Part shown: one piece after another, positions 1 to 64,000 of the stretch
How positions within the stretch are numbered: the first letter of the stretch is position 1
Layout of the letters: every line of letters starts with the position of its first letter
Assembly: GCF_057098645.1 (NCBI RefSeq)
Contig: NZ_CM169472.1
DNA: 64,000 nt
Direction: 5' to 3' (one strand)
The notes under the pieces: generated by a model
What the model saw: only the letters and a program-made list of their open reading frames with translations
Databases searched by the model: none
What the model was told of the DNA's origin: nothing
Program-made: the position numbers and the translations under genes

Positions 1-1014
1 AAATGCCCTGGCACCGAAGTGCGTGAAGAGTACAAACGTGGATTCGGCGTACCGACGCTGATTGCCGTTCACCCGGAAAACGATCCGAAAGGCGAAGGTA
101 TGGCGATCGCTAAAGCATGGGCGGCAGCAACCGGTGGTCACCGTGCGGGCGTGCTGGAATCGTCCTTCGTTGCGGAAGTGAAATCTGACCTGATGGGCGA
201 GCAAACCATTCTGTGCGGTATGTTGCAGGCTGGCTCGCTGCTGTGCTTCGACAAGCTGGTGGAAGAAGGCACCGACCCGGCATATGCAGAAAAACTGATT
301 CAGTTCGGCTGGGAAACCATCACCGAAGCGCTGAAACAGGGCGGCATCACCCTGATGATGGACCGTCTCTCTAACCCGGCGAAACTGCGTGCTTACGCGC
401 TGTCAGAACAGCTGAAAGAGATCATGGCGCCGCTGTTCCAGAAACATATGGACGACATCATCTCCGGCGAATTCTCCTCCGGTATGATGGCGGACTGGGC
501 CAACGATGATAAGAAACTGCTGACCTGGCGTGAAGAGACCGGCAAAACCGCGTTTGAAACCGCGCCGCAGTATGAAGGCAAAATCGGCGAGCAGGAGTAC
601 TTCGATAAAGGCGTACTGATGATCGCGATGGTGAAAGCGGGCGTTGAGCTGGCATTTGAAACCATGGTTGATTCCGGCATCATCGAAGAATCTGCTTACT
701 ATGAATCACTGCACGAACTGCCGCTGATTGCCAACACCATCGCCCGTAAGCGTCTGTACGAAATGAACGTGGTTATCTCTGATACCGCCGAGTACGGTAA
801 CTATCTGTTCTCTTACGCTTGTGTGCCGTTGCTGAAACCGTTTATGGCAGAGCTGCAACCGGGCGACCTGGGTAAAGCTATTCCGGAAGGTGCGGTAGAT
901 AACGCGCAACTGCGTGATGTGAACGAAGCGATTCGCAGCCATGCAATTGAGCAGGTAGGTAAGAAACTGCGCGGCTATATGACAGATATGAAACGCATTG
1001 CTGTTGCGGGTTAA
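1..1014 (+). CDS. ilvC: ketol-acid reductoisomerase, 3' portion; gene begins upstream of the window (ORF-track start at 19 is an artefact)
   Basis: 331-aa in-frame translation ending at stop 1012-1014 matches the C-terminal domain of KARI; convergent with ppiC across a shared hairpin. Confidence 0.9.
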
Positions 1015-1030
1015 TAGCGATTCAGAGTTC

Positions 1031-1055
1031 AAGGCCTTCTCCCGGAGAAGGCCTT
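1031..1055. terminator. bidirectional hairpin between convergent ilvC and ppiC
   Basis: inverted repeat aaggccttc / gaaggcctt immediately after both stop codons. Confidence 0.6.
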
Positions 1056-1059
1056 ACTG

Positions 1060-1365
<306 letters not shown>

Positions 1366-1539
1366 TCAGGCGGCGATTTTAGCATGATCCGCAGATGCTA
1401 ACGTAATTGTCAGTCAGGGAGGGGCTGGTACATATATGGCAAAAGCCCGGAAAATCCGGGCTTCGCAGGTCCCTCAAGGGGAGAAAACTTAGGGCCTCTA
1501 TGGGCTACAAAGTCATTATCGGGGATGGTGATTTTATTG

Positions 1540-2043
1540 TCAATTTATGAGCGATATGGCATTGATTGACTTGATGACCGCCCTCTGTATGTCTGCAACC
1601 AACTCATGTGGCAAACATTGATTAAGATACCCTCTGTAAGTTCTTGCTCTGTTTAATCTGTTTCGACTGACTTGTTGTACCAGGTCGGCTTTGGCCCAAC
1701 GAATCTGCTGATCAAAGAATTGCAGGTCATTGATAATATTACTGGCTATTTCAACATGCATTCCACGATTTAACTTGTCATGGTCGCGAGTGGTTGATAA
1801 TGGAACGACGATACATGCGTTGCCATTAATTTTTCCGTTGAGCACGACAACTAACCTGTTTTTTATCATTTCAGGAGGAATGCGGCCATCGTAATACGTG
1901 GTGCTGAACGGTCCATTTTGGCTAACAGGATAGTTACCAAAGTTGCATTCCAGTATTTCACCAACCTTAGGGCTGAAATTAATCGCCACGAGTAAACCTC
2001 TCCTTAGTAAACTCTGAAAAAGTAATAACACAACGTTACGACC
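1540..2043 (-). pseudogene. yifN: orphan PemK/MazF-family toxin-like ORF (yifN-like); 5' region abutted by IS2, no antitoxin partner visible; an intact reading frame from GTG at 2031 is possible
   Basis: translation contains MazF/PemK-like motifs (GEILECNFG..., PPEMIKNRLVVVLNG, ACIVVPLSTT); the ORF-track N-terminus (2044-2178) lies inside IS2 and is fortuitous. Confidence 0.5.
2039..2043. repeat. IS2 target-site duplication, left copy (CGACC)
   Basis: identical 5-mer directly flanks both IS2 termini (2039-2043 and 3375-3379). Confidence 0.8.
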
Positions 2044-2134
2044 TAGACTGGCCCCCTGAATCTCCAGACAACCAGTATCACTTAAATAAGTGATAGTCTT
2101 AATACTAGTTTTTAGACTAGTCATTGGAGAACAG

Positions 2135-2500
2135 ATGATTGATGTCTTAGGGCCGGAGAAACGCAGACGGCGTACCACACAGGAAAAGATCGCAATTGTT
2201 CAGCAGAGCTTTGAACCGGGGATGACGGTCTCCCTCGTTGCCCGGCAACATGGTGTAGCAGCCAGCCAGTTATTTCTCTGGCGTAAGCAATACCAGGAAG
2301 GAAGTCTTACTGCTGTGGCCGCCGGAGAACAGGTTGTTCCTGCCTCTGAACTTGCTGCCGCCATGAAGCAGATTAAAGAACTCCAGCGCCTGCTCGGCAA
2401 GAAAACGATGGAAAATGAACTCCTCAAAGAAGCCGTTGAATATGGACGGGCAAAAAAGTGGATAGCGCACGCGCCCTTATTGCCCGGGGATGGGGAGTAA
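2135..2500 (+). CDS. insC: IS2 OrfA (InsC), helix-turn-helix regulator/transposase N-terminal part
   Basis: 121-aa product [56 protein letters not shown]... Confidence 0.93.
2452..2458 (+). promoter_or_regulatory. programmed -1 ribosomal frameshift heptamer AAAAAAG joining insC to insD
   Basis: A6G motif sits in the orfA/orfB overlap, as in IS3-family elements. Confidence 0.7.
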
Positions 2501-3363
2501 GCTTAGTCAGCCGTTGTCTCCGGGTGTCGCGTGCGCAGTTGCACGTCATTCTCAGACGAACCGATGACTGGATGGATGGCCGCCGCAGTCGTCACACTGA
2601 TGATACGGATGTGCTTCTCCGTATACACCATGTTATCGGAGAGCTGCCCACGTATGGTTATCGTCGGGTATGGGCGCTGCTTCGCAGACAGGCAGAACTT
2701 GATGGTATGCCTGCGATCAATGCCAAACGTGTTTACCGGATCATGCGCCAGAATGCGCTGTTGCTTGAGCGAAAACCTGCTGTACCGCCATCGAAACGGG
2801 CACATACAGGCAGAGTGGCCGTGAAAGAAAGCAATCAGCGATGGTGCTCTGACGGGTTCGAGTTCTGCTGTGATAACGGAGAGAGACTGCGTGTCACGTT
2901 CGCGCTGGACTGCTGTGATCGTGAGGCACTGCACTGGGCGGTGACTACCGGCGGCTTCAACAGTGAAACAGTACAGGACGTCATGCTGGGAGCGGTGGAA
3001 CGCCGCTTCGGCAACGATCTTCCGTCGTCTCCAGTGGAGTGGCTGACGGATAATGGTTCATGCTACCGGGCTAATGAAACACGCCAGTTCGCCCGGATGT
3101 TGGGACTTGAACCGAAGAACACGGCGGTGCGGAGTCCGGAGAGTAACGGAATAGCAGAGAGCTTCGTGAAAACGATAAAGCGTGACTACATCAGTATCAT
3201 GCCCAAACCAGACGGGTTAACGGCAGCAAAGAACCTTGCAGAGGCGTTCGAGCATTATAACGAATGGCATCCGCATAGTGCGCTGGGTTATCGCTCGCCA
3301 CGGGAATATCTGCGGCAGCGGGCTTGTAATGGGTTAAGTGATAACAGATGTCTGGAAATATAG
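2458..3363 (+). CDS. insD: IS2 OrfB (InsD), DDE transposase catalytic part; normally expressed as an InsCD fusion
   Basis: 301-aa ORF with integrase-core (DDE) motifs, in the -1 frame relative to insC. Confidence 0.93.
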
Positions 3364-3374
3364 GGGCAAATCCA

Positions 3375-3379
3375 CGACC
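3375..3379. repeat. IS2 target-site duplication, right copy (CGACC)
   Basis: matches 2039-2043. Confidence 0.8.
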
Positions 3380-3541
3380 CGATATTTTCTAAGTCTAATG
3401 GATTCACGATGAACTCCGATTTCGGTCTTCTCTCTCTGATTTAAACATCCGCAGCCAACCGGTTAGCGGCTTACACGCGGTCACATTCAAATGCGATTCT
3501 GCTACAATCCTCCCCCCGTTCGAAGATTGAGCAATACACCT

Positions 3542-5563
3542 ATGCGTCTAAACCCCGGCCAACAACAAGCTGTCGAATTCGTTACCGGCCCCTGCCTGGT
3601 GCTGGCGGGCGCGGGTTCCGGTAAAACTCGCGTGATCACCAATAAAATCGCCCATCTGATCCGCGGTTGCGGTTATCAGGCGCGACATATCGCGGCGGTG
3701 ACCTTTACCAATAAGGCGGCGCGCGAGATGAAAGAGCGTGTAGGGCAGACGCTGGGGCGCAAAGAGGCGCGTGGGCTGATGATCTCCACTTTCCATACGT
3801 TGGGGCTGGATATCATCAAACGCGAGTATGCGGCGCTTGGGATGAAAGCGAACTTCTCGTTGTTTGACGATACCGATCAGCTTGCTTTGCTTAAAGAGTT
3901 GACCGAGGGGCTGATTGAAGATGACAAAGTTCTCCTGCAACAACTGATTTCGACCATCTCTAACTGGAAGAACGATCTCAAAACTCCGGCGCAGGCGGCG
4001 GCAGAGGCAAAGGGCGAGCGGGATCGTATTTTTGCCCATTGTTATGGGCTGTATGATGCACACCTGAAAGCCTGTAACGTTCTCGACTTCGATGACCTGA
4101 TTTTATTGCCGACGTTGCTGCTGCAACGCAATGAAGAAGTACGCGAACGCTGGCAGAACAAAATTCGCTACCTGCTGGTGGATGAGTATCAGGACACCAA
4201 CACCAGCCAGTATGAACTGGTGAAACTGCTGGTGGGCAGCCGCGCGCGCTTTACCGTGGTGGGTGACGATGACCAGTCGATCTACTCCTGGCGCGGTGCA
4301 CGTCCGCAAAACCTGGTGCTGCTGAGTCAGGATTTTCCGGCGCTGAAGGTGATTAAGCTTGAGCAGAACTATCGCTCTTCCGGGCGTATTCTGAAAGCGG
4401 CGAACATCCTGATCGCCAATAACCCGCACGTCTTTGAAAAGCGTCTGTTCTCCGAACTGGGTTACGGCACAGAGCTAAAAGTTTTAAGCGCGAATAACGA
4501 GGAACATGAAGCCGAGCGCGTTACTGGCGAGCTGATCGCCCATCACTTCGTCAATAAAACGCAGTACAAAGATTACGCCATTCTTTATCGCGGCAACCAT
4601 CAGTCGCGGGTATTTGAAAAATTCCTGATGCAAAACCGCATCCCGTACAAAATATCCGGTGGTACGTCGTTTTTCTCTCGTCCTGAAATCAAGGACTTGC
4701 TGGCTTATCTGCGCGTGCTGACTAACCCGGACGATGACAGCGCATTTCTGCGTATCGTTAACACGCCGAAGCGAGAGATTGGCCCGGCGACGCTGAAAAA
4801 GTTGGGTGAATGGGCGATGACGCGCAATAAAAGCATGTTTACCGCCAGCTTTGATATGGGCCTGAGTCAGACGCTTAGCGGACGTGGTTATGAAGCATTG
4901 ACCCGCTTCACTCACTGGTTGGCAGAAATCCAGCGTCTGGCGGAGCGGGAGCCGATTGCCGCGGTGCGTGATCTGATCCATGGCATGGATTATGAATCCT
5001 GGCTGTACGAAACATCGCCCAGCCCGAAAGCCGCCGAAATGCGCATGAAGAACGTCAACCAACTGTTTAGCTGGATGACGGAGATGCTGGAAGGCAGTGA
5101 ACTGGATGAGCCGATGACGCTCACCCAGGTGGTGACGCGCTTTACTTTGCGCGACATGATGGAGCGTGGTGAGAGTGAAGAAGAGCTGGATCAGGTGCAA
5201 CTGATGACTCTCCACGCGTCAAAAGGACTGGAGTTTCCTTATGTCTACATGGTCGGTATGGAAGAAGGGTTTTTGCCGCACCAGAGCAGTATCGATGAAG
5301 ATAATATCGATGAGGAGCGGCGGCTGGCCTATGTCGGCATTACCCGCGCCCAGAAGGAATTGACCTTTACGCTGTGTAAAGAACGCCGTCAGTACGGCGA
5401 ACTGGTGCGCCCGGAGCCGAGCCGCTTTTTGCTGGAGCTGCCGCAGGATGATCTGATTTGGGAACAGGAGCGCAAAGTGGTCAGCGCCGAAGAACGGATG
5501 CAGAAAGGGCAAAGCCATCTGGCGAATCTGAAAGCGATGATGGCGGCAAAACGAGGGAAATAA
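3542..5563 (+). CDS. rep: ATP-dependent DNA helicase Rep (SF1)
   Basis: 673-aa product from ATG 3542 ([29 protein letters not shown]...), Walker A and UvrD/Rep helicase motifs; the ORF-track start at 3491 is an upstream extension. Confidence 0.95.
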
Positions 5564-5567
5564 TCAA

Positions 5568-5601
5568 GGCCGGAAAAGATGCGTCAGCATCGCATCCGGC
5601 A
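5568..5601. repeat. REP-like palindromic element / terminator between convergent rep and gppA
   Basis: gccggaaaagatgcgtcagcatcgcatccggc inverted repeat. Confidence 0.6.
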
Positions 5602-5609
5602 CTTACTCA

Positions 5610-7094
5610 TTAATGCACTTCCAGCGGCCAGTGGACATAGCTCTGCCACTGGCTTTCCTGAGCAATAATCTCTTTACCCAGCGGATGTTGGGTTAGCCAA
5701 CCTTGCGGAAGCGTCAAGGTCAACAGTTCATGGTTAGCCTGTAATGTCATCTCTGGCACGAGATCGTCACGGCGACGGCTGGCAAAAATGATGGCCAGGC
5801 GTAGTAAACGGCAGAGTTGTTCTGCGACGCGCGGCGGTACGGCATTTTGCTGATGCAGCGATGAGAGATCGATCGGATTAGTCTGGTTGAGCAGTAGTGT
5901 CGCCAGCAATTTTTTCTGTGCGGGGGTAAAACCGGGAAGATCCAGATTACGCACCAGATAAGCAGCGTGTTGCGGCGCTTGTTTGAAGTCAACGCTCAGG
6001 CCGATTTCATGAAGCTGACAGGCGCTGATGAGCAAATCGCGGCTTATTGCTTCAAGATGCCATTCGTTTTCCACCTGATCGAAGAAGTTAGCCGCAACTT
6101 TGGCTACGCGCTGTGCCTGATCAATATCGATCATAAAGCGGCGTTGAATATTACGCAGCGTACGGCTGCGAATATCCTGCTCGACGGCCAGATGCAACAT
6201 GCCGTAGACCAGGCCTTCACGCAGCGCACCGCCCGCCAGGGTCATACACTGAATATTCAGTTCGGTAAAAATGGCGATCAGGATCGCCAGACCACTCGGG
6301 AACACTAACGCACGTTCCAGCGTCAGCCCGTCAATCTCTAGCTCTTCCAGCCGACCGCAATGAATGGCGCGTTGTTTCAGTTGCTGCAACTTTTCCAGGG
6401 TAATGCGTTCATCCATCCCCTGTGCCATCATGATTTCCTGTAACGCCTGCACGGTGCCGGAAGCACCAACGCACACTTTCCAGCCGTGATACCGTAATTC
6501 ATCGGCAACCGGACGTAACACTTCGCGTGCCGCTTTTTCTGCAGCATCAAAATTTTCCTGCCCCAGATTACGATCGGCAAAATAGCGTTCCAGCCAGGTG
6601 ACGCAGCCCATCGACAGGCTGAACAACGAGGTGGTTTGTGCACCCGTGCCGGTTACCAGTTCAGTACTGGCTCCGCCTATATCCACCACCAGGCGCTGAT
6701 CGGCACCACCAGTGGTGTGAGCAACGCCCTGATAAATCAGACGTGCTTCCTCTTCACCGCTGATCACCTGTACCGGACAACCGAGAATTTCCTGCGCTTT
6801 GGCAATAAAATCACCCGCATTGACGGCAAGGCGTAACGTCGCCGTAGCGACAACGCGAATTTGCGAGGGAGGAATATCTTGCAGACGTTCAGCAAACAGG
6901 CGCAGACATTGCCAACCGCGCTCCATTGCTTCATTGGAGAGGGCATTTTCGCTATTCAGGCCAGCAGCCAGACGCACTTTGCGTTTTATTCGCGTCAGCG
7001 TCTGGATGCTTCCAGCCACCTCGCGCACAACCAGCATATGAAAACTATTCGAACCGAGATCAATGGCTGCATACAGCGACGAGGTGGAACCCAT
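5610..7094 (-). CDS. gppA: guanosine pentaphosphate phosphohydrolase / exopolyphosphatase
   Basis: Ppx/GppA-family [26 protein letters not shown]... N-terminus. Confidence 0.93.
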
Positions 7095-7139
7095 ACTCTT
7101 CATCCTTCAATCTGTCTCTGTGTTGGCTGCATTCTTTCA

Positions 7140-7171
7140 CCTGAATCACTTACTACAGTAAGTGATTCAGG
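7140..7171. terminator. perfect 15-bp-arm inverted repeat (2-nt spacer) between the rhlB 3' end and gppA 5' end
   Basis: cctgaatcacttact-ac-agtaagtgattcagg. Confidence 0.5.
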
Positions 7172-7227
7172 ATTCATTCTCTTGCCATCTTGATACAGTT
7201 TGAATGATTTTGAGTATGACATTTTAT

Positions 7228-8493
7228 TTAACCTGAACGACGACGATTACGCGGAGCGCCAGTACGACGCGGACCATTGCCTGTACGTGGGCGCGTGAGG
7301 CGCAGCGGTTTTGGCAGATCGGTCATCAATGTGTCCGGATTGTATTTGCTTACCGGAATTGAGTGACCAATATAGGTTTCAATAGCAGGCAAATTCAATG
7401 CATACTCTTCACACGCCAGGCTGATAGAGTGACCGCTTGCGCCTGCGCGACCTGTACGACCAATACGGTGAACGTAATCTTCACAGTCATCGGGTAAATC
7501 GTAGTTAAAGACGTGCGTCACTGCCGGAATATGCAAACCACGCGCGGCAACGTCGGTGGCAACCAGAATATCCAGATCGCCACGGGTAAATTCATCAAGA
7601 ATACGCAGACGTTTTTTCTGCGCGACATCGCCTGTCAACAAACCGACACGATGACCATCTGCCGCCAGGTGGCCCCAGATCTCTTCACAACGGTGTTTGG
7701 TATTGGCGAAAATAATCGCTCTGTCTGGCCACTCTTCTTCGATCAGCGTTTGCAGCAAACGCATTTTTTCTTCGTTAGAAGGGTAGAAAAGCTCTTCTTT
7801 AATACGGTGGCCCGTTTTCTGTTCCGGTTCCACTTCAATATATTCGGCATTGTTCATCTGCTCGAACGCCAGTTCACGTACCCGGTACGAAAGCGTGGCG
7901 GAGAACAGCATGTTGAGGCGCTGGTTTGCAGGCGGCATACGGCGGAACAGCCAGCGGATATCTTTAATAAAGCCCAGATCGTACATGCGATCGGCTTCGT
8001 CCAGTACCACTACCTGAATGGCACCGAGGTTAATGTGGTTCTGCTTGGCGTAGTCAATTAAACGACCCGTGGTGCCAATCAGAATGTCAACGCCGCTTTC
8101 CAGCACTTTCAGCTGTTTGTCGTAACCATCACCACCGTAAGCCAGACCCAGCTTCAGGCCGGTAGCTTCCGCCAGCGGTTCCGCATCGGCATGGATCTGC
8201 ACGGCAAGTTCACGCGTCGGTGCCATAATTAAGGCACGCGGCTGATTCACCTTGCGATCGGCAATCGCAGGATGAGAGAGAAGATAATGAAACGTTGACG
8301 TAAGAAACGCCATCGTTTTCCCGGTACCGGTTTGCGCCTGCCCGGCTACGTCACGACCCGCCAGCGTCAGCGGAAGGGCCAGTGCCTGAATGGGCGTACA
8401 GTTATGAAACCCTTTTTTTTCAAGGGCTTCTACAACCTTCGGATGCAGGGCGAAGTCGGAAAACTTCTGTTCTGTTAAATGTGTTTTGCTCAT
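7228..8493 (-). CDS. rhlB: ATP-dependent RNA helicase RhlB (degradosome DEAD-box helicase)
   Basis: 421-aa ORF with DEAD-box motifs ([12 protein letters not shown]), Arg-rich C-terminus. Confidence 0.95.
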
Positions 8494-8623
8494 AGTGTGG
8501 TAGAATATCAGCTTACTATTGCTTTACGAAAGCGTATCCGGTGAAATAAAGTCAACCTTTAGTTGGTTAATGTTACACCAACAACGAAACCAACACGCCA
8601 GGCTTATTCCTGTGGAGTTATAT

Positions 8624-8953
8624 ATGAGCGATAAAATTATTCACCTGACTGACGACAGTTTTGACACGGATGTACTCAAAGCGGACGGGGCGATCCTCGT
8701 CGATTTCTGGGCAGAGTGGTGCGGTCCGTGCAAAATGATCGCCCCGATTCTGGATGAAATCGCTGACGAATATCAGGGCAAACTGACCGTTGCAAAACTG
8801 AACATCGATCAAAACCCTGGCACTGCGCCGAAATATGGCATCCGTGGTATCCCGACTCTGCTGCTGTTCAAAAACGGTGAAGTGGCGGCAACCAAAGTGG
8901 GCGCACTGTCTAAAGGTCAGTTGAAAGAGTTCCTCGACGCTAACCTGGCGTAA
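8624..8953 (+). CDS. trxA: thioredoxin 1
   Basis: [50 protein letters not shown]..., WCGPC active site; start ATG 8624 inside the longer track ORF. Confidence 0.96.
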
Positions 8954-9093
8954 GGGAATTTCATGTTCGGGTGCCCCGTCGCTAAAAACTGGACGCCCGG
9001 CGTGAGTCATGCTAACTTAGTGTTGACTTCGTATTAAACATACCTTATTAAGTTTGAATCTTGTAATTTCCAACGCTTCCCATTTTATCTTAA

Positions 9094-9195
9094 ATGCGAA
9101 GTGAACAGATTTCTGGCTCGTCGCTCAATCCGTCTTGTCGTTTCAGTTCTGCGTACTCTCCTGTGACCAGGCAGCGAAAAGACATGAGTCGATGA
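9094..9195 (+). CDS. rhoL: rho operon leader peptide (attenuation region upstream of rho)
   Basis: 33-codon ORF MRSEQISGSSLNPSCRFSSAYSPVTRQRKDMSR in the long rho leader. Confidence 0.75.
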   Translation: MRSEQISGSSLNPSCRFSSAYSPVTRQRKDMSR

Positions 9196-9279
9196 CCGTA
9201 AACAGGCATGGATGATCCTGCCATACCATTCACAACATTAAGTTCGAGATTTACCCCAAGTTTAAGAACTCACACCACT

Positions 9280-10539
9280 ATGAATCTTACCGAATTAAAG
9301 AATACGCCGGTTTCTGAGCTGATCACTCTCGGCGAAAATATGGGGCTGGAAAACCTGGCTCGTATGCGTAAGCAGGACATTATTTTTGCCATCCTGAAGC
9401 AGCACGCAAAGAGTGGCGAAGATATCTTTGGTGATGGCGTACTGGAGATATTGCAGGATGGATTTGGTTTCCTCCGTTCCGCAGACAGCTCCTACCTCGC
9501 CGGTCCTGATGACATCTACGTTTCCCCTAGCCAAATCCGCCGTTTCAACCTCCGCACTGGTGATACCATCTCTGGTAAGATTCGCCCGCCGAAAGAAGGT
9601 GAACGCTATTTTGCGCTGCTGAAAGTTAACGAAGTTAACTTCGACAAACCTGAAAACGCCCGCAACAAAATCCTCTTTGAGAACTTAACCCCGCTGCACG
9701 CAAACTCTCGTCTGCGTATGGAACGTGGTAACGGTTCTACTGAAGATTTAACTGCTCGCGTACTGGATCTGGCATCACCTATCGGTCGTGGTCAGCGTGG
9801 TCTGATTGTGGCACCGCCGAAAGCCGGTAAAACCATGCTGCTGCAGAACATTGCTCAGAGCATTGCTTACAACCACCCGGATTGTGTGCTGATGGTTCTG
9901 CTGATCGACGAACGTCCGGAAGAAGTAACCGAGATGCAGCGTCTGGTAAAAGGTGAAGTTGTTGCTTCTACCTTTGACGAACCCGCATCTCGCCACGTTC
10001 AGGTTGCGGAAATGGTGATCGAGAAGGCGAAACGCCTGGTTGAGCACAAGAAAGACGTTATCATTCTGCTCGACTCCATCACTCGTCTGGCGCGCGCTTA
10101 CAACACCGTTGTTCCGGCGTCAGGTAAAGTGTTGACCGGTGGTGTGGATGCCAACGCCCTGCATCGTCCGAAACGCTTCTTCGGTGCGGCGCGTAACGTG
10201 GAAGAGGGCGGCAGCCTGACCATTATCGCGACGGCGCTTATCGATACCGGTTCTAAAATGGACGAAGTTATTTACGAAGAGTTTAAAGGTACAGGCAACA
10301 TGGAACTGCACCTCTCTCGTAAGATCGCTGAAAAACGCGTCTTCCCGGCTATCGACTACAACCGTTCCGGTACCCGTAAAGAAGAGCTGCTCACGACTCA
10401 GGAAGAACTGCAGAAAATGTGGATCCTGCGCAAAATCATTCACCCGATGGGCGAAATCGATGCAATGGAATTCCTCATTAATAAACTGGCAATGACCAAG
10501 ACCAATGACGATTTCTTCGAAATGATGAAACGCTCATAA
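9280..10539 (+). CDS. rho: transcription termination factor Rho
   Basis: 419-aa product from ATG 9280 ([40 protein letters not shown]...). Confidence 0.97.
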
Positions 10540-10556
10540 ATTTGTCTTATGCCAAA

Positions 10557-10588
10557 AACGCCACGTGTTTACGTGGCGTTTTGCTTTT
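10557..10588 (+). terminator. intrinsic terminator after rho
   Basis: aacgccacgt-gttt-acgtggcgtt hairpin followed by a T-run. Confidence 0.8.
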
Positions 10589-10778
10589 ATATCTGTAATC
10601 TTAATGCCGCGCTGGCGATGTTAGGAAAATTCCTGGAATTTGCTGGCATGTTATGCAATTTGCATATCAAATGGTTAATTTTTGCACAGGGCTGGTGGAT
10701 TCGGAACGGACTTTCCCTTCTGAATAAAGGTCTTCGAGGTTATACTTCTGCTAATAATTTTCTCTGAGAGCATGCATT

Positions 10779-11882
10779 GTGAATTTACTGACAGTGAGTA
10801 CTGATCTCATCAGTATTTTTTTATTCACGACACTGTTTCTGTTTTTTGCCCGTAAGGTGGCAAAAAAAGTCGGTTTAGTGGATAAACCAAACTTCCGCAA
10901 ACGTCACCAGGGATTGATACCTCTCGTTGGGGGGATTTCGGTTTACGCAGGGATTTGCTTCACGTTCGGAATTGTCGATTACTATATTCCGCATGCATCT
11001 CTCTATCTCGCTTGTGCCGGTGTGCTTGTTTTCATTGGCGCGCTGGATGACCGTTTTGATATCAGCGTAAAAATCCGTGCCACCATACAGGCCGCTGTTG
11101 GCATTGTTATGATGGTGTTCGGCAAACTTTATCTCAGTAGCCTGGGTTATATCTTTGGCTCCTGGGAGATGGTGCTCGGACCGTTTGGTTACTTCCTGAC
11201 GCTATTTGCCGTCTGGGCGGCCATTAATGCGTTCAACATGGTTGATGGCATTGATGGCTTGCTGGGCGGGTTGTCCTGCGTCTCGTTTGCAGCAATCGGT
11301 ATGATTTTGTGGTTCGACGGGCAAACCAGCCTCGCAATCTGGTGCTTTGCGATGATCGCCGCCATCCTGCCATACATCATGCTTAACCTTGGTATCCTGG
11401 GTCGCCGCTACAAAGTCTTTATGGGTGATGCGGGCAGTACGCTGATTGGTTTTACCGTGATCTGGATCCTGCTCGAAACGACCCAGGGCAAAACCCATCC
11501 CATCAGCCCGGTTACCGCTTTGTGGATAATCGCCATTCCGCTAATGGATATGGTGGCGATTATGTACCGTCGCCTGCGTAAAGGCATGAGCCCATTCTCT
11601 CCTGACCGTCAGCATATTCACCATTTGATCATGCGTGCCGGGTTTACTTCCCGCCAGGCGTTTGTGCTGATTACCCTTGCCGCAGCACTGCTCGCTTCCA
11701 TTGGCGTGCTGGCAGAATATTCTCATTTTGTCCCGGAGTGGGTCATGCTGGTGCTCTTTTTGCTAGCATTCTTCCTCTATGGATATTGCATTAAGCGTGC
11801 CTGGAAAGTTGCTCGCTTTATTAAGCGCGTAAAACGCAGACTGCGTAGAAATCGTGGTGGCAGCCCCAATTTAACCAAATAA
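10779..11882 (+). CDS. wecA: UDP-GlcNAc:undecaprenyl-phosphate GlcNAc-1-phosphate transferase
   Basis: 367-aa polytopic membrane protein (MraY/WecA family), GTG start, first gene of the ECA cluster. Confidence 0.93.
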   Translation: MNLLTVSTDLISIFLFTTLFLFFARKVAKKVGLVDKPNFRKRHQGLIPLVGGISVYAGICFTFGIVDYYIPHASLYLACAGVLVFIGALDDRFDISVKIRATIQAAVGIVMMVFGKLYLSSLGYIFGSWEMVLGPFGYFLTLFAVWAAINAFNMVDGIDGLLGGLSCVSFAAIGMILWFDGQTSLAIWCFAMIAAILPYIMLNLGILGRRYKVFMGDAGSTLIGFTVIWILLETTQGKTHPISPVTALWIIAIPLMDMVAIMYRRLRKGMSPFSPDRQHIHHLIMRAGFTSRQAFVLITLAAALLASIGVLAEYSHFVPEWVMLVLFLLAFFLYGYCIKRAWKVARFIKRVKRRLRRNRGGSPNLTK

Positions 11883-11893
11883 ATGAGGATGTG

Positions 11894-12940
11894 ATGACAC
11901 AACCAATGCCTGGGAAACCGGCCGAAGACGCTGAAAATGAACTGGATATTCGTGGGTTGTTTCGTACCTTGTGGGCTGGGAAGCTATGGATTATTGGCAT
12001 GGGGCTGGCGTTTGCGTTAATCGCGCTGGCGTATACGTTTTTTGCTCGTCAGGAGTGGAGCTCGACGGCGATTACCGATCGTCCAACGGTGAATATGCTG
12101 GGGGGATATTACTCGCAGCAGCAATTTTTGCGTAACCTGGATGTCCGTTCAAACATGGCTTCTGCCGACCAACCATCGGTCATGGACGAAGCCTATAAAG
12201 AGTTTGTTATGCAACTGGCCTCGTGGGATACCCGCAGAGAGTTCTGGCTGCAAACCGACTATTACAAGCAGCGGATGGTGGGCAACAGCAAAGCCGATGC
12301 GGCGTTGCTGGATGAAATGATTAACAACATCCAGTTTATCCCCGGAGACTTTACCCGCGCGGTCAATGACAGCGTGAAGCTTATTGCCGAAACCGCGCCT
12401 GACGCTAATAACCTGTTACGTCAGTATGTTGCTTTTGCCAGCCAGCGTGCAGCCAGCCATCTGAATGATGAGCTGAAAGGCGCATGGGCGGCACGCACCA
12501 TCCAGATGAAAGCTCAGGTGAAGCGTCAGGAAGAGGTGGCGAAAGCCATCTACGACCGCCGGATGAACAGCATTGAGCAGGCGCTGAAAATTGCTGAGCA
12601 GCATAATATTTCGCGCAGTGCGACAGATGTGCCTGCCGAGGAATTACCTGATTCAGAAATGTTCCTGCTTGGGCGTCCAATGCTCCAGGCTCGACTGGAA
12701 AATTTACAGGCCGTCGGTCCGGCCTTTGATCTCGACTATGATCAGAATCGGGCCATGTTAAACACCCTGAATGTTGGTCCAACCCTGGATCCGCGTTTTC
12801 AGACCTATCGCTATTTGCGTACGCCGGAAGAACCGGTAAAACGCGATAGCCCACGTCGTGCCTTCCTGATGATTATGTGGGGCATTGTCGGGGGGCTGAT
12901 CGGGGCTGGTGTCGCATTAACCCGCCGTTGCTCGAAATAG
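11894..12940 (+). CDS. wzzE: ECA polysaccharide chain-length modulation protein
   Basis: 348-aa Wzz-family protein with N- and C-terminal TM segments. Confidence 0.92.
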
Positions 12941-12995
12941 CAACACTGCTGCGGTGAGCGCAAAGGTGCTCGCCGCTTATTCGAAGAGAATCGAT

Positions 12996-14126
12996 GTGAA
13001 AGTACTGACTGTATTTGGTACGCGCCCGGAAGCCATCAAGATGGCTCCGTTGGTGCATGCGTTGGCAAAAGATCCTTTTTTTGAGGCTAAAGTTTGCGTC
13101 ACTGCGCAGCATCGGGAGATGCTCGATCAGGTGCTGAAACTCTTTTCCATTGTACCTGACTACGATCTCAACATAATGCAGCCAGGACAGGGCCTGACAG
13201 AGATAACCTGTCGGATTCTGGAAGGGCTAAAACCTATTCTTGCCGAGTTCAAACCAGACGTCGTGCTGGTTCACGGCGATACGACGACGACGCTGGCAAC
13301 CAGCCTGGCGGCGTTTTATCAGCGTATTCCTGTTGGTCACGTTGAGGCTGGTTTACGCACGGGCGATCTCTATTCGCCGTGGCCGGAAGAGGCTAACCGT
13401 ACATTGACCGGGCATCTGGCGATGTATCATTTCTCCCCAACCGAAACTTCCCGGCAAAACTTGCTGCGTGAAAACGTTGCGGATAGCCGAATCTTCATTA
13501 CCGGTAATACAGTCATTGATGCACTGTTATGGGTGCGTGACCAGGTGATGAGCAGCGACACGCTGCGTTCAGAACTGGCGGCAAATTACCCGTTTATCGA
13601 CCCCGATAAAAAGATAATTCTGGTGACCGGTCATAGGCGTGAGAGTTTCGGTCGTGGCTTTGAAGAAATCTGCCACGCGCTGGCAGACATCGCCACCACG
13701 CACCAGGACATCCAGATTGTCTATCCGGTGCATCTCAACCCGAACGTCAGAGAGCCGGTCAATCGCATTCTGGGGCATGTGAAAAATGTCATTCTGATCG
13801 ATCCCCAGGAGTATTTACCGTTTGTCTGGCTGATGAACCACGCCTGGCTGATTTTGACCGACTCAGGCGGCATTCAGGAAGAAGCGCCTTCGCTGGGGAA
13901 ACCGGTGCTGGTGATGCGCGATACCACTGAGCGTCCGGAAGCGGTGACGGCGGGTACGGTGCGTCTGGTAGGCACGGATAAGCAGCGAATTGTCGAGGAA
14001 GTGACGCGTCTTTTAAAAGACGAAAACGAATATCAAACTATGAGCCGCGCCCATAACCCGTATGGTGATGGTCAGGCATGCTCTCGCATTCTGGAAGCGT
14101 TAAAAAATAATCGGATATCACTATGA
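12996..14126 (+). CDS. wecB: UDP-N-acetylglucosamine 2-epimerase
   Basis: GTG start; [19 protein letters not shown]... epimerase motifs. Confidence 0.93.
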
Positions 14127-15385
14127 GTTTTGCGACCATTTCTGTTATCGGACTGGGTTACATCGGGCTGCCTACAGCAGCAGCGTTTGCCTCACGGCAA
14201 AAACAGGTGATTGGTGTCGATATCAACCAACACGCGGTTGATACCATCAATCGTGGCGAAATCCATATCGTCGAGCCTGATTTGGCGAGCGTAGTAAAAA
14301 CTGCCGTAGAAGGCGGTTTTTTACGAGCGAGCACGACGCCAGTTGAAGCGGATGCCTGGCTGATTGCTGTACCCACGCCGTTTAAAGGCGATCATGAGCC
14401 AGATATGACCTACGTTGAATCGGCTGCTCGCTCCATTGCGCCAGTGCTGAAAAAAGGCGCGCTGGTGATCCTTGAATCCACCTCGCCGGTGGGGTCAACC
14501 GAGAAGATGGCAGAATGGTTAGCAGAGATGCGTCCGGATCTCACTTTCCCACAGCAGGTGGGCGAGCAGGCGGACGTCAACATTGCTTACTGCCCGGAAC
14601 GCGTGTTACCGGGCCAGGTTATGGTCGAGCTGATTAAAAACGATCGCGTGATTGGTGGTATGACGCCGGTTTGTTCGGCCCGCGCCAGCGAACTGTACAA
14701 AATTTTCCTCGAAGGTGAGTGTGTCGTCACTAACTCGCGGACGGCGGAAATGTGTAAGCTCACCGAAAACAGCTTCCGCGATGTGAATATCGCTTTTGCT
14801 AATGAATTGTCGCTGATTTGTGCCGATCAGGGGATTAACGTCTGGGAACTGATTCGCCTGGCGAATCGTCACCCTCGCGTTAATATTCTTCAGCCCGGCC
14901 CTGGCGTGGGCGGTCACTGCATTGCTGTTGATCCGTGGTTTATCGTGGCACAGAACCCCCAGCAGGCGCGGCTTATCCGTACCGCGCGCGAAGTGAACGA
15001 TCACAAACCGTTCTGGGTTATCGATCAGGTGAAAGCGGCGGTGGCTGATTGCCTGGCGGCTACCGATAAACGCGCCAGTGAACTGAAAATCGCCTGCTTT
15101 GGTCTGGCGTTTAAACCGAATATTGATGACCTGCGCGAAAGCCCGGCGATGGAAATCGCTGAACTGATCGCCCAGTGGCATAGCGGCGAAACTCTGGTTG
15201 TTGAGCCTAACATCCACCAGTTGCCGAAAAAACTGACCGGGCTTTGTACTCTGGCGCAGCTTGACGAGGCGCTGGCAACGGCAGACGTGCTGGTGATGCT
15301 GGTCGATCATAGTCAGTTCAAAGTTATCAATGGCGACAATGTCCATCAGCAGTATGTCGTCGATGCCAAAGGAGTCTGGCGCTGA
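14123..15385 (+). CDS. wecC: UDP-N-acetyl-D-mannosamine dehydrogenase
   Basis: 420-aa UDP-sugar dehydrogenase with N-terminal Rossmann motif GLGYIGLP; 4-bp overlap with wecB. Confidence 0.93.
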
Positions 15386-16452
15386 TGAGAAAAATTCTGA
15401 TAACAGGTGGTGCCGGGTTTATTGGCTCGGCGCTGGTGCGTTATATCATCAACGAAACGAGCGACGCGGTGGTAGTGGTCGATAAGCTGACCTACGCCGG
15501 AAACCTGATGTCGCTGGCACCGGTCGCGCAAAGCGAGCGCTTTTCCTTTGAGAAAGTTGATATCTGCGATCGGGCAGAACTGGCGCGCGTATTCACTGAG
15601 CATCAGCCAGACTGTGTCATGCATCTGGCAGCCGAAAGCCATGTTGACCGTTCTATTGACGGCCCGGCAGCGTTTATTGAAACCAACATTGTCGGGACTT
15701 ATACATTGCTTGAAGCGGCGCGGGCTTACTGGAATGCGCTGACGGAAGATAAAAAATCAGCGTTCCGTTTTCATCATATCTCCACTGACGAAGTATATGG
15801 TGACCTGCACTCGACGGATGATTTCTTCACTGAAACCACGCCGTATGCGCCGAGCAGCCCTTATTCCGCGTCAAAAGCCAGCAGCGACCATCTGGTGCGC
15901 GCCTGGCTGCGAACCTATGGTATGCCAACGCTTATCACCAACTGCTCGAATAACTACGGTCCTTACCACTTTCCGGAAAAACTGATCCCGCTGATGATCC
16001 TCAACGCGCTGGCGGGTAAATCGCTGCCGGTATATGGCAACGGGCAGCAAATCCGTGACTGGCTGTATGTGGAAGATCACGCCCGCGCGCTGTATTGCGT
16101 GGCGACCACCGGGAAAGTCGGTGAAACCTATAATATTGGTGGTCACAACGAGCGTAAGAATCTCGATGTTGTGGAAACCATTTGCGAGCTGCTGGAAGAA
16201 CTGGCTCCGAACAAGCCGCACGGCGTGGCGCACTATCGTGACCTGATCACCTTTGTCGCTGACCGTCCGGGGCATGATCTGCGTTATGCCATTGATGCTT
16301 CGAAAATTGCCCGTGAACTTGGCTGGCTGCCGCAGGAAACCTTTGAAAGTGGAATGCGTAAAACGGTTCAGTGGTATCTGGCTAATGAAAGCTGGTGGAA
16401 GCAGGTGCAGGACGGCAGCTATCAGGGCGAGCGTTTAGGTCTGAAAGGCTAA
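15385..16452 (+). CDS. rffG: dTDP-glucose 4,6-dehydratase
   Basis: 355-aa SDR-family dehydratase (TGGAGFIGS...YSASK). Confidence 0.93.
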
Positions 16453-16470
16453 TTTTCAGCGGAGGCAAAC

Positions 16471-17352
16471 ATGAAAGGTATTATCCTGGCGGGCGGTTCC
16501 GGCACCCGATTGCATCCGATTACGCGCGGCGTATCGAAGCAACTGTTGCCGATTTACGATAAACCAATGATTTACTATCCGCTGTCGGTGCTGATGCTGG
16601 CCGGTATCCGCGAAATTCTCATCATCACTACGCCGGAAGATAAAGGTTATTTCCAGCGCCTGCTGGGCGATGGTAGTGAGTTCGGTATCCAGCTGGAATA
16701 TGCCGAACAGCCCAGCCCGGACGGTCTGGCGCAGGCCTTTATCATCGGTGAAACCTTCCTTAATGGTGAACCTTCTTGTCTGGTGCTGGGCGATAACATC
16801 TTCTTCGGTCAGGGCTTCAGTCCGAAGCTGCGTCATGTTGCGGCGCGCACGGAAGGGGCGACGGTTTTTGGCTATCAGGTGATGGACCCGGAACGCTTTG
16901 GCGTGGTGGAGTTTGACGACAATTTCCGCGCTATCTCGCTGGAAGAAAAGCCAAAACAGCCGAAGTCAAACTGGGCGGTGACCGGGCTTTATTTCTACGA
17001 CAGTAAAGTCGTGGAGTACGCAAAGCAGGTGAAGCCGTCGGAGCGTGGTGAACTGGAGATTACCTCCATCAACCAGATGTACCTCGAGGCGGGCAACCTG
17101 ACCGTTGAACTGCTCGGGCGCGGATTTGCCTGGCTGGACACTGGCACTCACGACAGCCTGATTGAAGCCAGCACCTTTGTACAGACGGTGGAAAAACGAC
17201 AGGGCTTTAAGATTGCCTGCCTGGAAGAGATCGCCTGGCGTAACGGCTGGCTCGATGACGAGGGTGTGAAGCGTGCTGCCAGTTCATTAGCGAAAACTGG
17301 CTACGGCCAATATCTGCTGGAGTTACTTCGTGCCCGTCCGCGCCAGTATTGA
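16471..17352 (+). CDS. rffH: glucose-1-phosphate thymidylyltransferase
   Basis: [18 protein letters not shown]... nucleotidyltransferase signature. Confidence 0.93.
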
Positions 17353-18004
17353 GCCACTAACCTGGGAAAACGCCTTCTTTGGTGTTAACAGCGCCATCGT
17401 GCGCATTACGTCTGAAGCACCGCTCCTGACGCCAGACGCGTTAGCGCCGTGGTCACGGGTGCAGGCCAAAATTGCGGCATCAAATACGGGTGAACTGGAT
17501 GCCCTGCAACAGCTGGGATTCTCCCTGGTAGAAGGTGAAGTTGATTTGGCGCTACCCGTGAACAATGCCAGTGATAGCGGTGCTGTAGTGGCACAAGAGA
17601 CCGATATTCCCGCATTACGTCAGTTAGCCAGCGCCGCATTTGCGCAAAGCCGTTTTCGTGCGCCGTGGTATGCGCCTGACGCCAGCAGTCGCTTTTATGC
17701 ACAGTGGATTGAAAATGCCGTGCGCGGCACCTTTGATCATCAATGTCTGATTTTACGTGCGGCGTCCGGCGATATTCGCGGCTATGTCTCTTTACGGGAA
17801 CTCAATGCGACAGATGCGCGAATTGGCCTGCTGGCTGGACGCGGTGCAGGTGCTGAGCTGATGCAAACGGCGCTAAACTGGGCGTATGCTCGCGGTAAAA
17901 CAACTTTGCGGGTGGCGACCCAAATGGGCAACACCGCCGCGCTTAAACGATACATACAAAGTGGTGCGAATGTAGAAAGCACCGCGTACTGGTTATACAG
18001 GTGA
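17330..18004 (+). CDS. wecD: dTDP-fucosamine acetyltransferase (GNAT)
   Basis: 224-aa ORF with GTG start, overlaps rffH 3' end by 23 bp. Confidence 0.88.
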
Positions 18005-18008
18005 TCAC

Positions 18009-19139
18009 ATGATTCCATTTAACGCACCGCCGGTGGTGGGAACCGAACTCGACTATATGCAGTCGGCAATGGGTAGCGGCAAACTGTGTGGCGATGGCGG
18101 TTTTACCCGTCGCTGCCAGCAGTGGCTGGAGCAACGTTTTGGCAGCGCCAAAGTGTTACTGACGCCGTCCTGCACCGCTTCGCTGGAGATGGCGGCGCTG
18201 CTGCTCGATATCCAGCCTGGCGATGAAGTGATCATGCCGAGCTACACCTTTGTCTCCACCGCCAATGCCTTTGTGCTGCGTGGCGCAAAAATCGTTTTTG
18301 TGGATGTTCGCCCGGACACCATGAACATCGACGAAACGCTGATTGAAGCGGCGATCACCGACAAAACGCGCGTTATCGTGCCGGTCCATTACGCGGGTGT
18401 GGCCTGCGAAATGGACACCATTATGGCGTTGGCAAAAAAGCATAATTTGTTTGTGGTAGAAGATGCCGCTCAGGGCGTGATGTCCACTTACAAAGGGCGT
18501 GCACTGGGAACCATTGGTCATATTGGCTGCTTTAGCTTCCATGAAACCAAAAACTACACGGCGGGTGGTGAAGGCGGCGCGACGCTGATTAACGATAAAG
18601 CGTTAATCGAACGAGCCGAGATCATCCGTGAAAAGGGCACTAACCGCAGCCAGTTCTTCCGTGGTCAGGTCGATAAATATACCTGGCGCGATATTGGCTC
18701 CAGCTATTTGATGTCCGATCTGCAAGCTGCGTACCTGTGGGCGCAACTGGAAGCAGCGGATCGTATCAACCAGCAACGTCTGGCGCTGTGGCAAAACTAC
18801 TACGATGCGTTAGCACCTCTGGCGAAAGCCGGGCGTATCGAGCTGCCGTCGATTCCCGATGGCTGCGTGCAGAACGCGCATATGTTCTACATTAAACTGC
18901 GGGATATTGATGACCGGAGCGCGTTGATTAACTTTCTGAAAGAAGCGGAAATTATGGCGGTGTTCCATTACATTCCGCTGCACGGTTGCCCTGCGGGGGA
19001 ACGCTTTGGTGAGTTCCACGGTGAAGATCGCTACACCACCAAAGAGAGCGAGCGCCTGCTGCGCCTGCCGCTGTTCTACAACCTGTCGCCCGTCAATCAG
19101 CGTACGGTAATTGCGACTTTGTTGAACTACTTCTCCTGA
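18009..19139 (+). CDS. wecE: dTDP-4-amino-4,6-dideoxygalactose transaminase (DegT/PLP-dependent)
   Basis: 376-aa DegT/DnrJ/EryC1-family aminotransferase. Confidence 0.93.
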   Translation: MIPFNAPPVVGTELDYMQSAMGSGKLCGDGGFTRRCQQWLEQRFGSAKVLLTPSCTASLEMAALLLDIQPGDEVIMPSYTFVSTANAFVLRGAKIVFVDVRPDTMNIDETLIEAAITDKTRVIVPVHYAGVACEMDTIMALAKKHNLFVVEDAAQGVMSTYKGRALGTIGHIGCFSFHETKNYTAGGEGGATLINDKALIERAEIIREKGTNRSQFFRGQVDKYTWRDIGSSYLMSDLQAAYLWAQLEAADRINQQRLALWQNYYDALAPLAKAGRIELPSIPDGCVQNAHMFYIKLRDIDDRSALINFLKEAEIMAVFHYIPLHGCPAGERFGEFHGEDRYTTKESERLLRLPLFYNLSPVNQRTVIATLLNYFS

Positions 19140-19140
19140 T

Positions 19141-20391
19141 ATGTCGTTGGCGAAAGCGTCCTTGTGGACGGCGGCCAGTACACTGGTCAAGATTGGGGCC
19201 GGGTTACTGGTCGGTAAGTTGCTGGCGGTGTCATTTGGTCCTGCGGGGCTTGGGCTGGCGGCAAATTTCCGCCAGTTGATTACCGTGCTCGGCGTGCTTG
19301 CCGGGGCTGGCATCTTTAACGGTGTAACCAAATACGTTGCCCAGTACCATGATAATCCGCAACAGCTGCGCCGCGTGGTCGGCACTTCATCAGCGATGGT
19401 ACTTGGTTTCTCTACGCTGATGGCGCTGGTTTTTGTGCTGGCAGCAGCGCCAATCAGCCAGGGATTGTTTGGTAATACCGACTATCAGGGGCTGGTACGT
19501 TTAGTGGCGTTGGTGCAAATGGGGATTGCCTGGGGCAACCTGTTACTGGCGTTGATGAAAGGCTTTCGCGATGCCGCAGGTAATGCGTTATCTCTGATTG
19601 TTGGCAGCTTGATTGGCGTTCTTGCGTACTACGTCAGTTACCGTTTGGGCGGTTATGAAGGGGCGTTGCTGGGTCTGGCGCTGATTCCCGCGCTGGTGGT
19701 AATTCCTGCCGCCATCATGTTGATCAAACGTGGTGTCATCCCGTTAAGCTATCTGAAACCCAGCTGGGATAACGGTCTGGCAGGGCAGTTGAGCAAATTT
19801 ACGCTCATGGCGTTGATTACGTCGGTGACCTTGCCTGTTGCTTACATCATGATGCGTAAACTGCTGGCGGCGCAGTATAGCTGGGATGAAGTGGGGATCT
19901 GGCAAGGGGTGAGCAGTATTTCCGATGCCTACCTGCAATTTATTACGGCATCGTTCAGCGTATATTTACTGCCCACGTTGTCGCGGCTAACGGAAAAGCG
20001 CGATATCACCCGGGAAGTGGTTAAATCGCTGAAATTCGTCTTACCGGCAGTGGCGGCGGCGAGTTTTACCGTCTGGTTGCTGCGTGATTTTGCTATCTGG
20101 CTGCTGTTGTCGAATAAATTTACCGCTATGCGCGATCTCTTTGCCTGGCAGTTGGTGGGTGATGTGTTAAAAGTGGGCGCTTATGTCTTTGGTTATCTGG
20201 TGATCGCCAAAGCTTCACTGCGGTTTTATATTCTGGCGGAAGTCAGCCAGTTCACTTTATTGATGGTATTTGCCCACTGGCTAATCCCTGCGCATGGTGC
20301 ACTGGGCGCGGCGCAGGCCTATATGGCAACCTATATCGTCTATTTTTCTCTTTGTTGTGGCGTGTTTTTACTCTGGCGTAGGCGGGCATGA
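19141..20391 (+). CDS. wzxE: ECA lipid III flippase (Wzx family)
   Basis: 416-aa multi-TM protein. Confidence 0.92.
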
Positions 20392-21467
20392 CTGTACTGA
20401 TTCACGTACTGGGATCGGATATCCCTCACCATAACCGAACCGTTTTGCGGTTTTTCAATGACGCGCTGGCCGCGACGAGCGAGCACGCGCGCGAGTTTAT
20501 GGTTGTTGGCAAGGACGACGGCTTAAGTGATAGCTGTCCGGCGCTTTCTGTGCAATTTTTCCCTGGGAAAAAATCGCTGGCGGAAGCGGTCATCGCGAAA
20601 GCAAAAGCTAACCGTCAGCAGCGTTTTTTCTTCCACGGTCAGTTCAATCCCACACTGTGGCTGGCTTTGCTGAGTGGTGGCATTAAGTCCCGCCAGTTTT
20701 TCTGGCATATCTGGGGGGCAGATCTGTATGAGCTTTCCAGTGGCTTGAGATATAAGCTTTTTTACCCGCTACGTCGCCTGGCGCAAAAGCGAGTCGGCTG
20801 TGTATTTGCCACCCGCGGTGATTTGAGCTTTTTTGCCAAAACGCATCCAAAGGTGCGGGGCGAACTGCTGTACTTCCCGACGCGGATGGATCCTTCTCTC
20901 AATACGATGGCGAACGATCGGCAACGTGAAGGGAAAATGACCATTCTGGTGGGGAACTCCGGCGACCGCAGCAATGAGCATATTGCTGCCTTGCGCGCCG
21001 TTCATCAGCAATTTGGCGATACGGTAAAAGTGGTGGTGCCGATGGGATATCCGCCTAATAACGAAGCGTACATCGAGGAAGTTCGTCAGGCGGGGCTGGA
21101 GTTATTCAGCGAAGAAAATCTGCAAGTTCTGAGCGAAAAACTGGAATTTGACGCCTATCTGACGCTACTTCGTCAGTGCGATCTCGGTTACTTTATTTTT
21201 GCCCGCCAGCAGGGCATCGGCACGCTGTGCTTGTTGATTCAGGCGGGCATTCCTTGTGTGCTTAACCGGGAAAATCCGTTCTGGCAGGATATGACGGAAC
21301 AGCATTTGCCGGTGCTGTTTACTACCGACGATCTCAACGAGGATATTGTGCGTGAAGCGCAGCGCCAGTTGGCGTCGGTGGATAAAAACACCATTGCCTT
21401 CTTTAGCCCGAACTATCTGCAAGGCTGGCAGCGGGCGCTGGCTATTGCCGCCGGGGAGGTTGCATGA
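20388..21467 (+). CDS. wecF: TDP-Fuc4NAc:lipid II Fuc4NAc transferase
   Basis: 359-aa ORF, position and overlap pattern within the ECA operon. Confidence 0.9.
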
Positions 21468-22816
21468 GTCTGCTGCAATTCAGTGGCCTGTTTGTTGTCT
21501 GGCTGCTCTGCACGCTGTTTATTGCCACGCTGACCTGGTTTGAGTTTCGCCGTGTGCGCTTTAACTTCAATGTCTTCTTTTCATTGCTGTTTTTGCTCAC
21601 CTTTTTCTTCGGCTTCCCGCTGACCAGCGTGCTGGTATTTCGCTTTGATGTTGGTGTCGCGCCGCCAGAAATCTTGTTGCAGGCGTTGCTTTCTGCGGGC
21701 TGCTTCTACGCGGTTTACTATGTCACCTACAAAACCCGCCTACGCAAACGCGTTGCTGATGTACCGCGCCGTCCGCTGTTTACCATGAACCGCGTGGAGA
21801 CCAATCTTACGTGGGTGATCCTGATGGGTATCGCGCTGGTAAGCGTCGGCATCTTCTTCATGCACAACGGCTTTTTGCTGTTCCGGCTTAACTCCTACAG
21901 TCAGATCTTTTCCAGTGAAGTCTCCGGCGTGGCGTTAAAACGCTTCTTTTACTTTTTCATCCCGGCGATGCTGGTGGTCTACTTTCTGCGCCAGGACAGC
22001 AAAGCGTGGCTGTTTTTCCTCGTCAGCACGGTCGCCTTTGGCCTGCTGACTTACATGATTGTCGGCGGTACTCGCGCCAATATCATCATCGCATTCGCTA
22101 TCTTCCTGTTTATCGGCATTATTCGCGGCTGGATTTCACTGTGGATGCTGGCGGCGGCGGGCGTGCTGGGGATTGTTGGCATGTTCTGGCTGGCGCTAAA
22201 ACGCTACGGAATGAACGTGAGCGGCGATGAGGCGTTCTATACATTTCTCTATCTCACTCGCGACACCTTCTCGCCGTGGGAGAATCTGGCGTTGCTGTTG
22301 CAGAACTACGACAACATCGACTTCCAGGGACTGGCGCCAATTGTCCGCGATTTCTATGTCTTTATCCCTTCCTGGCTGTGGCCGGGGCGCCCGAGTCTGG
22401 TGCTGAACTCCGCCAACTACTTTACCTGGGAAGTGCTGAATAACCACTCCGGTCTGGCGATCTCGCCTACGCTTATTGGTTCACTGGTTGTTATGGGCGG
22501 CGTGCTGTTTATTCCTCTGGGGGCGATTGTGGTTGGTCTGATCATCAAATGGTTCGACTGGCTGTATGAGCTGGGCAACCGCGAAACTAATCGCTATAAG
22601 GCTGCGATATTGCACAGTTTCTGCTTCGGGGCAATCTTCAATATGATCGTGCTGGCGCGTGAAGGGCTGGATTCGTTTGTCTCACGCGTAGTCTTTTTTA
22701 TCGTGGTCTTCGGCGCATGTCTGATGATCGCAAAACTGTTGTACTGGCTTTTTGAAAGCGCCGGACTCATTCATAAACGTACAAAATCATCGCTCCGGAC
22801 GCAGGTTGAAGGATAA
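21464..22816 (+). CDS. wzyE: ECA polymerase (Wzy family)
   Basis: 450-aa highly hydrophobic multi-TM protein. Confidence 0.9.
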
Positions 22817-22818
22817 CA

Positions 22819-23559
22819 ATGAATAACAACACCACGGCACCGACCTATACGCTGCGTGGCTTACAGTTGATTGGTTGGCGTGATATGCAGCACGCCCTCG
22901 ATTATCTGTTTGCTGACGGGCAGCTTAAGCAGGGAACGCTGGTTGCCATTAATGCTGAAAAAATGCTGACCATTGAAGATAACGCCGAGGTCAGGGAGTT
23001 AATTAACGCTGCCGAATTTAAATATGCGGATGGCATCAGCGTTGTACGTTCAGTACGTAAAAAGTACCCGCAGGCGCAGGTTTCCCGCGTTGCCGGTGCC
23101 GATCTCTGGGAAGAGCTGATGGCGCGCGCAGGCAAAGAAGGGACGCCAGTATTTCTTGTGGGCGGTAAACCTGAAGTGCTGGCGCAAACTGAAGCTAAAC
23201 TGCGCAACCAATGGAATGTGAATATCGTTGGCAGTCAGGATGGTTATTTTAAACCCGAGCAGCGTCAGGCGCTGTTTGAACGCATTCATGCCAGCGGAGC
23301 GCAAATCGTCACCGTTGCGATGGGATCGCCAAAGCAGGAGATCTTCATGCGCGACTGCCGTCTGGTGCATCCAGATGCGCTGTATATGGGCGTTGGCGGG
23401 ACTTACGATGTTTTCACCGGTCACGTAAAACGCGCACCGAAAATCTGGCAAACGCTGGGACTGGAGTGGCTCTACCGCCTGCTTTCGCAGCCGAGCCGCA
23501 TTAAGCGTCAGCTTCGTTTGCTGCGTTATTTACGCTGGCACTACACCGGCAACCTCTGA
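22819..23559 (+). CDS. wecG: UDP-ManNAcA:lipid I transferase (WecG/TagA glycosyltransferase)
   Basis: 246-aa ORF, last gene of the ECA cluster. Confidence 0.92.
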
Positions 23560-23575
23560 TTTTCCTCTCTTTGTA

Positions 23576-23616
23576 AAGCGACGGAGTGGTCACTTCGTCG
23601 CCTGTCTGCTTTTTTA
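23576..23616 (+). terminator. probable intrinsic terminator after wecG
   Basis: GC-rich imperfect hairpin followed by ctgcttttttatt. Confidence 0.45.
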
Positions 23617-23749
23617 TTACACAAAGCATTCAAATTTTTAATGCTTTATTTGCCATTTCTCCTGAATTACGAAAACATTCGCAACACTCGATGTACCCAT
23701 AACGATAACCGGTAACACCGGAAAGCATGCAAACACAACACGAGGATTT

Positions 23750-25135
23750 ATGGCAGATAACAAACCAGAGCTACAGCGTGGGCTGGAAGCTCGACATATC
23801 GAACTCATCGCCCTGGGGGGCACCATTGGCGTCGGCCTGTTTATGGGGGCCGCCAGTACCCTGAAATGGGCCGGGCCATCCGTATTGTTGGCCTATATCA
23901 TCGCCGGGCTGTTCGTCTTTTTCATCATGCGTTCAATGGGCGAAATGTTGTTCCTCGAACCGGTTACCGGTTCGTTCGCAGTTTATGCGCATCGTTATAT
24001 GAGCCCGTTCTTTGGCTATCTCACCGCCTGGTCTTACTGGTTTATGTGGATGGCGGTGGGGATCTCTGAAATCACCGCCATTGGCGTTTATGTCCAGTTC
24101 TGGTTCCCGGAGATGGCGCAGTGGATACCCGCATTGATCGCAGTGGCGCTGGTGGCGTTGGCGAATCTGGCGGCGGTGCGGTTGTACGGCGAAATCGAGT
24201 TCTGGTTCGCGATGATCAAAGTCACCACGATTATCGTGATGATTGTCATTGGCCTGGGCGTGATTTTCTTTGGCTTTGGCAATGGCGGGCAGTCGATTGG
24301 TTTTAGCAATCTCACAGAGCATGGCGGTTTCTTTGCGGGTGGCTGGAAAGGGTTCCTGACCGCACTGTGTATTGTGGTGGCGTCCTACCAGGGCGTGGAG
24401 CTGATTGGCATTACTGCCGGTGAAGCGAAGAATCCGCAGGTGACGCTGCGCAGTGCCGTAGGCAAGGTGCTGTGGCGGATCCTGATTTTCTACGTAGGCG
24501 CGATTTTCGTTATCGTCACCATCTTCCCGTGGAATGAAATAGGCAGCAACGGCAGCCCGTTCGTACTGACTTTTGCCAAAATCGGTATTACCGCAGCAGC
24601 GGGCATTATCAACTTTGTGGTGCTGACGGCTGCGCTCTCTGGCTGTAACAGCGGCATGTACAGTTGCGGACGTATGCTCTACGCACTGGCGAAAAACCGT
24701 CAGTTACCGGCGGCGATGGCGAAAGTTTCCCGTCACGGCGTACCAGTTGCGGGTGTGGCAGTATCTATTGCTATTCTGCTAATTGGCTCATGCCTGAACT
24801 ACATCATTCCCAATCCGCAGCGTGTGTTTGTCTACGTCTACAGTGCCAGCGTGCTTCCGGGGATGGTGCCATGGTTTGTGATATTGATAAGCCAGCTGCG
24901 TTTTCGGCGTGCACATAAAGCGGCGATTGCCAGCCATCCGTTCCGCTCAATCCTGTTCCCGTGGGCCAACTACGTAACGATGGCATTCCTGATTTGCGTT
25001 TTGATCGGCATGTACTTTAATGAAGATACGCGTATGTCGCTGTTTGTTGGCATCATCTTTATGCTGGCGGTGACGGCGATTTATAAAGTTTTTGGCCTTA
25101 ATCGCCACGGGAAAGCGCATAAACTGGAGGAATAA
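23750..25135 (+). CDS. yifK: APC-family amino-acid permease
   Basis: 461-aa 12-TM amino-acid transporter. Confidence 0.9.
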
Positions 25136-25187
25136 GCAGCAAAACGCACAAACCGTAACCAAATGCGCAATTTATTTAAAAAGGGAC

Positions 25188-25216
25188 TAGACAGAGGGGT
25201 GGGAAGTCCGTATTAT
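25188..25216 (+). promoter_or_regulatory. sigma70 promoter of the tRNA operon with GC-rich discriminator
   Basis: TAGACA-17bp-TATTAT followed by ccaccccc, about 20 bp upstream of the first tRNA. Confidence 0.6.
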
Positions 25217-25237
25217 CCACCCCCGCAACGGCGCTAA

Positions 25238-25314
<77 letters not shown>

Positions 25315-25371
25315 TTTAGTCCCGGCGCTTGAGCTGCGGTGGTAGTAATACCGCGTAACAAGATTTGTAGT

Positions 25372-25448
25372 GGTGGCTATAGCTCAGTTGGTAGAGCCCT
25401 GGATTGTGATTCCAGTTGTCGTGGGTTCGAATCCCATTAGCCACCCCA
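25372..25448 (+). tRNA. hisR: tRNA-His (anticodon GTG)
   Basis: canonical tRNA-His with extra 5' G, ...GATTGTGATTC... anticodon loop, CCA end. Confidence 0.95.
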
Positions 25449-25468
25449 TTATTAGAAGTTGTGACAAT

Positions 25469-25555
25469 GCGAAGGTGGCGGAATTGGTAGACGCGCTAGC
25501 TTCAGGTGTTAGTGTCCTTACGGACGTGGGGGTTCAAGTCCCCCCCCTCGCACCA
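25469..25555 (+). tRNA. leuT: tRNA-Leu (anticodon CAG), long variable arm
   Basis: 87-nt class II tRNA, anticodon loop cttCAGgtg, CCA end. Confidence 0.95.
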
Positions 25556-25597
25556 CGACTTTAAAGAATTGAACTAAAAATTCAAAAAGCAGTATTT

Positions 25598-25674
25598 CGG
25601 CGAGTAGCGCAGCTTGGTAGCGCAACTGGTTTGGGACCAGTGGGTCGGAGGTTCGAATCCTCTCTCGCCGACCA
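25598..25674 (+). tRNA. proM: tRNA-Pro (anticodon TGG)
   Basis: CGGCGAGTAGCGCAGCTTGGTAGCGCAACTGGTTTGGGACCAG... CCA end. Confidence 0.95.
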
Positions 25675-25680
25675 ATTTTG

Positions 25681-25709
25681 AACCCCGCTTCGGCGGGGTT
25701 TTTTGTTTT
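25681..25709 (+). terminator. intrinsic terminator of the tRNA operon
   Basis: aaccccgc-ttcg-gcggggtt followed by ttttttgtttt. Confidence 0.85.
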
Positions 25710-25820
25710 CTGTGCATTTCGTCACCCTCCCTTCGCAATAAACGCCCGTAATAACTCATTGCCCCACGGTATGATTTCGCCCTTAACGTATTGAAGGATG
25801 ACTTCAGGCAAGGAGCGACC

Positions 25821-27056
25821 ATGCTGCAACAGGTTCCAACGCGTGCTTTTCATGTGATGGCGAAACCGAGCGGTTCCGATTGTAATCTGAACTGTGACTA
25901 CTGTTTTTATCTCGAAAAACAATCCCTTTACCGCGAAAAGCCAGTCACGCATATGGACGATGACACGCTGGAAGCGTATGTCCGTCACTATATCGCTGCC
26001 AGCGAAACCCAAAACGAAGTGGCTTTTACCTGGCAGGGCGGCGAACCAACGTTACTCGGGCTGGATTTTTACCGCCGTGCCGTGGCTCTACAGGCGAAAT
26101 ATGGTGCTGGCAGGAAGATAAGTAACAGCTTCCAGACTAACGGCGTACTGCTCGATGATGAATGGTGTGCATTTCTGGCAGAAAATCATTTTCTTGTTGG
26201 GTTATCGCTGGATGGTCCGGCTGAGATCCACAATCAATATCGCGTGACCAAAGGTGGCAGACCAACGCATAAGCTGGTGATGCGTGCCCTGACGCTGCTG
26301 CAAAAACATCATGTCGACTATAACGTGCTGGTCTGCGTCAACCGCACCAGCGCGCAGCAACCGTTGCAGGTTTATGATTTTTTGTGCGATGCGGGAGTGG
26401 AATTCATCCAGTTTATTCCGGTGGTCGAGCGCCTGGCTGATGAAACAGCTGCCCGCGATGGACTGAAACTACATGCGCCTGGTGATATTCAGGGGGAACT
26501 GACGGAATGGTCGGTGCGCCCCGATGAATTTGGTGAATTTCTGGTGGCGATATTCGACCACTGGATCAAACGCGACGTCGGCAAGATTTTCGTGATGAAT
26601 ATCGAATGGGCGTTTGCCAATTTTGTCGGTGCGCCGGGTGCGGTTTGCCATCATCAGCCAACCTGTGGGCGCTCGGTGATTGTTGAGCACAACGGCGACG
26701 TTTACGCCTGCGATCACTATGTTTATCCGCAATATCGGTTGGGGAATATGCACCAGCAAACAATTGCAGAAATGGTAGATTCTCCGCAGCAGCAGGCTTT
26801 TGGTGAAGATAAATTTAAGCAGTTACCGGCGCAGTGTCGCAGTTGCAACGTGTTAAAAGCGTGCTGGGGAGGCTGCCCGAAACACCGCTTCATGCTCAAT
26901 GCCAGCGGTAAACCGGGGCTGAATTATTTGTGTGCCGGGTATCAGCGTTATTTCCGCCATCTACCGCCATATCTTAAAGCAATGGCTGATTTGCTGGCGC
27001 ACGGTCGCCCGGCCAGTGACATTATGCAGGCACATTTGCTGGTGGTGAGTAAGTAG
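25821..27056 (+). CDS. aslB: anaerobic sulfatase-maturating enzyme (radical SAM)
   Basis: CNLNCDYCFY radical-SAM cysteine motif plus C-terminal Cys clusters; start ATG 25821 (MLQQVPTRAF...). Confidence 0.9.
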   Translation: MLQQVPTRAFHVMAKPSGSDCNLNCDYCFYLEKQSLYREKPVTHMDDDTLEAYVRHYIAASETQNEVAFTWQGGEPTLLGLDFYRRAVALQAKYGAGRKISNSFQTNGVLLDDEWCAFLAENHFLVGLSLDGPAEIHNQYRVTKGGRPTHKLVMRALTLLQKHHVDYNVLVCVNRTSAQQPLQVYDFLCDAGVEFIQFIPVVERLADETAARDGLKLHAPGDIQGELTEWSVRPDEFGEFLVAIFDHWIKRDVGKIFVMNIEWAFANFVGAPGAVCHHQPTCGRSVIVEHNGDVYACDHYVYPQYRLGNMHQQTIAEMVDSPQQQAFGEDKFKQLPAQCRSCNVLKACWGGCPKHRFMLNASGKPGLNYLCAGYQRYFRHLPPYLKAMADLLAHGRPASDIMQAHLLVVSK

Positions 27057-27082
27057 AAATCGGCGGCCGCCTGCGGTTGATT

Positions 27083-27190
27083 GCCGGATGCGATGCTGAC
27101 CGCATCTTATCCGGCCTACAGAACGCTACAATTTATTGAATTTGCAAGGCTTGTAGGCCGGATAAGGCGTTCACGCCGCATCCGGCAAGG
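27083..27190. repeat. BIME: two REP elements in inverted orientation between convergent aslB and aslA
   Basis: gccggatgcgatgctgaccgcatcttatccggcctaca ... tgtaggccggataaggcgttcacgccgcatccggca. Confidence 0.8.
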
Positions 27191-27222
27191 TCAGTGTGGC
27201 CCGATGTAGCGATATCGCCGGC

Positions 27223-28878
27223 TTAATCAGATTTAATCTGCGCGCGTGGTGGATATTTTTTCAGGATCTCCATATACGCGTGCATTTCGGTCTGTAGCGG
27301 TACACCCATCGGAATATGGCGCACGCCGATAGAGTCGCTCTCCTGCGGATCGGTGTACAGGTTAAACACCGACGATCCGGCTGTTTGCATTACTGTGCCG
27401 GTGAATCCACCCTGATATCCGCTCTGGGTATAAGCGTAAGGTTGCTGAATCAGGACGTGATACTTGAATTCATCCATACGCACAGCAGCGAGTTTACCGT
27501 TGAGGAAGTAGTGCTCGGCCTTACGGTTAGACTGACCATTTGTTCCCAGGAAGAAAGATGTCTGGTCCACACCATCGATAAAGGTGGTTTTCGGCACTAA
27601 ATTCGCCACTTTCGCGCCAGGATGCCCTGCCAGATCCAGCGCGGTAGGGAAGAGATCTGCCAGATCGACAATACCGTCAGATTTACGCGGTTGGATCATC
27701 CCTTTCCAGTACACGAAAGTCGGAACGCGAACGCCGCCTTCCCAGGTCGAACCTTTCGCACCACGGAACGGTGTGCGTCCGTGCGGCGGTACTTCGGCTT
27801 CCGGTCCGTTATCGGAGGTAAAGACAATCAGCGTGTTATCAAGCTGACCGTTTTTTTCCAGTGCTTTATACAGATTAGCGAACACATCGTTCATTTCCAC
27901 CATGCAGTCGCCATACGAGGTGCGTGCCGGAGAGCTACCCGCATATTTGGCGTTCGGGTAGTTATCGAAGTGACAGCCGCGAGTGCCGTAATAGAGGAAG
28001 AAAGGCTTATCACTCTTCGCCATCTTGTCGAGGAACTTAACGCCATATTCCATCCAGCGTTGATCCAGATCTTCCATATATTTCGGCGTAATGTCGGCAA
28101 TGGCCTGTTGTTCGCCGCCGCGCACCGCATGAACGTCATCTTTGCTAAATGGTAATTGCTTGATGTATTCAGAACGGTCCGGACTCAGGGCCACTTCCGG
28201 GTTTACGTGAACGTCGCGCCATTCGGTGTACATATCAGACACCGAGTTAAAGCCACGGAAATCATCAAAGCCAACGTTCTGCGGCTGCGACTCTTTGTTT
28301 TCCCCCATATGCCATTTCCCGATGGCCTGAGTGACGTAGCCCTGATCGTGCAGCAACTGCGGCAGCGTGGTTAACCCTTGCAGCCCGCCCGGTTGCCCAT
28401 ACATTGGCGGCATCAGAATGCCGTGGTGGATGGAGTATTGTCCGGTGAGAATAGTGGCGCGGGTTGGGGAAGAGCTTGGTTGAGAATACGCCGAAGTTAA
28501 AATCAGCCCCTGGCTGGCAACGGCGTCGATATCTGGTGTATGGTTACCCACTGCCACGCCGCCACCGTTAAAACCGACGTCCATCCAGCCCACATCGTCC
28601 AGCAAGAAAACAACCACATTCGGTTTCTTACCGGTTTTTTTCTCAAGTTCTGCCAGCTTCTGCTGGGTTTCTTTATCCTGCGCCGGATGCTGCATTACTG
28701 GCATCATGTTGTCGGCAATAGTGGTCGCCGGTTTAACCAGATACTGGTTTGGGTGATCGTATCCGGCAAAGCCTTTGCGTGCGGTGGCAGTTGACGGGGT
28801 ATCTGCTGCGCTGGCCATGAGAGGAAGAGCGGCGGCGACAGCAACAACAAGACGTTTGGGTGAAAACGAAAATTCCAT
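27223..28878 (-). CDS. aslA: arylsulfatase (sulfatase family, signal peptide)
   Basis: 551-aa ORF with N-terminal signal and the sulfatase CxPxR-type motif region (SSPTRAT). Confidence 0.9.
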
Positions 28879-29302
28879 GCAAAATGCTCCGGTTTCATGT
28901 CATCAAAATGATGACGTAATTAAGCATTGATAATTGAGATCCCTCTCCCTGACAGGATGATTACATAAATAATAGTGATAAAAATAAATTATTTATTTAT
29001 CCAAGAAATGAATTTAAAAATCAGGAGAGCGTTTTCAATCCTACCTCTGGCACAGTTGATATGTAAGGCAGGTTTATTATATCGCGTTGATTATTGATGC
29101 TGTTTTTAGTTTTAACGGCAATTAATATATGTGTTATTAATTGAATGAATTTTATCATTCATAATAAGTATGTGTAGAATCAAGCTCAGGGTAAATATTC
29201 ACTCAGAAAGTTATTACTCAGGAAGCCAAGAGGATTACAGAATTATCTCATAACAAGTGTTAAGGGATGTTATTTCCCGATTCTCTGTGGCATAATAAAC
29301 GA

Positions 29303-29499
29303 GTAGATGCTCATTCCATCTCTTATGTTCGCCTTAGTGCCTCATAAACTCCGGAATGACGCAGAGCCGTTTACGGTGCTTATCGTCCACTGACAGATGT
29401 CGCTTATGCCTCATCAGACACCATGGACACAACGTTGAGTGAAGCACCCACTTGTTGTCATACAGACCTGTTTTAACGCCTGCTCCGTAATAAGAGCAG
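29303..29499 (+). ncRNA. glmZ: small RNA GlmZ (glmS activator) with its intrinsic terminator
   Basis: recognised sequence GTAGATGCTCATTCCATCTCTTATGTTCGCC...; -10 CATAAT at 29291-29296; terminal hairpin ctgctc-cgtaataa-gagcag followed by T7 at 29493-29499. Confidence 0.8.
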
Positions 29500-29556
29500 G
29501 CGTTTTTTTATGTGTCAGGAAGGCCCCGGAGGTGCTTGCCTCCGGGTGAGAAGGAA

Positions 29557-30753
29557 CTACTGTGGTGGGTTGTTCTGCAACGTTAACATCAAACCGTCGC
29601 GACGCATCGCTGCAGCTTCTTCCGGCTTGTGCAGTCTGTCCAGCGCGTCGGCAAGCCATGCGTAATCGTAGGCGTCCGGACGTTGTTTCAGCGCTGCGCG
29701 GAAGGCGAGCGATGCTTCCTGCCATTCTCCGTGCTTCATCAGTGACTGGCCCAGTGTGCTCCACAACAGCGGGCGATCGCCGACGTTTTTGATTTGCTGG
29801 CGCAGCACTTTTTCCAGCTGTTCCGGATTGTTTGTTTTCAGTCGAGGAATCGGCAGCAGTAGGCGATCGTCGTACTGGCGTTTCAGGCCATCGATGATAA
29901 TTTGCTGGGCAGTATCATGATCGTCACATTCAATAAGATGTTCCGCCATTGCCACCTGCAACGCTACCTGATGACGCGTTTTCCGGCTTTGGTTTTTCCA
30001 CCAGTTACGCAAACCTTCGCTACCGTTATCGGCACGCGCCTGATCCATCAGGCCAATCCATGCCTGTTGTTCCAGCATTGCACGATGTTCTTCATCACCA
30101 ACATGGGCTTTCGCCATTGATGGGATAATATCCAGCAGCGAACTCCATGCTCCTGTGCGGATATACGCCTGTTCCGCCAGACGTAATACTTCCGGATGGC
30201 GTGGCGTAACTTCCAGCAGCTTATCCACGCCGTGGCGTGCAGCATGGTTTTCATTACGGGCCAGTTGCAGACGTACACGGGTGATTTCTACCGGAATGGT
30301 GTCATTGCCGGCCAGCTCCGCTGCGCGTTCCAGATGTTGGTTGGCGCGCGCTTCATCACCACGTTGTTGCGCGGCTTCGGCAGCCAGTAGATAGTTCACC
30401 ACCGGTTGTTCAGCGTGATCGGCATTTTTCGCCATCAGCTTTTCAACTTGCTGATAATCGCCTTCCGCCAGTTTCAGCAGCGCCTGTTCGGTCTGCTTAC
30501 GTGCACGGCGACGCTTACGCCCGACAAACCACCCACGGGTGTGCGCGCCAGTGCGGAAGATCCGCCGCAGTAGCCACTCAATGGCAAACAGCACTACCAT
30601 CGCCAGAATCAATATGATCGCCAGGCCCGTGACGCTGGTTTCGATATTGTAGTTGTCGGTCTGGATCAGCACATAACCCTGATGATCGGCAATCATCGGG
30701 CCAACCACGATCCCCGCAATCAGCAACACAAAGAGCAATAACACTTTTAGCAT
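29557..30753 (-). CDS. hemY: HemY protein (TPR-containing inner-membrane protein, heme operon)
   Basis: 398-aa ORF, N-terminal TM segments, position downstream of hemX. Confidence 0.9.
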   Translation of the reverse strand: MLKVLLLFVLLIAGIVVGPMIADHQGYVLIQTDNYNIETSVTGLAIILILAMVVLFAIEWLLRRIFRTGAHTRGWFVGRKRRRARKQTEQALLKLAEGDYQQVEKLMAKNADHAEQPVVNYLLAAEAAQQRGDEARANQHLERAAELAGNDTIPVEITRVRLQLARNENHAARHGVDKLLEVTPRHPEVLRLAEQAYIRTGAWSSLLDIIPSMAKAHVGDEEHRAMLEQQAWIGLMDQARADNGSEGLRNWWKNQSRKTRHQVALQVAMAEHLIECDDHDTAQQIIIDGLKRQYDDRLLLPIPRLKTNNPEQLEKVLRQQIKNVGDRPLLWSTLGQSLMKHGEWQEASLAFRAALKQRPDAYDYAWLADALDRLHKPEEAAAMRRDGLMLTLQNNPPQ

Positions 30754-30755
30754 GG

Positions 30756-31943
30756 TTATTCTCCTTGCGGCGCGGCTGCCGGAGTATCAGCTTGCGGTGC
30801 AGGTGCAGGTGCAGGTTTGGCTTCCGTTGCCCCCGCTGCCGGTTGTGCCAGCAGGTTACGCACGCGAGTCTGCATCAGTTTTTCTAGCATCGTCTGGCTT
30901 TGCAGTGTTTCCGGGAGATCCATCGAAATACTTTGCTGACTTAACTGGTCCACCTCGTCGAGGAATGCTTTGGTCGTTGCATCTTCAGTATCGTAATAAG
31001 CACGAACCCAGGTGGAGACATTCTCCAGTGCCTGGCGGTAAGTCTCTTCCTGATGACGCGGCACAGCTTGTGCGGCGACCAGCAGACGGGAACGAATATT
31101 TTCGCGCAGATAGATATCCTGATTTGGCGCTAACAGCGGTACGGCGGTGTCATCACGACGGCGAATCGTAATGAAGTTGTCCATAAAGTTCTGCCAGCTT
31201 TTTTGCAGATTGATACGCCATTCGCTGATGGAACTGGAAAGCTCTTCACCGTCGGAATCCATCGGCGAACCATCGCTGTCATTATCGGCCAGACGCAGGT
31301 TATCTACCTGATTTGAAAGCTGATTAAGCTTAAGGATGATGCCGTCATAATCCACCTGCGATACTGCAGAAAGGCTGGCGATATCATCGGTAATTGCCCG
31401 ACGAACGGTAATCAGACTTGGGTCATTCATATCCGCCAGGCTGGCGTCTGCACTTTTCAGCAACGCTGCAGCGGTCGTGACGTCCTGATCGCTCCACAGC
31501 TTCCGTCCGGCGAGTTTCACCAGAAAATCGGCCTGAGCCAGCAGCCAGGTTTTAGCATCGCTGCCGGAAATGGTGGCGACCTTTTGTTGGACTTCATCCA
31601 ACTGTTTTGCCAGCGTTTCTTGCTGACGATTCGCCTGTTCAAGCTGTGCAGCTTGTTGCTTGATAATGCCTTCCAGCTCGGCTTTTTGGCTCTCCTGGGC
31701 TTTTTGCAGCGCCGTGAGTTGGCTTGCCAGGGCATCGCTGGTGGCAGTCTGACTGACGGCCTGTTGTTTACCCCAGCCATACAACCCGACGCCTGCTGCC
31801 AGAGCAATGGCGATAGCCACCGCACTGAGAATCAGAGCGGTACTGTTCTTACTCTTCTTTTCTGCAACGACAGGTTGTGGCGTGGTGTCCACGGCCTCCC
31901 TGGTATCTTCAACCACGGCGGAGGTTTTTTCTTGTTCCGTCAT
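30756..31943 (-). CDS. hemX: HemX protein (membrane-anchored, coiled-coil rich)
   Basis: 395-aa ORF with Ala/Gln-rich repeats and one TM segment. Confidence 0.88.
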
Positions 31944-31967
31944 TATGGCTTCCTGTTATGAGAGTTA

Positions 31968-32705
31968 TTATAATGCCCGTAATAGCGCATCGTTGTCAGC
32001 GTTATCGGCGACCTTAATGTCATTCCAGCCCAGTTCCCGGGCGAGTTTCGCCAAACGCTCACTGACGACCAAAAGCCGACAGCGTAGTAACCAGTGCTCA
32101 CGATACCATTGTGGGATCAATGACCAGAGTTGATGCAACATTTCACCGCTGGTAACAACGACGGTAGTCACCTCGCGAGATTGCCAACGCATCGCCTCTT
32201 CTGCACCGTCATAATGAATGGCGCACCGTTGATAACATTCACAAAAAGCGACTTCAGCACCGCGTGCTGTCAGAGTTTCTCCAATCAGCTCACGACCGCC
32301 GTTGCCACGTAATATCAGCGCACGTTTGCCAGCAATATTTTGTAATTCAGGTAATTGTAGCAAGACTTCACTAATTTCCCGATCCTGCGGATAACGAACC
32401 TGGTGTCCACTCACGGTATGCAGCGCCAGCGCAGTGGTGCGGCCGATAGCGAAATAACCAGCAAGTAATGGCCACTTAAGAGCTTGCTGATGCAGTTGCG
32501 ATTGGGCATAAGCAACGGCGTGTTGCGAAAGGGCAAACAACAGATCGCCTTCACCAAGTGCTGATAGCAGGTCGGCAAGTTGTGGTAATTGCCGACCTGG
32601 GGAAAACTCTATCAGTGGAAAATGCCAGGCCACCTGCCCCAGTGTGCGCAGACGGCTCACTAACTCTTCTCCAGCGGGAGACGGGCGGGTGACCAGGATA
32701 CTCAT
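31968..32705 (-). CDS. hemD: uroporphyrinogen-III synthase
   Basis: 245-aa HemD-family ORF overlapping hemC by 4 bp. Confidence 0.92.
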
Positions 32706-33643
32706 GCCGGGGCGTCTCCGTTATAGACTTCAGCGAGGATCTCGCGCGCGCCGTTATTCAGTAGCTCTTCTGCCAGCGAAATGCCCATTTGTTCGGCATC
32801 CTGCGGCGCACCGCGGCGTTCACCGCGAATAATTTGCGAACCGTCCGGCGCGCCGACCAGCGCACGCAGCCAGATTTCGCCATCAATAAGCTCGGCGTAG
32901 CTACCAATTGGCACCTGACATCCGCCTTCGAGACGGGTATTCATGGCGCGTTCTGCGGTAACGCGCAGTGCAGTTTCGTGGTGATTCAGCGCGGCAAGCA
33001 GCTCGCGAGTGCGTGTATCATCAAGGCGGCATTCAATACCGACTGCACCTTGTCCTACCGCCGGAAGAGAAATCTCGGGTGGCAACGCGGCGCGAATGCG
33101 GGACTCCAGACCTAAACGTTTTAGTCCGGCTACGGCAAGAATGATGGCATCGTATTCGCCGTTATCCAGTTTGCTCAGGCGAGTGCCGACGTTGCCGCGC
33201 AGGGAGCGGATAATCAGATCCGGGCGGCGTTCAGCCAGTTGGCACTGGCGACGTAAACTGGACGTCCCGACGATACTGCCTGCCGGTAACGCATCCAGAC
33301 TGTCATAGTTATTGGACACAAAGGCATCGCGAGGATCTTCACGCTCGCAAATAGTGACCAGCCCCAGACCTTGCGGGAATTCAACCGGCACATCTTTCAT
33401 TGAATGTACGGCGATATCGGCGCGATTTTTGAGGAGCGCGACTTCCAGCTCTTTTACAAATAAGCCTTTTCCGCCGACTTTCGCCAGCGGCGTATCAAGA
33501 ATCACATCGCCGCGCGTCACCATCGGTACCAGTTCAACGACCAGGCCCGGATGGCTCGCCATCAACTTGTCTTTGACATAGTGTGCCTGCCAGAGTGCAA
33601 GTGGGCTTTGGCGTGTGGCAATTCTTAAAACATTGTCTAACAT
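32702..33643 (-). CDS. hemC: porphobilinogen deaminase (hydroxymethylbilane synthase)
   Basis: [23 protein letters not shown]... 313 aa from the internal ATG at 33643. Confidence 0.93.
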
Positions 33644-34029
33644 GCTTGTTACCGTCATTATCATCCGTGGTCCATCCTAACATCCTTGCCAGAGTGATGT
33701 CAGTGTTGTGGTGAAACGTAGACGCCTGCGCAAACCGTAAAATGAGGTCTGGCAGTGGATCCTGACAGGCGTTTCACGCCGTCGTAATAAGGAATTTACA
33801 GAGAATAAACGGTGCTACACTTGTATGTAGCGCATCTTTCTTTACGGTCAATCAGCAAGGTGTTAAATTGATCACGTTTTAGACCATTTTTTCGTCGTGA
33901 AACTAAAAAAACCAGGCGCGAAAAGTGGTAACGGTTACCTTTGACATACGAAATATCCCGAATGCCGCGTGTTACCGTTGATGTTGGCGGAATCACAGTC
34001 ATGACGGGTAGCAAATCAGGCGATACGTC

Positions 34030-36576
34030 TTGTACCTCTATATTGAGACTCTGAAACAGAGACTGGATGCCATAAATCAATTGCGTGTGGATCGCGCGCT
34101 TGCTGCTATGGGGCCTGCATTCCAACAGGTCTACAGTCTACTGCCGACATTGTTGCACTATCACCATCCGCTAATGCCGGGTTACCTTGATGGTAACGTT
34201 CCCAAAGGCATTTGCCTTTACACGCCTGATGAAACTCAACGCCACTACCTGAACGAGCTTGAACTGTATCGTGGAATGTCAGTACAGGACCCGCCGAAAG
34301 GTGAGCTTCCAATTACTGGTGTATACACCATGGGCAGCACCTCGTCCGTAGGGCAAAGTTGTTCCTCTGACCTGGATATCTGGGTCTGTCATCAATCCTG
34401 GCTCGATAGCGAAGAGCGCCAGTTGCTACAACGTAAATGCAGCCTGCTGGAAAGCTGGGCCGCCTCGCTGGGTGTGGAAGTTAGCTTCTTCCTGATTGAT
34501 GAAAACCGTTTTCGCCACAACGAGAGTGGCAGTCTGGGGGGCGAAGATTGTGGCTCCACCCAGCATATACTGCTGCTTGATGAATTTTATCGTACCGCCG
34601 TGCGTCTCGCCGGTAAGCGTATTCTGTGGAATATGGTGCCGTGCGACGAAGAAGAGCATTACGATGACTACGTAATGACGCTCTACGCACAAGGCGTGCT
34701 GACGCCAAATGAATGGCTGGATCTCGGTGGCTTAAGCTCGCTTTCTGCTGAAGAGTACTTTGGTGCCAGCCTTTGGCAGCTCTACAAGAGTATCGATTCC
34801 CCATACAAAGCGGTACTGAAAACACTGCTGCTGGAAGCCTATTCCTGGGAATACCCGAACCCACGTCTGCTGGCGAAAGATATCAAACAGCGTTTGCACG
34901 ACGGCGAGATTGTATCGTTTGGTCTCGATCCATACTGCATGATGCTGGAGCGTGTTACTGAATACCTGACGGCGATTGAAGATTTTACCCGTCTGGATTT
35001 AGTACGTCGCTGCTTCTATTTAAAAGTGTGCGAAAAGCTCAGCCGTGAACGCGCCTGCGTAGGCTGGCGTCGCGCAGTGTTGAGCCAGTTAGTGAGCGAG
35101 TGGGGTTGGGACGAAGCTCGTCTGGCAATGCTCGATAACCGTGCTAACTGGAAGATTGATCAGGTGCGTGAGGCGCACAACGAGCTGCTCGACGCGATGA
35201 TGCAGAGCTACCGTAATCTGATCCGCTTTGCGCGTCGCAATAACCTTAGCGTCTCCGCCAGTCCGCAGGATATCGGCGTGCTGACGCGTAAGCTGTATGC
35301 CGCGTTTGAAGCATTACCAGGTAAAGTGACGCTGGTAAACCCGCAGATTTCGCCCGATCTCTCGGAACCGAATCTGACCTTTATTTATGTGCCGCCGGGC
35401 CGGGCTAACCGTTCAGGTTGGTATCTGTATAACCGCGCGCCAAATATTGAGTCGATCATCAGCCATCAGCCGCTGGAATATAACCGTTACCTGAATAAAC
35501 TGGTGGCGTGGGCATGGTTTAACGGCCTGCTGACCTCGCGCACCCGCTTGTATATTAAAGGTAACGGCATTGTCGATTTGCCTAAGTTGCAGGAGATGGT
35601 CGCCGACGTGTCGCACCATTTCCCGCTGCGCTTACCTGCACCGACACCGAAGGCGCTCTACAGTCCGTGTGAGATCCGCCATCTGGCGATTATCGTTAAC
35701 CTGGAATATGACCCGACAGCTGCGTTCCGCAATCAGGTGGTGCATTTCGATTTCCGTAAGCTGGATGTCTTCAGCTTTGGCGAGAATCAAAATTGCCTGG
35801 TAGGTAGCGTTGACCTGCTGTACCGCAACTCGTGGAACGAAGTGCGTACGCTGCACTTCAACGGCGAGCAATCGATGATCGAAGCCCTGAAAACTATTCT
35901 CGGCAAAATGCATCAGGACGCCGCACCGCCAGATAGCGTGGAAGTCTTCTGTTATAGTCAGCATCTGCGCGGCTTAATCCGTACTCGCGTGCAGCAACTG
36001 GTTTCTGAGTGTATTGAACTGCGTCTTTCCAGCACCCGCCAGGAAACCGGACGCTTCAAGGCGCTGCGCGTTTCTGGTCAAACCTGGGGGTTGTTCTTCG
36101 AACGCCTGAATGTATCGGTACAGAAACTGGAAAACGCCATCGAGTTTTATGGCGCGATTTCGCATAACAAACTGCACGGCCTGTCAGTGCAGGTTGAAAC
36201 CAATCACGTCAAATTACCGGCGGTGGTGGACGGCTTTGCCAGCGAAGGGATCATCCAGTTCTTTTTCGAAGAAACGCAAGACGAGAATGGCTTTAATATC
36301 TACATTCTCGACGAAAGCAACCGGGTTGAGGTGTATCACCACTGCGAAGGCAGCAAAGAGGAGCTGGTACGTGACGTCAGTCGCTTCTACTCGTCATCGC
36401 ATGACCGTTTTACCTACGGCTCAAGCTTCATCAACTTCAACCTGCCGCAGTTCTATCAGATTGTGAAGGTTGATGGTCGTGAACAGGTGATTCCGTTCCG
36501 CACAAAATCTATCGGTAACATGCCGCCTGCCAATCAGGATCACGATACGCCGCTATTACAGCAGTATTTTTCGTGA
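34030..36576 (+). CDS. cyaA: adenylate cyclase (class I), TTG start
   Basis: 848-aa [50 protein letters not shown]... Confidence 0.95.
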
Positions 36577-36615
36577 TGAACGTGCCGGAAAGCGAGGCTT
36601 ATCCGGCATGCAATC

Positions 36616-36936
36616 TTAGCGGAAACTGACTGTTTCACCCGCCTGCTGCGTCGCCGCCTGTTCCAGCAAATCCCAGAAGGTTTCGCCGCTGCGATCGCAA
36701 ATCCACTCATCGCCTTTCAGATCAAAATGGTAGCCGCCTTGTTTGGTTGCCAGCCATACCTGGTGCAGCGGTTCCTGGCGGTTGATAATGATTTTGCTGC
36801 CATTCTCAAAGGTAATGGTCAGCACGCCGCCGTTGATTTCGCAGTCGATATCGCTGTCGCCATCCCAGTCGTCCAGACGCTCTTCAATGGTCAGCCACAG
36901 TTGATCAGCCAGGCGATGAAATTCACTGTCGTTCAT
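36616..36936 (-). CDS. cyaY: frataxin homolog CyaY (iron-sulfur cluster assembly)
   Basis: 106-aa [36 protein letters not shown]... Confidence 0.93.
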
Positions 36937-36983
36937 TGTTGTATCCTGTTTTTAAGTGATGGCGGCAGTATAGCGGCATGGGG

Positions 36984-38309
36984 TCAGGGCTTCAAAGTTT
37001 GCACCTCTGCGGCTGCGTTACGGCATGATTCATCCGTCAACGGAATAATAATGTCTCTGTTGTGAAGTTCGCGCACATTCTCTTCTCTGACGCGTGTTTT
37101 CGCCGGGCAGGGGGAGGGTGTAATCCTTACCTCTGTATCGGTCCATGTATAAACATTGCGATCGTCATAAGCGAAGCGATCGTTTTTAGTTAGCGGACCG
37201 TTAACTGGAATAATTTGCACGCTCTTTGACCGTAATTGGCGGATAAAATAAGCATGCTGTTTGCCGCTATTAAATGAGTGATCAATGACCAGGTCTGGCG
37301 TATCCAGCGGGATTATCTCAAGCTGGTCTTCACCAAATGTCGATAATTTTGTTACATACAACCGATCTTTATATTGCGCAATATTGCCAGTAATCAGATG
37401 AAATTGTTCAGGTTCAATACCTGGTAGGTCTATCCACTTGCTCCACTGACGGTCGGGCGTGAGCTGTTTACGCCAGCGAACGCGACTTTCCCCTACTTCA
37501 AAAGAGACGTCATCATCTACGGGTATCGCTTTGCCAGACAATTGCCCAAAGGGATAACGATGCAGACCCTTATTGTCGCGAAAAACCAGCAGTGAATGAG
37601 GTATCCAGCGAATTATCTCAAATGAGTCTGCATTCGCTGTAAGGTGAACGGCATTTAAATAAATATTCTGCCCACTGCGGATAAGCAGATCATTGGAATA
37701 CAAATTTCTGTTTACACTCATAAGACGTGGATTAATACCCCACCATCTTTTTTCTAATACAGTAACATTATTGCTGCTCCCCTGACGTCGACCGGACAAA
37801 TAGAGATTTTTACTATCCACCAGCGTGGTAGAGTTACCTTCGATAGCTTTTAGTGTCGCCAGATCAACACGTGACGCGCCGCTATTACTTTCGGTGCGCT
37901 GTCCATCAAAATAGAGGCTATATTTATCGACCGCGAAGCGGCCCATAGCCTGAAAGCTGGCAATATCGACAGTGGGTGTTCCCGGTGGATTGCTAACGAT
38001 TTTGCCACGCCAGAGAATAACGCGGCCGTCTGTCACCCAGTGGTATTCCTCATTTTTTATGCTTATTTCATCAGTGGGTATATAGCCTTCCACTAACTCC
38101 CGCTCCCCGGATATATTTGTCACAAGGCGCAAATCGGCTCTGTTCATCTTCGGAAATTGGGCAATGATTTTCTCATCCTCCCCATAACCTTTACCGTAAG
38201 ACATAACACCGTGATCATTGTAATAGTCGAACCCTATGGCCTGTGCAGCAGGTGTCAGAAATGTGTGCCCCAACAGGATGAGTGCAACTGTGATTATTTG
38301 ACCCTTCAT
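36984..38309 (-). CDS. secreted repeat protein with DKNYY-like motifs (paralog A), Sec signal peptide, function unknown
   Basis: 441-aa ORF; N-terminus MKGQIITVALILLGHTFLTPAAQA; repeated D-x-N-x-VY-type motifs (DDRNVYTWTD, DKYSLYFDGQRT); clear paralogy with the upstream ORF; ATGA start/stop overlap at 38306-38309. Confidence 0.7.
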   Translation of the reverse strand: MKGQIITVALILLGHTFLTPAAQAIGFDYYNDHGVMSYGKGYGEDEKIIAQFPKMNRADLRLVTNISGERELVEGYIPTDEISIKNEEYHWVTDGRVILWRGKIVSNPPGTPTVDIASFQAMGRFAVDKYSLYFDGQRTESNSGASRVDLATLKAIEGNSTTLVDSKNLYLSGRRQGSSNNVTVLEKRWWGINPRLMSVNRNLYSNDLLIRSGQNIYLNAVHLTANADSFEIIRWIPHSLLVFRDNKGLHRYPFGQLSGKAIPVDDDVSFEVGESRVRWRKQLTPDRQWSKWIDLPGIEPEQFHLITGNIAQYKDRLYVTKLSTFGEDQLEIIPLDTPDLVIDHSFNSGKQHAYFIRQLRSKSVQIIPVNGPLTKNDRFAYDDRNVYTWTDTEVRITPSPCPAKTRVREENVRELHNRDIIIPLTDESCRNAAAEVQTLKP

Positions 38310-39814
38310 TTTGTCGCCTCATTGCGCGGGGCAGGAATAAATTCGCCGTCATCGGTAATTTTTCCGTCCAGATATCCCGTTTTGTAATTTACCCCGTAGC
38401 CATATCCCGAATGTTGTTCCTTCCAGATTAAGCGAACTTGTTTCGGATCAGCGGTGCGGTATCGCCAGAGCTGCGCGCCATCAAAGCTGTAAACGTAGCG
38501 GTTATCGCGGGCATACCATCTGCGCAAAAAGGGATGGTCATTAAGATGGGCTTCGCGTTCATCCGGAGAACGGTTATCCAGTAAGAGCAGCGGTCCGTCA
38601 GATTCAAACACGTGTAAACCGGAATGGTATGGCCACCCTTCGGCACGCGTAAGTAAATAGCCGTGGCGTTTCCCGGCGTTGAAACGTTTGTTGATAATAA
38701 GATTGGGATCATCAAGTTTCACGATCTCCAGCTTGCGGTCACCAGACTCTGTTTCGATGATGGTATAAAGCGAGTCCTGATACTGTGCGACAGCATCACT
38801 GATGGGGTGAAACTGTTCCGGATCGAGTCCCGGTAATTCTTCCTGTTTACAGTCAGGCCCCTGACGCCAGAACACTTTCTTTTCCAGCAGAGAAAAATCC
38901 AGACAGTGCTTTGTTAAATCCTCATCCCACGCCAGATTTTCCTTGTCGAGGACTTTACGCTGTAGCCCGTTTTTATCACGCCAGGTCAAGAGTGAGCCGG
39001 GCATCCAGCGCACGACGGAAAAGGTGTCCGGGTCGGCAACAAGCTGTTCACCGTTGATCAGGATTTTGGTCCGTGTACGAGCCAGGGTATCCCAGGGGCC
39101 GAATGGTACGGCAACGCAGGGGTTAAACGTGGTGGAAAACTTTCCTCGCTGATCCCAGGACTTCTGCGCCAGCACACGGAAACTCTCGGGGTCAGCGAGG
39201 CGATGCCCATTGATATACAAGAAATTAGCGTCACGTAATATCAGCCCCAGTAAGTCAGGAGCCCAGGGAGGCCGGAATTCCACCTGATGCAGCGTTTTGA
39301 TATCTAAGCTATTTCTCCCACCATTGTCATCGGTGCGCTTGCCTTCAAAATAGAGACTGTGTTTATCTGCAGCAAAATCACCCCATGCCTTGAACGAGGC
39401 GACATCGACGGGAGGTGTGCCGGGAGGGTTTTGCACAACTTCACCCGCGTAGAGGATATTGCGACCATCGCTATACCAGGAATAATGAGGATACCAGGCC
39501 TGTGCGCCCTCATAGAGGTAGTCGGTTGTCAAATCAGTCTGAGGCGGTTCTTTATCCCATTCGTCTAGTGTTGTCGGGTCTATTAATAAATTGGGTAACC
39601 GACGCAAACTCTTGTAATTCACGTCAGGTAGAGAAAGATTTGTTTCTTTATAAGGGCGCAGGTACACCACGCCTTTTCCCTGTTTCTGGTAAATATTATG
39701 TTCAGGTGCGGAAAGCCGACATCCCCATGCCGATGATAAGACCAATGAACAAGCCAACAAACAAACCACATTGCGATAGTGCATAAAGCCATCCTGGCGC
39801 GAGGTGCCGATCAC
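38306..39814 (-). CDS. secreted or lipoprotein repeat protein with DKNYY-like motifs (paralog B), function unknown; true start may be the internal ATG at 39784
   Basis: 502-aa ORF; hydrophobic N-terminus VVCLLACSLVLSSAWGC; shares NPPGTPxVDxASFxAxGxFAxDKxSLYFxGxRT and LPGxxPEQFH blocks with paralog A. Confidence 0.7.
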   Translation of the reverse strand: MIGTSRQDGFMHYRNVVCLLACSLVLSSAWGCRLSAPEHNIYQKQGKGVVYLRPYKETNLSLPDVNYKSLRRLPNLLIDPTTLDEWDKEPPQTDLTTDYLYEGAQAWYPHYSWYSDGRNILYAGEVVQNPPGTPPVDVASFKAWGDFAADKHSLYFEGKRTDDNGGRNSLDIKTLHQVEFRPPWAPDLLGLILRDANFLYINGHRLADPESFRVLAQKSWDQRGKFSTTFNPCVAVPFGPWDTLARTRTKILINGEQLVADPDTFSVVRWMPGSLLTWRDKNGLQRKVLDKENLAWDEDLTKHCLDFSLLEKKVFWRQGPDCKQEELPGLDPEQFHPISDAVAQYQDSLYTIIETESGDRKLEIVKLDDPNLIINKRFNAGKRHGYLLTRAEGWPYHSGLHVFESDGPLLLLDNRSPDEREAHLNDHPFLRRWYARDNRYVYSFDGAQLWRYRTADPKQVRLIWKEQHSGYGYGVNYKTGYLDGKITDDGEFIPAPRNEATK

Positions 39815-39972
39815 GAAACTATCAGCAAAACATAAATCCCTACGAGTAAGCGTTATACTCGCAGCATTTCCTCACTTTTCAGACTTCATAAAGAGTCGCT
39901 AAACGCTTGCTTTTACGCCTTCTCCTGCGATGATAGAAAGCAGAAAGCGATGAACTTTACAGGCAATCCATA

Positions 39973-40176
39973 ATGAAAAACGTGTTTAAGGCACTCACTG
40001 TATTACTTACTCTCTTCAGCCTGACGGGCTGCGGTCTGAAAGGTCCGCTCTATTTCCCGCCTGCAGATAAAAACGCACCGCCGCCGACCAAACCGGTAGA
40101 GACGCAAACGCAATCCACGGTGCCGGATAAAAACGACCGCGCCACTGGCGATGGTCCATCCCAGGTGAATTACTAA
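39973..40176 (+). CDS. yifL: small lipoprotein
   Basis: 67-aa ORF MKNVFKALTVLLTLFSLTGCGLKGPLYFPP... with lipobox LTGC, immediately upstream of dapF. Confidence 0.88.
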   Translation: MKNVFKALTVLLTLFSLTGCGLKGPLYFPPADKNAPPPTKPVETQTQSTVPDKNDRATGDGPSQVNY

Positions 40177-40212
40177 AAGTCAGTTTCTGTACCCGCGTGA
40201 TTGGAGTAAATG

Positions 40213-41037
40213 ATGCAGTTCTCGAAAATGCATGGCCTTGGCAACGATTTTATGGTCGTCGACGCGGTAACGCAGAATGTCTTTTTTTCACCGGAGCTGA
40301 TTCGTCGCCTGGCGGATCGGCACCTGGGGGTAGGGTTTGACCAACTGCTGGTGGTTGAGCCGCCGTATGATCCTGAACTGGATTTTCACTATCGCATTTT
40401 CAATGCTGATGGCAGTGAAGTGGCGCAGTGCGGCAACGGTGCGCGCTGCTTTGCCCGTTTTGTGCGCCTGAAAGGGCTGACCAATAAGCGCGATATCCGC
40501 GTCAGCACCGCCAACGGGCGGATGGTTCTGACCGTCACCGATGATGATCTGGTCCGCGTAAATATGGGCGAACCCAACTTCGAACCTTCCGCTGTGCCGT
40601 TTCGCGCTAACAAAGCGGAAAAGACCTACATTATGCGCGCCGCCGAGCAGACAATCTTATGCGGCGTGGTGTCGATGGGAAATCCGCATTGCGTGATTCA
40701 GGTCGATGATGTCGATACCGCGGCGGTAGAAACGCTTGGTCCTGTTCTGGAAAGCCACGAGCGTTTTCCGGAGCGAGCCAATATCGGTTTTATGCAAGTG
40801 GTTAAGCGCGAGCATATTCGTTTACGCGTTTATGAGCGTGGGGCAGGAGAAACCCAGGCCTGCGGCAGCGGCGCATGTGCGGCGGTGGCGGTAGGGATTC
40901 AGCAAGGTTTGCTGGCCGAAGAAGTACGCGTGGAACTCCCCGGCGGTCGTCTTGATATCGCCTGGAAAGGTCCGGGTCACCCGTTATATATGACTGGCCC
41001 GGCGGTACATGTCTACGACGGATTTATTCATCTATGA
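40213..41037 (+). CDS. dapF: diaminopimelate epimerase
   Basis: 274-aa [20 protein letters not shown]... with both catalytic Cys regions. Confidence 0.95.
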
Positions 41038-41741
41038 AGCAACCAGGGGAAGAACTGCAGGAAACACTCACGGAGCTTGATGACCGGGCGGTTGTCGATT
41101 ATCTGATTAAAAATCCTGAGTTTTTTATCCGCAATGCGCGCGCAGTAGAAGCGATACGTGTGCCGCATCCGGTACGCGGCACCGTTTCGTTGGTCGAGTG
41201 GCACATGGCCCGCGCACGTAATCATATTCATGTTCTGGAAGAGAACATGGCGCTGTTGATGGAACAGGCTATCGCCAACGAAGGCCTGTTTTATCGCCTA
41301 CTCTACCTGCAGCGCAGTCTCACCGCCGCCAGCAGTCTCGACGATATGCTGATGCGCTTTCACCGCTGGGCGCGCGATCTCGGCCTGGCAGGTGCGAGTC
41401 TGCGCCTGTTTCCGGATCGCTGGCGCTTAGGTGCGCCGTCGAACCACACTCATCTGGCATTAAGCCGTCAGTCTTTCGAACCGCTGCGTATTCAGCGTTT
41501 GGGGCAGGAACAGCACTATCTTGGGCCGCTTAACGGACCAGAGCTGCTGGTGGTGCTACCGGAAGCGAAAGCGGTGGGATCGGTGGCGATGTCGATGCTG
41601 GGAAGCGATGCTGATTTGGGTGTCGTGCTGTTTACCAGTCGCGATGCCAGTCACTATCAACAAGGGCAGGGAACGCAGTTACTTCATGAAATTGCGCTGA
41701 TGTTGCCGGAGCTTCTGGAGCGTTGGATTGAACGCGTATGA
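41034..41741 (+). CDS. yigA: DUF484-family protein
   Basis: 235-aa ORF overlapping the dapF stop and xerC start, conserved dapF-yigA-xerC-yigB operon. Confidence 0.88.
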
Positions 41742-42634
41742 CCGATTTACACACCGATGTAGAACGCTACCTACGTTATCTGAGCGTGGAGCGTCAGCTT
41801 AGCCCGATAACCCTACTTAACTACCAGCGTCAGCTTGAGGCGATCATCAATTTTGCCAGCGAAAACGGCCTGCAAAGCTGGCAACAATGCGATGCAGCGA
41901 TGGTACGCAATTTTGCTGTACGCAGTCGCCGTAAAGGGCTGGGAGCAGCAAGCCTCGCGTTACGGCTTTCTGCGCTACGTAGCTTTTTTGACTGGCTGGT
42001 CAGCCAGAACGAACTCAAAGCTAACCCGGCGAAAGGTGTTTCGGCACCGAAAGCGCCGCGTCATCTGCCGAAAAACATCGACGTCGACGATATGAATCGG
42101 CTGCTGGATATTGATATCAACGATCCCCTCGCTGTACGCGACCGTGCAATGCTGGAAGTGATGTACGGCGCGGGTCTGCGTCTTTCCGAGCTGGTGGGGC
42201 TGGATATCAAACACCTCGACCTGGAGTCTGGTGAAGTGTGGGTAATGGGGAAAGGCAGCAAAGAGCGCCGCCTGCCGATTGGTCGCAACGCTGTGGCGTG
42301 GATTGAGCACTGGCTTGATTTGCGCGACCTGTTTGGTAGCGAAGACGACGCGCTTTTTCTGTCGAAACTGGGCAAGCGTATCTCCGCGCGTAATGTGCAG
42401 AAACGCTTTGCCGAATGGGGCATAAAACAAGGGCTGAATAATCACGTTCACCCGCATAAATTACGTCACTCGTTCGCTACGCATATGCTGGAGTCGAGCG
42501 GCGATCTTCGTGGTGTGCAGGAGCTGCTGGGTCATGCCAACCTCTCCACCACGCAAATCTATACTCATCTTGATTTTCAACACCTTGCCTCGGTGTACGA
42601 TGCGGCGCATCCACGCGCCAAACGGGGGAAATAA
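41738..42634 (+). CDS. xerC: tyrosine site-specific recombinase XerC
   Basis: 298-aa ORF with R..H..R..Y catalytic residues ([27 protein letters not shown]). Confidence 0.95.
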
Positions 42635-43350
42635 TGCGTTTTTACCGGCCTTTGGGGCGCATCTCGGCGCTCACCTTTGACCTGGATGATACCCTTTACG
42701 ATAACCGTCCGGTGATTTTGCGCACCGAGCGAGAGGCGCTTACCTTTGTGCAAAATTATCATCCGGCGCTGCGCAGCTTCCAGAATGAAGATCTGCAACG
42801 CCTGCGCCAGGCGGTACGGGAAGCGGAACCCGAGATTTATCACGACGTGACGCGTTGGCGTTTTCGTTCGATTGAACAAGCGATGCTCGACGCCGGGCTG
42901 AGTGCCGAAGAAGCCAGTGCAGGCGCACACGCAGCAATGATTAACTTTGCCAAATGGCGCAGCCGAATCGACGTCCCGCAGCAAACTCACGACACCTTAA
43001 AACAGCTGGCGAAGAAATGGCCGCTGGTGGCGATCACCAACGGTAACGCCCAGCCGGAACTGTTTGGTTTGGGGGATTATTTTGAGTTTGTGCTGCGCGC
43101 TGGCCCGCACGGGCGCTCAAAACCGTTCAGCGATATGTACTTTCTGGCTGCGGAAAAACTCAACGTGCCGATCGGCGAGATCTTACATGTTGGGGACGAT
43201 CTCACCACTGACGTGGGTGGGGCAATTCGCAGCGGAATGCAGGCCTGTTGGATCAGACCGGAAAATGGCGATCTGATGCAAACCTGGGACAGCCGTTTAC
43301 TGCCGCATCTGGAAATTTCCCGGTTGGCATCTCTGACCTCGCTGATATAA
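42634..43350 (+). CDS. yigB: HAD-family phosphatase (5-amino-6-(5-phospho-D-ribitylamino)uracil phosphatase)
   Basis: 238-aa ORF with N-terminal DxDxT HAD motif (FDLDDTL). Confidence 0.9.
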
Positions 43351-43359
43351 TCAGCAAAT

Positions 43360-43375
43360 CTGTATATATACCCAG
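43360..43375 (+). promoter_or_regulatory. LexA (SOS) box in the uvrD promoter
   Basis: CTGTATATATACCCAG matches CTGT-N8-ACAG-type consensus, about 60 bp upstream of the uvrD ATG. Confidence 0.8.
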
Positions 43376-43433
43376 CTTTTTGGCGGAGGGCGTTGCGCTT
43401 CTCCGCCCAACCTATTTTTACGCGGCGGTGCCA

Positions 43434-45596
43434 ATGGACGTTTCTTACCTGCTCGACAGCCTTAATGACAAACAGCGCGAAGCGGTGGCCGCGCCACGCA
43501 GCAACCTTCTGGTGCTGGCGGGCGCGGGCAGTGGTAAGACGCGCGTACTGGTGCATCGTATCGCCTGGCTGATGAGCGTGGAAAACTGCTCGCCATACTC
43601 GATTATGGCGGTGACGTTTACCAACAAAGCGGCGGCGGAGATGCGTCATCGTATCGGGCAACTGATGGGCACCAGCCAGGGCGGCATGTGGGTCGGCACC
43701 TTCCACGGGCTGGCGCACCGTTTGCTGCGTGCGCACCATATGGACGCCAATCTGCCGCAGGATTTCCAGATCCTCGACAGTGAAGACCAGCTACGCCTGC
43801 TTAAGCGTCTGATCAAAGCCATGAACCTCGACGAGAAGCAGTGGCCGCCGCGCCAGGCAATGTGGTACATCAACAGCCAGAAAGATGAAGGCCTGCGTCC
43901 GCATCATATTCAAAGCTACGGTAATCCGGTGGAGCAGACCTGGCAGAAGGTGTATCAGGCGTATCAGGAAGCGTGTGACCGCGCGGGTCTGGTGGACTTC
44001 GCCGAGCTGCTGCTGCGCGCCCACGAACTGTGGCTTAACAAGCCGCATATCCTGCAACACTACCGCGAACGTTTTACCAACATCCTGGTGGACGAATTCC
44101 AGGATACCAACAACATTCAGTACGCGTGGATCCGCCTGCTGGCGGGCGATACCGGCAAAGTGATGATCGTTGGCGATGACGACCAGTCAATCTACGGCTG
44201 GCGCGGGGCGCAGGTGGAGAATATTCAGCGTTTCCTTAATGATTTCCCCGGTGCTGAAACTATCCGTCTGGAGCAGAACTACCGCTCTACCAGCAATATT
44301 CTGAGCGCCGCGAACGCCCTGATTGAAAACAACAACGGGCGTCTGGGTAAAAAACTGTGGACCGATGGCGCGGACGGTGAGCCGATTTCCCTCTATTGCG
44401 CTTTTAACGAACTCGACGAAGCGCGTTTTGTGGTTAATCGCATCAAAACCTGGCAGGACAACGGCGGGGCGCTTGCCGAGTGCGCCATTCTCTACCGCAG
44501 CAACGCCCAGTCGCGTGTACTGGAAGAGGCCTTATTACAGGCGAGTATGCCGTACCGTATTTACGGCGGGATGCGATTCTTCGAACGCCAGGAAATCAAA
44601 GATGCGCTCTCGTATCTGCGCCTGATTGCCAACCGCAACGACGACGCGGCCTTTGAGCGTGTGGTGAATACGCCAACGCGGGGTATTGGTGACCGGACGC
44701 TGGACGTGGTACGTCAGACATCGCGCGATCGCCAGTTAACACTCTGGCAGGCATGTCGTGAGCTGTTGCAGGAAAAAGCGCTCGCCGGGCGTGCTGCCAG
44801 CGCCTTACAGAGGTTTATGGAATTAATCGACGCCTTAGCGCAAGAAACTGCCGATATGCCGCTGCATGTACAGACTGACCGGGTAATTAAAGACTCCGGC
44901 CTGCGCACCATGTACGAGCAGGAGAAGGGTGAAAAAGGCCAGACGCGTATCGAAAACTTAGAGGAACTGGTGACGGCAACGCGCCAGTTCAGCTACAACG
45001 AAGAAGATGAAGATTTAATGCCGCTGCAGGCGTTCCTCTCCCATGCGGCACTGGAAGCGGGCGAGGGACAGGCGGATACCTGGCAGGACGCGGTGCAGTT
45101 GATGACGCTACACTCGGCGAAAGGGCTGGAGTTCCCGCAGGTGTTTATCGTCGGTATGGAAGAGGGCATGTTCCCAAGCCAGATGTCGCTGGATGAAGGC
45201 GGTCGTCTGGAAGAAGAACGCCGTCTGGCCTACGTTGGCGTAACCCGTGCGATGCAGAAACTGACGCTGACCTACGCGGAAACTCGCCGTCTGTATGGCA
45301 AAGAGGTTTACCATCGCCCGTCGCGCTTTATCGGTGAGTTGCCGGAAGAGTGTGTGGAAGAGGTGCGCCTACGCGCCACGGTAAGCCGCCCGGTCAGCCA
45401 TCAGCGTATGGGTACGCCGATGGTCGAGAACGACAGCGGCTACAAGCTCGGCCAGCGTGTACGCCACGCTAAGTTTGGTGAAGGCACTATCGTCAATATG
45501 GAAGGCAGCGGCGAGCATAGCCGTTTGCAGGTGGCATTCCAGGGCCAGGGAATCAAATGGCTGGTGGCGGCTTACGCCCGGCTGGAGACGGTATAA
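43434..45596 (+). CDS. uvrD: DNA helicase II (UvrD)
   Basis: 720-aa product from ATG 43434 ([36 protein letters not shown]...); the track ORF is a 5' extension. Confidence 0.96.
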   Translation: MDVSYLLDSLNDKQREAVAAPRSNLLVLAGAGSGKTRVLVHRIAWLMSVENCSPYSIMAVTFTNKAAAEMRHRIGQLMGTSQGGMWVGTFHGLAHRLLRAHHMDANLPQDFQILDSEDQLRLLKRLIKAMNLDEKQWPPRQAMWYINSQKDEGLRPHHIQSYGNPVEQTWQKVYQAYQEACDRAGLVDFAELLLRAHELWLNKPHILQHYRERFTNILVDEFQDTNNIQYAWIRLLAGDTGKVMIVGDDDQSIYGWRGAQVENIQRFLNDFPGAETIRLEQNYRSTSNILSAANALIENNNGRLGKKLWTDGADGEPISLYCAFNELDEARFVVNRIKTWQDNGGALAECAILYRSNAQSRVLEEALLQASMPYRIYGGMRFFERQEIKDALSYLRLIANRNDDAAFERVVNTPTRGIGDRTLDVVRQTSRDRQLTLWQACRELLQEKALAGRAASALQRFMELIDALAQETADMPLHVQTDRVIKDSGLRTMYEQEKGEKGQTRIENLEELVTATRQFSYNEEDEDLMPLQAFLSHAALEAGEGQADTWQDAVQLMTLHSAKGLEFPQVFIVGMEEGMFPSQMSLDEGGRLEEERRLAYVGVTRAMQKLTLTYAETRRLYGKEVYHRPSRFIGELPEECVEEVRLRATVSRPVSHQRMGTPMVENDSGYKLGQRVRHAKFGEGTIVNMEGSGEHSRLQVAFQGQGIKWLVAAYARLETV

Positions 45597-45600
45597 CGTT

Positions 45601-45631
45601 GCGGGATGCGGTGCGCCACACCGCATCCGGC
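45601..45631. repeat. REP-like palindrome / terminator between convergent uvrD and the DUF62 gene
   Basis: gcgggatgcggtgcgccacaccgcatccggc. Confidence 0.6.
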
Positions 45632-45640
45632 ATCAGCACC

Positions 45641-46543
45641 TTACTTATCACATTTCTTCACATCAATATTCCAGTCAGCACCAGACGCAACCTGATGTTT
45701 CTGCGCGAAATTATCCATATTCAGCGCCACGGAAACATTCAATAAGCTGTTCAGATACACCATCGGCTGTCCTTCCGGCACATCGCCGAAGCTGGCGACA
45801 TACGGCATTTTCCCTTCGTATTTTTTCTCGGAACCTTCGGAAATGGTCACACATAACGTATCGTTGAGTTTGATTCCTGCCTGATTCAGCAACTCGTCGC
45901 TGATATTGCTCCAGACGTTACCGTACTGAATATCGAGAATCGGGATATTGCCCTTCACTTCACCTTTTGTCGCTTTCGCTTTCTGATAAGGCAGTTCGAC
46001 AACTTTTGCCGGAAGCTCTGGCCCCACCTGTTCGAACGTGATCGCTCCGGAAGCCAGGCGTGCACCGGTGTAGGCATATACATCGCGACCGTGGAAGGTA
46101 TATGACTTTTCGGAACCTTTCAGGCGGTTGGTTTTTTCATCGATTTGCCGGACGCTCTCAATACCCAGCGATTCCGCCACCAAAGTGAGCGTACCGTTAT
46201 CTGGTGAAACGAAGTATTGACCGTTTTTGGTTTTCAGCACTACCGATTTACGGTCTGTACCAACACCAGGATCGACCACACTGACAAATACCGAACCTTG
46301 CGGCCAGTAACTGGCGGTCTGATACAGGCGGTAAGCGCCTTCCCAGATGTTATACGGTGGAATTTCGTGTGTTAAATCAAATATTTTAAGATTATGGTCA
46401 ACACCGAATGCGACCCCTTTCATCGCCGAGACGGCACCATCTTTCAGGCTAAAATCAGTTTGTAAAATCAAAGCGTTATCCGCATAAGCGGATGATGATC
46501 CCAGACACGTTAATAAAAATAACGTTGCGAGCGTTTTTTTCAT
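45641..46543 (-). CDS. SAM hydroxide adenosyltransferase-family (DUF62, chlorinase/fluorinase-like fold) protein with a predicted N-terminal signal peptide
   Basis: 300-aa ORF; N-terminus MKKTLATLFLLTCLGSSSAYA; DUF62 hallmark blocks TDF, DLTHEIP, VVDPGVGT, PDNG. Confidence 0.7.
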   Translation of the reverse strand: MKKTLATLFLLTCLGSSSAYADNALILQTDFSLKDGAVSAMKGVAFGVDHNLKIFDLTHEIPPYNIWEGAYRLYQTASYWPQGSVFVSVVDPGVGTDRKSVVLKTKNGQYFVSPDNGTLTLVAESLGIESVRQIDEKTNRLKGSEKSYTFHGRDVYAYTGARLASGAITFEQVGPELPAKVVELPYQKAKATKGEVKGNIPILDIQYGNVWSNISDELLNQAGIKLNDTLCVTISEGSEKKYEGKMPYVASFGDVPEGQPMVYLNSLLNVSVALNMDNFAQKHQVASGADWNIDVKKCDK

Positions 46544-46625
46544 TTTTGTTTCCCTTCATTTATCTGATGATTTTCCAGCTGTGTAGCCAGCCCCAGTTTG
46601 TCTGGCCTCCTCGAGTGTACAATGC

Positions 46626-47390
46626 TTAACCTTTCCGCTCGACGGAAATCATGGTGACAAAAGGATAGCGTTGCCACGGGATTGCCCCGCCTTTCATATA
46701 CATATGTGAAATCGTGCCATCAAGATAAAGCAGCTGCTCAACGTTCAGTTTCGCTTTGGCATAACAGGCAAAATCATAAAAATTTGTCGCCTGCTGGCTC
46801 AACAAAAACACGGCATTCCCATGTTTATTAATCCCAACACCGTTACGAATTTTACGTGAGGCGACGTTGGGATGAATACGCGGATTAATTACACTGTTTT
46901 CCATCAACATTGGCCCTGACTGCACCGCAAACTGAATCTCTTTACTGGTTTTGAAGGCATCCAGACGAACGATGCCGACTTTATCTCCCGCGACATAAAA
47001 CACGCCGCCAGGACGGATAAAGAAATTCCCTTCACCTGAAGCGAGATTTAACGCCACCTTCTGCTGACCGTTTTCGATGTACAAACCGAGCGGCGCATAG
47101 CTTTCATCATAGATGCCGCCGTTCATCGCCATCTGCACCTGACCCTGACTATTCATATCCGCCAGCAGAGCATGTAAAGTTCCCCACGCTTCGCCATTGG
47201 CTTTTTGCCAGTACATTTTCACCCGCTCTGTTTGAGGATTAACGGTATACGCCTGTACGGTCAGCGTCGGATCTGAGAGTGCGCAATCATCAGCGGCAAC
47301 AGCAAACAAGGGAAGTAAGGTGAGGGTGAGAAAAATCCGTTTGAGATTCAAGGTGATCATTCCTTTACCAATGAGTAGCCGATGCGCCAT
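46626..47390 (-). CDS. yigE: DUF2233-family exported protein
   Basis: 254-aa ORF with signal peptide (LKRIFLTLTLLPLFAVAA), upstream of corA. Confidence 0.8.
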   Translation of the reverse strand: MAHRLLIGKGMITLNLKRIFLTLTLLPLFAVAADDCALSDPTLTVQAYTVNPQTERVKMYWQKANGEAWGTLHALLADMNSQGQVQMAMNGGIYDESYAPLGLYIENGQQKVALNLASGEGNFFIRPGGVFYVAGDKVGIVRLDAFKTSKEIQFAVQSGPMLMENSVINPRIHPNVASRKIRNGVGINKHGNAVFLLSQQATNFYDFACYAKAKLNVEQLLYLDGTISHMYMKGGAIPWQRYPFVTMISVERKG

Positions 47391-47604
47391 TATAGGTCCT
47401 GGATGTGGGATTTTTTTATCCTGTTAGCGACCTTGACGAGTACCAAAAAGCGCGAAGTTCAACTATTGTTCTGTGGTGTTCTGTTGCGTGTTGACGGCAA
47501 AATTTTGCTGGCGTAACATGCGCGCACGATCACTCTAAGAGGACATTCGCCTTGGACACACCCAGTAGATACTGGCTCACTATCCTGTCATCCAGGATCA
47601 ACTC

Positions 47605-47636
47605 CTAAGGCTATCCCTTTTTGCTGATAGCCTTAG
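47605..47636 (+). promoter_or_regulatory. perfect 11-bp stem-loop in the corA 5' leader (candidate attenuator structure)
   Basis: ctaaggctatc-cctttttgct-gatagccttag; a second hairpin lies at about 47583-47598. Confidence 0.45.
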
Positions 47637-47759
47637 CGGTTGTCAGCGACCTCAATTTTTCCCGTCGCGCTGAGTCAGGCTGTTTAATGGTCTGAAACCC
47701 AATTTGTTTCTGTGTGCCCACCGAACTGTCCGATATTTTAAGCATTGGGAGTCCCGGTC

Positions 47760-48710
47760 ATGCTGAGCGCATTTCAACTGGAAAATAACCGACTGACCCG
47801 GCTGGAAGTCGAAGAGTCACAACCCCTTGTAAATGCAGTATGGATTGATCTTGTCGAACCGGACGACGACGAGCGACTGCGCGTACAATCTGAACTTGGC
47901 CAGAGCCTGGCAACCCGCCCGGAACTGGAAGACATCGAAGCATCGGCACGTTTCTTTGAAGACGACGACGGCCTGCATATTCACTCCTTCTTCTTCTTTG
48001 AAGATGCGGAAGATCACGCCGGTAACTCCACTGTGGCATTTACCATCCGTGATGGTCGTCTGTTTACTCTGCGTGAGCGTGAACTGCCCGCTTTTCGTCT
48101 GTATCGTATGCGTGCCCGTAGCCAGTCGATGGTAGACGGTAACGCCTACGAGTTGCTGCTGGATTTGTTCGAAACCAAAATCGAACAGTTGGCAGATGAA
48201 ATTGAAAATATCTATAGCGACCTGGAGCAATTGAGCCGGGTGATTATGGAAGGGCATCAGGGCGATGAGTACGACGAGGCGCTCTCCACTCTGGCGGAAC
48301 TGGAAGATATCGGCTGGAAAGTTCGCCTGTGTCTGATGGATACCCAGCGCGCTCTCAACTTCCTGGTACGTAAAGCACGCTTACCGGGTGGGCAACTGGA
48401 GCAGGCGCGTGAAATCCTGCGAGATATCGAATCCCTGCTGCCGCATAACGAATCCCTGTTCCAGAAGGTGAACTTCCTGATGCAGGCGGCAATGGGTTTT
48501 ATCAACATCGAGCAGAACCGCATCATCAAAATTTTCTCGGTGGTATCCGTCGTGTTCCTGCCGCCAACGCTGGTTGCTTCCAGCTACGGGATGAACTTTG
48601 AGTTTATGCCAGAACTGAAGTGGAGTTTCGGCTACCCAGGCGCGATTATCTTTATGATCCTCGCGGGCCTGGCACCGTATCTGTACTTTAAGCGGAAGAA
48701 CTGGTTGTAA
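47760..48710 (+). CDS. corA: magnesium/cobalt transport protein CorA
   Basis: 316-aa product [31 protein letters not shown]... ending ...[41 protein letters not shown] (GMN motif). Confidence 0.96.
48574..48710 (+). repeat. direct repeat copy 1: corA 3' terminus (about 94-95% identical to 50277-50413)
   Basis: base-by-base alignment of the two stretches shows the same length, no indels and a handful of substitutions. Confidence 0.85.
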
Positions 48711-48717
48711 TATGAGT

Positions 48718-48745
48718 GCCGGATAAAGCTATTTTTTTATCCGGC
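48718..48745. terminator. hairpin terminator after corA, shared with the convergent islet gene
   Basis: gccggataaa-gctatttt-tttatccggc followed by a T-rich tract. Confidence 0.7.
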
Positions 48746-48751
48746 TTATTT

Positions 48752-49243
48752 CTAAAAATTGTCTTTTTTAAAGTCATGCGGATTGAAAACTCGCTCTATT
48801 TTATTTTCTTGTGTTAATTGATACTCAGTAAAATCGTTAATACCAATATGAGTGTTACGATAAGGGTATTCATTAATAACCATTAAGTAATTTTTCACGA
48901 TGCAATTATCATTGCTCTTAATTGTCGGGAAACAGTAGAGATCTTCATACGGCCCTTCGATATATTTTTTATAGTCAGTGAAGCCATTACCGATATCAAT
49001 GACATACCAGATATGCCAACTACCTTCTGGTAGGGGATGTTGATTTTTAATTTCATTCTGATGCTTCAGATACCAATTTATTTTATCGCTGTCAGTCCAT
49101 GGCAGATGATCAACGACCAGAAAGACTGAATTGCCAGCATCAGAGTATGTATACAAAATCTGTACAGGACGCAATGTCCATAAATTATAGATACAGCATA
49201 GAAGAAATAAACATAATATAATTTTCTGGCGTTTGCTTTTCAT
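48752..49243 (-). CDS. hypothetical membrane-anchored protein (N-terminal TM helix, extracytoplasmic domain); candidate partner of the upstream gene
   Basis: 163-aa ORF MKSKRQKIILCLFLLCCIYNLWTL...; very AT-rich codon usage; starts 27 bp after the upstream gene's stop. Confidence 0.6.
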   Translation of the reverse strand: MKSKRQKIILCLFLLCCIYNLWTLRPVQILYTYSDAGNSVFLVVDHLPWTDSDKINWYLKHQNEIKNQHPLPEGSWHIWYVIDIGNGFTDYKKYIEGPYEDLYCFPTIKSNDNCIVKNYLMVINEYPYRNTHIGINDFTEYQLTQENKIERVFNPHDFKKDNF

Positions 49244-49270
49244 AGATAATTTTCGATTCTTTCGATAGTG

Positions 49271-50084
49271 TTAAAATTGGTGAAAAAAGGTTTGAAAGCA
49301 AAGCCTTTATGCCGTTGTAAAAAGAACCATATGCGAAAAAATCTATATTTGCTGTAAGTCTTGTTTTTGATATCAGTTACATCAAGACCGAAGTGGTCCT
49401 GTGCTACAAAATGAATTGTCGCACTCCACCCTATAGCGTATTTTTGAAAGCTTAAAAGAGATATTTTTTGAGCTGAAATATCATGAACACTGATTCCTAA
49501 GCCATTAAAACTGTCCTCGAAGTCATTAAATTTATTTAGTCTTGATGAAAGTAATTTGGTTTTAATGCTTTGCAGGATAAGAGGTTGGTATCCTGTCGAG
49601 GGAGTTGAATTAATGCCATTTTCGATACATTCTTTGATTATTCGTATTGGACTATTATAACCATATTTATTTTTTCATGAAAAGATAAATTTAATTGTTG
49701 GCTATGAAAATTGCTGCCATTTCCATATCTAAAATGTTCAATCAGATCTTCGATAAGTGTTTTATATTGTCCAAAAAAGGAAAAAATTTTTGCTAGTTCT
49801 TTCATTTCTGCAAATAAAATATCAGTGCATTCACGTTGTGATATTTTTGTTCCGGAACTTGAGGCACTAAAAGCAACATTAATAGAACCTGGGCCAGGGA
49901 AATGGTATTTAATAAGTCTGTAAGGATCAACTTTTGCTGAGATATCGCTTAGGCCGAGTGAGAGAAAATCTTGTTCTACCATATCACCATATTGCATATC
50001 ATCAGCAGAATAATCATCAAATAAACTAATAGTTTCGAAAAGTGTACAGGGAATATTAATTGATGGAAGTAATGTGTTATTCAT
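49271..50084 (-). pseudogene. hypothetical protein of about 270 aa interrupted by a -1 frameshift at an A6 run (148-aa N-terminal ORF plus about 125 in-frame codons lacking any start codon)
   Basis: ORF 49638-50084 ends ...SFHEKINMVIIVQYE*; the next frame stays open from the overlap catgAAAAAAtaaatatgg down to the stop at 49271 and contains no ATG/GTG/TTG. Confidence 0.6.
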
Positions 50085-50209
50085 TTACATTTTCCTTGGT
50101 TATATTTAAGCTCAATATCAATTTGAGAACAAATGCTAGGGTAAAAAAAATTTAAAAAAGAAGTACACTTCACATTTTTATTACATTCCGAAGGGAATCT
50201 CGTTATTGA

Positions 50210-50413
50210 TTGGTTTTGCCCATTGTTAATAACAATATGTTGAATTTACCGATTAGGAAACTTTTTCCTACGCGGATTGCCTCCAGCTATGGGATGAACT
50301 TTGAGTTTATGCCAGAACTGAAGTGGAGTTTCGGCTACCCTGGCGCGATTATCTTTATGATCCTCGCGGGCCTGGCACCGCATCTGTACTTTAAGCGTAA
50401 GAACTGGCTGTAA
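50210..50413 (+). pseudogene. displaced corA 3' fragment (last ~46 codons, [11 protein letters not shown] end); not an independent gene
   Basis: 67-aa ORF whose C-terminal 45 residues equal the CorA C-terminus with one Y to H change; no corA N-terminal region upstream. Confidence 0.8.
50277..50413 (+). repeat. direct repeat copy 2 of the corA 3' terminus
   Basis: offset of exactly 1703 bp from copy 1. Confidence 0.85.
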
Positions 50414-50419
50414 CTATAC

Positions 50420-50462
50420 GATGTCGCTGTGAGTAAGTTAGTGTGCTGACAGCGACATTTTA
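50420..50462. terminator. hairpin terminator after the displaced corA 3' end, shared with the convergent DUF805 gene
   Basis: gatgtcgctgt...acagcgacat inverted repeat followed by tttag. Confidence 0.6.
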
Positions 50463-50824
50463 GCCGAGGGAATCGCAGATAACATAATTGTTGTGAATAA
50501 TATCCATGCCACGTTGAGTTGGACGCTTAATGACTCACATCTCACCCCTTCAATTGCTGCAGAGATAATAGAAAAAAGTGTTAAACCCAATGAAATCAAT
50601 ACAAAGTAGATTGCCTTACATCCAGTATCTCTTATTCTTTTTGCTCCAATATTGATATTTACATAGGTATTATTAATAACCAGAATAAAACTCAAAGCCA
50701 GGTTGATATCATTCAAAGTTATTAATATTGACCATGATGTTAATGTATAGATTATGAACTGAAAGCGTGATAAACGCTCAAGCCTGGATGGGTAGAATAT
50801 ATTTCTGATGGATGATTTGAACAT
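50438..50824 (-). CDS. DUF805-family small inner-membrane protein (yigF-like position)
   Basis: 128-aa ORF with 3-4 TM segments and a KRIRDTG motif resembling the DUF805 RRxHD signature; AT-rich. Confidence 0.6.
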   Translation of the reverse strand: MFKSSIRNIFYPSRLERLSRFQFIIYTLTSWSILITLNDINLALSFILVINNTYVNINIGAKRIRDTGCKAIYFVLISLGLTLFSIISAAIEGVRCESLSVQLNVAWILFTTIMLSAIPSAKMSLSAH

Positions 50825-50883
50825 TTTTTACATTGTTTTATATATATAATTGTTTTGAATATATATTACCTGAATTATGTGGT

Positions 50884-50901
50884 TTGCATATATATATGCA
50901 A
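50884..50901. promoter_or_regulatory. perfect 18-bp palindrome in the AT-rich divergent promoter region
   Basis: TTGCATATATATATGCAA reads identically on both strands. Confidence 0.5.
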
Positions 50902-51063
50902 TATAGCAGTCTTTGCATTGATAACTACACAGTAGTAATTTAGAGTGTGTAAGTTTTTATTGATAGGGTATATTTTAATTAAATATAATTGGAATGTATT
51001 TTTATTCTATAAACAATATATTGGGTGAATGGATTCTATATGGGAAATGGTAACTTTTGGTAG

Positions 51064-51339
51064 TTGTTCTTGGGTAAAGAACCTTACAGCAAAAAATCTG
51101 ATTTTGTTAAGGCATGGTTATTGTGGTGGGCTATTACCATCCTTGTTCTATTTATTTTAAGCCTGACTACGACATTAAATTTAAGAAGTATAGGTATAGG
51201 GTTAAGTTTTGGGTTTTGTCAAATCCTTGGTAGATATACGATGTCTCTAGGATGGAGTAAGTACTGGGGAGTTTTGGGGGTATTTCCTGTAACAAATATT
51301 GTTCTTTTTCTTATCTTAATTTTTTTCAAAAAAAGATAA
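51064..51339 (+). CDS. small hydrophobic inner-membrane protein (yigG-like position), TTG start
   Basis: 91-aa ORF with two or three TM segments, convergent with rarD and sharing a hairpin. Confidence 0.5.
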   Translation: MFLGKEPYSKKSDFVKAWLLWWAITILVLFILSLTTTLNLRSIGIGLSFGFCQILGRYTMSLGWSKYWGVLGVFPVTNIVLFLILIFFKKR

Positions 51340-51348
51340 ATAAGTCAG

Positions 51349-51376
51349 TGGGTAGGCTCTTTAAACGGCCTACCCA
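51349..51376. terminator. bidirectional hairpin between the small membrane gene and rarD
   Basis: gggtaggc-tctttaaacg-gcctaccc. Confidence 0.65.
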
Positions 51377-51385
51377 TGTTAATTC

Positions 51386-52273
51386 TTAACTTTTTCTACG
51401 CTGCGTATAAATCGCATCCATCACAAAAATTGCCAGCGCCACCCAAATAAAGGCGAAAGTCACCATCTTATCGGCACCCGGTTTTTCACCATAAAACGTC
51501 ACAGCCAGCAGGAACATCAGCGTCGGGCCAATGTACTGGAAAAAGCCTAACGTTGAGAGACGCAAGCGCGTGGCAGCGGCAGTAAAACACAACAGCGGTA
51601 CGGTAGTGACAATACCGGCGGCGATCAGCAGTAAATTCAGCGACATCGGGTTTTGCCCCATATGGCTGGTTGAGCTGTCGGCAATAGCAAACAGGTAAAT
51701 CGCCGCCACGGGCAGCAGCCACATGGTTTCAATTAACATGCCGGTTTGTGCTTCTACCGCAATCTTCTTGCGCACCAGGCCGTAGAAGGCAAAACTAAAT
51801 GCCAGCCCCAGCGCGATAATAGGTAGCGAACCAAAAGTCCACAGCTGGACCAACACGCCACATATCGCCAGAATCACCGCCAGCCATTGCATCCGGCGGA
51901 ATCGCTCGCCGAGGAAAATCATCCCCAGCACAATGTTCACCAGCGGGTTAATAAAGTAACCAAGGCTCGCTTCCAGCATATGGTGATTGTTCACAGCCCA
52001 GATAAACAGTAGCCAGTTGCCACCAATCAGCACGGCAGAGACTGCCAGCATAAAAATTTTCTGTGGCGTCTGAATCAGCGTTTTTAAATAGGACCACTGG
52101 CGGCAAATGCTCATCAGCACCACCATAAAGAAAAACGACCAGATCACGCGATGCGTCAGGATTTCATCGGCGGGCACGTAGTAAATCAACTTGAAGTACG
52201 CTGGGGCTATACCCCAAATAAAATAAGCGGCAAGAGCGAGTAATACGCCCTGCCGCGTTTGTTTTGCATCCAT
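51386..52273 (-). CDS. rarD: EamA/DMT-family transporter RarD
   Basis: 295-aa 10-TM protein MDAKQTRQGVLLALAAYFIWGIAPAYFKLIYYVPADEILTHRV... Confidence 0.92.
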   Translation of the reverse strand: MDAKQTRQGVLLALAAYFIWGIAPAYFKLIYYVPADEILTHRVIWSFFFMVVLMSICRQWSYLKTLIQTPQKIFMLAVSAVLIGGNWLLFIWAVNNHHMLEASLGYFINPLVNIVLGMIFLGERFRRMQWLAVILAICGVLVQLWTFGSLPIIALGLAFSFAFYGLVRKKIAVEAQTGMLIETMWLLPVAAIYLFAIADSSTSHMGQNPMSLNLLLIAAGIVTTVPLLCFTAAATRLRLSTLGFFQYIGPTLMFLLAVTFYGEKPGADKMVTFAFIWVALAIFVMDAIYTQRRKS

Positions 52274-52324
52274 CGGGAATACTCATTTTTAATTGGTAAC
52301 AGCAGTTTACCTGCTTTTATGTCT

Positions 52325-52792
52325 TCAACCTACCATATAGGTGGCGGTGGCACTGGCAATATAAAGCTGTTCTTCATTGTGTAATTCAACGCGGGCGACG
52401 GCGACTTTATTGCCTGCACGCAACAGGCTACTGGTTGCAGTAAAACGCTCGCCCCTGCCTGGGCGCAGATAATCAACGCGAAGATCAATGGTCCCCATCC
52501 GCGATAGCCGCTGGCGTAGTTCATCTTCACTGATGGTTTCGTGGCGGGTTAAGGTACTTCCCACGCACACCAGACCTGCGGCGACATCCAGCGCCGACGC
52601 AATGACCCCGCCGTGCAAAATGCTTTGCGCCCAGTTACCCACCATCATCGGCTGATTTTTAAAGGCCAGCTGTGCGAACTCTTTTTCGTAACGCTCCAGT
52701 TCCATCCCCAATGCGCGGTTAAATGGCATGTGATAAACAAACATCTCACCCACTAATTTCAGGGCTTGTTCAGCGGTCAGTACGGCAGACAT
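52325..52792 (-). CDS. yigI: hotdog-fold (PaaI-type) thioesterase
   Basis: 155-aa product from the internal ATG ([32 protein letters not shown]...). Confidence 0.88.
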
Positions 52793-52956
52793 ATCATCCT
52801 TACACTTCATTGGTTAATGAAATGTTGATTTTATGCTTCTTTGTTGTTGGTTTCTACTTTAGGAAGGGATAACTAACGGCAATGGAGTTAAGTATGTAAA
52901 ATAGCCCGCAGAAAAACATTCACCTTATCAATAATTCGTTACGGAGAACACGACCG

Positions 52957-53826
52957 ATGCGGACTCTGCAGGGCTGGTTGTTGCCGGTGTTTATGTTGCC
53001 TATGGCAGTATATGCACAAGAGGCAACGGTGAAAGAGGTGCATGACGCGCCAGCGGTGCGTGGCAGTATTATCGCCAATATGCTGCAGGAGCATGACAAT
53101 CCGTTCACGCTCTATCCTTATGACACCAACTACCTCATCTACACCCAAACCAGCGATCTGAATAAAGAAGCGATTGCCAGTTACGACTGGGCGGAAAATG
53201 CGCGTAAGGATGAAGTAAAGTTTCAGTTGAGCCTGGCATTTCCGCTGTGGCGTGGGATTTTAGGCCCGAACTCGGTGTTGGGTGCGTCTTATACGCAAAA
53301 ATCCTGGTGGCAACTGTCCAATAGCGAAGAGTCTTCACCGTTTCGTGAAACCAACTACGAACCGCAATTGTTCCTCGGTTTTGCCACCGATTACCGTTTT
53401 GCAGGTTGGACGCTGCGCGATGTGGAGATGGGGTATAACCATGACTCTAACGGGCGTTCAGACCCGACCTCCCGCAGCTGGAACCGCCTTTATACTCGCC
53501 TGATGGCAGAAAACGGTAACTGGCTGGTAGAAGTGAAGCCGTGGTATGTAGTGGGTAATACTGACGATAACCCGGATATCACCAAATATATGGGTTACTA
53601 CCAGCTTAAAATCGGCTATCACCTCGGTGATGCGGTGCTCAGTGCGAAAGGACAGTACAACTGGAACACCGGCTACGGCGGCGCGGAATTAGGCTTAAGT
53701 TACCCGATCACCAAACATGTGCGCCTTTATACTCAGGTTTACAGCGGCTATGGCGAATCGCTCATCGACTATAACTTCAACCAGACCCGTGTCGGTGTGG
53801 GGGTTATGCTAAACGATTTGTTTTGA
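52957..53826 (+). CDS. pldA: outer-membrane phospholipase A
   Basis: 289-aa ORF with signal peptide and the conserved YTQ...HDSNG catalytic region. Confidence 0.95.
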   Translation: MRTLQGWLLPVFMLPMAVYAQEATVKEVHDAPAVRGSIIANMLQEHDNPFTLYPYDTNYLIYTQTSDLNKEAIASYDWAENARKDEVKFQLSLAFPLWRGILGPNSVLGASYTQKSWWQLSNSEESSPFRETNYEPQLFLGFATDYRFAGWTLRDVEMGYNHDSNGRSDPTSRSWNRLYTRLMAENGNWLVEVKPWYVVGNTDDNPDITKYMGYYQLKIGYHLGDAVLSAKGQYNWNTGYGGAELGLSYPITKHVRLYTQVYSGYGESLIDYNFNQTRVGVGVMLNDLF

Positions 53827-53906
53827 TGAACGGTTGAGTGGTTGGCAAATCTGGAATCCAGCATCCAGGATTACCCTCTCAGAGACTAAAAGCATTGCAG
53901 TTTCTC

Positions 53907-53937
53907 GCGCAGGCGCTGAAAATAGCGCCTGTTTTTA
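53907..53937 (+). terminator. intrinsic terminator after pldA
   Basis: aggcgct-gaaaat-agcgcct followed by gttttta. Confidence 0.7.
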
Positions 53938-53958
53938 TTTCAGGCAATCGGGGTGAAT

Positions 53959-55788
53959 GTGGCGCAGGCGGAAGTGTTGAATCTGGAGTCCGGAGCTAAA
54001 CAGGTTTTACAAGAAACCTTTGGCTACCAACAGTTTCGCCCCGGCCAGGAAGAAATTATCGACACTGTGCTTTCCGGTCGCGATTGCCTGGTCGTCATGC
54101 CCACCGGTGGCGGAAAATCCCTTTGCTATCAAATTCCTGCCTTATTGCTAAACGGCCTTACCGTGGTTGTTTCACCGCTGATTTCGTTGATGAAAGATCA
54201 GGTGGATCAACTGCAAGCCAACGGCGTGGCGGCGGCGTGCCTTAACTCGACGCAAACCCGCGAACAGCAACTTGAAGTGATGACAGGCTGCCGCACCGGG
54301 CAAATTCGTCTGCTTTATATCGCCCCGGAACGCCTGATGCTGGATAACTTTCTTGAGCATCTGGCGCACTGGAATCCGGTGTTATTAGCCGTTGATGAAG
54401 CGCACTGTATCTCCCAATGGGGCCACGATTTCCGCCCGGAATATGCCGCGCTCGGTCAGTTGCGCCAGCGGTTCCCGACGCTGCCATTTATGGCGCTGAC
54501 CGCCACAGCCGACGACACCACGCGCCAGGATATCGTGCGCCTGCTGGGGCTGAACGATCCGCTGATTCAAATCAGCAGTTTTGACCGTCCGAATATTCGC
54601 TACATGCTGATGGAGAAATTCAAACCGCTCGATCAGTTGATGCGCTACGTGCAGGAACAGCGCGGTAAGTCCGGCATTATCTACTGCAACAGCCGGGCGA
54701 AAGTAGAAGACACCGCTGCGCGCCTGCAAAGCAAGGGTATTAGCGCGGCGGCCTATCATGCCGGGCTGGAAAATAATGTCCGCGCCGACGTGCAGGAGAA
54801 ATTCCAGCGCGATGACCTGCAAATTGTGGTGGCGACGGTGGCGTTCGGCATGGGCATCAATAAACCAAACGTTCGCTTCGTGGTCCACTTTGATATTCCG
54901 CGCAATATCGAATCCTATTATCAGGAAACCGGTCGCGCCGGGCGTGATGGCCTGCCTGCGGAAGCGATGCTGTTTTACGATCCGGCTGATATGGCGTGGC
55001 TGCGCCGTTGTCTGGAAGAGAAGCCGCAGGGGCAGTTGCAGGATATCGAGCGCCACAAACTCAATGCGATGGGCGCGTTTGCCGAAGCGCAAACTTGCCG
55101 TCGTCTGGTATTGCTGAACTATTTTGGCGAAGGGCGTCAGGAGCCGTGCGGGAACTGCGATATCTGCCTCGATCCGCCGAAACAGTACGACGGTTCAACC
55201 GATGCTCAGATTGCCCTTTCCACCATTGGACGTGTGAATCAGCGGTTTGGGATGGGTTATGTGGTGGAAGTGATTCGTGGTGCTAATAACCAGCGTATCC
55301 GCGACTATGGTCATGACAAACTGAAAGTCTATGGCATGGGCCGTGATAAAAGCCATGAACATTGGGTGAGCGTGATCCGCCAGCTGATTCACCTCGGCCT
55401 GGTGACGCAAAATATTGCCCAGCATTCTGCCCTACAACTGACAGAGGCCGCGCGCCCGGTGCTGCGCGGCGAATCCTCTTTGCAACTTGCCGTGCCGCGT
55501 ATCGTGGCGCTCAAACCGAAAGCGATGCAGAAATCGTTCGGCGGCAACTATGATCGCAAACTGTTCGCCAAATTACGCAAACTGCGTAAATCGATTGCCG
55601 ATGAAAGTAATGTCCCGCCGTACGTGGTGTTTAACGACGCAACCTTGATTGAGATGGCTGAACAGATGCCGATCACCGCCAGCGAAATGCTCAGCGTTAA
55701 CGGCGTTGGGATGCGCAAGCTGGAACGCTTTGGTAAACCGTTTATGGCGCTGATTCGTGCGCATGTCGATGGCGACGACGAAGAGTAG
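53959..55788 (+). CDS. recQ: ATP-dependent DNA helicase RecQ
   Basis: 609-aa product ([34 protein letters not shown]...), DEAH box, zinc-binding and HRDC regions. Confidence 0.95.
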
Positions 55789-55851
55789 TCAGCAGCATAA
55801 AAAAGTGCCAGGATGAAGACTCCGTAAACGTTTCCCCCGCGAGTCAAATGT

Positions 55852-56472
55852 ATGTTGATGTTATTTCTCACCGTCGCCATGGTGCACATTGTGGCGCTTA
55901 TGAGTCCCGGTCCCGATTTCTTTTTTGTCTCTCAGACCGCTGTCAGTCGTTCCCGTAAAGAAGCGATGATGGGCGTGCTGGGTATTACCTGCGGCGTTAT
56001 GGTTTGGGCAGGGATTGCGTTGCTTGGCCTGCATTTGATTATCGAAAAAATGGCCTGGCTGCATACGCTGATTATGGTTGGCGGTGGCCTGTATCTCTGC
56101 TGGATGGGTTACCAGATGCTGCGCGGCGCGCTGAAAAAAGAGGCGGTTTCTGCACCTGCGCCACAGGTCGAGCTGGCGAAAAGTGGGCGCAGTTTCCTGA
56201 AAGGTTTACTGACCAATCTCGCTAATCCGAAAGCGATTATCTACTTTGGCTCGGTGTTCTCATTGTTTGTCGGTGATAACGTTGGCACTACCGCGCGCTG
56301 GGGCATTTTTGCGCTGATCATTGTCGAAACACTGGCGTGGTTTACCGTCGTTGCCAGCCTGTTTGCCCTGCCGCAAATGCGCCGTGGTTATCAACGTCTG
56401 GCGAAGTGGATTGATGGTTTTGCCGGGGCGTTATTTGCCGGATTTGGCATTCATTTGATTATTTCGCGGTGA
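55852..56472 (+). CDS. rhtC: threonine efflux protein (LysE/RhtB family)
   Basis: 206-aa 6-TM ORF. Confidence 0.92.
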   Translation: MLMLFLTVAMVHIVALMSPGPDFFFVSQTAVSRSRKEAMMGVLGITCGVMVWAGIALLGLHLIIEKMAWLHTLIMVGGGLYLCWMGYQMLRGALKKEAVSAPAPQVELAKSGRSFLKGLLTNLANPKAIIYFGSVFSLFVGDNVGTTARWGIFALIIVETLAWFTVVASLFALPQMRRGYQRLAKWIDGFAGALFAGFGIHLIISR

Positions 56473-56495
56473 TGCCAGACGCGTCTTCAGAGTAA

Positions 56496-56527
56496 GTCGG
56501 ATAAGGCGTTTACGCCGCATCCGACAT
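56496..56527. repeat. REP element between convergent rhtC and rhtB
   Basis: gtcggataaggcgtttacgccgcatccgac. Confidence 0.75.
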
Positions 56528-56533
56528 TATTTT

Positions 56534-57154
56534 TCACGCATGCCTCGCCGATGCTAACAGTGCTCCCACCAGCATAAACAACGAGCCGAAAATCTTATTC
56601 AGCGCCTTCATCTGCTTTGGTCCTTTAATCCATAGAGCAATCCGTTGAGCAAGGGTGGCGTAACCGATCATCACAATAATATCGACCACAATAGTGGTGA
56701 CGCCGAGCACGATATACTGCATCAGTTGCGGCTGTTGCGGCATGATGAATTGCGGAAATAGCGCCGCCAGAAACACAATACTTTTGGGATTGGTGAGATT
56801 CACAAAAACTGCGCGCTGGAACAAATGTCGACGCGATTGAGTAGAGGCCAGCGATTTAAGATCAATTGCGCCAGCGGCGCGCCATTGCTGTATTCCCAGC
56901 CAAATCAAGTAAGCCGCGCCTGCCCACTTCAACACTTCAAACGCAATCACTGAGCGGGAAAATAGCGTCCCCAACCCCACGCCAACCAGCACAATATGAA
57001 TCGCCAGTCCGGTCTGAAGCCCAGCAATAGACGCCACCGCGCCGCGATAACCGTGGTTGAGCGAGGTGGTCATAGTGTTGATTGCACCAGAGCCTGGCGA
57101 CAGGCTTAAAATGATCGATGTCAGCAGGTAGGCAAACCACCATTCTAAGGTCAT
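56534..57154 (-). CDS. rhtB: homoserine/homoserine-lactone efflux protein (LysE/RhtB family)
   Basis: 206-aa 6-[35 protein letters not shown]... Confidence 0.92.
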
Positions 57155-57264
57155 GATGAACTCCCGGTGTGTCTATTTTTGTGCCACAATACGCTACTGT
57201 CGCAGCGTTGTGTCAGGCACGCTAAAAAAAACGATTTTACGTGGTTTAAGAGGCAGATTACCCG

Positions 57265-58287
57265 ATGTTTCAGCAGCAAAAAGACTGGGAAACAAGAGAA
57301 AACGCGTTTGCTGCTTTTACCATGGGACCGCTGACTGATTTCTGGCGTCAGCGTGATGAAGCAGAGTTTACTGGTGTGGATGACATTCCGGTGCGCTTTG
57401 TCCGTTTTCGCGCACAGCACCATGACCGGGTGGTAGTCATCTGCCCGGGGCGTATTGAGAGCTACGTAAAATATGCGGAACTGGCCTACGATTTGTTCCA
57501 TTTGGGGTTTGATGTCTTAATCATCGACCATCGCGGGCAGGGACGTTCCGGTCGCCTGTTAGCCGATCCGCATCTCGGGCATGTTAATCGCTTTAATGAT
57601 TATGTTGATGATCTGGCGGCATTCTGGCAACAGGAGGTCCAGCCCGGTCCGTGGCGTAAACGCTACATACTGGCACATTCGATGGGCGGTGCGATCTCCA
57701 CATTATTTCTGCAACGCCATCCAGGTGTATGTGACGCCATTGCGCTAACTGCGCCAATGTTTGGGATCGTGATTCGTATGCCGTCATTTATGGCACGGCA
57801 GATCCTCAACTGGGCCGAAGCGCATCCACGTTTCCGTGATGGCTATGCAATAGGCACCGGGCGCTGGCGCGCGTTGCCGTTTGCTATCAACGTACTGACC
57901 CACAGCAGACAGCGATATCGACGTAACTTACGCTTCTATGCTGATGACCCAACGATTCGCGTCGGTGGGCCGACCTACCATTGGGTACGCGAAAGTATTC
58001 TGGCTGGCGAACAGGTGTTAGCCGGTGCGGGTGATGACGCCACGCCAACGCTTCTCTTGCAGGCTGAAGAGGAACGCGTGGTGGATAACCGCATGCATGA
58101 CCGTTTTTGTGAACTCCGCACCGCCGCGGGCCATCCTGTCGAAGGAGGACGGCCGTTGGTAATTAAAGGTGCTTACCATGAGATCCTTTTTGAAAAGGAC
58201 GCAATGCGCTCAGTCGCGCTCCACGCCATCGTTGATTTTTTCAACAGGCATAACTCACCCAGCGGAAACCGCTCTACAGAGGTTTAA
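57265..58287 (+). CDS. pldB: lysophospholipase L2
   Basis: 340-aa alpha/beta-hydrolase ORF with GHSMGG nucleophile elbow. Confidence 0.93.
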   Translation: MFQQQKDWETRENAFAAFTMGPLTDFWRQRDEAEFTGVDDIPVRFVRFRAQHHDRVVVICPGRIESYVKYAELAYDLFHLGFDVLIIDHRGQGRSGRLLADPHLGHVNRFNDYVDDLAAFWQQEVQPGPWRKRYILAHSMGGAISTLFLQRHPGVCDAIALTAPMFGIVIRMPSFMARQILNWAEAHPRFRDGYAIGTGRWRALPFAINVLTHSRQRYRRNLRFYADDPTIRVGGPTYHWVRESILAGEQVLAGAGDDATPTLLLQAEEERVVDNRMHDRFCELRTAAGHPVEGGRPLVIKGAYHEILFEKDAMRSVALHAIVDFFNRHNSPSGNRSTEV

Positions 58288-58294
58288 ATTTCTT

Positions 58295-59095
58295 ATGTAC
58301 CAGGTTGTTGCGTCTGATTTAGATGGCACGTTACTTTCTCCCGACCATACGTTATCCCCTTACGCCAAAGAAACTCTGAAGCTGCTCACCGCGCGCGGCA
58401 TCAACTTTGTGTTTGCGACCGGTCGTCACCACGTTGATGTGGGGCAAATTCGCGATAATCTGGAGATTAAGTCTTACATGATTACCTCCAATGGTGCGCG
58501 CGTTCACGATCTGGATGGTAATCTGATTTTTGCTCATAACCTGGATCGCGACATTGCCAGCGATCTGTTTGGCGTAGTCAACGACAATCCGGACATCATT
58601 ACTAACGTTTATCGCGACGACGAATGGTTTATGAATCGCCATCGCCCGGAAGAGATGCGCTTTTTTAAAGAAGCGGTGTTCAAATATGCGCTGTATGAGC
58701 CTGGATTACTGGAGCCGGAAGGCGTCAGCAAAGTGTTCTTTACCTGCGATTCCCATGAACAACTGCTGCCGCTGGAGCAGGCGATTAACGCTCGCTGGGG
58801 CGATCGCGTCAACGTCAGTTTCTCTACCTTAACTTGTCTGGAAGTGATGGCGGGCGGCGTGTCGAAAGGCCATGCGCTGGAAGCGGTGGTGAAGAAACTG
58901 GGCTACAGCCTGAAGGATTGTATTGCGTTTGGTGACGGGATGAACGACGCCGAAATGCTGTCGATGGCGGGGAAAGGCTGCATTATGGGCAGTGCGCACC
59001 AGCGTCTGAAAGATCTGCATTCGGAGCTGGAAGTGATTGGTACTAATGCCGAAGACGCGGTACCGCATTATCTGCGTAAACTCTATTTATCGTAA
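58295..59095 (+). CDS. yigL: HAD-family sugar phosphatase (Cof subfamily)
   Basis: 266-aa product from ATG 58295 (MYQVVASDLDGTLL...). Confidence 0.9.
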   Translation: MYQVVASDLDGTLLSPDHTLSPYAKETLKLLTARGINFVFATGRHHVDVGQIRDNLEIKSYMITSNGARVHDLDGNLIFAHNLDRDIASDLFGVVNDNPDIITNVYRDDEWFMNRHRPEEMRFFKEAVFKYALYEPGLLEPEGVSKVFFTCDSHEQLLPLEQAINARWGDRVNVSFSTLTCLEVMAGGVSKGHALEAVVKKLGYSLKDCIAFGDGMNDAEMLSMAGKGCIMGSAHQRLKDLHSELEVIGTNAEDAVPHYLRKLYLS

Positions 59096-59170
59096 TCGTT
59101 CTTTATTTGGTCAGTTGTCAACCTGATACTTCGCTACAATGGATACTCGTTAATCAAAGAGTTTTCCATT

Positions 59171-60070
59171 GTGGCGCTACTTATCATCACCACGATTCTG
59201 TGGGCCTTCTCCTTTAGCTTTTATGGCGAGTACCTTGCGGGGCACGTCGATAGCTATTTTGCGGTGCTGGTGCGCGTTGGCCTGGCGGCACTCGTTTTTC
59301 TGCCGTTTCTGCGTACCCGTGGCAATAGCCTGAAAACAGTCGGCCTGTATATGCTGGTGGGCGCGATGCAGCTCGGCGTGATGTATATGCTGAGTTTCCG
59401 CGCTTATCTCTACCTGACGGTTTCCGAACTGCTGCTGTTCACCGTACTGACGCCGCTCTACATCACGCTGATTTATGACATCATGAGTAAGCGCCGTCTG
59501 CGCTGGGGATATGCTTTTAGTGCCTTGTTGGCGGTGATTGGTGCCGGGATTATTCGCTATGATCAGGTCACCGACCATTTCTGGACTGGCTTGTTGCTGG
59601 TGCAACTCTCCAATATCACTTTTGCCATCGGCATGGTGGGTTACAAACGCCTGATGGAAACTCGCCCGATGCCGCAGCATAACGCCTTTGCGTGGTTCTA
59701 TCTTGGCGCGTTCCTGGTGGCGGTAATTGCATGTTTCTTGCTGGGAAATGCGCAGAAAATGCCGCAAACCACGTTGCAATGGGGCATTCTGGTGTTTCTT
59801 GGCGTGGTGGCTTCCGGGATTGGCTACTTTATGTGGAACTACGGCGCAACCCAAGTAGACGCCGGAACGCTGGGCATTATGAATAATATGCACGTTCCGG
59901 CAGGGCTGCTGGTTAACCTGGCTATCTGGCACCAACAGCCGCACTGGCCAACGTTTATTACAGGCGCGCTGGTGATCCTGGCCTCACTGTGGGTGCATCG
60001 TAAGTGGGTCGCTCCGCGCTCTTCACAAACGGCAGATGATCGCAGGCGTGATTGCGCGCTGAGCGAATAA
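59171..60070 (+). CDS. yigM: EamA-family transporter (biotin uptake)
   Basis: 299-aa 10-TM ORF; 3' end overlaps the convergent metR 3' end. Confidence 0.85.
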
Positions 60071-60911
60071 ATGCTTCTGTAATCGGCTGACGCTGCTCGC
60101 CATCGCGCACGGCGGCGTACAGCCGGCTCCACAAGCCTTCGCCCAGGGTTTTGGTCGCCACCAGATCCTGGCGCTCAAAACTCTCTACTACCCAATGTGG
60201 TAGCGCGGCAATACCCATCCGCGCGGCAACCATCTGAATCAACAATAAGGTGTTATCGATGCTTTTCAGTGACGGGCTGACGCCTGCCGGCTGAAGAAAA
60301 TGCCGCCAGACATCCAGTCGACTACGCTGCACCGGATAAATTAATAGCGTCTCGCTGGCGAGATCTTCCGGTGTAATACGCGTTTTTGCCGCCAGTGGAT
60401 GGTCAGGTGCTAACACCAGGCGTACTTCATAATCGAACATCGGCGAATAATGCAGGCCACTGCGCGGCAGGATATCGGAGGTCATCACCAGATCCAGCTC
60501 GCCCTGTTGCAACGCGGGCTGCGGGTCAAACGTCACGCCCGATTTAAAATCCATCTCTACCTGCGGCCAGTTCTTATGGAAATTTTCTAACGCGGGTGTC
60601 AGCCACTGAATACAGCTATGGCACTCAATGGCAATGCGCAGACGCGTCTGCTGCGGTTCATTGCAGGCTTGCAGTGCCTGGCTGATTTGCGGCAGCACCT
60701 GGTTTGCCAGTTGCAACAGGATTTCTCCCTGCGGTGTAAAGCGTAGCGGCTGGCTCTTACGCACAAATAGCCGGAAGCCAAGGCGTTGTTCCAGATCGCT
60801 AAACTGGTGAGACAGGGCGGATTGCGTCTGATGCAACGTCGCCGCAGCGGCTGCGAGAGAGCCGCAGTTCCGCAACGCTTGTAGCGTTTTCAGGTGTTTT
60901 ACTTCGATCAT
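59958..60911 (-). CDS. metR: LysR-family transcriptional activator MetR
   Basis: 317-aa [57 protein letters not shown]... Confidence 0.95.
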
Positions 60912-61146
60912 GAAAGTCCTTCACTTCGGCATGAATAATTTGCGCTTGAGGAATATACAGTAACCGCCAATTATGGATGTGTAAACATCTGGACGGCTAA
61001 AATCATTCGTCTTTTAAATTTATGGTGCGTTGGCTGCGTTTCTCCACCCCGGTCACTTACTTCAGTAAGCTCCCGGGGATGAATAAACTTGCCGCCTTCC
61101 CTAAATTCAAAATCCATAGGATTTACATATAATTAGAGGAAGAAAA

Positions 61147-63408
61147 ATGACAATATTGAATCACACCCTCGGTTTCCCTCGCGTTGGCCTGCGTCGCGAG
61201 CTGAAAAAAGCGCAAGAGAGTTATTGGGCGGGGAACTCCACGCGTGAAGAACTGCTGGCGGTAGGGCGTGAATTGCGTGCTCGTCACTGGGATCAACAAA
61301 AGCAAGCGGGTATCGACCTGCTGCCGGTGGGCGATTTTGCCTGGTACGATCATGTACTGACCACCAGTCTGCTGCTGGGTAACGTTCCAGCGCGTCATCA
61401 GAACAAAGATGGTTCGGTAGATATCGACACCCTGTTCCGTATTGGTCGTGGACGTGCGCCGACTGGCGAACCTGCGGCGGCAGCGGAAATGACCAAATGG
61501 TTTAACACCAACTATCACTACATGGTGCCGGAATTCGTTAAAGGCCAACAGTTCAAACTGACCTGGACGCAGCTGCTGGAGGAAGTGGACGAGGCGCTGG
61601 CGCTGGGCCACAACGTTAAGCCTGTGCTGCTGGGGCCGGTTACCTGGCTGTGGCTGGGGAAAGTGAAAGGTGAACAGTTTGACCGCCTTAGCCTGCTGAA
61701 CGCCATTCTGCCGGTTTATCAGCAAGTGCTGGCAGAACTGGCGAAACGCGGCATCGAGTGGGTACAGATTGATGAACCCGCGCTGGTACTGGAACTACCA
61801 CAGGCGTGGCTGGACGCATACAAACCCGCTTACGACGCGCTCCAGGGACAGGTGAAACTGCTGCTGACCACCTATTTTGAAGGCGTAACGCCAAATCTCG
61901 ACACGATTACTGCGCTGCCTGTTCAGGGGCTACATGTGGACCTTGTACATGGTAAAGATGACGTTGTTGAACTGCACAAGCGCCTGCCTTCTGACTGGCT
62001 GCTGTCTGCGGGTCTGATCAATGGTCGTAACGTCTGGCGCGCCGATCTTACCGAGAAATATGCGCAAATTAAGGACATTGTCGGCAAACGTGATTTGTGG
62101 GTGGCATCTTCCTGCTCGTTGCTGCACAGCCCCATCGACCTGAGCGTGGAAACGCGTCTTGATGCAGAAGTGAAAAGCTGGTTTGCCTTCGCCCTACAAA
62201 AATGCCATGAACTGGCACTGCTGCGCGATGCGCTGAACAGTGGTGACACGGCAGCTCTGGCAGAGTGGAGCGCCCCAATTCAGGCGCGTCGTCACTCTAC
62301 TCGTGTACATAATCCGGCGGTAGAAAAGCGTCTGGCGGCGATCACCGCCCAGGACAGCCAGCGTGCGAATGTCTATGAAGTGCGTGCTGAAGCCCAGCGT
62401 GCGCGTTTTAAACTGCCAGCGTGGCCGACCACCACGATTGGTTCCTTCCCGCAAACCACGGAAATTCGTACCCTGCGTCTGGATTTCAAAAAGGGCAATC
62501 TCGACGCCAATAACTACCGCACGGGCATTGCGGAACATATCAGGCAGGCCATTGTTGAACAGGAACGTTTGGGACTGGATGTGCTGGTACATGGCGAGGC
62601 CGAGCGTAATGACATGGTGGAATACTTTGGCGAGCACCTCGACGGGTTTGTCTTTACGCAAAACGGTTGGGTACAGAGCTACGGTTCCCGCTGCGTGAAG
62701 CCACCGATTGTTATTGGTGACGTTAGTCGCCCGGCACCGATTACCGTGGAGTGGGCGAAGTATGCGCAATCTCTGACTGATAAACCGGTGAAAGGGATGC
62801 TGACTGGCCCGGTGACCATTCTCTGCTGGTCGTTCCCGCGTGAAGATGTCAGCCGTGAAACCATCGCCAAACAAATTGCGCTGGCGCTGCGTGATGAAGT
62901 GGCGGACCTGGAAGCCGCAGGAATTGGCATCATCCAGATTGATGAACCGGCGCTGCGCGAAGGTTTACCGCTGCGTCGTAGCGACTGGGATGCATATCTC
63001 CAGTGGGGCGTGGAGGCCTTCCGTATCAACGCCGCCGTGGCGAAAGATGACACACAAATCCACACTCACATGTGTTATTGCGAGTTCAACGACATCATGG
63101 ATTCGATTGCGGCACTGGACGCAGACGTCATCACCATCGAAACCTCGCGTTCTGACATGGAGTTGCTGGAGTCGTTCGAAGAGTTTGATTATCCGAATGA
63201 AATCGGTCCAGGCGTCTATGACATTCACTCGCCAAACGTACCGAGCGTGGAATGGATTGAAGCCTTGCTGAAGAAAGCGGCAAAACGCATTCCGGCAGAG
63301 CGCCTGTGGGTCAACCCGGACTGTGGCCTGAAAACGCGCGGCTGGCCAGAAACCCGCGCGGCACTGGCGAACATGGTGCAGGCGGCGCAGAACTTGCGTC
63401 GGGGATGA
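61147..63408 (+). CDS. metE: cobalamin-independent methionine synthase
   Basis: 753-aa [33 protein letters not shown]... Confidence 0.96.
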
Positions 63409-63518
63409 TGAATATTAACGAGTCACTGTAAATTGCAGTACGATGAAAGAGGCAAAACTGCCTGATACCAGGCCTACATAATTTATGCAATTTATTGAAT
63501 TTTAGGGTTTTGTTGGCT

Positions 63519-63548
63519 GGACAAGGCGTTCACGCCGCATCCGGCATG
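63519..63548. repeat. REP element downstream of metE
   Basis: ggacaaggcgttcacgccgcatccggcatg. Confidence 0.7.
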
Positions 63549-63692
63549 AACAACGCGCACTTTGCCAATAATCTGATGGCTTCCATCACCGGAAGCCATT
63601 TTGCTATCTGCGCCCGTTCAGATACAGAAATAACCGAATCATTTTTACGCAAAATATAATCCTGAGCGATTTGTTCAGTAATCAACGCTACG

Positions 63693-63968
63693 TTATTTAT
63701 TCTCACTTTTCACGAAATTGTATCCCTTTTCAGTAACGTGGTAGTGAGGCATAGACTTATGTCCGCTATCCTCAATAATAACCAAACCCTCGTTAGCTAA
63801 TTTGTTAACAATGTTAACAACATTACCGAATCCTGGAATTTGCCTTATGGATAGTGTGCGATCGAGATTCATCCAGTTCCAGTTTATATCTTTCTCAGCC
63901 ATAACTTTCAGTACGTTAATTTCAGTTTCAGTTATCATAGTCAAGTGCATCCTGGTGGTATAAGTCAT
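63693..63968 (-). CDS. small winged-helix (MarR/PadR-like) DNA-binding protein, hypothetical; AT-rich accessory ORF
   Basis: 91-aa ORF with strong RBS (aagggagaa) 8 bp before ATG 63968; abrupt drop in GC relative to metE. Confidence 0.55.
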   Translation of the reverse strand: MTYTTRMHLTMITETEINVLKVMAEKDINWNWMNLDRTLSIRQIPGFGNVVNIVNKLANEGLVIIEDSGHKSMPHYHVTEKGYNFVKSENK

Positions 63969-64000
63969 TAAGTTCTCCCTTAAGTTTATAATCTTCTAGA

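Follow-up and report, generated by a model that had tools for sequence, protein, structure and literature searches.

The interval between uvrD and yigE

The window analysed here is the whole 64,000-nucleotide stretch from contig NZ_CM169472.1. At 45641..46543 on its minus strand lies a complete coding sequence for a DUF62-family protein, WP_000751615.1, which is very probably exported, as read from the ORF list, the sequence, the PGAP annotation and Pfam. The open reading frame is intact, encoding 300 amino acids followed by TAA, with the ATG at 46541-46543 and the stop at 45641-45643, and PGAP assigns identical coordinates and an identical start. A Shine-Dalgarno-like AAGGGA is located 7 nt 5' of the ATG (46551..46556, minus strand). 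The gene converges with uvrD, and between the two stop codons the sequence contains a REP-like palindrome, GCGGGATGCGGTGCGCCACACCGCATCCGGC (45601..45631, assigned to neither strand), that may function as a bidirectional terminator for both genes. On its other side, across a gap of 82 bp, the gene follows the co-oriented yigE (46626..47390, minus strand), whose product belongs to an exported phosphodiester glycosidase family (PF09992, Pfam match at 2.6e-17). The original prediction had described the gene as lying next to uvrD; the position between uvrD and yigE stands, and the proximity to uvrD is incidental.

Of 5426 complete E. coli genomes, 2413 (~44%) have the gene, always in single copy and always at the uvrD-yigE site, while K-12 lacks it and has only a REP-type sequence at the empty site. 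The strain distribution at this locus thus bears out the earlier suspicion that the gene is accessory and missing from K-12. Inspection of the plasmid-labelled matches did not reveal a true plasmid copy: the records of E. coli and Aeromonas caviae (4.9-Mb) and two of Listeria (0.6-2.9 Mb) are far too large and presumably represent chromosomal DNA, and the plasmid-sized records contained only cytoplasmic-type genes of Enterococcus faecium with ~48% identity.

Domains, active site and leader

WP_000751615.1 matches SAM_HAT_N (PF01887) with residues 26-174 (46022..46468, minus strand), spanning profile positions 2-145 of 145 at 3.5e-53 and 179.7 bits against a gathering cut-off of 26.3, and SAM_HAT_C (PF20257) with residues 198-291 (45671..45952, minus strand) at 1.3e-18 and 67.5 bits against a gathering cut-off of 25.5. 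All four hallmarks on which the family assignment had been based from the DNA alone, namely TDF (residues 29-31), DLTHEIP (56-62), VVDPGVGT (89-96) and PDNG (114-117), are found in the ORF. With so clear a match in the HMM search that had been proposed as a check, and with PDB sequence and Foldseek matches in agreement, the case for DUF62 membership is strong. The AlphaFold2 monomer model has a mean pLDDT of 95.4 and a pTM of 0.90, and its top Foldseek matches (2zbu, SalL and PH0463 (1wu8), with TM values of 0.82-0.92) confirm the two-domain fold. Members of the family assemble as homotrimers whose active sites lie where protomers meet. The best PDB sequence match, and best solved relative, is the DUF62 protein of Thermotoga maritima (PDB 2ZBU, 2ZBV; 3.9e-44, TM 0.87-0.92), which also has the catalytic triad described below; it differs in beginning at the first strand, and hence in being cytoplasmic, and is itself uncharacterised.

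Asp91 (codon 46271..46273), Arg98 (46250..46252) and His151 (46091..46093, all on the minus strand) align residue-for-residue with the hydrolase triad D68/R75/H127 of PH0463, the SAM hydroxide adenosyltransferase of Pyrococcus horikoshii (PDB 1WU8, 2WR8). The Asp-Arg-His triad is the water-activating feature that is missing from the halogenases (PMC10491745, PMC4859513), and its presence points to an enzyme of the hydrolase type. Among the 82 nearest homologues, D91 and R98 are each conserved in 82 and H151 in 77; five Synergistota homologues have Phe in place of the triad His, which shows that the chemistry is variable inside the exported clade. In the same set D204, G208 and N209 are invariant (82/82), P114, N116, G117 and D30 show little or no variation, and the equivalents of SAM-binding residues, D35, D204, Y207 and N209, are conserved. 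The last three correspond to D210, F213 and N215 of the fluorinase, which bind SAM (PMC12080486, PMC4859513). The PxNGL and IDxxFGN motifs appear as P114-D-N-G-T-L, which lies in SAM_HAT_N together with D30, D35 and the triad, and as L203-D-I-Q-Y-G-N209 in SAM_HAT_C, and D30 is the counterpart of the ribose-binding Asp, D16 in FlA. Judged by these residues, the DUF62 chemistry of WP_000751615.1 looks intact.

Apart from the triad, PH0463 shares with WP_000751615.1 the two-domain fold (TM 0.82-0.89) and the PxNG(L) and (I/L)DxxΦGN motifs, in which Φ is an aromatic residue; it differs in being archaeal and cytoplasmic, with neither a leader nor a Cys pair, and is ~31% identical. The (R)-SAM hydrolases, namely StDUF62 of Salinispora tropica, MJ1651 and the SAMH enzymes of Sulfolobus and Haloferax, belong to the same family and have the same triad, and we model our proposed mechanism on the reaction that they catalyse, the conversion of SAM to adenosine and methionine. 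However, the scores for the NCBIfam (R)-SAM hydrolase equivalogs are far below cut-off (132.7 vs 350 for NF058624 and 114.2 vs 470 for NF053629), which sets the exported clade apart in sequence from the characterised enzymes. SalL and FlA have the fold and the SAM-binding residues in common with WP_000751615.1 (D16, D21, D210, F213 and N215 in FlA). They differ in lacking the Asp-Arg-His triad, in whose place they have halide-binding residues (T80/S158 in FlA, Y70/G131 in SalL), in excluding water, and in being cytoplasmic enzymes encoded in biosynthetic gene clusters. The phage T3-type SAMase, which acts intracellularly in anti-restriction, resembles DUF62 enzymes in destroying SAM and has an unrelated fold. 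This SAMase is a lyase yielding methylthioadenosine and homoserine lactone (PMC7877911).

Unlike the cytoplasmic members of the family, WP_000751615.1 has a leader. Since the PF01887 match begins at residue 26, the first 25 residues are extra to the domain, and read from the sequence they comprise an n-region (MKK), an h-region (TLATLFLLTCLG) and a c-region (SSSAYA), followed by DN. Residues 1-21, MKKTLATLFLLTCLGSSSAYA (46481..46543, minus strand), form a predicted Sec/signal peptidase I signal peptide with predicted cleavage after A21. The predicted mature enzyme would consist of residues 22-300 (45644..46480, minus strand), an assignment drawing on the AlphaFold2 model, Foldseek and dN/dS. 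No Tat signal resembling S/T-R-R-x-F-L-K was found in the n-region, which has no RR. The canonical n/h/c architecture with an AYA-D site confirms the Sec signal that had been proposed for the ORF, and a hydrophobic leader with an AXA-like end directly precedes the first strand in 79 of the 82 nearest homologues. These leaders were scored by our own criterion and not by SignalP (9-residue Kyte-Doolittle hydropathy of 2.0 or above, 12 or more consecutive uncharged residues and an AXA-like end), and they occur in at least eight phyla: Proteobacteria, Bacteroidota, Verrucomicrobiota, Synergistota, Tissierellia, Fusobacteriota, Planctomycetota and Thermotogota. All of the ~80 nearest relatives at species level have a signal, as do 66 of the 118 nearest 50%-identity cluster representatives that could be classified. 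As such, the view that an exported enzyme of this kind is unusual holds against the characterised, cytoplasmic members of the family but not among the ~80 nearest relatives, and WP_000751615.1 is a member of a large, unstudied exported branch of DUF62. From the leader, we consider export of the protein to the periplasm very probable.

The homologues also point to a probable disulfide. Cys231 (codon 45851..45853) and Cys298 (45650..45652, both minus strand) are both present in 36 of the 82 homologues and both absent in 46, and neither is ever found singly. The pair arose inside one clade, so this co-occurrence represents few independent events.

Helicobacter pylori HP0709 and the signal-bearing clade

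The H. pylori protein HP0709 (jhp0648, UniProt O25413) is 88-90% identical to WP_000751615.1 in amino acids and 82.6% in nucleotides, is of equal length, and has the same kind of signal peptide, the same Cys pair and the same triad; one 90%-identity cluster with HP0709-type proteins holds 2579 member sequences. The two genes differ in their setting. HP0709 follows uvrA-hopE-rsmH-HP0708 and precedes homA/B, and it is, apparently, near-universal in H. pylori and H. acinonychis, whereas the E. coli gene is accessory. We found no flanks in common between the E. coli and H. pylori loci. DNA homology ends at the gene edges, reaching 26 nt 5' of the ATG and so covering the Shine-Dalgarno sequence, and dS between the two is ~1. 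Together with a dN/dS of 0.035 in the mature part, this confinement to the gene indicates, on sequence comparison, an old inter-phylum transfer to or from H. pylori. Purifying selection is strong in both E. coli and H. pylori, as the same dN/dS attests. In the leader, dN/dS is 0.48, a relaxed value against that of the mature part and in line with the loose constraint usual for signal peptides, and the reading frame is nevertheless kept in H. pylori despite fast divergence.

A literature search returned no study of exported DUF62 proteins or of what HP0709 does, though a passing remark in other papers is possible; mentions of HP0709 are confined to lists from proteomics, serology and GWAS. According to published lists, it is detected in H. 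pylori vesicle proteomes and seroreactive in patients. The vesicle list also holds ribosomal proteins, and thus it is weak evidence for localisation. The gene is in addition a gastric-cancer GWAS hit, with a SNP tied to risk, and the same paper finds it poorly annotated and conflictingly named (PMC6090961).

When all ORFs within 4 kb of the gene were clustered at ~80 loci of the exported clade, no neighbour conserved across lineages was found, and thus no link to nucleoside or methionine uptake genes; there was only within-genus synteny, mainly in Aeromonas, and no yigE-like partner. When 14 loci of Tissierellia, Fusobacteriota, Synergistota and Thermotogota were scanned with Rfam, the only match was an rRNA fragment, and riboswitches for SAM or purines were absent. 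In E. coli, MetJ, PurR, CRP, CytR, DeoR and Fur-like sites were absent from the yigE-DUF62 gap and from the region upstream of yigE at permissive mismatch levels. Exported DUF62 domains are fused to M15 dipeptidase, alpha/beta hydrolase and Y_phosphatase3 domains, which are kinds often found outside the cytoplasm, and in two fusobacterial loci the exported DUF62 gene adjoins one for an exported class-II cAMP phosphodiesterase (PDEase_II). Most members of the clade live in soil or water.

Proposed function and competing readings

Given the intact active site and the leader, we propose that WP_000751615.1 is a soluble periplasmic enzyme, exported by Sec and processed by signal peptidase I, that cleaves SAM or another adenosyl-sulfonium for nutrient scavenging, a reading to which we would give an even chance. 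Following export and processing, a Cys231-Cys298 disulfide formed in the periplasm would probably stabilise the soluble enzyme. Its substrate, SAM or a close relative (decarboxylated SAM, for instance, or the epimer with an (R)-sulfonium), would arrive in the periplasm from outside the cell; the outside is invoked because E. coli is not known to import SAM. There, Asp30 would hold the ribose, Asp35 and Asp204 the methionine amine, and Tyr207 and Asn209 the adenine, while the Asp91-Arg98-His151 triad would activate water for SN2 displacement at C5'. The products of this extracytoplasmic cleavage, adenosine and L-methionine, would then enter through ordinary nucleoside and methionine transporters. 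Since the products would be taken up in this way, the role would be one of nutrient scavenging and not of cytoplasmic cofactor repair. The job proposed for the (R)-SAM hydrolases, removal of the inactive SAM epimer from the cytoplasm, is impossible for an exported enzyme, and the repair role of the cytoplasmic relatives cannot apply. Periplasmic nucleotide-scavenging enzymes such as CpdP, the class-II cAMP phosphodiesterase of Vibrio fischeri, and the 5'-nucleotidase UshA follow a similar logic, in which an exported hydrolase turns an impermeant adenosine compound into importable adenosine; the likeness is one of analogy only, as their folds and chemistry are unrelated to those of DUF62. H. 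pylori needs exogenous methionine. It also grows efficiently on adenosine through a NupC homologue (PMC3368855).

The analysis shows the ORF, its domains, active-site residues and fold, the conserved leader, the accessory status and the transfer to or from H. pylori; export itself, the disulfide, the substrate (extracytoplasmic SAM or a related adenosyl-sulfonium) and the physiological role are the parts of this proposal that we infer. Free SAM is scarce and unstable outside cells, and the true substrate may therefore differ. Moreover, turnover by the characterised DUF62 enzymes is slow, and what they do in the cell is disputed (PMC12120602). It is thus possible, though we hold it to be somewhat unlikely, that the protein is exported for a purpose other than SAM scavenging, such as cleavage of another 5'-substituted adenosine or of a SAM-like toxin made by competitors, or production of extracellular adenosine as a signal that might, for example, dampen host inflammation. 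The lack of a genomic link to salvage genes or regulators, the doubt over SAM hydrolysis as the true role of DUF62 (PMC12120602), the low scores of the (R)-SAM hydrolase models and the Phe that replaces the triad His in Synergistota all speak in favour of such a purpose, as does the association of the H. pylori gene with gastric cancer (PMC6090961). However, every residue with a known part in binding adenosine or the methionine amine is conserved, SN2 displacement at C5' depends on a group that leaves readily, as a sulfonium does, and a host-directed role cannot be ancestral in a clade whose members are mostly soil or water bacteria.

A different question is whether the enzyme is soluble. Cys13 lies within the leader, the L-S-A-C of some H. 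pylori alleles is a canonical lipobox, and several distant homologues have Cys-containing leaders, so that the leader might be that of a lipoprotein, or might stay uncleaved and anchor the enzyme in a membrane, facing the periplasm. We regard this as improbable: L-L-T-C in the window allele does not fit the lipobox [LVI][ASTVI][GAS]C, a Cys occupies that column in only 9 of the 82 homologues and is missing in H. acinonychis and H. pylori SA213A, and a good AXA site is present downstream of Cys13.

There is also a slim chance that the DUF62 gene and yigE constitute a two-gene periplasmic module. The two are co-oriented, both products have signal peptides, and a scan of the 82-bp gap found no promoter-like or terminator-like site. 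Nevertheless, K-12 and ~55% of E. coli genomes have yigE but not the DUF62 gene, HP0709 is flanked by HP0708 and homA/homB and has no yigE-like neighbour, a NAGPA-family neighbour is lacking in ~60 other lineages, and the homology to H. pylori DNA stops 26 nt upstream of the ATG.

Two further readings were rejected. The first, that the start is mis-called and the true product is a cytoplasmic DUF62 enzyme such as an (R)-SAM repair hydrolase, is very unlikely. Initiation at the TTG of codon 25 would give M-ILQTDF..., like the N-termini of cytoplasmic homologues, and could in principle yield a cytoplasmic form; yet it is the ATG, which PGAP also picks, that AAGGGA precedes, with no good Shine-Dalgarno sequence before TTG25, and the next Met (M41) would remove the first strand and the invariant D30. 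The frame and hydrophobicity of the leader are moreover kept in relatives across phyla and in H. pylori, even at the relaxed dN/dS noted above, which answers the concern, raised with the original prediction, that the signal might be an artefact of start-codon choice. The second, that WP_000751615.1 is a SAM-dependent chlorinase or fluorinase like SalL or FlA, has next to no chance of being correct despite the common fold, ~30% sequence similarity to SalL and the name 'adenosyl-chloride synthase' on some HP0709 database entries, as the triad is present, an Asp occupies the position of SalL Y70 and the score for the fluorinase model TIGR04507, 82.9, falls below the cut-off of 400.

Returning to the scavenging enzyme, we tentatively suggest a broader picture, in which signal-bearing DUF62 proteins would be widespread and unrecognised extracytoplasmic SAM (adenosyl-sulfonium) hydrolases, supplying bacteria with both adenosine and methionine from environmental or host SAM that they are unable to take up as such. 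The gene would have passed from an Escherichia-like enterobacterium into the H. pylori lineage, where it became fixed as HP0709, and K-12 would have lost it. If so, the E. coli gene is a polymorphic accessory survivor, and its loss from K-12 would explain why it was never studied. The ~90% identity between a gamma-proteobacterium and a member of the Campylobacterota, confined to the gene, makes this an unusually well-bounded case of old inter-phylum transfer, after which strong purifying selection has acted in both hosts. HP0709 calls for explanation: it is apparently near-universal in H. pylori, immunogenic in patients and detected in vesicle proteomes, and one of its SNPs is associated with gastric-cancer risk.

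For the family as a whole, the only role proposed for DUF62 hydrolases is cytoplasmic removal of (R)-SAM, and that role is openly disputed. A large exported branch, unable to clear (R)-SAM from the cytoplasm, points to a second, extracytoplasmic role, for which it offers a simple genetic handle: with the gene in ~44% of E. coli strains and lacking in K-12, isogenic growth tests on SAM would be straightforward.

The gene and its predicted export signal

The gene for the DUF62-family protein, a S-adenosylmethionine (SAM) hydroxide adenosyltransferase homologue, lies on the minus strand at 45641-46543 as an unbroken 300-codon ORF (ATG at 46541-46543, TAA at 45641-43), with the Shine-Dalgarno sequence AAGGGA 7 nt 5' of the ATG. 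The window matches E. coli O145 strain RM9872 at 100% identity, and the NCBI annotation of that strain has WP_000751615.1, named 'SAM hydrolase/SAM-dependent halogenase family protein', at these coordinates. All four motifs on which the original prediction had based family membership were found, and the assignment is borne out by Pfam matches to SAM_HAT_N (PF01887, residues 26-174, 3.5e-53) and SAM_HAT_C (PF20257, residues 198-291, 1.3e-18); 16 solved structures in the PDB match the protein by sequence, the best being Thermotoga maritima 2ZBU (3.9e-44). Many database entries for the protein from E. coli, Shigella and H. pylori carry the name 'acetolactate synthase', which looks like a propagated misannotation, since no acetolactate synthase domain was detected with Pfam.

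The N-terminus reads MKK, TLATLFLLTCLG and SSSAYA, then DN, in textbook n-h-c order with Ala at -3 and -1 and no twin-arginine motif in the leader. Because the Pfam match begins at residue 26 with profile position 2, the leader is extra to the DUF62 domain and not part of it. Scanning one genome per species recovered about 80 relatives (55-97% identity) from Proteobacteria, Bacteroidota, Verrucomicrobiota, Synergistota, Tissierellia, Fusobacteriota, Planctomycetota and Thermotogota, and a hydrophobic leader (9-residue Kyte-Doolittle hydropathy of at least 2.0 plus an uncharged run of at least 12) immediately precedes the first strand in 79/82 sequences, the exceptions being one truncated ORF, one trimming artefact and one borderline sequence. 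These leaders mostly finish in AXA-like triplets (e.g. AAA/NE, AFA/NE, AYA/DN). Among the nearest 150 representatives of 50%-identity clusters, 66 are signal-bearing and 45 have short cytoplasmic-type N-termini, the remainder being fragments or unclear. Between E. coli and H. pylori, dN/dS is 0.48 in the leader and 0.035 in the mature part, and this faster divergence is the pattern expected of a signal peptide in which hydrophobicity alone is needed. We regard the comparative conservation of the leader as the decisive sequence evidence for a signal peptide, and export of the protein is a strong prediction; the possibility named with the original prediction, that the leader is an artefact of start-codon choice, is countered by its recurrence, the Shine-Dalgarno sequence and the dN/dS contrast.

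In the mature part, 36 homologues carry C231 together with C298, 46 lack the two and none has one without the other, which looks like what a structural disulfide of an exported protein might leave behind. The carriers comprise a proteobacterial clade and one Desulfobacterales genome, and because all 36 belong to one clade, the co-occurrence represents few independent events.

Active site and family type

An Asp-Arg-His triad that activates water separates DUF62 hydrolases from the fluorinase and chlorinase (D68, R75 and H127 in Pyrococcus horikoshii PH0463; PMC4859513; PMC10491745), and D91, R98 and H151 of the E. coli protein align exactly with these residues, so that it shares the triad of PH0463. 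D91 and R98 are invariant in the exported clade and H151 is kept in 77/82 sequences. Five Synergistota homologues (loci L043, L048, L053, L054 and L069, Synergistota/Dethiosulfovibrio) have Phe in place of H151 while keeping Asp and Arg, and their nucleophile or substrate may be another one. In the halogenases, SAM is held by D16, D21, D210, F213 and N215 (fluorinase numbering; PMC12080486), to which D30, D35, D204, Y207 and N209 correspond here; the four positions examined across homologues, D30, D204, N209 and the motif residue G208, are all invariant.

Modelled with AlphaFold2 from a 98-sequence alignment, the mature protein reached a mean pLDDT of 95.4 and superposed on 2ZBU, the chlorinase SalL and PH0463 with TM scores of 0.82-0.92. 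Scores against the NCBIfam equivalog models were far under cut-off for (R)-SAM hydrolase (132.7 vs 350 and 114.2 vs 470) and fluorinase (82.9 vs 400) alike, which makes the protein a hydrolase-type member of the family but the orthologue of no characterised enzyme. Some exported DUF62 proteins carry C-terminal fusions to Y_phosphatase3, alpha/beta hydrolase, M15 D-Ala-D-Ala dipeptidase or Emfourin domains (Fervidobacterium loci L077, 5971-7887, and L080; sequences P0161, P0208 and P0242).

Distribution in Escherichia and the Helicobacter relative

The suspicion that the gene is accessory and missing from K-12 proved correct, as the ORF occurs in 2413/5426 complete E. coli genomes, single-copy and always chromosomal, and the K-12 MG1655 site holds only ~130 bp of REP-type sequence (1800-1943 of the K-12 locus, L001). 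E. coli matches in the plasmid database must be chromosomes, since the records are 4.9 Mb. The order uvrD-gene-yigE is also found in a cryptic-clade Escherichia genome, and the gene is therefore probably ancestral in the genus, with absence through loss. The uvrD-yigE gap is characterised by REP-type palindromes, of which the window carries one (45601-45631), between the stop codons of the convergent uvrD and DUF62 genes. The O145 allele is a minority form, with at least 99% identity in only 28 of the 2413 genomes and 95-97% in most. Substitutions at 12 residues separate it from the major E. coli/Shigella allele. Five of them cluster within 124-138, a stretch in which the major allele agrees with H. 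pylori; either a recombination tract or divergence confined to this stretch could account for the cluster. Downstream of corA, at 48752-50417, in the place taken by yigF in K-12, lies a second accessory insertion, made up of one gene each of the DUF943 and YPO3983 families and a partial corA pseudogene, a duplicated piece of corA that borders the insertion.

The best matches outside Escherichia are not from other enterobacteria; they come from H. pylori and H. acinonychis (88-90% amino acid identity over all 300 residues). In H. pylori the gene is HP0709 (jhp0648; 6001-6903 of the comparison locus L003, CP079344.1), with uvrA, hopE, rsmH and HP0708 to one side of it and homA/homB to the other. 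Nucleotide identity to the E. coli gene is 82.6%, falling to 62% at third codon positions (dS ~0.9-1.2), and DNA homology ends 26 nt 5' of the ATG and 6 nt beyond the stop. In both hosts the gene has an intermediate GC content (47.1% vs 51.4% for the window; 42.9% vs 38% for the H. pylori locus). Next come Aeromonas (73-77%) and, at 66-75%, Neisseriales and Burkholderiales metagenome genomes, Haemophilus paracuniculus, Edwardsiella piscicida, Thorsellia and Bibersteinia; a neighbour-joining tree nests an Escherichia-Helicobacter clade (100% bootstrap) among these gamma- and beta-proteobacteria, and no other Campylobacterota appeared among the homologue matches at one genome per species. Three related Neisseriales/Burkholderiales genomes (L025, L027, L038) have a phosphopentomutase-like (deoB-like) ORF and glycogen-synthesis genes near DUF62, the ORFs having been named by eye. 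Most simply, the gene would have crossed between phyla long ago and then come under strong purifying selection on both sides, and from the distance tree and the sampling we infer that an Escherichia-like donor probably gave it to the ancestor shared by H. pylori and H. acinonychis.

We found no functional study of HP0709 in the literature searched. The protein is listed in a vesicle proteome (PMC8756444) and is a seroreactive antigen (PMC11394471), and the gene is a gastric-cancer GWAS hit that the authors call poorly annotated (PMC6090961). According to a survey of H. pylori prophages (PMC11321410), the HP0709/homA region borders an integration hotspot of prophages on its right-hand side, which may bear on variation at this locus.

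Proposed export and role of the enzyme

We propose that the protein would be exported by Sec, cleaved after A21 and folded in the periplasm, where it would probably gain a C231-C298 disulfide and assemble as the trimer typical of the family, and where triad-activated water would attack C5' of SAM or a close adenosyl-sulfonium compound and free adenosine and methionine. E. coli is not known to import SAM, and its periplasm lacks a SAM pool; the substrate must therefore arrive from outside, which makes scavenging the sensible purpose. Dedicated uptake systems exist for both adenosine and methionine, and H. pylori needs exogenous methionine. It also grows efficiently on adenosine via a NupC homologue (PMC3368855). 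Given both traits, scavenging would fit H. pylori especially well. In a Sebaldella/Fusobacteriales locus (L051), a signal-bearing class-II cAMP phosphodiesterase (6993-7979; PF02112, 1.9e-51) lies directly downstream of the exported DUF62 gene, and a similar signal-bearing ORF has the same position in L056 (2156-3157). This neighbour suggests scavenging of extracellular adenosine compounds, and it weakly supports the proposed role, as do the fusions to hydrolase domains of types that are frequently extracytoplasmic.

Several points count against scavenging: extracellular SAM is scarce, the compared loci share no conserved partner gene, and searches for methionine, purine and nucleoside regulator sites (in the gap to yigE and upstream of yigE) and for riboswitches (in 14 loci from other phyla) found none. 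Known DUF62 enzymes, moreover, have low activity and a disputed role (PMC12120602). The serious alternative, possible albeit on the unlikely side, is that the same exported enzyme acts on another substrate or in signalling. A lipoprotein or membrane-anchored form, possible for some alleles and improbable overall, might be indicated by the leader sequence L-S-A-C in some H. pylori alleles, but the window allele reads L-L-T-C, with no proper lipobox, and Cys13 is kept in only 9/82. yigE lies upstream on the same strand across an 82-bp gap in which no promoter-like or terminator-like sites were found, yet a functional pair is very unlikely, because most E. coli have yigE alone and no yigE-type neighbour occurs in the other lineages compared. 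A mis-called start is effectively excluded, as TTG at codon 25 lacks a good ribosome-binding site, a start at the next Met (M41) would delete the first strand with the invariant Asp30, and the leader is so widely shared; so is a halogenase, given the hydrolase triad and the fluorinase score.

Together, the comparisons show a conserved, predicted export signal ahead of an intact hydrolase-type DUF62 catalytic domain under strong constraint. That the protein is an exported hydrolase-type DUF62 enzyme is highly probable, a specific role in SAM scavenging is tentative, and the two combined into one statement stand at about even chances. The family and its chemistry are already known and this is not a new system; the searchable literature, outside which three key DUF62 papers lie, discusses neither an exported branch and how broad it is nor the near-identity of the E. 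coli and H. pylori proteins. The finding offers a concrete and cheap-to-test clue to a family whose role is openly disputed, and bears on an unexplained H. pylori gene that is apparently near-universal in that species.

Follow-up and report, generated by a model that had tools for sequence, protein, structure and literature searches.

In the 64,000-nucleotide stretch of DNA analysed here (the window; contig NZ_CM169472.1 of assembly GCF_057098645.1), a perfect 11-bp hairpin upstream of corA, together with a 5-bp extension of its stem, almost certainly forms stem-loop C, one half of a translation-coupled Rho-dependent attenuator in the corA leader. The hairpin is already known: it is stem-loop C of Salmonella, and the locus is the one that was the subject of a 2024 study in E. 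coli. The initial annotation had suggested that the hairpin may be the equivalent of the Salmonella corA leader element, where Rho-dependent attenuation is coupled to translation of a short leader ORF. Orthology with Salmonella, the annotation of ysgD and experiments in E. coli (PMC11552253) all bear this out, with one refinement: the 11-bp stem is the anti-termination (ON) conformer. Termination is promoted by another, overlapping structure, stem-loop B, which was absent from that annotation.

The corA locus

The genes neighbouring the hairpin are uvrD, a SAM hydrolase gene, yigE (on the minus strand) and corA, and yigE, ysgD and corA are annotated in E. coli genomes. The window belongs to an E. 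coli chromosome: positions 47300 to 47800 are found at 95% identity or more in 5425 of 5426 complete E. coli genomes. The corA coding sequence (47760 to 48710, plus strand, 316 codons and a stop) is an exact match to CORA_ECOLI. The upstream region had been described as roughly 370 bp long, which is true of the yigE-corA intergenic distance (369 bp, from the yigE start at 47390 to the corA ATG at 47760); the transcribed leader takes up only about 234 nt of it.

A consensus scan locates a sigma-70-like promoter for corA on the plus strand, at 47491 to 47519, with a -35 element TTGACG (47491-47496), a 17-nt spacer and a -10 element TAACAT (47514-47519); TTGAC and GCGTAACATGCGC are kept across the sampled Enterobacterales. 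This promoter puts the start of transcription at about 47526 to 47528, so that the leader measures about 234 nt and the 11-bp stem occupies +80 to +111, in sense orientation, downstream of the corA promoter and ahead of the start codon of the gene. The exact +1 differs by 1 to 2 nt depending on the source: Salmonella numbering leads to A47526 and the oligonucleotide names of PMC11552253 to G47528, while the termination positions given in the latter paper (U211 and G216-U220) match the bases only with a +1 at 47527.

At the other end of the gene, an accessory islet of about 1.6 kb (48711-50413) directly follows the corA stop codon. It contains a DUF943 gene (48752-49243, minus strand) and a gene of the YPO3983 family; of the 5426 complete E. 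coli genomes, 2757 have it. On either side stands a copy of the last 126 bp or so of corA, in direct orientation (48585-48710 and 50288-50413, with a few mismatches), and the downstream copy amounts to a leftover fragment encoding the C-terminal part of CorA. The islet has the look of an insertion that went into the 3' end of corA and restored the reading frame.

Geometry and stability of the hairpin

The stem-loop is present as initially described, with a left arm CTAAGGCTATC at 47605-47615, a loop CCTTTTTGCT at 47616-47625 and a right arm GATAGCCTTAG at 47626-47636; inspection of the sequence gives 11 perfect pairs out of 11, around a 10-nt loop. The extension, CAACT with GGTTG (47599-47603 and 47638-47642), brings the arm to 17 nt with 88% complementarity, that is, 16 pairs with one 1x1 mismatch, which is the longest near-perfect duplex of the corA leader. 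Two hairpins had been claimed upstream of corA, and the first is found as well: ATCCTG with CAGGAT (47582-47587 and 47593-47598), a 6-bp stem with a 5-nt loop.

The predicted RNA fold of 47575-47645 consists of exactly these two hairpins, at -27.4 kcal/mol. Dinucleotide shuffles of the same segment (n = 200) gave -12.6 +/- 2.6 kcal/mol (z = -5.67), and none of the 200 was equally stable; stem-loop C in isolation is predicted at -20.4 kcal/mol. The 64-kb window has six perfect hairpins with a stem of 11 bp or more and a loop of 3 to 20 nt, where a first-order Markov model of random sequence predicts 0.3, and the pattern of the present one is single-copy within the window even when 3 mismatches are permitted. 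The 11-bp hairpin is not a chance feature. The five other hairpins of this size (1031-1055, 7140-7171, 10555-10582, 29475-29504 and 32568-32599) are likely to be transcription terminators or elements of a similar kind.

Orthology with the Salmonella leader and identity with stem-loop C

Stem definitions were taken from the 2017 Salmonella paper (PMC5314796) and the 2024 E. coli paper (PMC11552253). Searching genome contigs with CorA returned 80 Enterobacterales loci with no Salmonella among them, and the Salmonella enterica locus was obtained via the CorA protein cluster and the contig encoding it. Alignment with the Salmonella leader had been proposed as a check on the equivalence; in the comparison with this one S. 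enterica locus, 226 of the 234 E. coli leader positions are identical. None of the 8 substitutions falls in an arm of C or B, and the arms of stems A, B, C and D are identical, as is the loop of stem C. The E. coli leader is shorter by 4 nt, of which 2 nt are in the D loop and the others are two single-nucleotide gaps further downstream; the Salmonella leader measures 238 nt when its +1 is the A aligned to 47526.

With the +1 so aligned, all 20 nucleotides named by Kriner & Groisman (PMC5314796) match, namely G24, C25, C26, G84, G85, C86, T97, C99, G105, C106, C107, G121, G123, C143, C145, C175-C177, U192 and U240, and so do their segments C47-A54 and U148-G155. Up to the D loop, Salmonella nucleotide n thus corresponds to window position 47525 + n. 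By this rule, the Salmonella mutations M1 (G84-C86) and M2 (G105-C107) correspond to 47609-47611 and 47630-47632, one in each arm of the 11-bp stem. Since M1 and M2 together restore base-pairing of stem-loop C (PMC5314796), their position in the two arms identifies the 11-bp hairpin as stem-loop C.

The E. coli constructs lead to the same place. Exact matches to the oligonucleotides of PMC11552253 lie at 47528-47548, 47568-47598, 47584-47605 and 47595-47626. In the ON mutant, CAACT and GGTTG (47599-47603 and 47638-47642) are exchanged, which preserves the extension of C and breaks the 3' arm of B; in the OFF mutant, TAGCC (47628-47632) and GGTTG are replaced by two other segments complementary to each other, so that B is retained and C lost. 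This mapping of the two mutants confirms the assignment to stem-loop C.

Mutually exclusive helices and the putative Rho loading site

The anatomy of the leader, all of it on the plus strand, is one of overlapping helices. Stem A (47549-47611) pairs GCCTTGG (47549-47555) with CTAAGGC (47605-47611), closes a three-way junction and covers the corL start codon; in Salmonella numbering, it is the pairing of M1* (G24-C26) with M1 (G84-C86), or 47549-47551 with 47609-47611 (PMC5314796). The first hairpin (P2, 47582-47598, loop tcatc), located inside corL codons 11-16, is an arm of this junction and is predicted in the ON fold too. Another predicted hairpin inside corL, P1 (47562-47575), pairs CCAGTA with TACTGG around a ga loop. 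Stem-loop C, which sequesters the rut site in the ON state, extends from 47599 to 47642, comprising 47605-47615 with 47626-47636 and the 5-bp extension. Stem-loop B, the OFF state (47621-47649), has arms TTGCTGATAGCC (47621-47632) and GGTTGTCAGCGA (47638-47649) and a TTAGC loop; it includes the Salmonella pairs of T97 and C99 with G123 and G121, that is, 47622 and 47624 with 47648 and 47646 (PMC5314796).

Stem-loop D (47646-47668; GCGAC at 47646-47650 with GTCGC at 47664-47668) forms alongside C and sequesters the downstream portion of the rut site (PMC5314796). Its Salmonella counterpart pairs G121 and G123 with C145 and C143, once the 2-nt Salmonella insertion in the D loop is counted (PMC5314796). 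Another register, TCAGCG with CGCTGA (47643-47648 and 47668-47673), was rejected, its 3' arm varying across species without compensation; we retained GCGAC/GTCGC because it is paired in 100% of the aligned sequences, shows compensatory changes and fits the Salmonella numbering, insertion included.

Stems A and C thus compete for 47605-47611, which belongs to both; C and B have 47626-47632 in common, and B and D have 47646-47649. Stems B and C are mutually exclusive, and B leaves its pyrimidine-rich flanks single-stranded. These putative rut tracts (within 47612-47663) are TATCCCTTTTTGCT at 47612-47625 and CCTCAATTTTTCCC at 47650-47663; by inspection, each has 12 pyrimidines out of 14, and the second lacks G. 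From their composition, they fit the published description of the rut site and would make up a putative Rho loading site.

Further downstream, stem-loop E (47694-47716) has a GAAAC/GTTTC core (47694-47698 and 47706-47710) whose pairs are conserved, and includes the pause site. Salmonella C175-C177 corresponds to 47698-47700 and the pause U192 to 47715, with a G at -10 and at +1 as in the consensus pause. The zone of Rho-dependent termination, converted from U211 and G216-U220 of PMC11552253, lies at 47737-47747 (+/-1 nt), just upstream of the corA ribosome-binding site.

Predicted minimum-energy folds of the growing transcript pass through A with the three-way junction (3' end at 47620), C (47637), A+B (47650) and C+D (from 47675 onwards). 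Constrained energies over 47527-47680 are -43.7 kcal/mol for A+B versus -50.1 kcal/mol for C+D. Two long-distance pairings were also noticed. In the full-length minimum-energy fold, the corL Shine-Dalgarno region GGACATTCG (47541-47549) pairs with CGAACTGTCC (47722-47731), just upstream of the termination zone; across species this pairing has a few double changes (T-A to C-G or A-T) and many unpaired cells. The segments CTGGCTCA and TGAGTCAG (47572-47579 with 47671-47678) are invariant on both sides; theirs is the long-distance pairing raised as a possibility by Kriner & Groisman (PMC5314796).

The leader ORF corL

A short leader ORF, which the initial annotation had proposed to look for, exists: corL, or ysgD (47552-47608, plus strand), belongs to the "YsgD/CorL family" of RefSeq, whose annotation was transferred here from BL21. 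It starts with UUG and has 18 codons (MDTPSRYWLTILSSRINS), and the 5' arm of the 11-bp stem contains its UAA stop (47606-47608). Inspection of the sequence places its Shine-Dalgarno motif, AAGAGG, at 47537-47542 on the plus strand; GAGGA is invariant in 75 species, and the Shine-Dalgarno of the uORF is sequestered by stem A (PMC11552253).

Among these 75 Enterobacterales species, the TTG start is found in all 75 and the length of 18 codons in 70. The stop is the aligned TAA in the 5' arm of stem C in 74 of the 75, and indels preserve the reading frame. Yersinia aldovae is the sole exception: its TAA has become GAA, and CorL is extended to 25 residues.

Residues 1-9 of CorL (MDTPSRYWL, codons 47552-47579) are near-invariant, the exceptions being A at residue 3 and K or T at residue 6 in a few species, and C at residue 7 in about 4 out of 10. 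The nucleotides of these codons are largely conserved as well, third positions included. The C-terminal half is variable, yet the length of the peptide and the position of its stop within the 5' arm of stem C are constant. As to what constrains the N-terminal residues, RNA causes (hairpin P1, long-range pairing) and peptide causes are inseparable from alignment data.

Conservation across Enterobacterales

The leader alignment covers 75 species, from Escherichia to Yersinia, Pantoea, Dickeya and Edwardsiella, and contains 69 distinct sequences. Over these 69, 95.3% of cells are paired for the ON structure and 94.0% for the OFF structure, against 19 to 47% where partners were slid by 1 to 3 columns; the shuffle controls do not correct for phylogeny. 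By stem, the paired cells amount to 99% for A, 96.6% for C, 93.5% for B and 100% for D in the same 69 sequences.

Three of the 5 pairs of stem D show compensatory changes; in Yersinia aldovae, stem D also has compensatory changes (GCAGC/GCTGC). In the first hairpin, 4 of the 6 pairs have changed on both sides among the 69 sequences (for instance, A-U in 27 versus U-A in 26), which indicates a real RNA helix despite its location in corL codons 11-16. The pairs of hairpin P1 are invariant or vary between U-A and U-G.

The 11-bp stem itself varies mostly by wobble. A47629 is replaced by G in 21 to 23 sequences, giving U-G in C and G-U in B; double changes are few (at two pairs, U-A has become C-G, each time in 2 sequences), and 20 of the 69 sequences have lost the pair 47606-47635. 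The arms that A, C and B have in common hardly vary at all, which is what one would expect of segments with two partners to satisfy. With arms of C and B so nearly invariant and variation mostly of the wobble type, covariation support for the 11-bp stem is thin.

A scan of 47200-47900 against Rfam 15 with a threshold of E <= 10 matched no family; the only hits were at chance level (mir-76, AaHKsRNA54 and sR53), none near its gathering score. The 75-species alignment could seed an Rfam family for the leader.

Published function and proposed mechanism

In Salmonella, Rho-dependent termination within the leader is promoted by stem-loop B, which exposes the rut site, and C and D sequester that site; the balance tips towards B when corL is translated efficiently, and towards C+D when its translation is impaired (PMC5314796). 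In E. coli, corA expression drops between 20 and 50 uM Mg2+, for which the 5' upstream region is required and the promoter is not (PMC11552253). The same study found Rho/NusG termination in vitro at U211 and G216-U220 of the 5' upstream region, and an increase in RNA polymerase occupancy of the ORF (by ChIP) in a rho R66S strain (PMC11552253). Changing the corL UUG to AGG raised corA expression and changing it to AUG lowered it; the OFF mutant was nearly devoid of expression, as the two-state model predicts (PMC11552253). A 2025 review names corA, in Salmonella and in E. coli, among the established Rho-dependent attenuators.

Placed on the coordinates of the window, the switch has four segments with alternative partners. 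Segment 1 (47549-47555, around the corL start) pairs with segment 2 (47605-47615) as stem A, segment 2 with segment 3 (47626-47636) as stem C, segment 3 with segment 4 (47638-47649) as stem B, and segment 4 with 47664-47668 as stem D. The exact ribosome-footprint logic, as we infer it, would be the following. When corL is efficiently translated, a ribosome at the UAA (47606-47608) would occlude the 5' arm of stem C; the 3' arm would then pair downstream as stem B, the pyrimidine-rich flanks would be left single-stranded and Rho could load, stopping paused polymerases at about 47737-47747, ahead of the corA ribosome-binding site. If corL is translated slowly, poorly or not at all, the 5' arm of stem C would be free, C and then D would form, the rut site would be buried and polymerase could enter corA.

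Two results of the E. coli study go beyond this scheme: the ON mutant was expressed less, not more, than the wild type at low Mg2+, and in rho R66S, Mg2+ regulation was weakened to 2.4-fold, from 3.3-fold, but not lost (PMC11552253). The partial effect of R66S and the low expression of the ON mutant imply that Rho and the C/B switch do not explain all of the regulation. Other factors contribute as well, ribonucleases perhaps among them. It is also conceivable, if rather unlikely in our opinion, that nascent CorL acts as a ribosome-arrest or sensor peptide, so that occupancy of the stop codon in the hairpin arm, and not bulk translation efficiency, would choose between C and B; stem C might additionally be the entry site for RNase III reported in the corA 5' UTR, which would tie the ON fold to mRNA decay.

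Three other readings of the 11-bp inverted repeat were considered. Lim et al. (2012, J Bacteriol 194:2214) are said to have described RNase III cleavage in the corA 5' UTR, and the helix of stem C could mainly or additionally be such a cleavage site, controlling the decay of corA mRNA. Two RNase III transcriptome papers name corA in their reference lists only. With its extension it is, at 16 pairs and one 1x1 mismatch, the longest near-perfect duplex that the leader offers to the enzyme; however, an RNase III substrate should offer some two helical turns (20-22 bp), 16 pairs fall short of the minimum of about 22 bp quoted for the E. coli enzyme (PMC4067347), and the full-length predicted fold has longer composite helices elsewhere. 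We regard such a role as improbable, and it would supplement the attenuator role without displacing it.

As the strongest local hairpin of the leader, situated upstream of the mapped termination zone and with sites from a terminator scan overlapping its 3' arm, the 11-bp hairpin could also be taken for the attenuator or terminator itself, acting either as an intrinsic terminator or as a fold that exposes the Rho site. However, the stem is followed by CGGTTGTCAGCG, with no U-run, and what the scan picked up is hairpin B, the alternative structure, whose T-rich tail, CCTCAATTTT, is weak. The mapping of M1 and M2 makes the stem stem-loop C, which hinders Rho-dependent termination (PMC5314796), and the OFF mutant, in which the stem is destroyed, lowers expression to near nil instead of raising it (PMC11552253). 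We consider this reading very improbable, the published mutants having already refuted it. The intrinsic-terminator class was rejected on composition as well, 4 of the 11 pairs being G-C and the stem running into CGGTTGTC, again no U-run.

Finally, that the repeat is a palindromic operator for a transcription factor at the DNA level, or a dispersed (REP-like) element, is scarcely credible despite its perfect palindromic symmetry over 11 bp on either side of a 10-bp spacer, between two divergent genes, given that it lies within the transcript (+80 to +111), is single-copy in the window, carries A47629G in 21 to 23 species with the other arm unchanged (which keeps an RNA U-G pair in C and B and breaks the DNA symmetry), and that regulation is promoter-independent and needs the 5' upstream region (PMC11552253).

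Comparison with related attenuators

The Salmonella leader (Kriner & Groisman, J Mol Biol 2015; Nucleic Acids Res 2017, PMC5314796) has corL in the same position, with the same UUG start and length, and its U192 pause and termination zone are in the same places. The E. coli 5' upstream region of Vezina Bedard et al. (RNA Biol 2024, PMC11552253) is the same locus, the ON and OFF mutants target the stem C helix, and there is no difference of substance, the numbering being 1 to 2 nt off between papers.

The leader of mgtA, with its uORF mgtL, works alike: the uORF lies in a three-way junction, A+B and C folds alternate, termination is Rho-dependent in Salmonella, and the system responds to Mg2+. 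The corA leader is nevertheless not a member of that family (Mg_sensor in Rfam), as there is no detectable homology of sequence or structure, and no Rfam family at E = 0.1. CorL has a single proline, which makes the corA leader less dependent on proline codons than that of mgtA, and corA, unlike mgtA, is not under PhoPQ promoter control. There is also a likeness to trp-type attenuators, in which the position of a ribosome on a leader ORF selects among overlapping helices (1:2, 2:3, 3:4) and the stop codon abuts segment 2. In contrast to these, the corA leader exposes or sequesters a Rho loading site, without an intrinsic terminator, and its signal is something other than shortage of a cognate amino acid.

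Enteric bacteria have CorA as their main constitutive Mg2+ channel, and the corA leader is a model case of Rho-dependent attenuation coupled to translation of a uORF. The hairpin being a characterised element that has been mutated in both Salmonella and E. coli, no further discovery work is needed on it. Our additions are modest: a coordinate map of stems A to E, corL and the rut flanks, and a survey of 75 Enterobacterales species, according to which conservation of the switch helices, of the UUG-initiated 18-codon corL and of its stop codon in the arm of stem C extends far outside Salmonella and E. coli.

What the first reader, a model, noticed from the sequence alone, without database searches (positions are those of the whole stretch)
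48562..50462. 1.6-kb AT-rich islet at the corA 3' end, bracketed by an imperfect direct repeat of the corA terminus (e14/icd-like signature)
The last ~137 bp of corA (48574-48710) recur at 50277-50413 with an exact 1703-bp offset, no indels and a handful of substitutions (for example TAT versus CAT, giving Y versus H). Weaker similarity extends about 12 bp further upstream. Copy 1 completes an intact corA. Copy 2 is a headless fragment followed by a hairpin terminator and the downstream membrane-protein genes. Between the copies lie two co-oriented minus-strand genes of sharply lower GC. This is the pattern left by elements that integrate into the 3' end of a protein-coding gene and supply a replacement 3' end, as e14 does at icd. 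No integrase is present, so it is either a decayed integrative element or a cassette exchanged by homologous recombination. corA is not a commonly cited integration hotspot.
Basis: seen in the sequence. Interest (0 to 1): 0.7.

Follow-up and report, generated by a model that had tools for sequence, protein, structure and literature searches.

The report
Toxin-immunity cassette beside duplicated corA end
A small two-gene cassette, belonging to a known family of bacterial toxin-and-antidote pairs, sits just after the E. coli magnesium transporter gene corA and is bracketed by a leftover copy of that gene's tail; it is a common, integrase-free insertion scar, not a decayed prophage-like element.

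Summary
Window 48564-48710 (the end of an intact corA) recurs at 50267-50413: 147 nt, 9 mismatches, no indels, offset 1703. The copies enclose a 1,556-bp islet of 32% GC.

The islet holds a DUF943 gene and a DUF3289/YPO3983-family gene. Published work describes this family as a type VI secretion (T6SS) periplasm-acting effector with its immunity protein. In this window the effector carries a 4-bp frameshift; the immunity gene is intact.

Among 5,426 complete E. coli genomes:
- 2,635 carry the islet.
- 1,709 carry the islet|'corA junction, which is the same in all eleven junction-bearing loci read, suggesting a single origin.
- 931 have the islet without the corA duplicate. Salmonella subsp. 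arizonae and diarizonae show the same arrangement.
- K-12 has neither islet nor duplicate.

No integrase lies in or beside the cassette in any context examined. Copy 2 is a decaying pseudogene carrying K-12-type silent alleles; copy 1 carries donor-type alleles.

The best reading is one ancient event, homologous on the corA side and illegitimate on the other. The islet then spread by ordinary recombination. It can be lost by recombination between the repeats, as seen within O157:H7.

The e14/icd analogy fits the geometry but not the mechanism. This is an ordinary new member of a known kind; interest is modest.

The parts
47760..48710 (+). Intact corA (316 codons). Its last 147 nt are repeat copy 1.
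   Evidence: ORF list. The same protein accession, WP_000947159.1, is annotated in every E. coli chromosomal locus fetched.
48564..48710 (+). Repeat copy 1: the functional corA 3' end, inferred to have arrived with the islet.
   Evidence: It always encodes the wild-type C-terminus, and in most loci it carries the silent alleles TACGGG / CCAGGC seen in all islet-only (type C) genomes read.
48718..48745 (.). Hairpin between the convergent corA and DUF943 genes. It is the replacement terminator that comes with the islet.
   Evidence: Terminator scan; -15.6 kcal/mol, z = -3.8. A similar GCCGGAT...ATCCGGC hairpin follows corA in Salmonella subsp. arizonae and diarizonae.
48752..49243 (-). DUF943 gene (163 aa), intact. 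Predicted membrane-anchored periplasmic immunity protein.
   Evidence: Pfam PF06092, E = 1.1e-26. Identical to the O145 RM9872 protein. The family was shown to neutralise a DUF3289 toxin (PMC11148199).
49240..50084 (-). DUF3289 / YPO3983-family effector gene. In this window it is a pseudogene: a 4-bp slip deletion (one TATT unit, between 49663 and 49664) shifts the frame after about residue 140.
   Evidence: The intact 282-aa relative matches TIGR03034 (E = 1e-131) and PF11692 (E = 1.5e-84). Deletion and frames. The same frameshift is annotated in other genomes.
50085..50266 (.). Non-coding right end of the islet, upstream of the effector gene. It ends at the illegitimate junction ...GGAAACTTTTT|CCTACGCGG...
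   Evidence: Clear alignment with type C (L003) ends at 50250; weak similarity continues to about 50266. The junction has the same structure in all eleven junction-bearing loci read, with one point substitution in O157:H7.
50267..50413 (+). Repeat copy 2: the displaced, headless corA 3' end, now a decaying pseudogene.
   Evidence: It always begins PT(R/P)IA instead of PTLVA, and carries lineage-specific amino-acid changes (Y->H here). RefSeq annotates it as an incomplete CorA pseudogene.
50420..50457 (+). The original corA terminator hairpin, still attached to copy 2.
   Evidence: -22.5 kcal/mol, z = -4.8. The same sequence directly follows corA in islet-free genomes L006 and L038-L041.
50438..51385 (.). 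Older resident AT-rich cassette, in place of K-12 yigF-yigG: a YigG-like 128-aa ORF (50438-50824, minus) and a 91-aa ORF (51064-51339, plus), ending at the rarD terminator hairpin 51348-51377.
   Evidence: 32% GC. 29% identity to YigG, E = 4e-5. 1,409 genomes have this cassette behind the junction.

Best explanation
The islet is an orphan type VI secretion effector-immunity cassette. It comprises a DUF3289 toxin, thought to act in the periplasm of target cells, and a DUF943 membrane-anchored immunity protein. It lies in the variable corA-rarD gap.

Inferred origin of the bracketing repeat: a single ancient recombination event.
1. The donor DNA had the arrangement corA-DUF943-DUF3289-rarD. That arrangement survives in 931 E. 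coli genomes and in Salmonella subsp. arizonae and diarizonae.
2. The donor DNA paired homologously within corA of a recipient that had a K-12-like corA end.
3. Its other end joined illegitimately to corA 147 nt before the stop. This could have happened by one-sided, homology-facilitated illegitimate recombination of a linear piece, or by circularisation followed by a single crossover.
4. As a result the incoming DNA supplied a new corA tail and terminator. The resident tail was pushed downstream as a headless fragment that is now decaying.

The composite locus then spread through E. coli by ordinary homologous recombination of its flanks.

Shown rather than inferred: the 147-bp repeats allow precise loss of the islet by homologous recombination.

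In this window the toxin gene is frameshifted and the immunity gene is intact. The locus can therefore at most confer protection, not attack.
For: Cargo:
- Intact relatives match TIGR03034 (E = 1e-131) and PF11692 (E = 1.5e-84), and the partner matches PF06092 (E = 1e-26).
- Published tests on other family members: periplasmic toxicity of a DUF3289 protein rescued by DUF943 (PMC11148199), and T6SS-dependent killing by an orphan DUF3289 effector (PMC12135965).

Insertion and polarity:
- K-12-type genomes lack both islet and duplicate.
- 300 genomes differ from the K-12 arrangement essentially by the inserted islet with its extra corA end.
- Copy 2 is contiguous with the native terminator and downstream genes. 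It carries the K-12-type silent alleles TATGGC and CCTGGC (with partial exceptions in the window/O145 and O157:H7 copies). Copy 1 mostly carries the type-C alleles TACGGG and CCAGGC.

Single origin: the junction has the same structure in all eleven junction-bearing loci read, apart from one point substitution in O157:H7. 1,709 genomes match across it.

Donor form is old: Salmonella subsp. arizonae and diarizonae have corA-DUF943-DUF3289-rarD, collinear at 75-76% nucleotide identity, with no duplicate.

No integrase:
- The islet has two genes only.
- Cassettes in other genera sit between core genes (fadH-lsrK, a chemoreceptor gene and fbp, an autotransporter gene and rluF, and next to argS) with no integrase among the flanking genes identified.
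- The cassette is absent from the phage collection.

Precedent: homology-facilitated illegitimate recombination and circularisation plus single crossover both occur in E. coli (PMC3240628). The former has been proposed for T6SS effector-immunity displacement in Vibrio cholerae (PMC5361080).
Against: - No donor sequence was found that runs through the right-hand breakpoint, so microhomology at the illegitimate join could not be read.
- The first 15 nt of copy 2 carry four shared substitutions (two of them amino-acid changes). No functional corA read here has them, and the model does not explain them.
- Homology-facilitated illegitimate recombination is very rare in E. coli, about 3e-10 per recipient (PMC3240628).
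- A site-specific event would also produce one shared junction, so that point does not discriminate between the models.
- The order of events (islet first inserted into a K-12-like locus, downstream cassette swapped later) rests on a few silent sites in 20 loci.
- T6SS delivery of this particular E. coli protein has never been tested.
- The published colicin M resemblance was not reproduced with my model, and I found no colicin M-type DxYD...HR motif.
Confidence: 0.7

Rival explanations
1. Decayed site-specific integrative element. An element with its own integrase targeted the corA 3' end, carried a replacement end in its attP, and later lost everything except two cargo genes.
For: - The geometry is exactly that of e14 at icd: an intact gene end on one side of the insert and a displaced headless end on the other.
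- There is a single conserved junction.
- The insert is AT-rich.
Against: - No integrase or remnant of one appears in any of the 25 E. coli or 2 Salmonella chromosomal loci read.
- The same cassette occupies the same gap without a duplicate in 931 E. coli genomes and in Salmonella subsp. arizonae and diarizonae.
- In other genera the cassette lies between various core genes without mobility genes.
- It is not present in the phage collection.
- No inverted repeats mark the islet ends.
Confidence: 0.07
2. RecA-driven shuttle cassette. Recombination between the two repeats releases a 1,703-bp circle (one corA end plus the islet). After transfer, the circle re-integrates by a single crossover into any corA, recreating the same junction each time. 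On this view the two junction-bearing forms (window-type downstream cassette and K-12-type yigFG downstream) are independent integrations.
For: - Precise loss by repeat recombination is seen.
- The same junction lies in front of two different downstream cassettes, and the 3' alleles of copy 2 tend to follow the downstream haplotype.
- In E. coli, circularisation plus single crossover is commoner than illegitimate joining (PMC3240628).
Against: - A non-replicating 1.7-kb circle has no evident route between cells.
- Ordinary double crossovers in corA / copy 2 and rarD explain the same patterns.
- 147 bp of 94%-identical homology is a poor substrate.
- No circle has been observed.
Confidence: 0.12
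3. The junction-bearing form is the older one in E. coli, and the islet-only form arose from it by deletion of the corA fragment and the downstream cassette.
For: - The junction-bearing forms are commoner than the islet-only form (1,709 against 931).
- Deletions are frequent at this locus: an almost empty corA-rarD gap and repeat-mediated loss.
Against: - The deletion would have to start exactly at the islet|'corA junction and add about 45 nt of sequence found in neither other form.
- Salmonella subsp. arizonae and diarizonae have the islet-only arrangement.
- This rival would still leave the origin of the duplicate unexplained.
Confidence: 0.08
4. Assembly artefact or chance similarity.
For: None found.
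Against: - 147 nt at 94% identity, with flanking identity at chance level.
- The junction is present in 1,709 independent complete genomes.
Confidence: 0.01

Closest known systems
DUF3289 / DUF943 type VI secretion effector-immunity pairs (T6EC1-T6IC1 of Yersinia pseudotuberculosis; the orphan DUF3289 effector of Aeromonas jandaei; BtpeA-BtpiA of Bacteroides fragilis)
   Same: - Same Pfam and NCBIfam families.
- Same gene order, with the toxin gene followed by an immunity gene that has an N-terminal membrane anchor.
- Orphan location away from T6SS structural genes, as in A. jandaei.
   Different: - The E. coli protein is a bare 282-aa toxin domain with no PAAR or other delivery domain.
- It has not itself been tested.
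- In this window it is frameshifted.
- The colicin M resemblance reported for the family was not reproduced here.
e14 prophage at icd (and similar elements that integrate into a gene's 3' end and carry a replacement end)
   Same: An intact target gene completed by an incoming 3' end, with the displaced original 3' end left as a headless direct repeat on the far side of the insert.
   Different: - No integrase, excisionase or phage genes.
- The insert is only 1.56 kb.
- The same cassette also occurs at the same site without any duplicate.
- The loss event reconstructed here is a crossover inside the 147-bp repeat, as expected for homologous rather than site-specific recombination.
Sequential displacement of toxin-immunity modules (rhs and cdiA C-terminal displacement; T6SS immunity arrays in Vibrio cholerae, proposed to form by homology-facilitated illegitimate recombination)
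   Same: - An incoming module uses a conserved upstream gene as a one-sided homology anchor.
- The older material is pushed downstream and keeps a 3' fragment of the anchor gene.
- No integrase is involved.
   Different: - Here the anchor is an unrelated housekeeping gene (corA), not the toxin gene or a T6SS gene.
- What is displaced is a corA tail plus a YigG-like cassette, not an older immunity gene.

Membership tests
e14/icd-type site-specific integrative element | Element encodes an integrase (tyrosine or serine recombinase) | tested here: not met
   The islet has two genes, DUF943 and DUF3289. No integrase is annotated in any of the 25 E. coli chromosomal loci read, and none was found among the genes identified next to homologous cassettes in other genera.
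e14/icd-type site-specific integrative element | Insert supplies a replacement 3' end of the target gene and leaves the displaced end as a direct repeat | tested here: met
   Copy 1 completes corA; copy 2 stays attached to the native terminator.
e14/icd-type site-specific integrative element | Phage or conjugative-element cargo, or presence of the cassette on such elements elsewhere | tested here: not met
   No match in 50,697 phage records apart from a misfiled Salmonella chromosomal contig. In the plasmid collection, the only full-length matches are two chromosome-sized records; true plasmids hold only the first 98 nt, next to a captured corA.
e14/icd-type site-specific integrative element | Integrase-dependent, recA-independent excision as a circle | not testable with these tools
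DUF3289/DUF943 T6SS effector-immunity pair | Effector matches PF11692 / TIGR03034 | tested here: met
   PF11692 E = 1.5e-84; TIGR03034 438 bits against a cut-off of 156, using the intact O145 RM9872 allele, which differs from the window's gene only by the 4-bp deletion.
DUF3289/DUF943 T6SS effector-immunity pair | Adjacent downstream gene is DUF943 with an N-terminal membrane anchor | tested here: met
   PF06092 E = 1.1e-26. The gene overlaps the effector's stop by 4 nt. The N-terminus is MKSKRQKIILCLFLLCCIYNLW; the membrane anchor is read by eye, as no topology program was run.
DUF3289/DUF943 T6SS effector-immunity pair | Fold like a solved T6SS effector of the family | tested here: met
DUF3289/DUF943 T6SS effector-immunity pair | Intact effector reading frame in this window | tested here: not met
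   A 4-bp deletion at about 49663 shifts the frame after about residue 140.
DUF3289/DUF943 T6SS effector-immunity pair | T6SS-dependent secretion, and immunity-reversible toxicity of this E. coli pair | not testable with these tools
   Shown only for relatives (PMC11148199, PMC12135965).
Colicin M-like lipid II-degrading toxins | Colicin M fold and DxYD(x5)HR catalytic motif | tested here: inconclusive
Product of one-sided homologous plus illegitimate recombination | One junction inside homology, the other an illegitimate join (usually with microhomology) to non-homologous donor DNA | tested here: inconclusive
   On the left the donor-type sequence runs continuously from corA into the islet; on the right the islet abuts corA 147 nt before the stop. 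No donor sequence spanning the breakpoint was available, so microhomology could not be read.
Direct-repeat-flanked segment prone to deletion by homologous recombination | Natural derivatives in which one hybrid repeat remains and the flanks are otherwise unchanged | tested here: met

The most novel reading that the evidence does not exclude
Short duplicates of housekeeping-gene 3' ends may be a general, integrase-free vehicle for orphan toxin-immunity cassettes. The repeat would let the cassette leave as a small circle and re-enter any genome that has the same core gene by a single RecA crossover. Hints of this:
- The same junction lies ahead of two different downstream cassettes.
- Repeat-mediated loss occurs in O157:H7.
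- lsrK fragments lie beside DUF3289 cassettes in Enterobacter asburiae and Trabulsiella guamensis.

If true, corA-type scars would mark a recurrent mode of gene mobility rather than a one-off accident.
Probability: 0.1. Interest if true: 0.65.

Novelty: new member of a known kind. Interest (0 to 1): 0.3.

Why it matters
- It assigns a likely function, and a gain-and-loss history, to a small variable island present in about half of sequenced E. coli, including O157:H7, O145:H28, BL21, C, W and Nissle.
- It shows that an e14-like 'replacement 3' end' signature can arise without any integrase. That is a useful caution when such signatures are used to call integrative elements.
- It gives a clean natural example of a core-gene tail serving as the homology anchor when a toxin-immunity cassette was added next to an older cassette, and of the resulting repeat making the cassette losable.
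- Practically, strains differ in toxin state (intact, frameshifted or absent) while usually keeping the immunity gene. This may matter for competition between E. coli strains.

Tried and rejected
- Defence-system models (PADLOC): no hit for any of the four local proteins.
- Rfam on 47000-52000: nothing.
- Promoter scan: no more sites than in shuffled sequence.
- Inverted repeats at the islet ends: none.
- Literature search for the corA/rarD/yigF locus: swamped by 'coral' papers, so no description of this duplicate was found. The absence of a paper is therefore weak evidence.
- Colicin M relationship: not reproduced.
- A third local corA fragment in a genome reported with 3 matching places (H43): it is not at this locus.
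- The extra hit taken as a third copy in L025 was spurious.
- The apparent lsrK-end copies in Enterobacter asburiae at 5648-5766 are small repeated palindromic elements that overlap my ORF call, not gene fragments. Only 7400-7591, and possibly 5786-5880, are lsrK-derived.
- Three alignment calls failed on internal stop codons and were replaced.
Full report
**1. The observation**

- Window 48564-48710 and 50267-50413 form a gap-free direct repeat of 147 nt with 9 mismatches and a spacing of 1703. Identity falls to chance immediately outside it.
- Copy 1 is the end of an intact corA (47760-48710).
- Copy 2 has no upstream part of the gene.
- The 1,556 bp between the copies are 32% GC, against 52% for corA. 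They hold two minus-strand genes.
The larger gene has a 4-bp deletion here (one TATT unit of ATATTTATTTATTTTTT, at about 49663) that shifts its frame after about residue 140.

**2. What the islet encodes**

- The intact relative of the larger gene, from O145 RM9872, differs from the window's copy only by that deletion. It matches NCBIfam TIGR03034 (YPO3983 family, E = 1e-131) and Pfam DUF3289 (E = 1.5e-84) over its whole length.
- The smaller gene matches Pfam DUF943 (E = 1e-26) and begins with a hydrophobic anchor.
- Published work on other family members:
  - A DUF3289 domain from Yersinia pseudotuberculosis is toxic in the E. coli periplasm, causes cell rounding, and is neutralised by its DUF943 partner (PMC11148199).
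  - An orphan DUF3289 protein of Aeromonas jandaei is a T6SS-delivered antibacterial effector (PMC12135965).
- The colicin M resemblance claimed for the family did not appear in my searches, and I found no DxYD...HR motif. I leave that point open.
- No defence-system model matched.

**3. Population survey in 5,426 complete E. coli genomes**

| Locus form | Genomes |
|---|---|
| Islet present (all forms) | 2,635 |
| Islet-'corA junction present | 1,709 |
| ... junction followed by the window's AT-rich cassette (O157:H7, O145:H28, SE11 among those identified) | 1,409 |
| ... junction followed by K-12-type yigF-yigG (E. coli C, BL21-derived C41) | 300 |
| Islet with neither the corA duplicate nor yigFG (Nissle, the type strain ATCC 11775) | 931 |
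| K-12-type corA-yigF-yigG-rarD, no islet | about 38% of an evenly spaced sample |
| Window-type cassette directly after corA, no islet | 24 |

- Rare further forms are an almost empty gap and an IS200 insertion.
This is a real insertion polymorphism.

**4. Polarity and single origin**

- In all eleven junction-bearing loci read (the window, L001, L002, L005, L007, L025-L028, L036, L037) the right junction reads ...GGAAACTTTTT|CCTACGCGGATTGCCTCCAGC... O157:H7 alone has one substitution in it.
- Copy 1 encodes the wild-type CorA tail in every locus.
- Copy 2 always begins PT(R/P)IA instead of PTLVA. It has picked up different amino-acid changes in different lineages (Y->H, S->G, A->T, P->S, Y->D), so it is a decaying pseudogene.
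- Copy 2 is contiguous with the native corA terminator and downstream genes. It carries silent alleles typical of the K-12-type corA end (TATGGC, CCTGGC), with partial exceptions in the window/O145 and O157:H7 copies.
- Copy 1 mostly carries the alleles of islet-only genomes (TACGGG, CCAGGC).

**5. Where the islet came from**

- Salmonella enterica subsp. arizonae and diarizonae have rarD-DUF3289-DUF943-corA. This is collinear with the E. coli islet-only form at 75-76% nucleotide identity from corA into the effector gene, and it has a similar hairpin after corA. It has no yigFG and no corA duplicate.
- A subsp. houtenae contig also carries islet-like sequence at 70% identity.
- The islet-only arrangement is therefore old and is the plausible donor form.
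- In the E. coli islet-only form, homology with the window ends at 50250, with weak similarity continuing to about 50266. About 45 nt of unique sequence follow, and then the K-12-type yigG-rarD spacer.

**6. No integrase, in any context**

- The islet has only the two genes.
- In Lelliottia, Enterobacter, Trabulsiella, Franconibacter, Serratia and Erwinia, homologous cassettes sit between housekeeping genes. The sites identified are fadH-lsrK, a chemoreceptor gene and fbp, an autotransporter gene and rluF, and next to argS. The immediate neighbours include no integrase and no T6SS structural gene.
- These cassettes often come with extra DUF943 genes and DUF3289 3' fragments.
- lsrK fragments lie beside the cassettes in Enterobacter asburiae and Trabulsiella guamensis. 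This hints that flank-gene scars recur, at different genes and with different lengths, which does not suit a site-specific enzyme.
- The phage collection has no true hit.
- No inverted repeats mark the islet ends.

**7. The repeat is recombinationally active**

- Seven near-identical matches among the 24 islet-free, window-cassette genomes are four named O157:H7 plus three unnamed strains.
- That is the expected product of a crossover between the two repeats which removes the 1,703 bp.

**8. Mechanism**

The best-supported account is as follows.
1. One ancient event joined donor DNA of the islet-only type to a recipient. The join was homologous on the corA side and illegitimate on the other, to corA 147 nt before the stop.
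2. This happened either as a linear fragment or after circularisation followed by a single crossover. Both routes are documented in E. coli (PMC3240628). The first has been proposed for displacement of T6SS modules in Vibrio cholerae (PMC5361080).
3. Spread came afterwards, by ordinary recombination of the flanks.

What is shown:
- the repeat itself;
- the presence/absence polymorphism;
- the polarity of the two copies;
- the shared junction;
- the absence of an integrase;
- repeat-mediated loss.

What is inferred:
- the nature of the original join;
- the order of later cassette swaps;
- T6SS delivery of this particular protein.

What is unexplained: the cluster of four shared substitutions in the first 15 nt of copy 2.

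**9. Comparison and verdict**

- The geometry matches e14 at icd, but the defining integrase and phage content are absent. It is not a member of that class.
- It is a member of the DUF3289/DUF943 effector-immunity family by sequence and fold, with the toxin inactivated in this window.
- The way it was added resembles the displacement arrays of rhs, cdi and T6SS loci, except that a housekeeping gene serves as the anchor.
- I found no paper describing the corA duplicate. RefSeq already annotates it as a partial CorA pseudogene, and the cargo family is published.
- Overall: a new member of a known kind, of modest interest.

Noticed in passing
window 49655-49675 (gene 49240-50084, minus strand): The 4-bp slip (loss of one TATT unit) that frameshifts the DUF3289 gene here is also annotated as 'frameshifted' in two other complete genomes with different DUF943 alleles (2013C-3342, MEI005). 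Four further hits have the same match length. Another strain, FDAARGOS_536, has an internal stop. The toxin seems to be lost repeatedly while the immunity gene is kept.
   Followed up: partly
window 47110-48808; L042 1900-3598 (plasmid R27, NC_002305.1): IncHI1 plasmid R27 carries a 1,699-bp E. coli chromosomal piece at 98.7% identity: part of yigE, ysgD, a complete corA and the first 98 nt of the islet. It ends at what I recognise from memory as an IS1 terminal repeat. pHCM1 and about 50 other plasmids match the same 98 nt. The plasmid corA was therefore captured from an islet-bearing chromosome.
   Followed up: partly
window 50414-51385: The cassette behind copy 2 is also AT-rich (32% GC) and replaces K-12 yigF-yigG. 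Its 128-aa minus-strand ORF (50438-50824) is 29% identical to YigG but is left unannotated in the RefSeq loci read. A plus-strand ORF (51064-51339) is annotated as hypothetical. Their function is unknown.
   Followed up: partly
L013 7400-7591 and 5786-5880; L019 9003-9060: Fragments of the flanking core gene lsrK lie next to DUF3289-DUF943 cassettes in Enterobacter asburiae and Trabulsiella guamensis. In T. guamensis the fragment separates stacked cassettes, the same layout as at corA.
   Followed up: partly
L012 6383-8024; L014 7344-7918; L019 7777-8725; L011 6538-7530: Lelliottia and Trabulsiella carry arrays of extra DUF943 genes and DUF3289 C-terminal fragments behind a full cassette. These look like orphan-immunity arrays built by successive displacement.
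   Followed up: no
window 45641-46543: A 300-aa SAM hydrolase / halogenase-family gene between uvrD and yigE is present here and in many strains but absent from K-12-type loci (L004, L002). It is a second presence/absence polymorphism, 1.2 kb upstream of corA.
   Followed up: no
L008, L009: Two metagenome-bin contigs labelled 'uncultured Alistipes' and 'uncultured Clostridium' are E. coli DNA carrying this same locus (97-100% protein identity). They are evidently mis-binned.
   Followed up: no
L006 3312-3439; L035 2919-3377: Further forms of the corA-rarD gap exist. One is almost empty, at 128 bp, and keeps only the start of the window-type terminator region and the rarD-proximal hairpin. Another has an IS200C insertion just after corA.
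   Followed up: no
window 50267-50281: Four substitutions shared by all junction-bearing genomes are packed into the first 15 nt of copy 2; they give L->R (L->P in O157:H7) and V->I. This density is much higher than in the rest of the repeat and is unexplained. It may be a trace of the original illegitimate join.
   Followed up: partly

Follow-up and report, generated by a model that had tools for sequence, protein, structure and literature searches.

The DNA considered here, a stretch of 64,000 nucleotides called the window in what follows, is a piece of the Escherichia coli chromosome with the gene order uvrD-yigE-corA...rarD-yigI-pldA-recQ. The corA gene stops at position 48710, and about 2.7 kb of AT-rich DNA separate it from rarD. 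A sequence-only reading of this region had described an AT-rich islet, and base composition bears this out, with a GC content of 0.29–0.39 over approximately 48.7–51.3 kb against 0.48–0.59 in the flanks. At the left end of the AT-rich stretch sits an intact gene of the DUF943 family (PF06092; 48752..49243, minus strand), coding for a predicted immunity protein of 163 amino acids. Upstream of it, on the same strand, lies a pseudogene of the DUF3289/YPO3983 effector family (49240..50084). RefSeq names the members of the pair 'YPO3983/DUF3289 family protein' and 'DUF943 family protein'; the literature that we searched yielded no mention of YPO3983, TIGR03034, PF11692 or PF06092.

A direct repeat of 147 bp brackets the two genes. 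Its left copy (48564..48710, plus strand) is the 3' end of the intact corA gene itself, with 141 of 147 bases as in strain K-12. Its right copy (50267..50413, plus strand), 93.9% identical to the left one, is a corA' remnant comprising the last 48 codons and the stop, which RefSeq annotates as a partial CorA pseudogene. In strain LR-28 the corA' remnant is followed by yigF-yigG of the K-12 type, and Atlantibacter has a similar corA flanking duplicate; both layouts fit a circular piece of DNA integrated by recombination within the 3' end of corA. Other E. coli strains display corA, the pair and rarD with no corA remnant, and Salmonella arizonae and diarizonae house the pair in the same corA-rarD slot. 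K-12 lacks the pair and has yigF-yigG after corA. Between the convergent corA and DUF943 genes, a GC-rich terminator-like hairpin (48718..48745, plus strand), with an 11-bp stem and then a T tract, probably terminates both, a weak assignment: the hairpin is the sole terminator-like match in the region, a number not above chance expectation.

An intact DUF943 gene behind a broken DUF3289 gene

The reading frame at 48752..49243 is present as the sequence-only reading had given it, with both of the motifs that it quoted (INWYLKHQ and SWHIWYVIDIGNGFTDYKKY). It is a real gene, not a chance frame. Its product scores 93.9 bits against the Pfam DUF943 model (cutoff 25) and covers 150 of the 151 model positions, an exhaustive search brings the family to 122 representatives, and dN/dS among divergent alleles within E. 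coli is 0.13–0.22, a sign of purifying selection. The N-terminal membrane anchor claimed for this protein is there as well. A single hydrophobic segment extends over residues 8–26 or thereabouts, everything else staying below the hydropathy threshold; it is preceded by a basic N-terminus, MKSKRQK, and in the AlphaFold (AF2) model residues 2–23 form one helix, followed by a compact alpha/beta domain. The remaining 136 residues are rich in aromatic amino acids (4 W, 12 Y, 7 F), in line with the Trp/Tyr-rich extracytoplasmic domain of the sequence-only reading, and contain two cysteines. The positive-inside rule would place this domain in the periplasm. The Cys104/Cys114 pair is invariant in DUF943 proteins and probably forms a periplasmic disulfide; a pair of this kind fits an oxidising compartment, and this also argues for the bulk of the protein being outside the cytoplasm.

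The gene upstream had been called frameshifted, and so it is. Compared with the intact locus of E. coli O145:NM FWSEC0002 (L001), the window lacks 4 bp after position 49663 (deletion site 49663..49664; TATT on the plus strand, AATA on the coding strand), which is the sole difference over 1.8 kb. A tandem repeat of two units has been reduced to one: the deletion is a slippage in the (AATA)2 repeat of the effector gene. The pseudogene is native through codon 140 and then leaves its frame, so that the translatable frame (49638..50084, minus strand) ends at 148 amino acids, 140 native and eight out-of-frame, with the toxin core missing. Against the intact reference of 282 amino acids (WP_001066389.1), the last 142 codons are preserved in a different frame, where three-frame translation recovers the DHFGLD...FRIWFFLQ...KPF core; on the minus strand of the window, no open reading frame of at least 40 amino acids with a start codon was found over this C-terminal half. 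Family membership is clear on both sides of the mutation, the N-terminal fragment of the window scoring 127.9 bits against PF11692 and the intact allele 438 bits against TIGR03034 (cutoff 156), with the 282-residue protein matched end to end by the DUF3289 model. An intact frame including the C-terminal core is absent from the window copy, which is therefore a pseudogene.

The junction between the two genes had been misread. A gap of 27 bp had been claimed between the stop of the frameshifted gene and the start of its neighbour, a figure that in fact measures how far away the closest stop codon in the frame of DUF943 is. The authentic effector frame ends in a TGA that overlaps the ATG of DUF943 by 4 nt, as annotated in intact genomes, making up an ATGA stop/start overlap (49240..49243, minus strand) of the kind that couples translation of successive genes; the same 4-nt overlap recurs in distant homologues. 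In the frameshifted allele, the real effector stop is located 394 nt upstream of the DUF943 start. The calculated duplex energy with the anti-Shine-Dalgarno sequence is −5.4 kcal/mol for the effector (AAGGA) against −0.9 for DUF943, which is background level, and DUF943 has by this measure no Shine-Dalgarno sequence of its own. The upstream region of the two-gene operon (50085..50266, minus strand) carries the effector's AAGGA, and a promoter scan of this interval found no minus-strand promoter-like site.

Genomic linkage, folds and published relatives

Co-occurrence of the two genes across genomes, which the sequence-only reading had proposed as a check together with a search for a type VI secretion system (T6SS) context at other loci, is strongly positive in both directions. 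Starting from the effector, an alignment-based scan with one genome per species collected 28 loci in at least 12 genera of Enterobacterales, and in all 26 of those with downstream sequence a DUF943 gene comes directly downstream on the same strand, overlapping the effector gene or within about 16 bp of it. Starting from DUF943, we found that six of seven distant genes (23–37% identity) are immediately preceded by DUF3289, whole or as a fragment, usually with a 4-nt overlap, the seventh being on a contig of 1.1 kb. The T6SS context was found too, in the form of PAAR-DUF3289 fusions; in Klebsiella the gene upstream of DUF943 is precisely such a fusion.

Partnership is often broken on one side. 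Trabulsiella and Lelliottia have arrays of additional DUF943 genes (L011, L012, L026), and a broken DUF3289 gene stands beside an intact DUF943 gene at eight loci besides the window (L005, L025, L026, L031, L032, L034, L039, L051), the taxa with a decayed effector of this kind comprising Salmonella, Atlantibacter, Huaxiibacter, Trabulsiella, metagenomes and other E. coli. Decayed effectors and DUF943 arrays are the pattern expected of immunity genes, and they are hard to square with DUF943 as a toxin. One further candidate, a protein of 1010 residues with five DUF943-like stretches (P0240), is a BACON-repeat surface protein and was set aside as a false positive.

Predicted folds point the same way. 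For the intact E. coli effector, the AF2 model (pLDDT 75.8) has a single significant match in the PDB, the C-terminal domain of the Bacteroides fragilis T6SS effector BtpeA (9jdi_A; Foldseek E 4e-9). This chain was deposited as 'DUF3289 family protein', the profile of the E. coli-type effector matches it at E 5e-6, and a DHFGLD...FRxWFxLQ...KPF motif is common to both. In turn, the DUF943 model matches in fold the immunity chain (BtpiA) of this solved complex of a DUF3289 domain; a profile of DUF943 gave no sequence match with BtpiA, and their relationship is one of fold alone. With the effector matching the C-terminal domain of BtpeA and DUF943 matching BtpiA, the pair thus corresponds, partner by partner, to the two distinct proteins of a single solved complex of effector and immunity protein.

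The second-ranking match of the effector model is the colicin M-like protein PaeM (4g76), a weak one (E 0.32, probability 0.28, TM 0.27). The motif of colicin M is DxYD(x5)HR, and it is not obvious in the effector sequence. So weak a PaeM match does not confirm that the E. coli effector is homologous to colicin M, which we keep as a proposal of the literature. A Cmi-like immunity fold for DUF943 was discarded, Cmi being absent among the matches listed. Cmi, the immunity protein of colicin M, is a small periplasmic protein with an N-terminal anchor in the inner membrane, and its immunity logic is similar to that of DUF943. The likeness of the pair to colicin M and PaeM lies in the proposed periplasmic attack on lipid II, with cell rounding; the receptor-binding and translocation domains of colicins are absent from the E. 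coli effector.

Both families have been studied experimentally in other organisms. In Yersinia pseudotuberculosis, a PAAR-DUF3289 protein placed in the periplasm is toxic to E. coli and makes the cells round, and the DUF943 protein encoded downstream rescues them; the latter has a transmembrane segment at residues 7–26 and the remainder in the periplasm (PMC11148199). For the Yersinia DUF3289 protein, an action on the cell wall in the manner of colicin M was proposed, the similarity being called striking (Mol Syst Biol 2024, PMC11148199). A standalone DUF3289 protein of Aeromonas is part of the T6SS-dependent secretome, is lethal to prey without the pair and was shown to be a bona fide effector (PLoS Biol 2025, PMC12135965). 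Genomics of Klebsiella found DUF3289 and DUF943 linked 780 times, and the literature also reports DUF3289 fused to a PIX delivery domain or adjoining VgrG.

The pair of the window is thus an ordinary case of an effector-immunity kind that has already been published, and what differs from its closest relatives is architecture and state of repair. As judged from families and from the published description, T6EC1/T6IC1 of Y. pseudotuberculosis IP32881 pairs the same Pfam families, with gene order and strand likewise shared, and the immunity protein T6IC1 has the size and topology of its E. coli counterpart (N-terminal transmembrane helix, bulk periplasmic). By contrast, the Yersinia effector is a PAAR fusion encoded in a T6SS operon, whereas the E. 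coli effector is a standalone protein of 282 residues from an orphan islet between corA and rarD and, in the window, is a pseudogene, unlike T6EC1. The BtpeA CTD-BtpiA complex of B. fragilis (9jdi, 9jg8) comes from another phylum, with only 10–16% identity, and its DUF3289 effector domain nevertheless shares C-terminal motif and fold with the E. coli effector; BtpeA itself has 608 residues (9jg8_B) and, in the part of its description that was available, has an N-terminal PAAR tip and requires an adaptor, BtapC. Finally, the orphan DUF3289 effector of Aeromonas jandaei is, like that of E. coli, a standalone protein followed by a gene for a small membrane immunity protein, and its T6SS-dependent secretion and killing have been demonstrated (PMC12135965). 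[quoted passage not shown] An Aeromonas DUF3289 protein being guarded by this different protein, DUF943 is not the sole immunity solution for a DUF3289 toxin.

Proposed function and its alternatives

In view of these observations we consider it very likely that DUF3289 and DUF943 make up a two-gene antibacterial effector-immunity cassette, in which the 163-residue DUF943 protein provides the immunity. The sequence-only reading had proposed an orphan toxin-immunity module, and this proposal holds well: the two families are those of a published T6SS effector and its cognate immunity protein, and linkage and fold matches agree with this. The upstream product had also been described as cytoplasmic, which the family literature corrects to a secreted effector acting in the periplasm of the target cell.

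In the intact allele, the two genes would form one operon, translation of DUF943 being coupled to that of the effector via ATGA. After synthesis in the cytoplasm, the 282-residue DUF3289 protein would pass into adjacent Gram-negative cells, a T6SS being the most likely route, and would be toxic in their periplasm, where the published proposal is a colicin M-like attack on lipid II. With its N-terminal helix in the inner membrane and a disulfide-stabilised domain in the periplasm, DUF943 would bind and block the C-terminal toxin core of the effector, protecting the producer and its kin. In the window, where the toxin core cannot be made, the 4-bp deletion has destroyed the effector and would leave DUF943 as an orphan immunity gene, in a strain unable to attack with this toxin. 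Were DUF943 still expressed, it would keep the strain safe from those E. coli, about half of all strains, that have the pair. Toxicity of the effector, rescue by DUF943 and T6SS-dependent delivery are expected here by analogy with homologues described in the literature. We infer that delivery in E. coli is by a T6SS, that lipid II is the target, that the two proteins bind directly and that some DUF943 is still made once coupling is lost.

The alternative that best withstands the evidence concerns the present state of the gene: DUF943 could be a silent relic in the window, unexpressed and by now functionless, and intact only because little time has passed since the loss of the effector. We hold this to be unlikely, with a sizeable chance nonetheless. 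The window haplotype equals that of L001 bar the deletion, which makes the loss of the effector recent. DUF943 lacks a Shine-Dalgarno sequence, and with the upstream frame now ending 394 nt before its start the coupling is gone, so that the gene may be poorly expressed in this strain. Nor is there a convincing internal promoter, a search for promoters of the operon or of DUF943 having returned nothing above shuffled background (six promoter-like sites in the region against 8.6 expected). Against this, intact DUF943 genes are common beside effectors that decayed longer ago, reduced to fragments of 61–73 amino acids or carrying internal deletions (L005, L014/15, L031, L034, L041), and arrays made of DUF943 alone persist, which argues that orphan copies are kept by selection and can be expressed. 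Silence would in any case bear on present-day activity, not on the identity of the gene as an immunity gene.

The route of delivery leaves room for another explanation, namely a toxin-immunity system independent of the T6SS, for instance a colicin M-like bacteriocin released by other means. Neither PAAR, VgrG, Hcp nor a recognised delivery domain accompanies the pair of the window, its flanks being corA and rarD; standalone pairs of other genera are also found among housekeeping genes, and the weak resemblance in fold to PaeM would suit a bacteriocin. As the E. coli pair is an orphan with no linked T6SS gene, T6SS dependence is extrapolated. Distribution has been weighed as well: tssC of one T6SS type was found in 41.7% of genomes against 48.5% for the islet, a comparison in which only this one was probed of the several types that exist in E. 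coli, and three strains were seen with both; O157:H7 strains bearing the islet do have a T6SS cluster. However, the DUF3289 model spans all of the 282 residues, the domains by which colicins bind receptors and translocate are missing, and there is no lysis gene on the islet. DUF3289 recurs fused to PAAR or PIX, or beside VgrG, and the standalone Aeromonas protein is delivered in a T6SS-dependent way (PMC12135965). Delivery outside the T6SS thus appears improbable.

The roles of the two proteins might also be reversed, DUF943 being the toxic or delivered component and DUF3289 its T6SS adaptor or chaperone. This was the view of a 2021 preprint, in which Aeromonas DUF943 was strongly toxic when overexpressed in E. 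coli, cytoplasmic DUF3289 was not toxic, and the copy number of DUF943 genes was found to vary (10.1101/2021.10.07.463556). The same group overturned it in their peer-reviewed paper, where DUF3289 proved toxic once in the periplasm and was countered by DUF943 (PMC11148199), and the secreted protein in Aeromonas is DUF3289 (PMC12135965). In 9jdi, it is the DUF3289 domain that is the effector, and the DUF943-like fold belongs to the immunity chain. Overexpression of membrane-anchored proteins is often unspecifically toxic, a further point against reversed roles. Partnerless arrays and intact DUF943 genes beside dead DUF3289 genes fit orphan immunity, not unguarded toxins, and a reversal is very improbable.

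Least of all can we credit a module for abortive infection or other anti-phage defence, the alternative voiced in the sequence-only reading and suggested by a small two-gene cassette on a variable AT-rich islet in a hot-spot-like slot, since neither protein matches anything in PADLOC or PHROGs, plasmid and phage searches returned only chromosome-sized or megaplasmid records, phages and true plasmids being practically free of the two genes, and the experimental and structural evidence on the families all points toward interbacterial antagonism.

The pair within Escherichia coli

Of 5426 complete E. coli genomes, 2633 (48.5%) have both genes together, housed between corA and rarD, at 88–99.8% identity. 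Their synonymous divergence (0.21–0.44) exceeds that of corA (0.10–0.16), the CorA protein being identical in all strains compared. In one recombinant locus (L036), the effector passes from one allele type to another near residue 205, its C-terminal core being inherited as a unit with DUF943; this single case supports the view that the toxin core would be the part recognised by DUF943.

As roughly half of the complete genomes carry the pair, with several alleles, it is probably a common determinant of competition of strain against strain in the gut, including among O157 and O145 pathogens. Strains like that of the window, with the antidote kept and the weapon lost, would be resistant non-aggressors. 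The annotation can be taken as settled: the 'DUF943 family protein' here stands for an immunity gene, and the broken 'YPO3983 family' gene next to it for a former T6SS toxin. Correct annotation, together with a cheap and testable E. coli model for the family, is where the value of the locus lies, with nothing new in kind. Of modest local interest are the orphaned state of the gene, the recurrent deletion, the fold match between DUF943 and BtpiA and the architecture of the corA duplication.

Loss of the effector is a repeated event. The identical 4-bp deletion is present in at least six complete genomes, where RefSeq flags the gene 'frameshifted', and it lies on at least three islet haplotypes, that of the window being otherwise identical to an undeleted one; this distribution suggests either that slippage has recurred or that short-patch conversion has been at work. 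The effector gene of strain AHB7 is frameshifted in another way. One might imagine that (AATA)2 is a slippage hot spot that would repeatedly turn E. coli lineages from armed-and-immune to immune-only, a conjecture to which we give a low probability. The deletion has a further effect on the sequence: it cuts the spacer between TTTTCA and TATAAT from 22 to 18 nt, giving a sigma-70-like site (49683–49654) aimed at DUF943. Were this site active, one and the same mutation would disarm the toxin and supply the orphan DUF943 gene with a promoter.

Variation and possible integration in the corA-rarD slot

The corA-rarD slot of Escherichia coli, compared here between window positions 48711-51385 and loci L003, L036-L039 and L054, forms a small hot spot of variation in which no integrase is encoded. 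It takes at least four configurations. K-12 carries yigF-yigG; the window, O157 and O145 carry the pair made of the DUF3289 effector gene and the DUF943 immunity gene, together with corA' (a remnant copy of the corA 3' end), a yigG-like gene and a hypothetical gene; GMF065, 1517k, A13 and AHB7 have the pair only; LR-28 combines pair, corA' and yigF-yigG.

In the window, the corA 3' end stands on either side of this two-gene islet as a direct repeat of 147 bp (48564-48710 and 50267-50413, the two copies being 93.9% identical), of which the right copy is the corA' remnant and has a hairpin of its own downstream. That the repeat bounds the islet, that a comparable flanking duplicate lies beside the pair in Atlantibacter (L009), and that in LR-28 (L054) K-12-type yigF-yigG comes after the remnant, suggests that the islet entered by Campbell-type integration via the corA 3' end.

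A deletion on several haplotypes, and exchange within the pair

The 4-bp deletion that inactivates the window effector gene (window 49663/49664) is found on at least three distinct islet haplotypes, being also present in L035, L053, L054 and L055, and it co-occurs with four different DUF943 protein alleles. Deletion aside, the window haplotype is that of the undeleted O145:NM strain FWSEC0002 (L001). The identical lesion on several haplotypes, one of them otherwise that of an undeleted strain, thus indicates that it arises by recurrent slippage at (AATA)2 or by short-patch gene conversion. Straddling the deletion is a promoter-like site directed at DUF943, TTTTCA-18 nt-TATAAT (49654-49683, minus strand; 10/12 matches). 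The spacer expected in intact alleles is 22 nt, so that the canonical spacing is produced by the deletion. The site may be a matter of chance, since this AT-rich region yields promoter-like matches no more often than its shuffled versions do.

Exchange is visible in a recombinant pair of GMF065 (L036, 1501-2837), where the N-terminal ~200 aa of the effector are of the type of another E. coli allele (L037), and the ~80 aa at its C-terminus share the window type with DUF943. In Trabulsiella and Lelliottia, arrays of three to four tandem DUF943 genes, with DUF3289 fragments between some of them (L011 5750-7644; L012 6417-8021; L026 8837-12547), look like orphan-immunity islands.

Neighbouring reading frames and database oddities

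An ORF for a 128-aa membrane protein (50438-50824, minus strand) shows 29% identity to K-12 YigG (E 4e-5) and a weak DUF805-like match. No gene is annotated at its equivalent in RefSeq records L001, L002, L035, L053 and L055; this may be a yigG-like gene that has diverged and escaped annotation. The hydrophobic 91-aa ORF (51064-51339, plus strand), a hypothetical protein in RefSeq (e.g. WP_077795543.1), has no significant Pfam match and no PADLOC match, and sits in the G-skewed part of the stretch where AT content is highest.

The pair also occurs, with proteins 97-98% identical to those of E. coli, on two MAG contigs (L007, L008), labelled 'uncultured Alistipes sp.' and 'uncultured Clostridium sp.'; these are most likely E. 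coli DNA mis-binned into Alistipes and Clostridium MAGs. A 216-aa JGI metagenome gene call (P0018), named 'magnesium/cobalt transport protein CorA', has DUF943 and CorA Pfam matches within a single product, and is probably a gene-calling artefact where corA and DUF943 converge.

Follow-up and report, generated by a model that had tools for sequence, protein, structure and literature searches.

The AT-rich segment at 50825-51063 of the window (the whole 64-kb stretch of Escherichia coli DNA that was analysed) is probably the divergent promoter spacer of a two-gene cassette, with a perfect palindrome that is an incidental by-product of a length-variable (AT)n repeat. The feature as a whole is ordinary, an AT-rich divergent promoter spacer with a microsatellite by-product palindrome; it is of little regulatory import, and the palindrome should not carry an operator annotation. 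The descriptive yield of the analysis is that the corA-rarD slot of E. coli holds two independently varying AT-rich cassettes, that the window-type cassette corresponds to the Salmonella arrangement and takes the place that the yigF-yigG genes have in K-12, and that this cassette, cassette B, holds a 128-aa gene that is under selection but routinely unannotated.

Anatomy of the divergent spacer and its flanking genes

The first-pass annotation had described 50825-51063 as extremely AT-rich, and the base composition bears this out: the segment has 23.4% GC and is the most AT-rich 239-bp stretch of the window, since all intervals of that length at or below 23.4% GC fall within 50780-51065. Its description as a divergent AT-rich intergenic region also holds, but the right boundary at 51063 had to be moved, as the plus-strand gene starts at the ATG at 51040 and the true spacer is thus 50825-51039. 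The elements of the spacer and the genes that flank it are as follows.

50438-50824, minus strand: ORF128, gene for a 128-aa YigG-like small membrane protein (PRK11371, YigG BLASTP, dN/dS)
50825-51039: true divergent spacer, which separates the yigG-like ORF from the 99-aa gene, 215 bp, 22% GC
50832-50865: tandem 17-bp duplication, ATTGTTTTATATATATA / ATTGTTTTGAATATATA, which holds the other two (TA)n tracts of the spacer
50884-50901, no strand: perfect palindrome TTGC(AT)5GCAA, also the third copy of the direct repeat TTTGnATATATAT
50902-50965: block with the highest conservation in the spacer, at 88-89% identity to divergent lineages, with the rest of the spacer outside the palindrome at 67-75%
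50918-50946: promoter-like P1, TTGATA-17-TAGAGT, within the conserved block 50902-50965
50960-50989, plus strand: promoter-like P2, TTGATA-18-TATAAT, the best sigma-70-like match (11/12)
51040-51339, plus strand: ORF99, gene for a 99-aa membrane protein (ECs_4748 of Sakai), broken in the window by a TAG at codon 8
51348-51377, plus strand: terminator-like hairpin that separates the 99-aa gene from the convergent rarD, kept in the deletion scar of strain S87

From the matches to sigma-70-like sites we infer that the spacer is used as a promoter region. P2 is the likely promoter of the 99-aa gene, judged by its sequence; most of the other E. coli strains inspected have TTGATG as its -35 hexamer. 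The 99-aa gene would probably be transcribed from the sites at 50918-50946 and/or 50960-50989, which lie in or next to the sole well-conserved block of the spacer, and the minus strand of the spacer displays weak promoter-like matches only, scoring 8 to 8.5/12. An Rfam scan of 48.6-51.5 kb at E ≤ 1 gave no match.

The minus-strand gene had been labelled as DUF805, and this label did not withstand comparison with the family: ORF128 scores 12.9 bits against Pfam DUF805 (E=0.16), below the Pfam gathering cut-off of 25.7. Against NCBIfam PRK11371 it gives E=7e-6, far below the equivalog cut-off, and a BLASTP comparison to YigG gives E=6e-5; the protein can also be aligned with all members of the family, and ORF128 is better described as a distant YigG-like protein. 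ORF128 was annotated in none of the RefSeq records inspected, including that of Sakai, although identical copies of its sequence occur on more than 1000 deposited contigs. The Salmonella orthologue is 48% identical. The start codon of ORF128 is ATA in P15-385, UC4315 and SCU-106, and no obvious Shine-Dalgarno sequence was found for the gene.

The plus-strand gene encodes 99 aa in seven other strains, in all of which the start is equivalent to the ATG at 51040. Codon 8 (51061-51063) is TAG in the window and its closest relative, H1, only, and CAG in the others; as a result of the stop codon, PGAP calls a 91-aa remnant that begins at the TTG at 51064. Both genes are under purifying selection with dN/dS values of 0.12-0.25, the whole of this range being covered by ORF128, whereas ORF99 gives ~0.23 against L013, a locus of a divergent E. 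coli lineage. Synonymous divergence from L013 and from strain AF3 reaches 0.2-0.4 in ORF128, and the same values were obtained for ORF99 against L013. No regulator gene adjoins the cassette or lies inside it, and the neighbours are genes for small membrane proteins. None of the four proteins encoded by the two cassettes of the locus matched the PADLOC defence models, and searches of the literature on ECs4747/ECs4748 and STM3953/STM3954 yielded no regulatory data for these genes.

Origin and variation of the palindrome

The palindrome TTGCATATATATATGCAA at 50884-50901 is, as had been claimed, perfect over 18 bp and its own reverse complement, and it is the longest perfect palindrome across the 64-kb window, the runner-up having 16 bp. 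It is built from an (AT)5 core with 4-bp complementary flanks. When the sequence was shuffled with preservation of dinucleotides, perfect palindromes of at least 18 bp appeared in 0.97% of shuffles of the spacer and in 1.9% of shuffles of the low-GC islet around it, and the palindrome is mildly unusual by this measure (P = 0.01-0.02) and not compelling. Since the (AT)5 run already provides 10 self-complementary bases, only 4 further matching pairs are needed to form it. The spacer of L013 contains another perfect 18-bp palindrome, TATATTTAATTAAATATA, at L013:588-605, equivalent to ~50971-50989 of the window, where the counterpart is rendered imperfect by one extra T; palindromes therefore evidently arise readily at this composition.

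It is most likely that the palindrome is incidental, an (AT)5 microsatellite flanked by chance by TTGC and GCAA. The simplest account of its origin, as the arrangement of the repeats suggests, would be local duplication followed by slippage: a local duplication would have copied the unit TTGTTTTnATATATA three times, with the palindrome lying inside one of the copies, and replication slippage would shift the tract between (AT)4 and (AT)5. The third copy of the unit TTTGnATATATAT, at 50880-50895, constitutes the left arm and core of the palindrome, and a second TA tract of the spacer also varies by one repeat between strains.

Comparison of strains revealed two common forms. The (AT)5 form, TTGC(AT)5GCAA, is found in the window, O157, FORC_028 and P15-385, and the (AT)4 form, TTGC(AT)4GCAA, in Ceylon31, UC4315 and SCU-106, and the perfect palindrome is thus polymorphic in length, 16 or 18 bp, within the main E. 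coli clade. Among the ~1430 E. coli genomes with cassette B, ~73% carry (AT)5, ~23% (AT)4 and ~3% other forms, shares that derive from 60 evenly spaced rows over the 1433 matching genomes and in which the allele was inferred via match length and identity classes calibrated on aligned examples. The (AT)n alleles track SNP haplotypes, both of which include examples of (AT)4. Symmetry is lost in the divergent E. coli lineage, where the sequence is TTGTTATATCCATGCAA in AF3 and TTGCTATATCTATGCAA in L013. At the equivalent place no palindrome of at least 10 bp was found in either of the two non-E. coli orthologous spacers compared, those of Salmonella enterica and of a second taxon (L016). The identity of the successive parts of the spacer to L013 and to AF3, respectively, is given below.

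Left spacer: 67% and 68%
Palindrome: 89% and 78%
Block 50902-50965: 88% and 89%
Right spacer: 75% and 71%

The segment of the palindrome (78-89%) is somewhat better kept than the left spacer (67-68%), and it may be under weak constraint; across lineages, the alignments indicate that the palindrome is not conserved. Perfect palindromes based on (AT)n in DNA of 20-25% GC appear and vanish between lineages, and comparative support is needed before they are read as binding sites.

These data bear directly on the earlier interpretation of the palindrome as typical of the operator of a dimeric regulator, which would control one or both of the divergent genes. An operator would be consistent with the perfect dyad symmetry (shuffle P about 0.01), with outer arms, TTGC and GCAA, that are retained in L013 as well as in the (AT)4 and (AT)5 alleles, with a third copy of TTTGCAT 30 bp downstream (50913-50919) and with the position of the palindrome, the centre of which, from the coordinates, would lie ~60 bp upstream of the predicted start of P1. 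However, the spacing between the TTGC and GCAA arms in natural alleles is 10, 8 or 9 bp, which is hard to reconcile with the fixed operator of a rigid dimer, one arm is mutated in AF3, and neither the Salmonella nor the L016 spacer has the element, even though the two flanking genes are conserved in these taxa. In addition, the cassette and its neighbourhood lack a regulator gene, and no second site resembling TTGCAT-N6-ATGCAA (at most 2 mismatches) occurs in the 64 kb. Taken together, the variable length, the broken symmetry and the absence from the orthologous spacers make an operator unlikely.

Two known types of site were compared with the palindrome. The octamers are weakly CytR-like, with 6-7/8 matches to the CytR consensus, but CytR needs a partner CRP site and none is present, and a CytR site was rejected; scans of the spacer with the CRP, LexA, FNR, Fur and IHF consensus sequences gave no match. 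The LexA box, CTGT(AT)4ACAG, is a palindromic operator of a dimeric regulator, and it resembles the palindrome in being a perfect dyad with an alternating AT core. Unlike the LexA box, the palindrome has no CTG/CAG arms, its spacing varies between alleles, it is not conserved in the orthologues and no cognate regulator gene is near.

The variation in tract length could also be taken to mean that (AT)n switches the minus-strand yigG-like gene by changing the length of a promoter spacer, in a way similar to that of the hif genes. In 1993, van Ham et al. reportedly described a phase switch at Haemophilus influenzae hifA/hifB that depends on a (TA)n repeat between divergent promoters. The likeness lies in a TA repeat in a divergent promoter spacer with a repeat number that is variable between strains, whereas the window locus has 4-5 repeats, two haplotype-linked alleles and a -35/-10 placement that is only predicted (8/12 match). 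In the window the candidate promoter would be TTGCAT-16-CATAAT, on the minus strand from 50901 to 50874, and the change from (AT)5 to (AT)4 would shorten its spacer from 16 to 14 bp and turn it off. The tract does lie inside the spacer of this weak promoter-like match, (AT)4 occurs on two SNP haplotypes and the two other TA tracts of the spacer vary too, but known dinucleotide switches have ~9 repeats or more, the -35 hexamer matches at 3/6 positions and the site falls under the scan threshold. Moreover, there are two alleles only, which follow the SNP haplotypes, and 915 of the 1433 genomes carry essentially the same 108-mer, at least 99% identical to that of O157, which indicates a slow polymorphism and not rapid switching. 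We consider a switch very unlikely. It is equally improbable that the (TA)n tracts serve as heritable 'tuning knobs' of expression, with (AT)4 and (AT)5 altering the -35/-10 spacing of the same candidate promoter; if this were true, the levels of the YigG-like protein would be lineage-specific, in a slow population-level analogue of hif-type phase variation.

Base composition, DNA structure and H-NS

The (TA)n tracts had also been proposed to be prone to cruciform formation or H-NS binding. The palindrome could be a structural element, in that it forms a cruciform or nucleates H-NS specifically and so starts the silencing of the islet. Alternating TA sequences bend and melt easily, TpA accounts for a fraction of 0.178 of all dinucleotides in the spacer (0.045 across the window), and high-affinity H-NS sites have a central T-A step, as in proV TCGATATATT (PMC2094087). 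Nevertheless, when folded as single-stranded DNA the palindrome gives -4.9 kcal/mol (z = -1.64), a stability that 13 of 200 shuffles also reach. The hairpin is weak, its stability is not clearly above the composition background, and the palindrome is no notable cruciform candidate. Nor does the element coincide with H-NS-like sites. We scored the motif tCGATAAATT/TCGATATATT (PMC2094087) with a match of at least 8/10, and no site at this threshold overlaps the palindrome; the only ones in the spacer are at 51013-51024, and the best in the islet (9/10) sit in the neighbouring cassette A. The element is, moreover, not conserved, and a structural role is very unlikely.

A different matter is binding of H-NS to the cassette as a whole, which we infer to be plausible from composition, motif density and publications on the K-12 allele of the slot. 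The GC content is 22-23% in the spacer, 30-36% in the islet and ~52% in the rest of the window, and H-NS-motif-like sites (at least 8/10) are found at 10.1 per kb in the islet versus 2.6 per kb elsewhere, a difference of ~4-fold. The enrichment of these sites and of TpA is largely driven by composition. H-NS occupancy correlates with AT content genome-wide in Salmonella (PMC1550270), and in Sakai low-GC, strain-specific segments are bound by H-NS (PMC4764244). In the supplementary data of published H-NS ChIP studies on Sakai and Salmonella, no values specific to the cassette B locus were found. The K-12 yigF-yigG genes have been described as a 'promoter island' (PMC3661553), as an extended protein occupancy domain (PMC8282354) and as the site of an H-NS-repressed intragenic promoter (PMC7229825). 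H-NS/StpA probably coat the cassette and damp its expression, as with other E. coli DNA of 22-35% GC, and such coating would be governed by the overall AT and TpA content rather than by the palindrome.

The corA-rarD slot and its cassettes

The order of the genes in this part of the window is corA, the low-GC islet, rarD, yigI, pldA and recQ. No low-GC block of the window is larger than the islet (48.7-51.36 kb); two further short low-GC patches, with 32-37% GC, are present at 28801-29280 and 63601-63840. Comparison with 5426 complete E. coli genomes revealed that the islet consists of two independently varying cassettes. The features outside the spacer are as follows.

47745-48710: corA
48711-50413, minus strand for 48711-50266: cassette A, with the DUF943 gene, the DUF3289/YPO3983 gene and the duplicate of the corA 3' end
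48752-49243, minus strand: DUF943 gene of cassette A
49240-50084, minus strand: DUF3289/YPO3983 gene of cassette A, frameshifted
50267-50413, plus strand: 147-bp duplicate of the corA 3' end at the junction of cassettes A and B, annotated as a partial CorA pseudogene
50414-51385: cassette B, which holds the spacer, ORF128 and ORF99
51386-52273, minus strand: rarD

In the even sample of E. coli rows, cassette A is found in about half, independent of cassette B, and it pairs either with a K-12-type yigF-yigG, as in PS10-3, or with cassette B, as in the window. It seems to have entered the slot through recombination within corA and to have supplied a new 3' end for that gene. In comparison with Z1323HEC0422, a 4-bp deletion at 49664 frameshifts the DUF3289/YPO3983 gene of the window, which is left with 148 aa versus 282 aa. 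With this frameshift and the nonsense codon in the 99-aa gene, the islet is decaying in the source strain.

Cassette B is present in ~1430 of the 5426 complete genomes (26%), always on the chromosome. Strain AF3 has it but lacks cassette A, and in K-12 the position is taken by yigF-yigG; cassette B is one among several alternative occupants of this slot in E. coli. In AF3 (L010) the cassette is mosaic, and its breakpoint is near 51050: ORF128 (dS 0.22) and most of the spacer are divergent, whereas ORF99 (dS 0.017) is near-identical to that of the main clade, which indicates recombination inside the cassette. An apparent 'empty site' in S87 (L011 2996-3125) was rejected as an ancestral state; it is a deletion scar in which ~68 bp from the start and ~58 bp from the end of cassette B survive, about 50482-51327 having been removed.

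The K-12 yigF-yigG allele resembles cassette B in occupying the same slot, in having genes of 33-35% GC and in encoding small membrane proteins that include a YigG homologue, and it is documented in the literature as silenced AT-rich DNA. In contrast, its sequence cannot be aligned with cassette B, H-NS binding is known for the K-12 allele only, and, since both K-12 genes are on the minus strand, it has neither a divergent spacer nor the palindrome. A closer counterpart is found in Salmonella enterica, where corA and rarD flank the same divergent gene pair, at 48-60% amino-acid identity; the species of this locus (L015) was set by its PldA and RarD proteins. The Salmonella cassette, with 126/157-aa and 98-aa genes, is syntenic and has an AT-rich spacer of 25% GC, but the spacer is ~175 bp long and lacks both the palindrome and the triple TA-tract repeat. 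The second non-E. coli taxon, L016, also carries the divergent pair.

The whole segment at 48.7-51.3 kb had been suggested to be xenogeneically silenced accessory DNA. The segment is indeed accessory in the sense that it varies between strains, with cassette B in about a quarter of the genomes and yigF-yigG in K-12, but a xenogeneic origin is doubtful. The Salmonella orthologue of cassette B is equally low in GC, with genes of 34-36% against 53-54% in the flanking rarD and corA, and no integrase or insertion sequence was found in the islet. No match to cassette B was found in phage records or on true plasmids, the sole 'plasmid' records being CP061233.1 (1.0 Mb) and NZ_OL790696.1 (4.8 Mb). Given the syntenic Salmonella orthologue and the lack of phage and plasmid copies, recent import seems unlikely, and cassette B looks like an old, fast-evolving resident allele of the slot that is exchanged by homologous recombination. 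The two PLSDB records themselves are likely chromosomes or chromosome fragments misfiled as plasmids.

Searches for relatives of the cassette proteins brought up several anomalous records. An apparent relative with 51% identity (P0027) was rejected as an artefact of an indel-ridden E. coli assembly, GCA_002230675.1 (L012), in which single-base indels throughout corA, rarD and the cassette give rise to spurious 'divergent' proteins. A scan of the GTDB representative genomes with the 99-aa family returned only 4 loci and added no new orthologous spacers. One of the four is on an Escherichia sp. contig that ends within the spacer; the other three are in gut metagenome-assembled genomes of Collinsella, Clostridium and Alistipes (L020, L021 and L022), which contain the E. 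coli 99-aa gene at 98-99% identity and probably represent mis-binned E. coli DNA.
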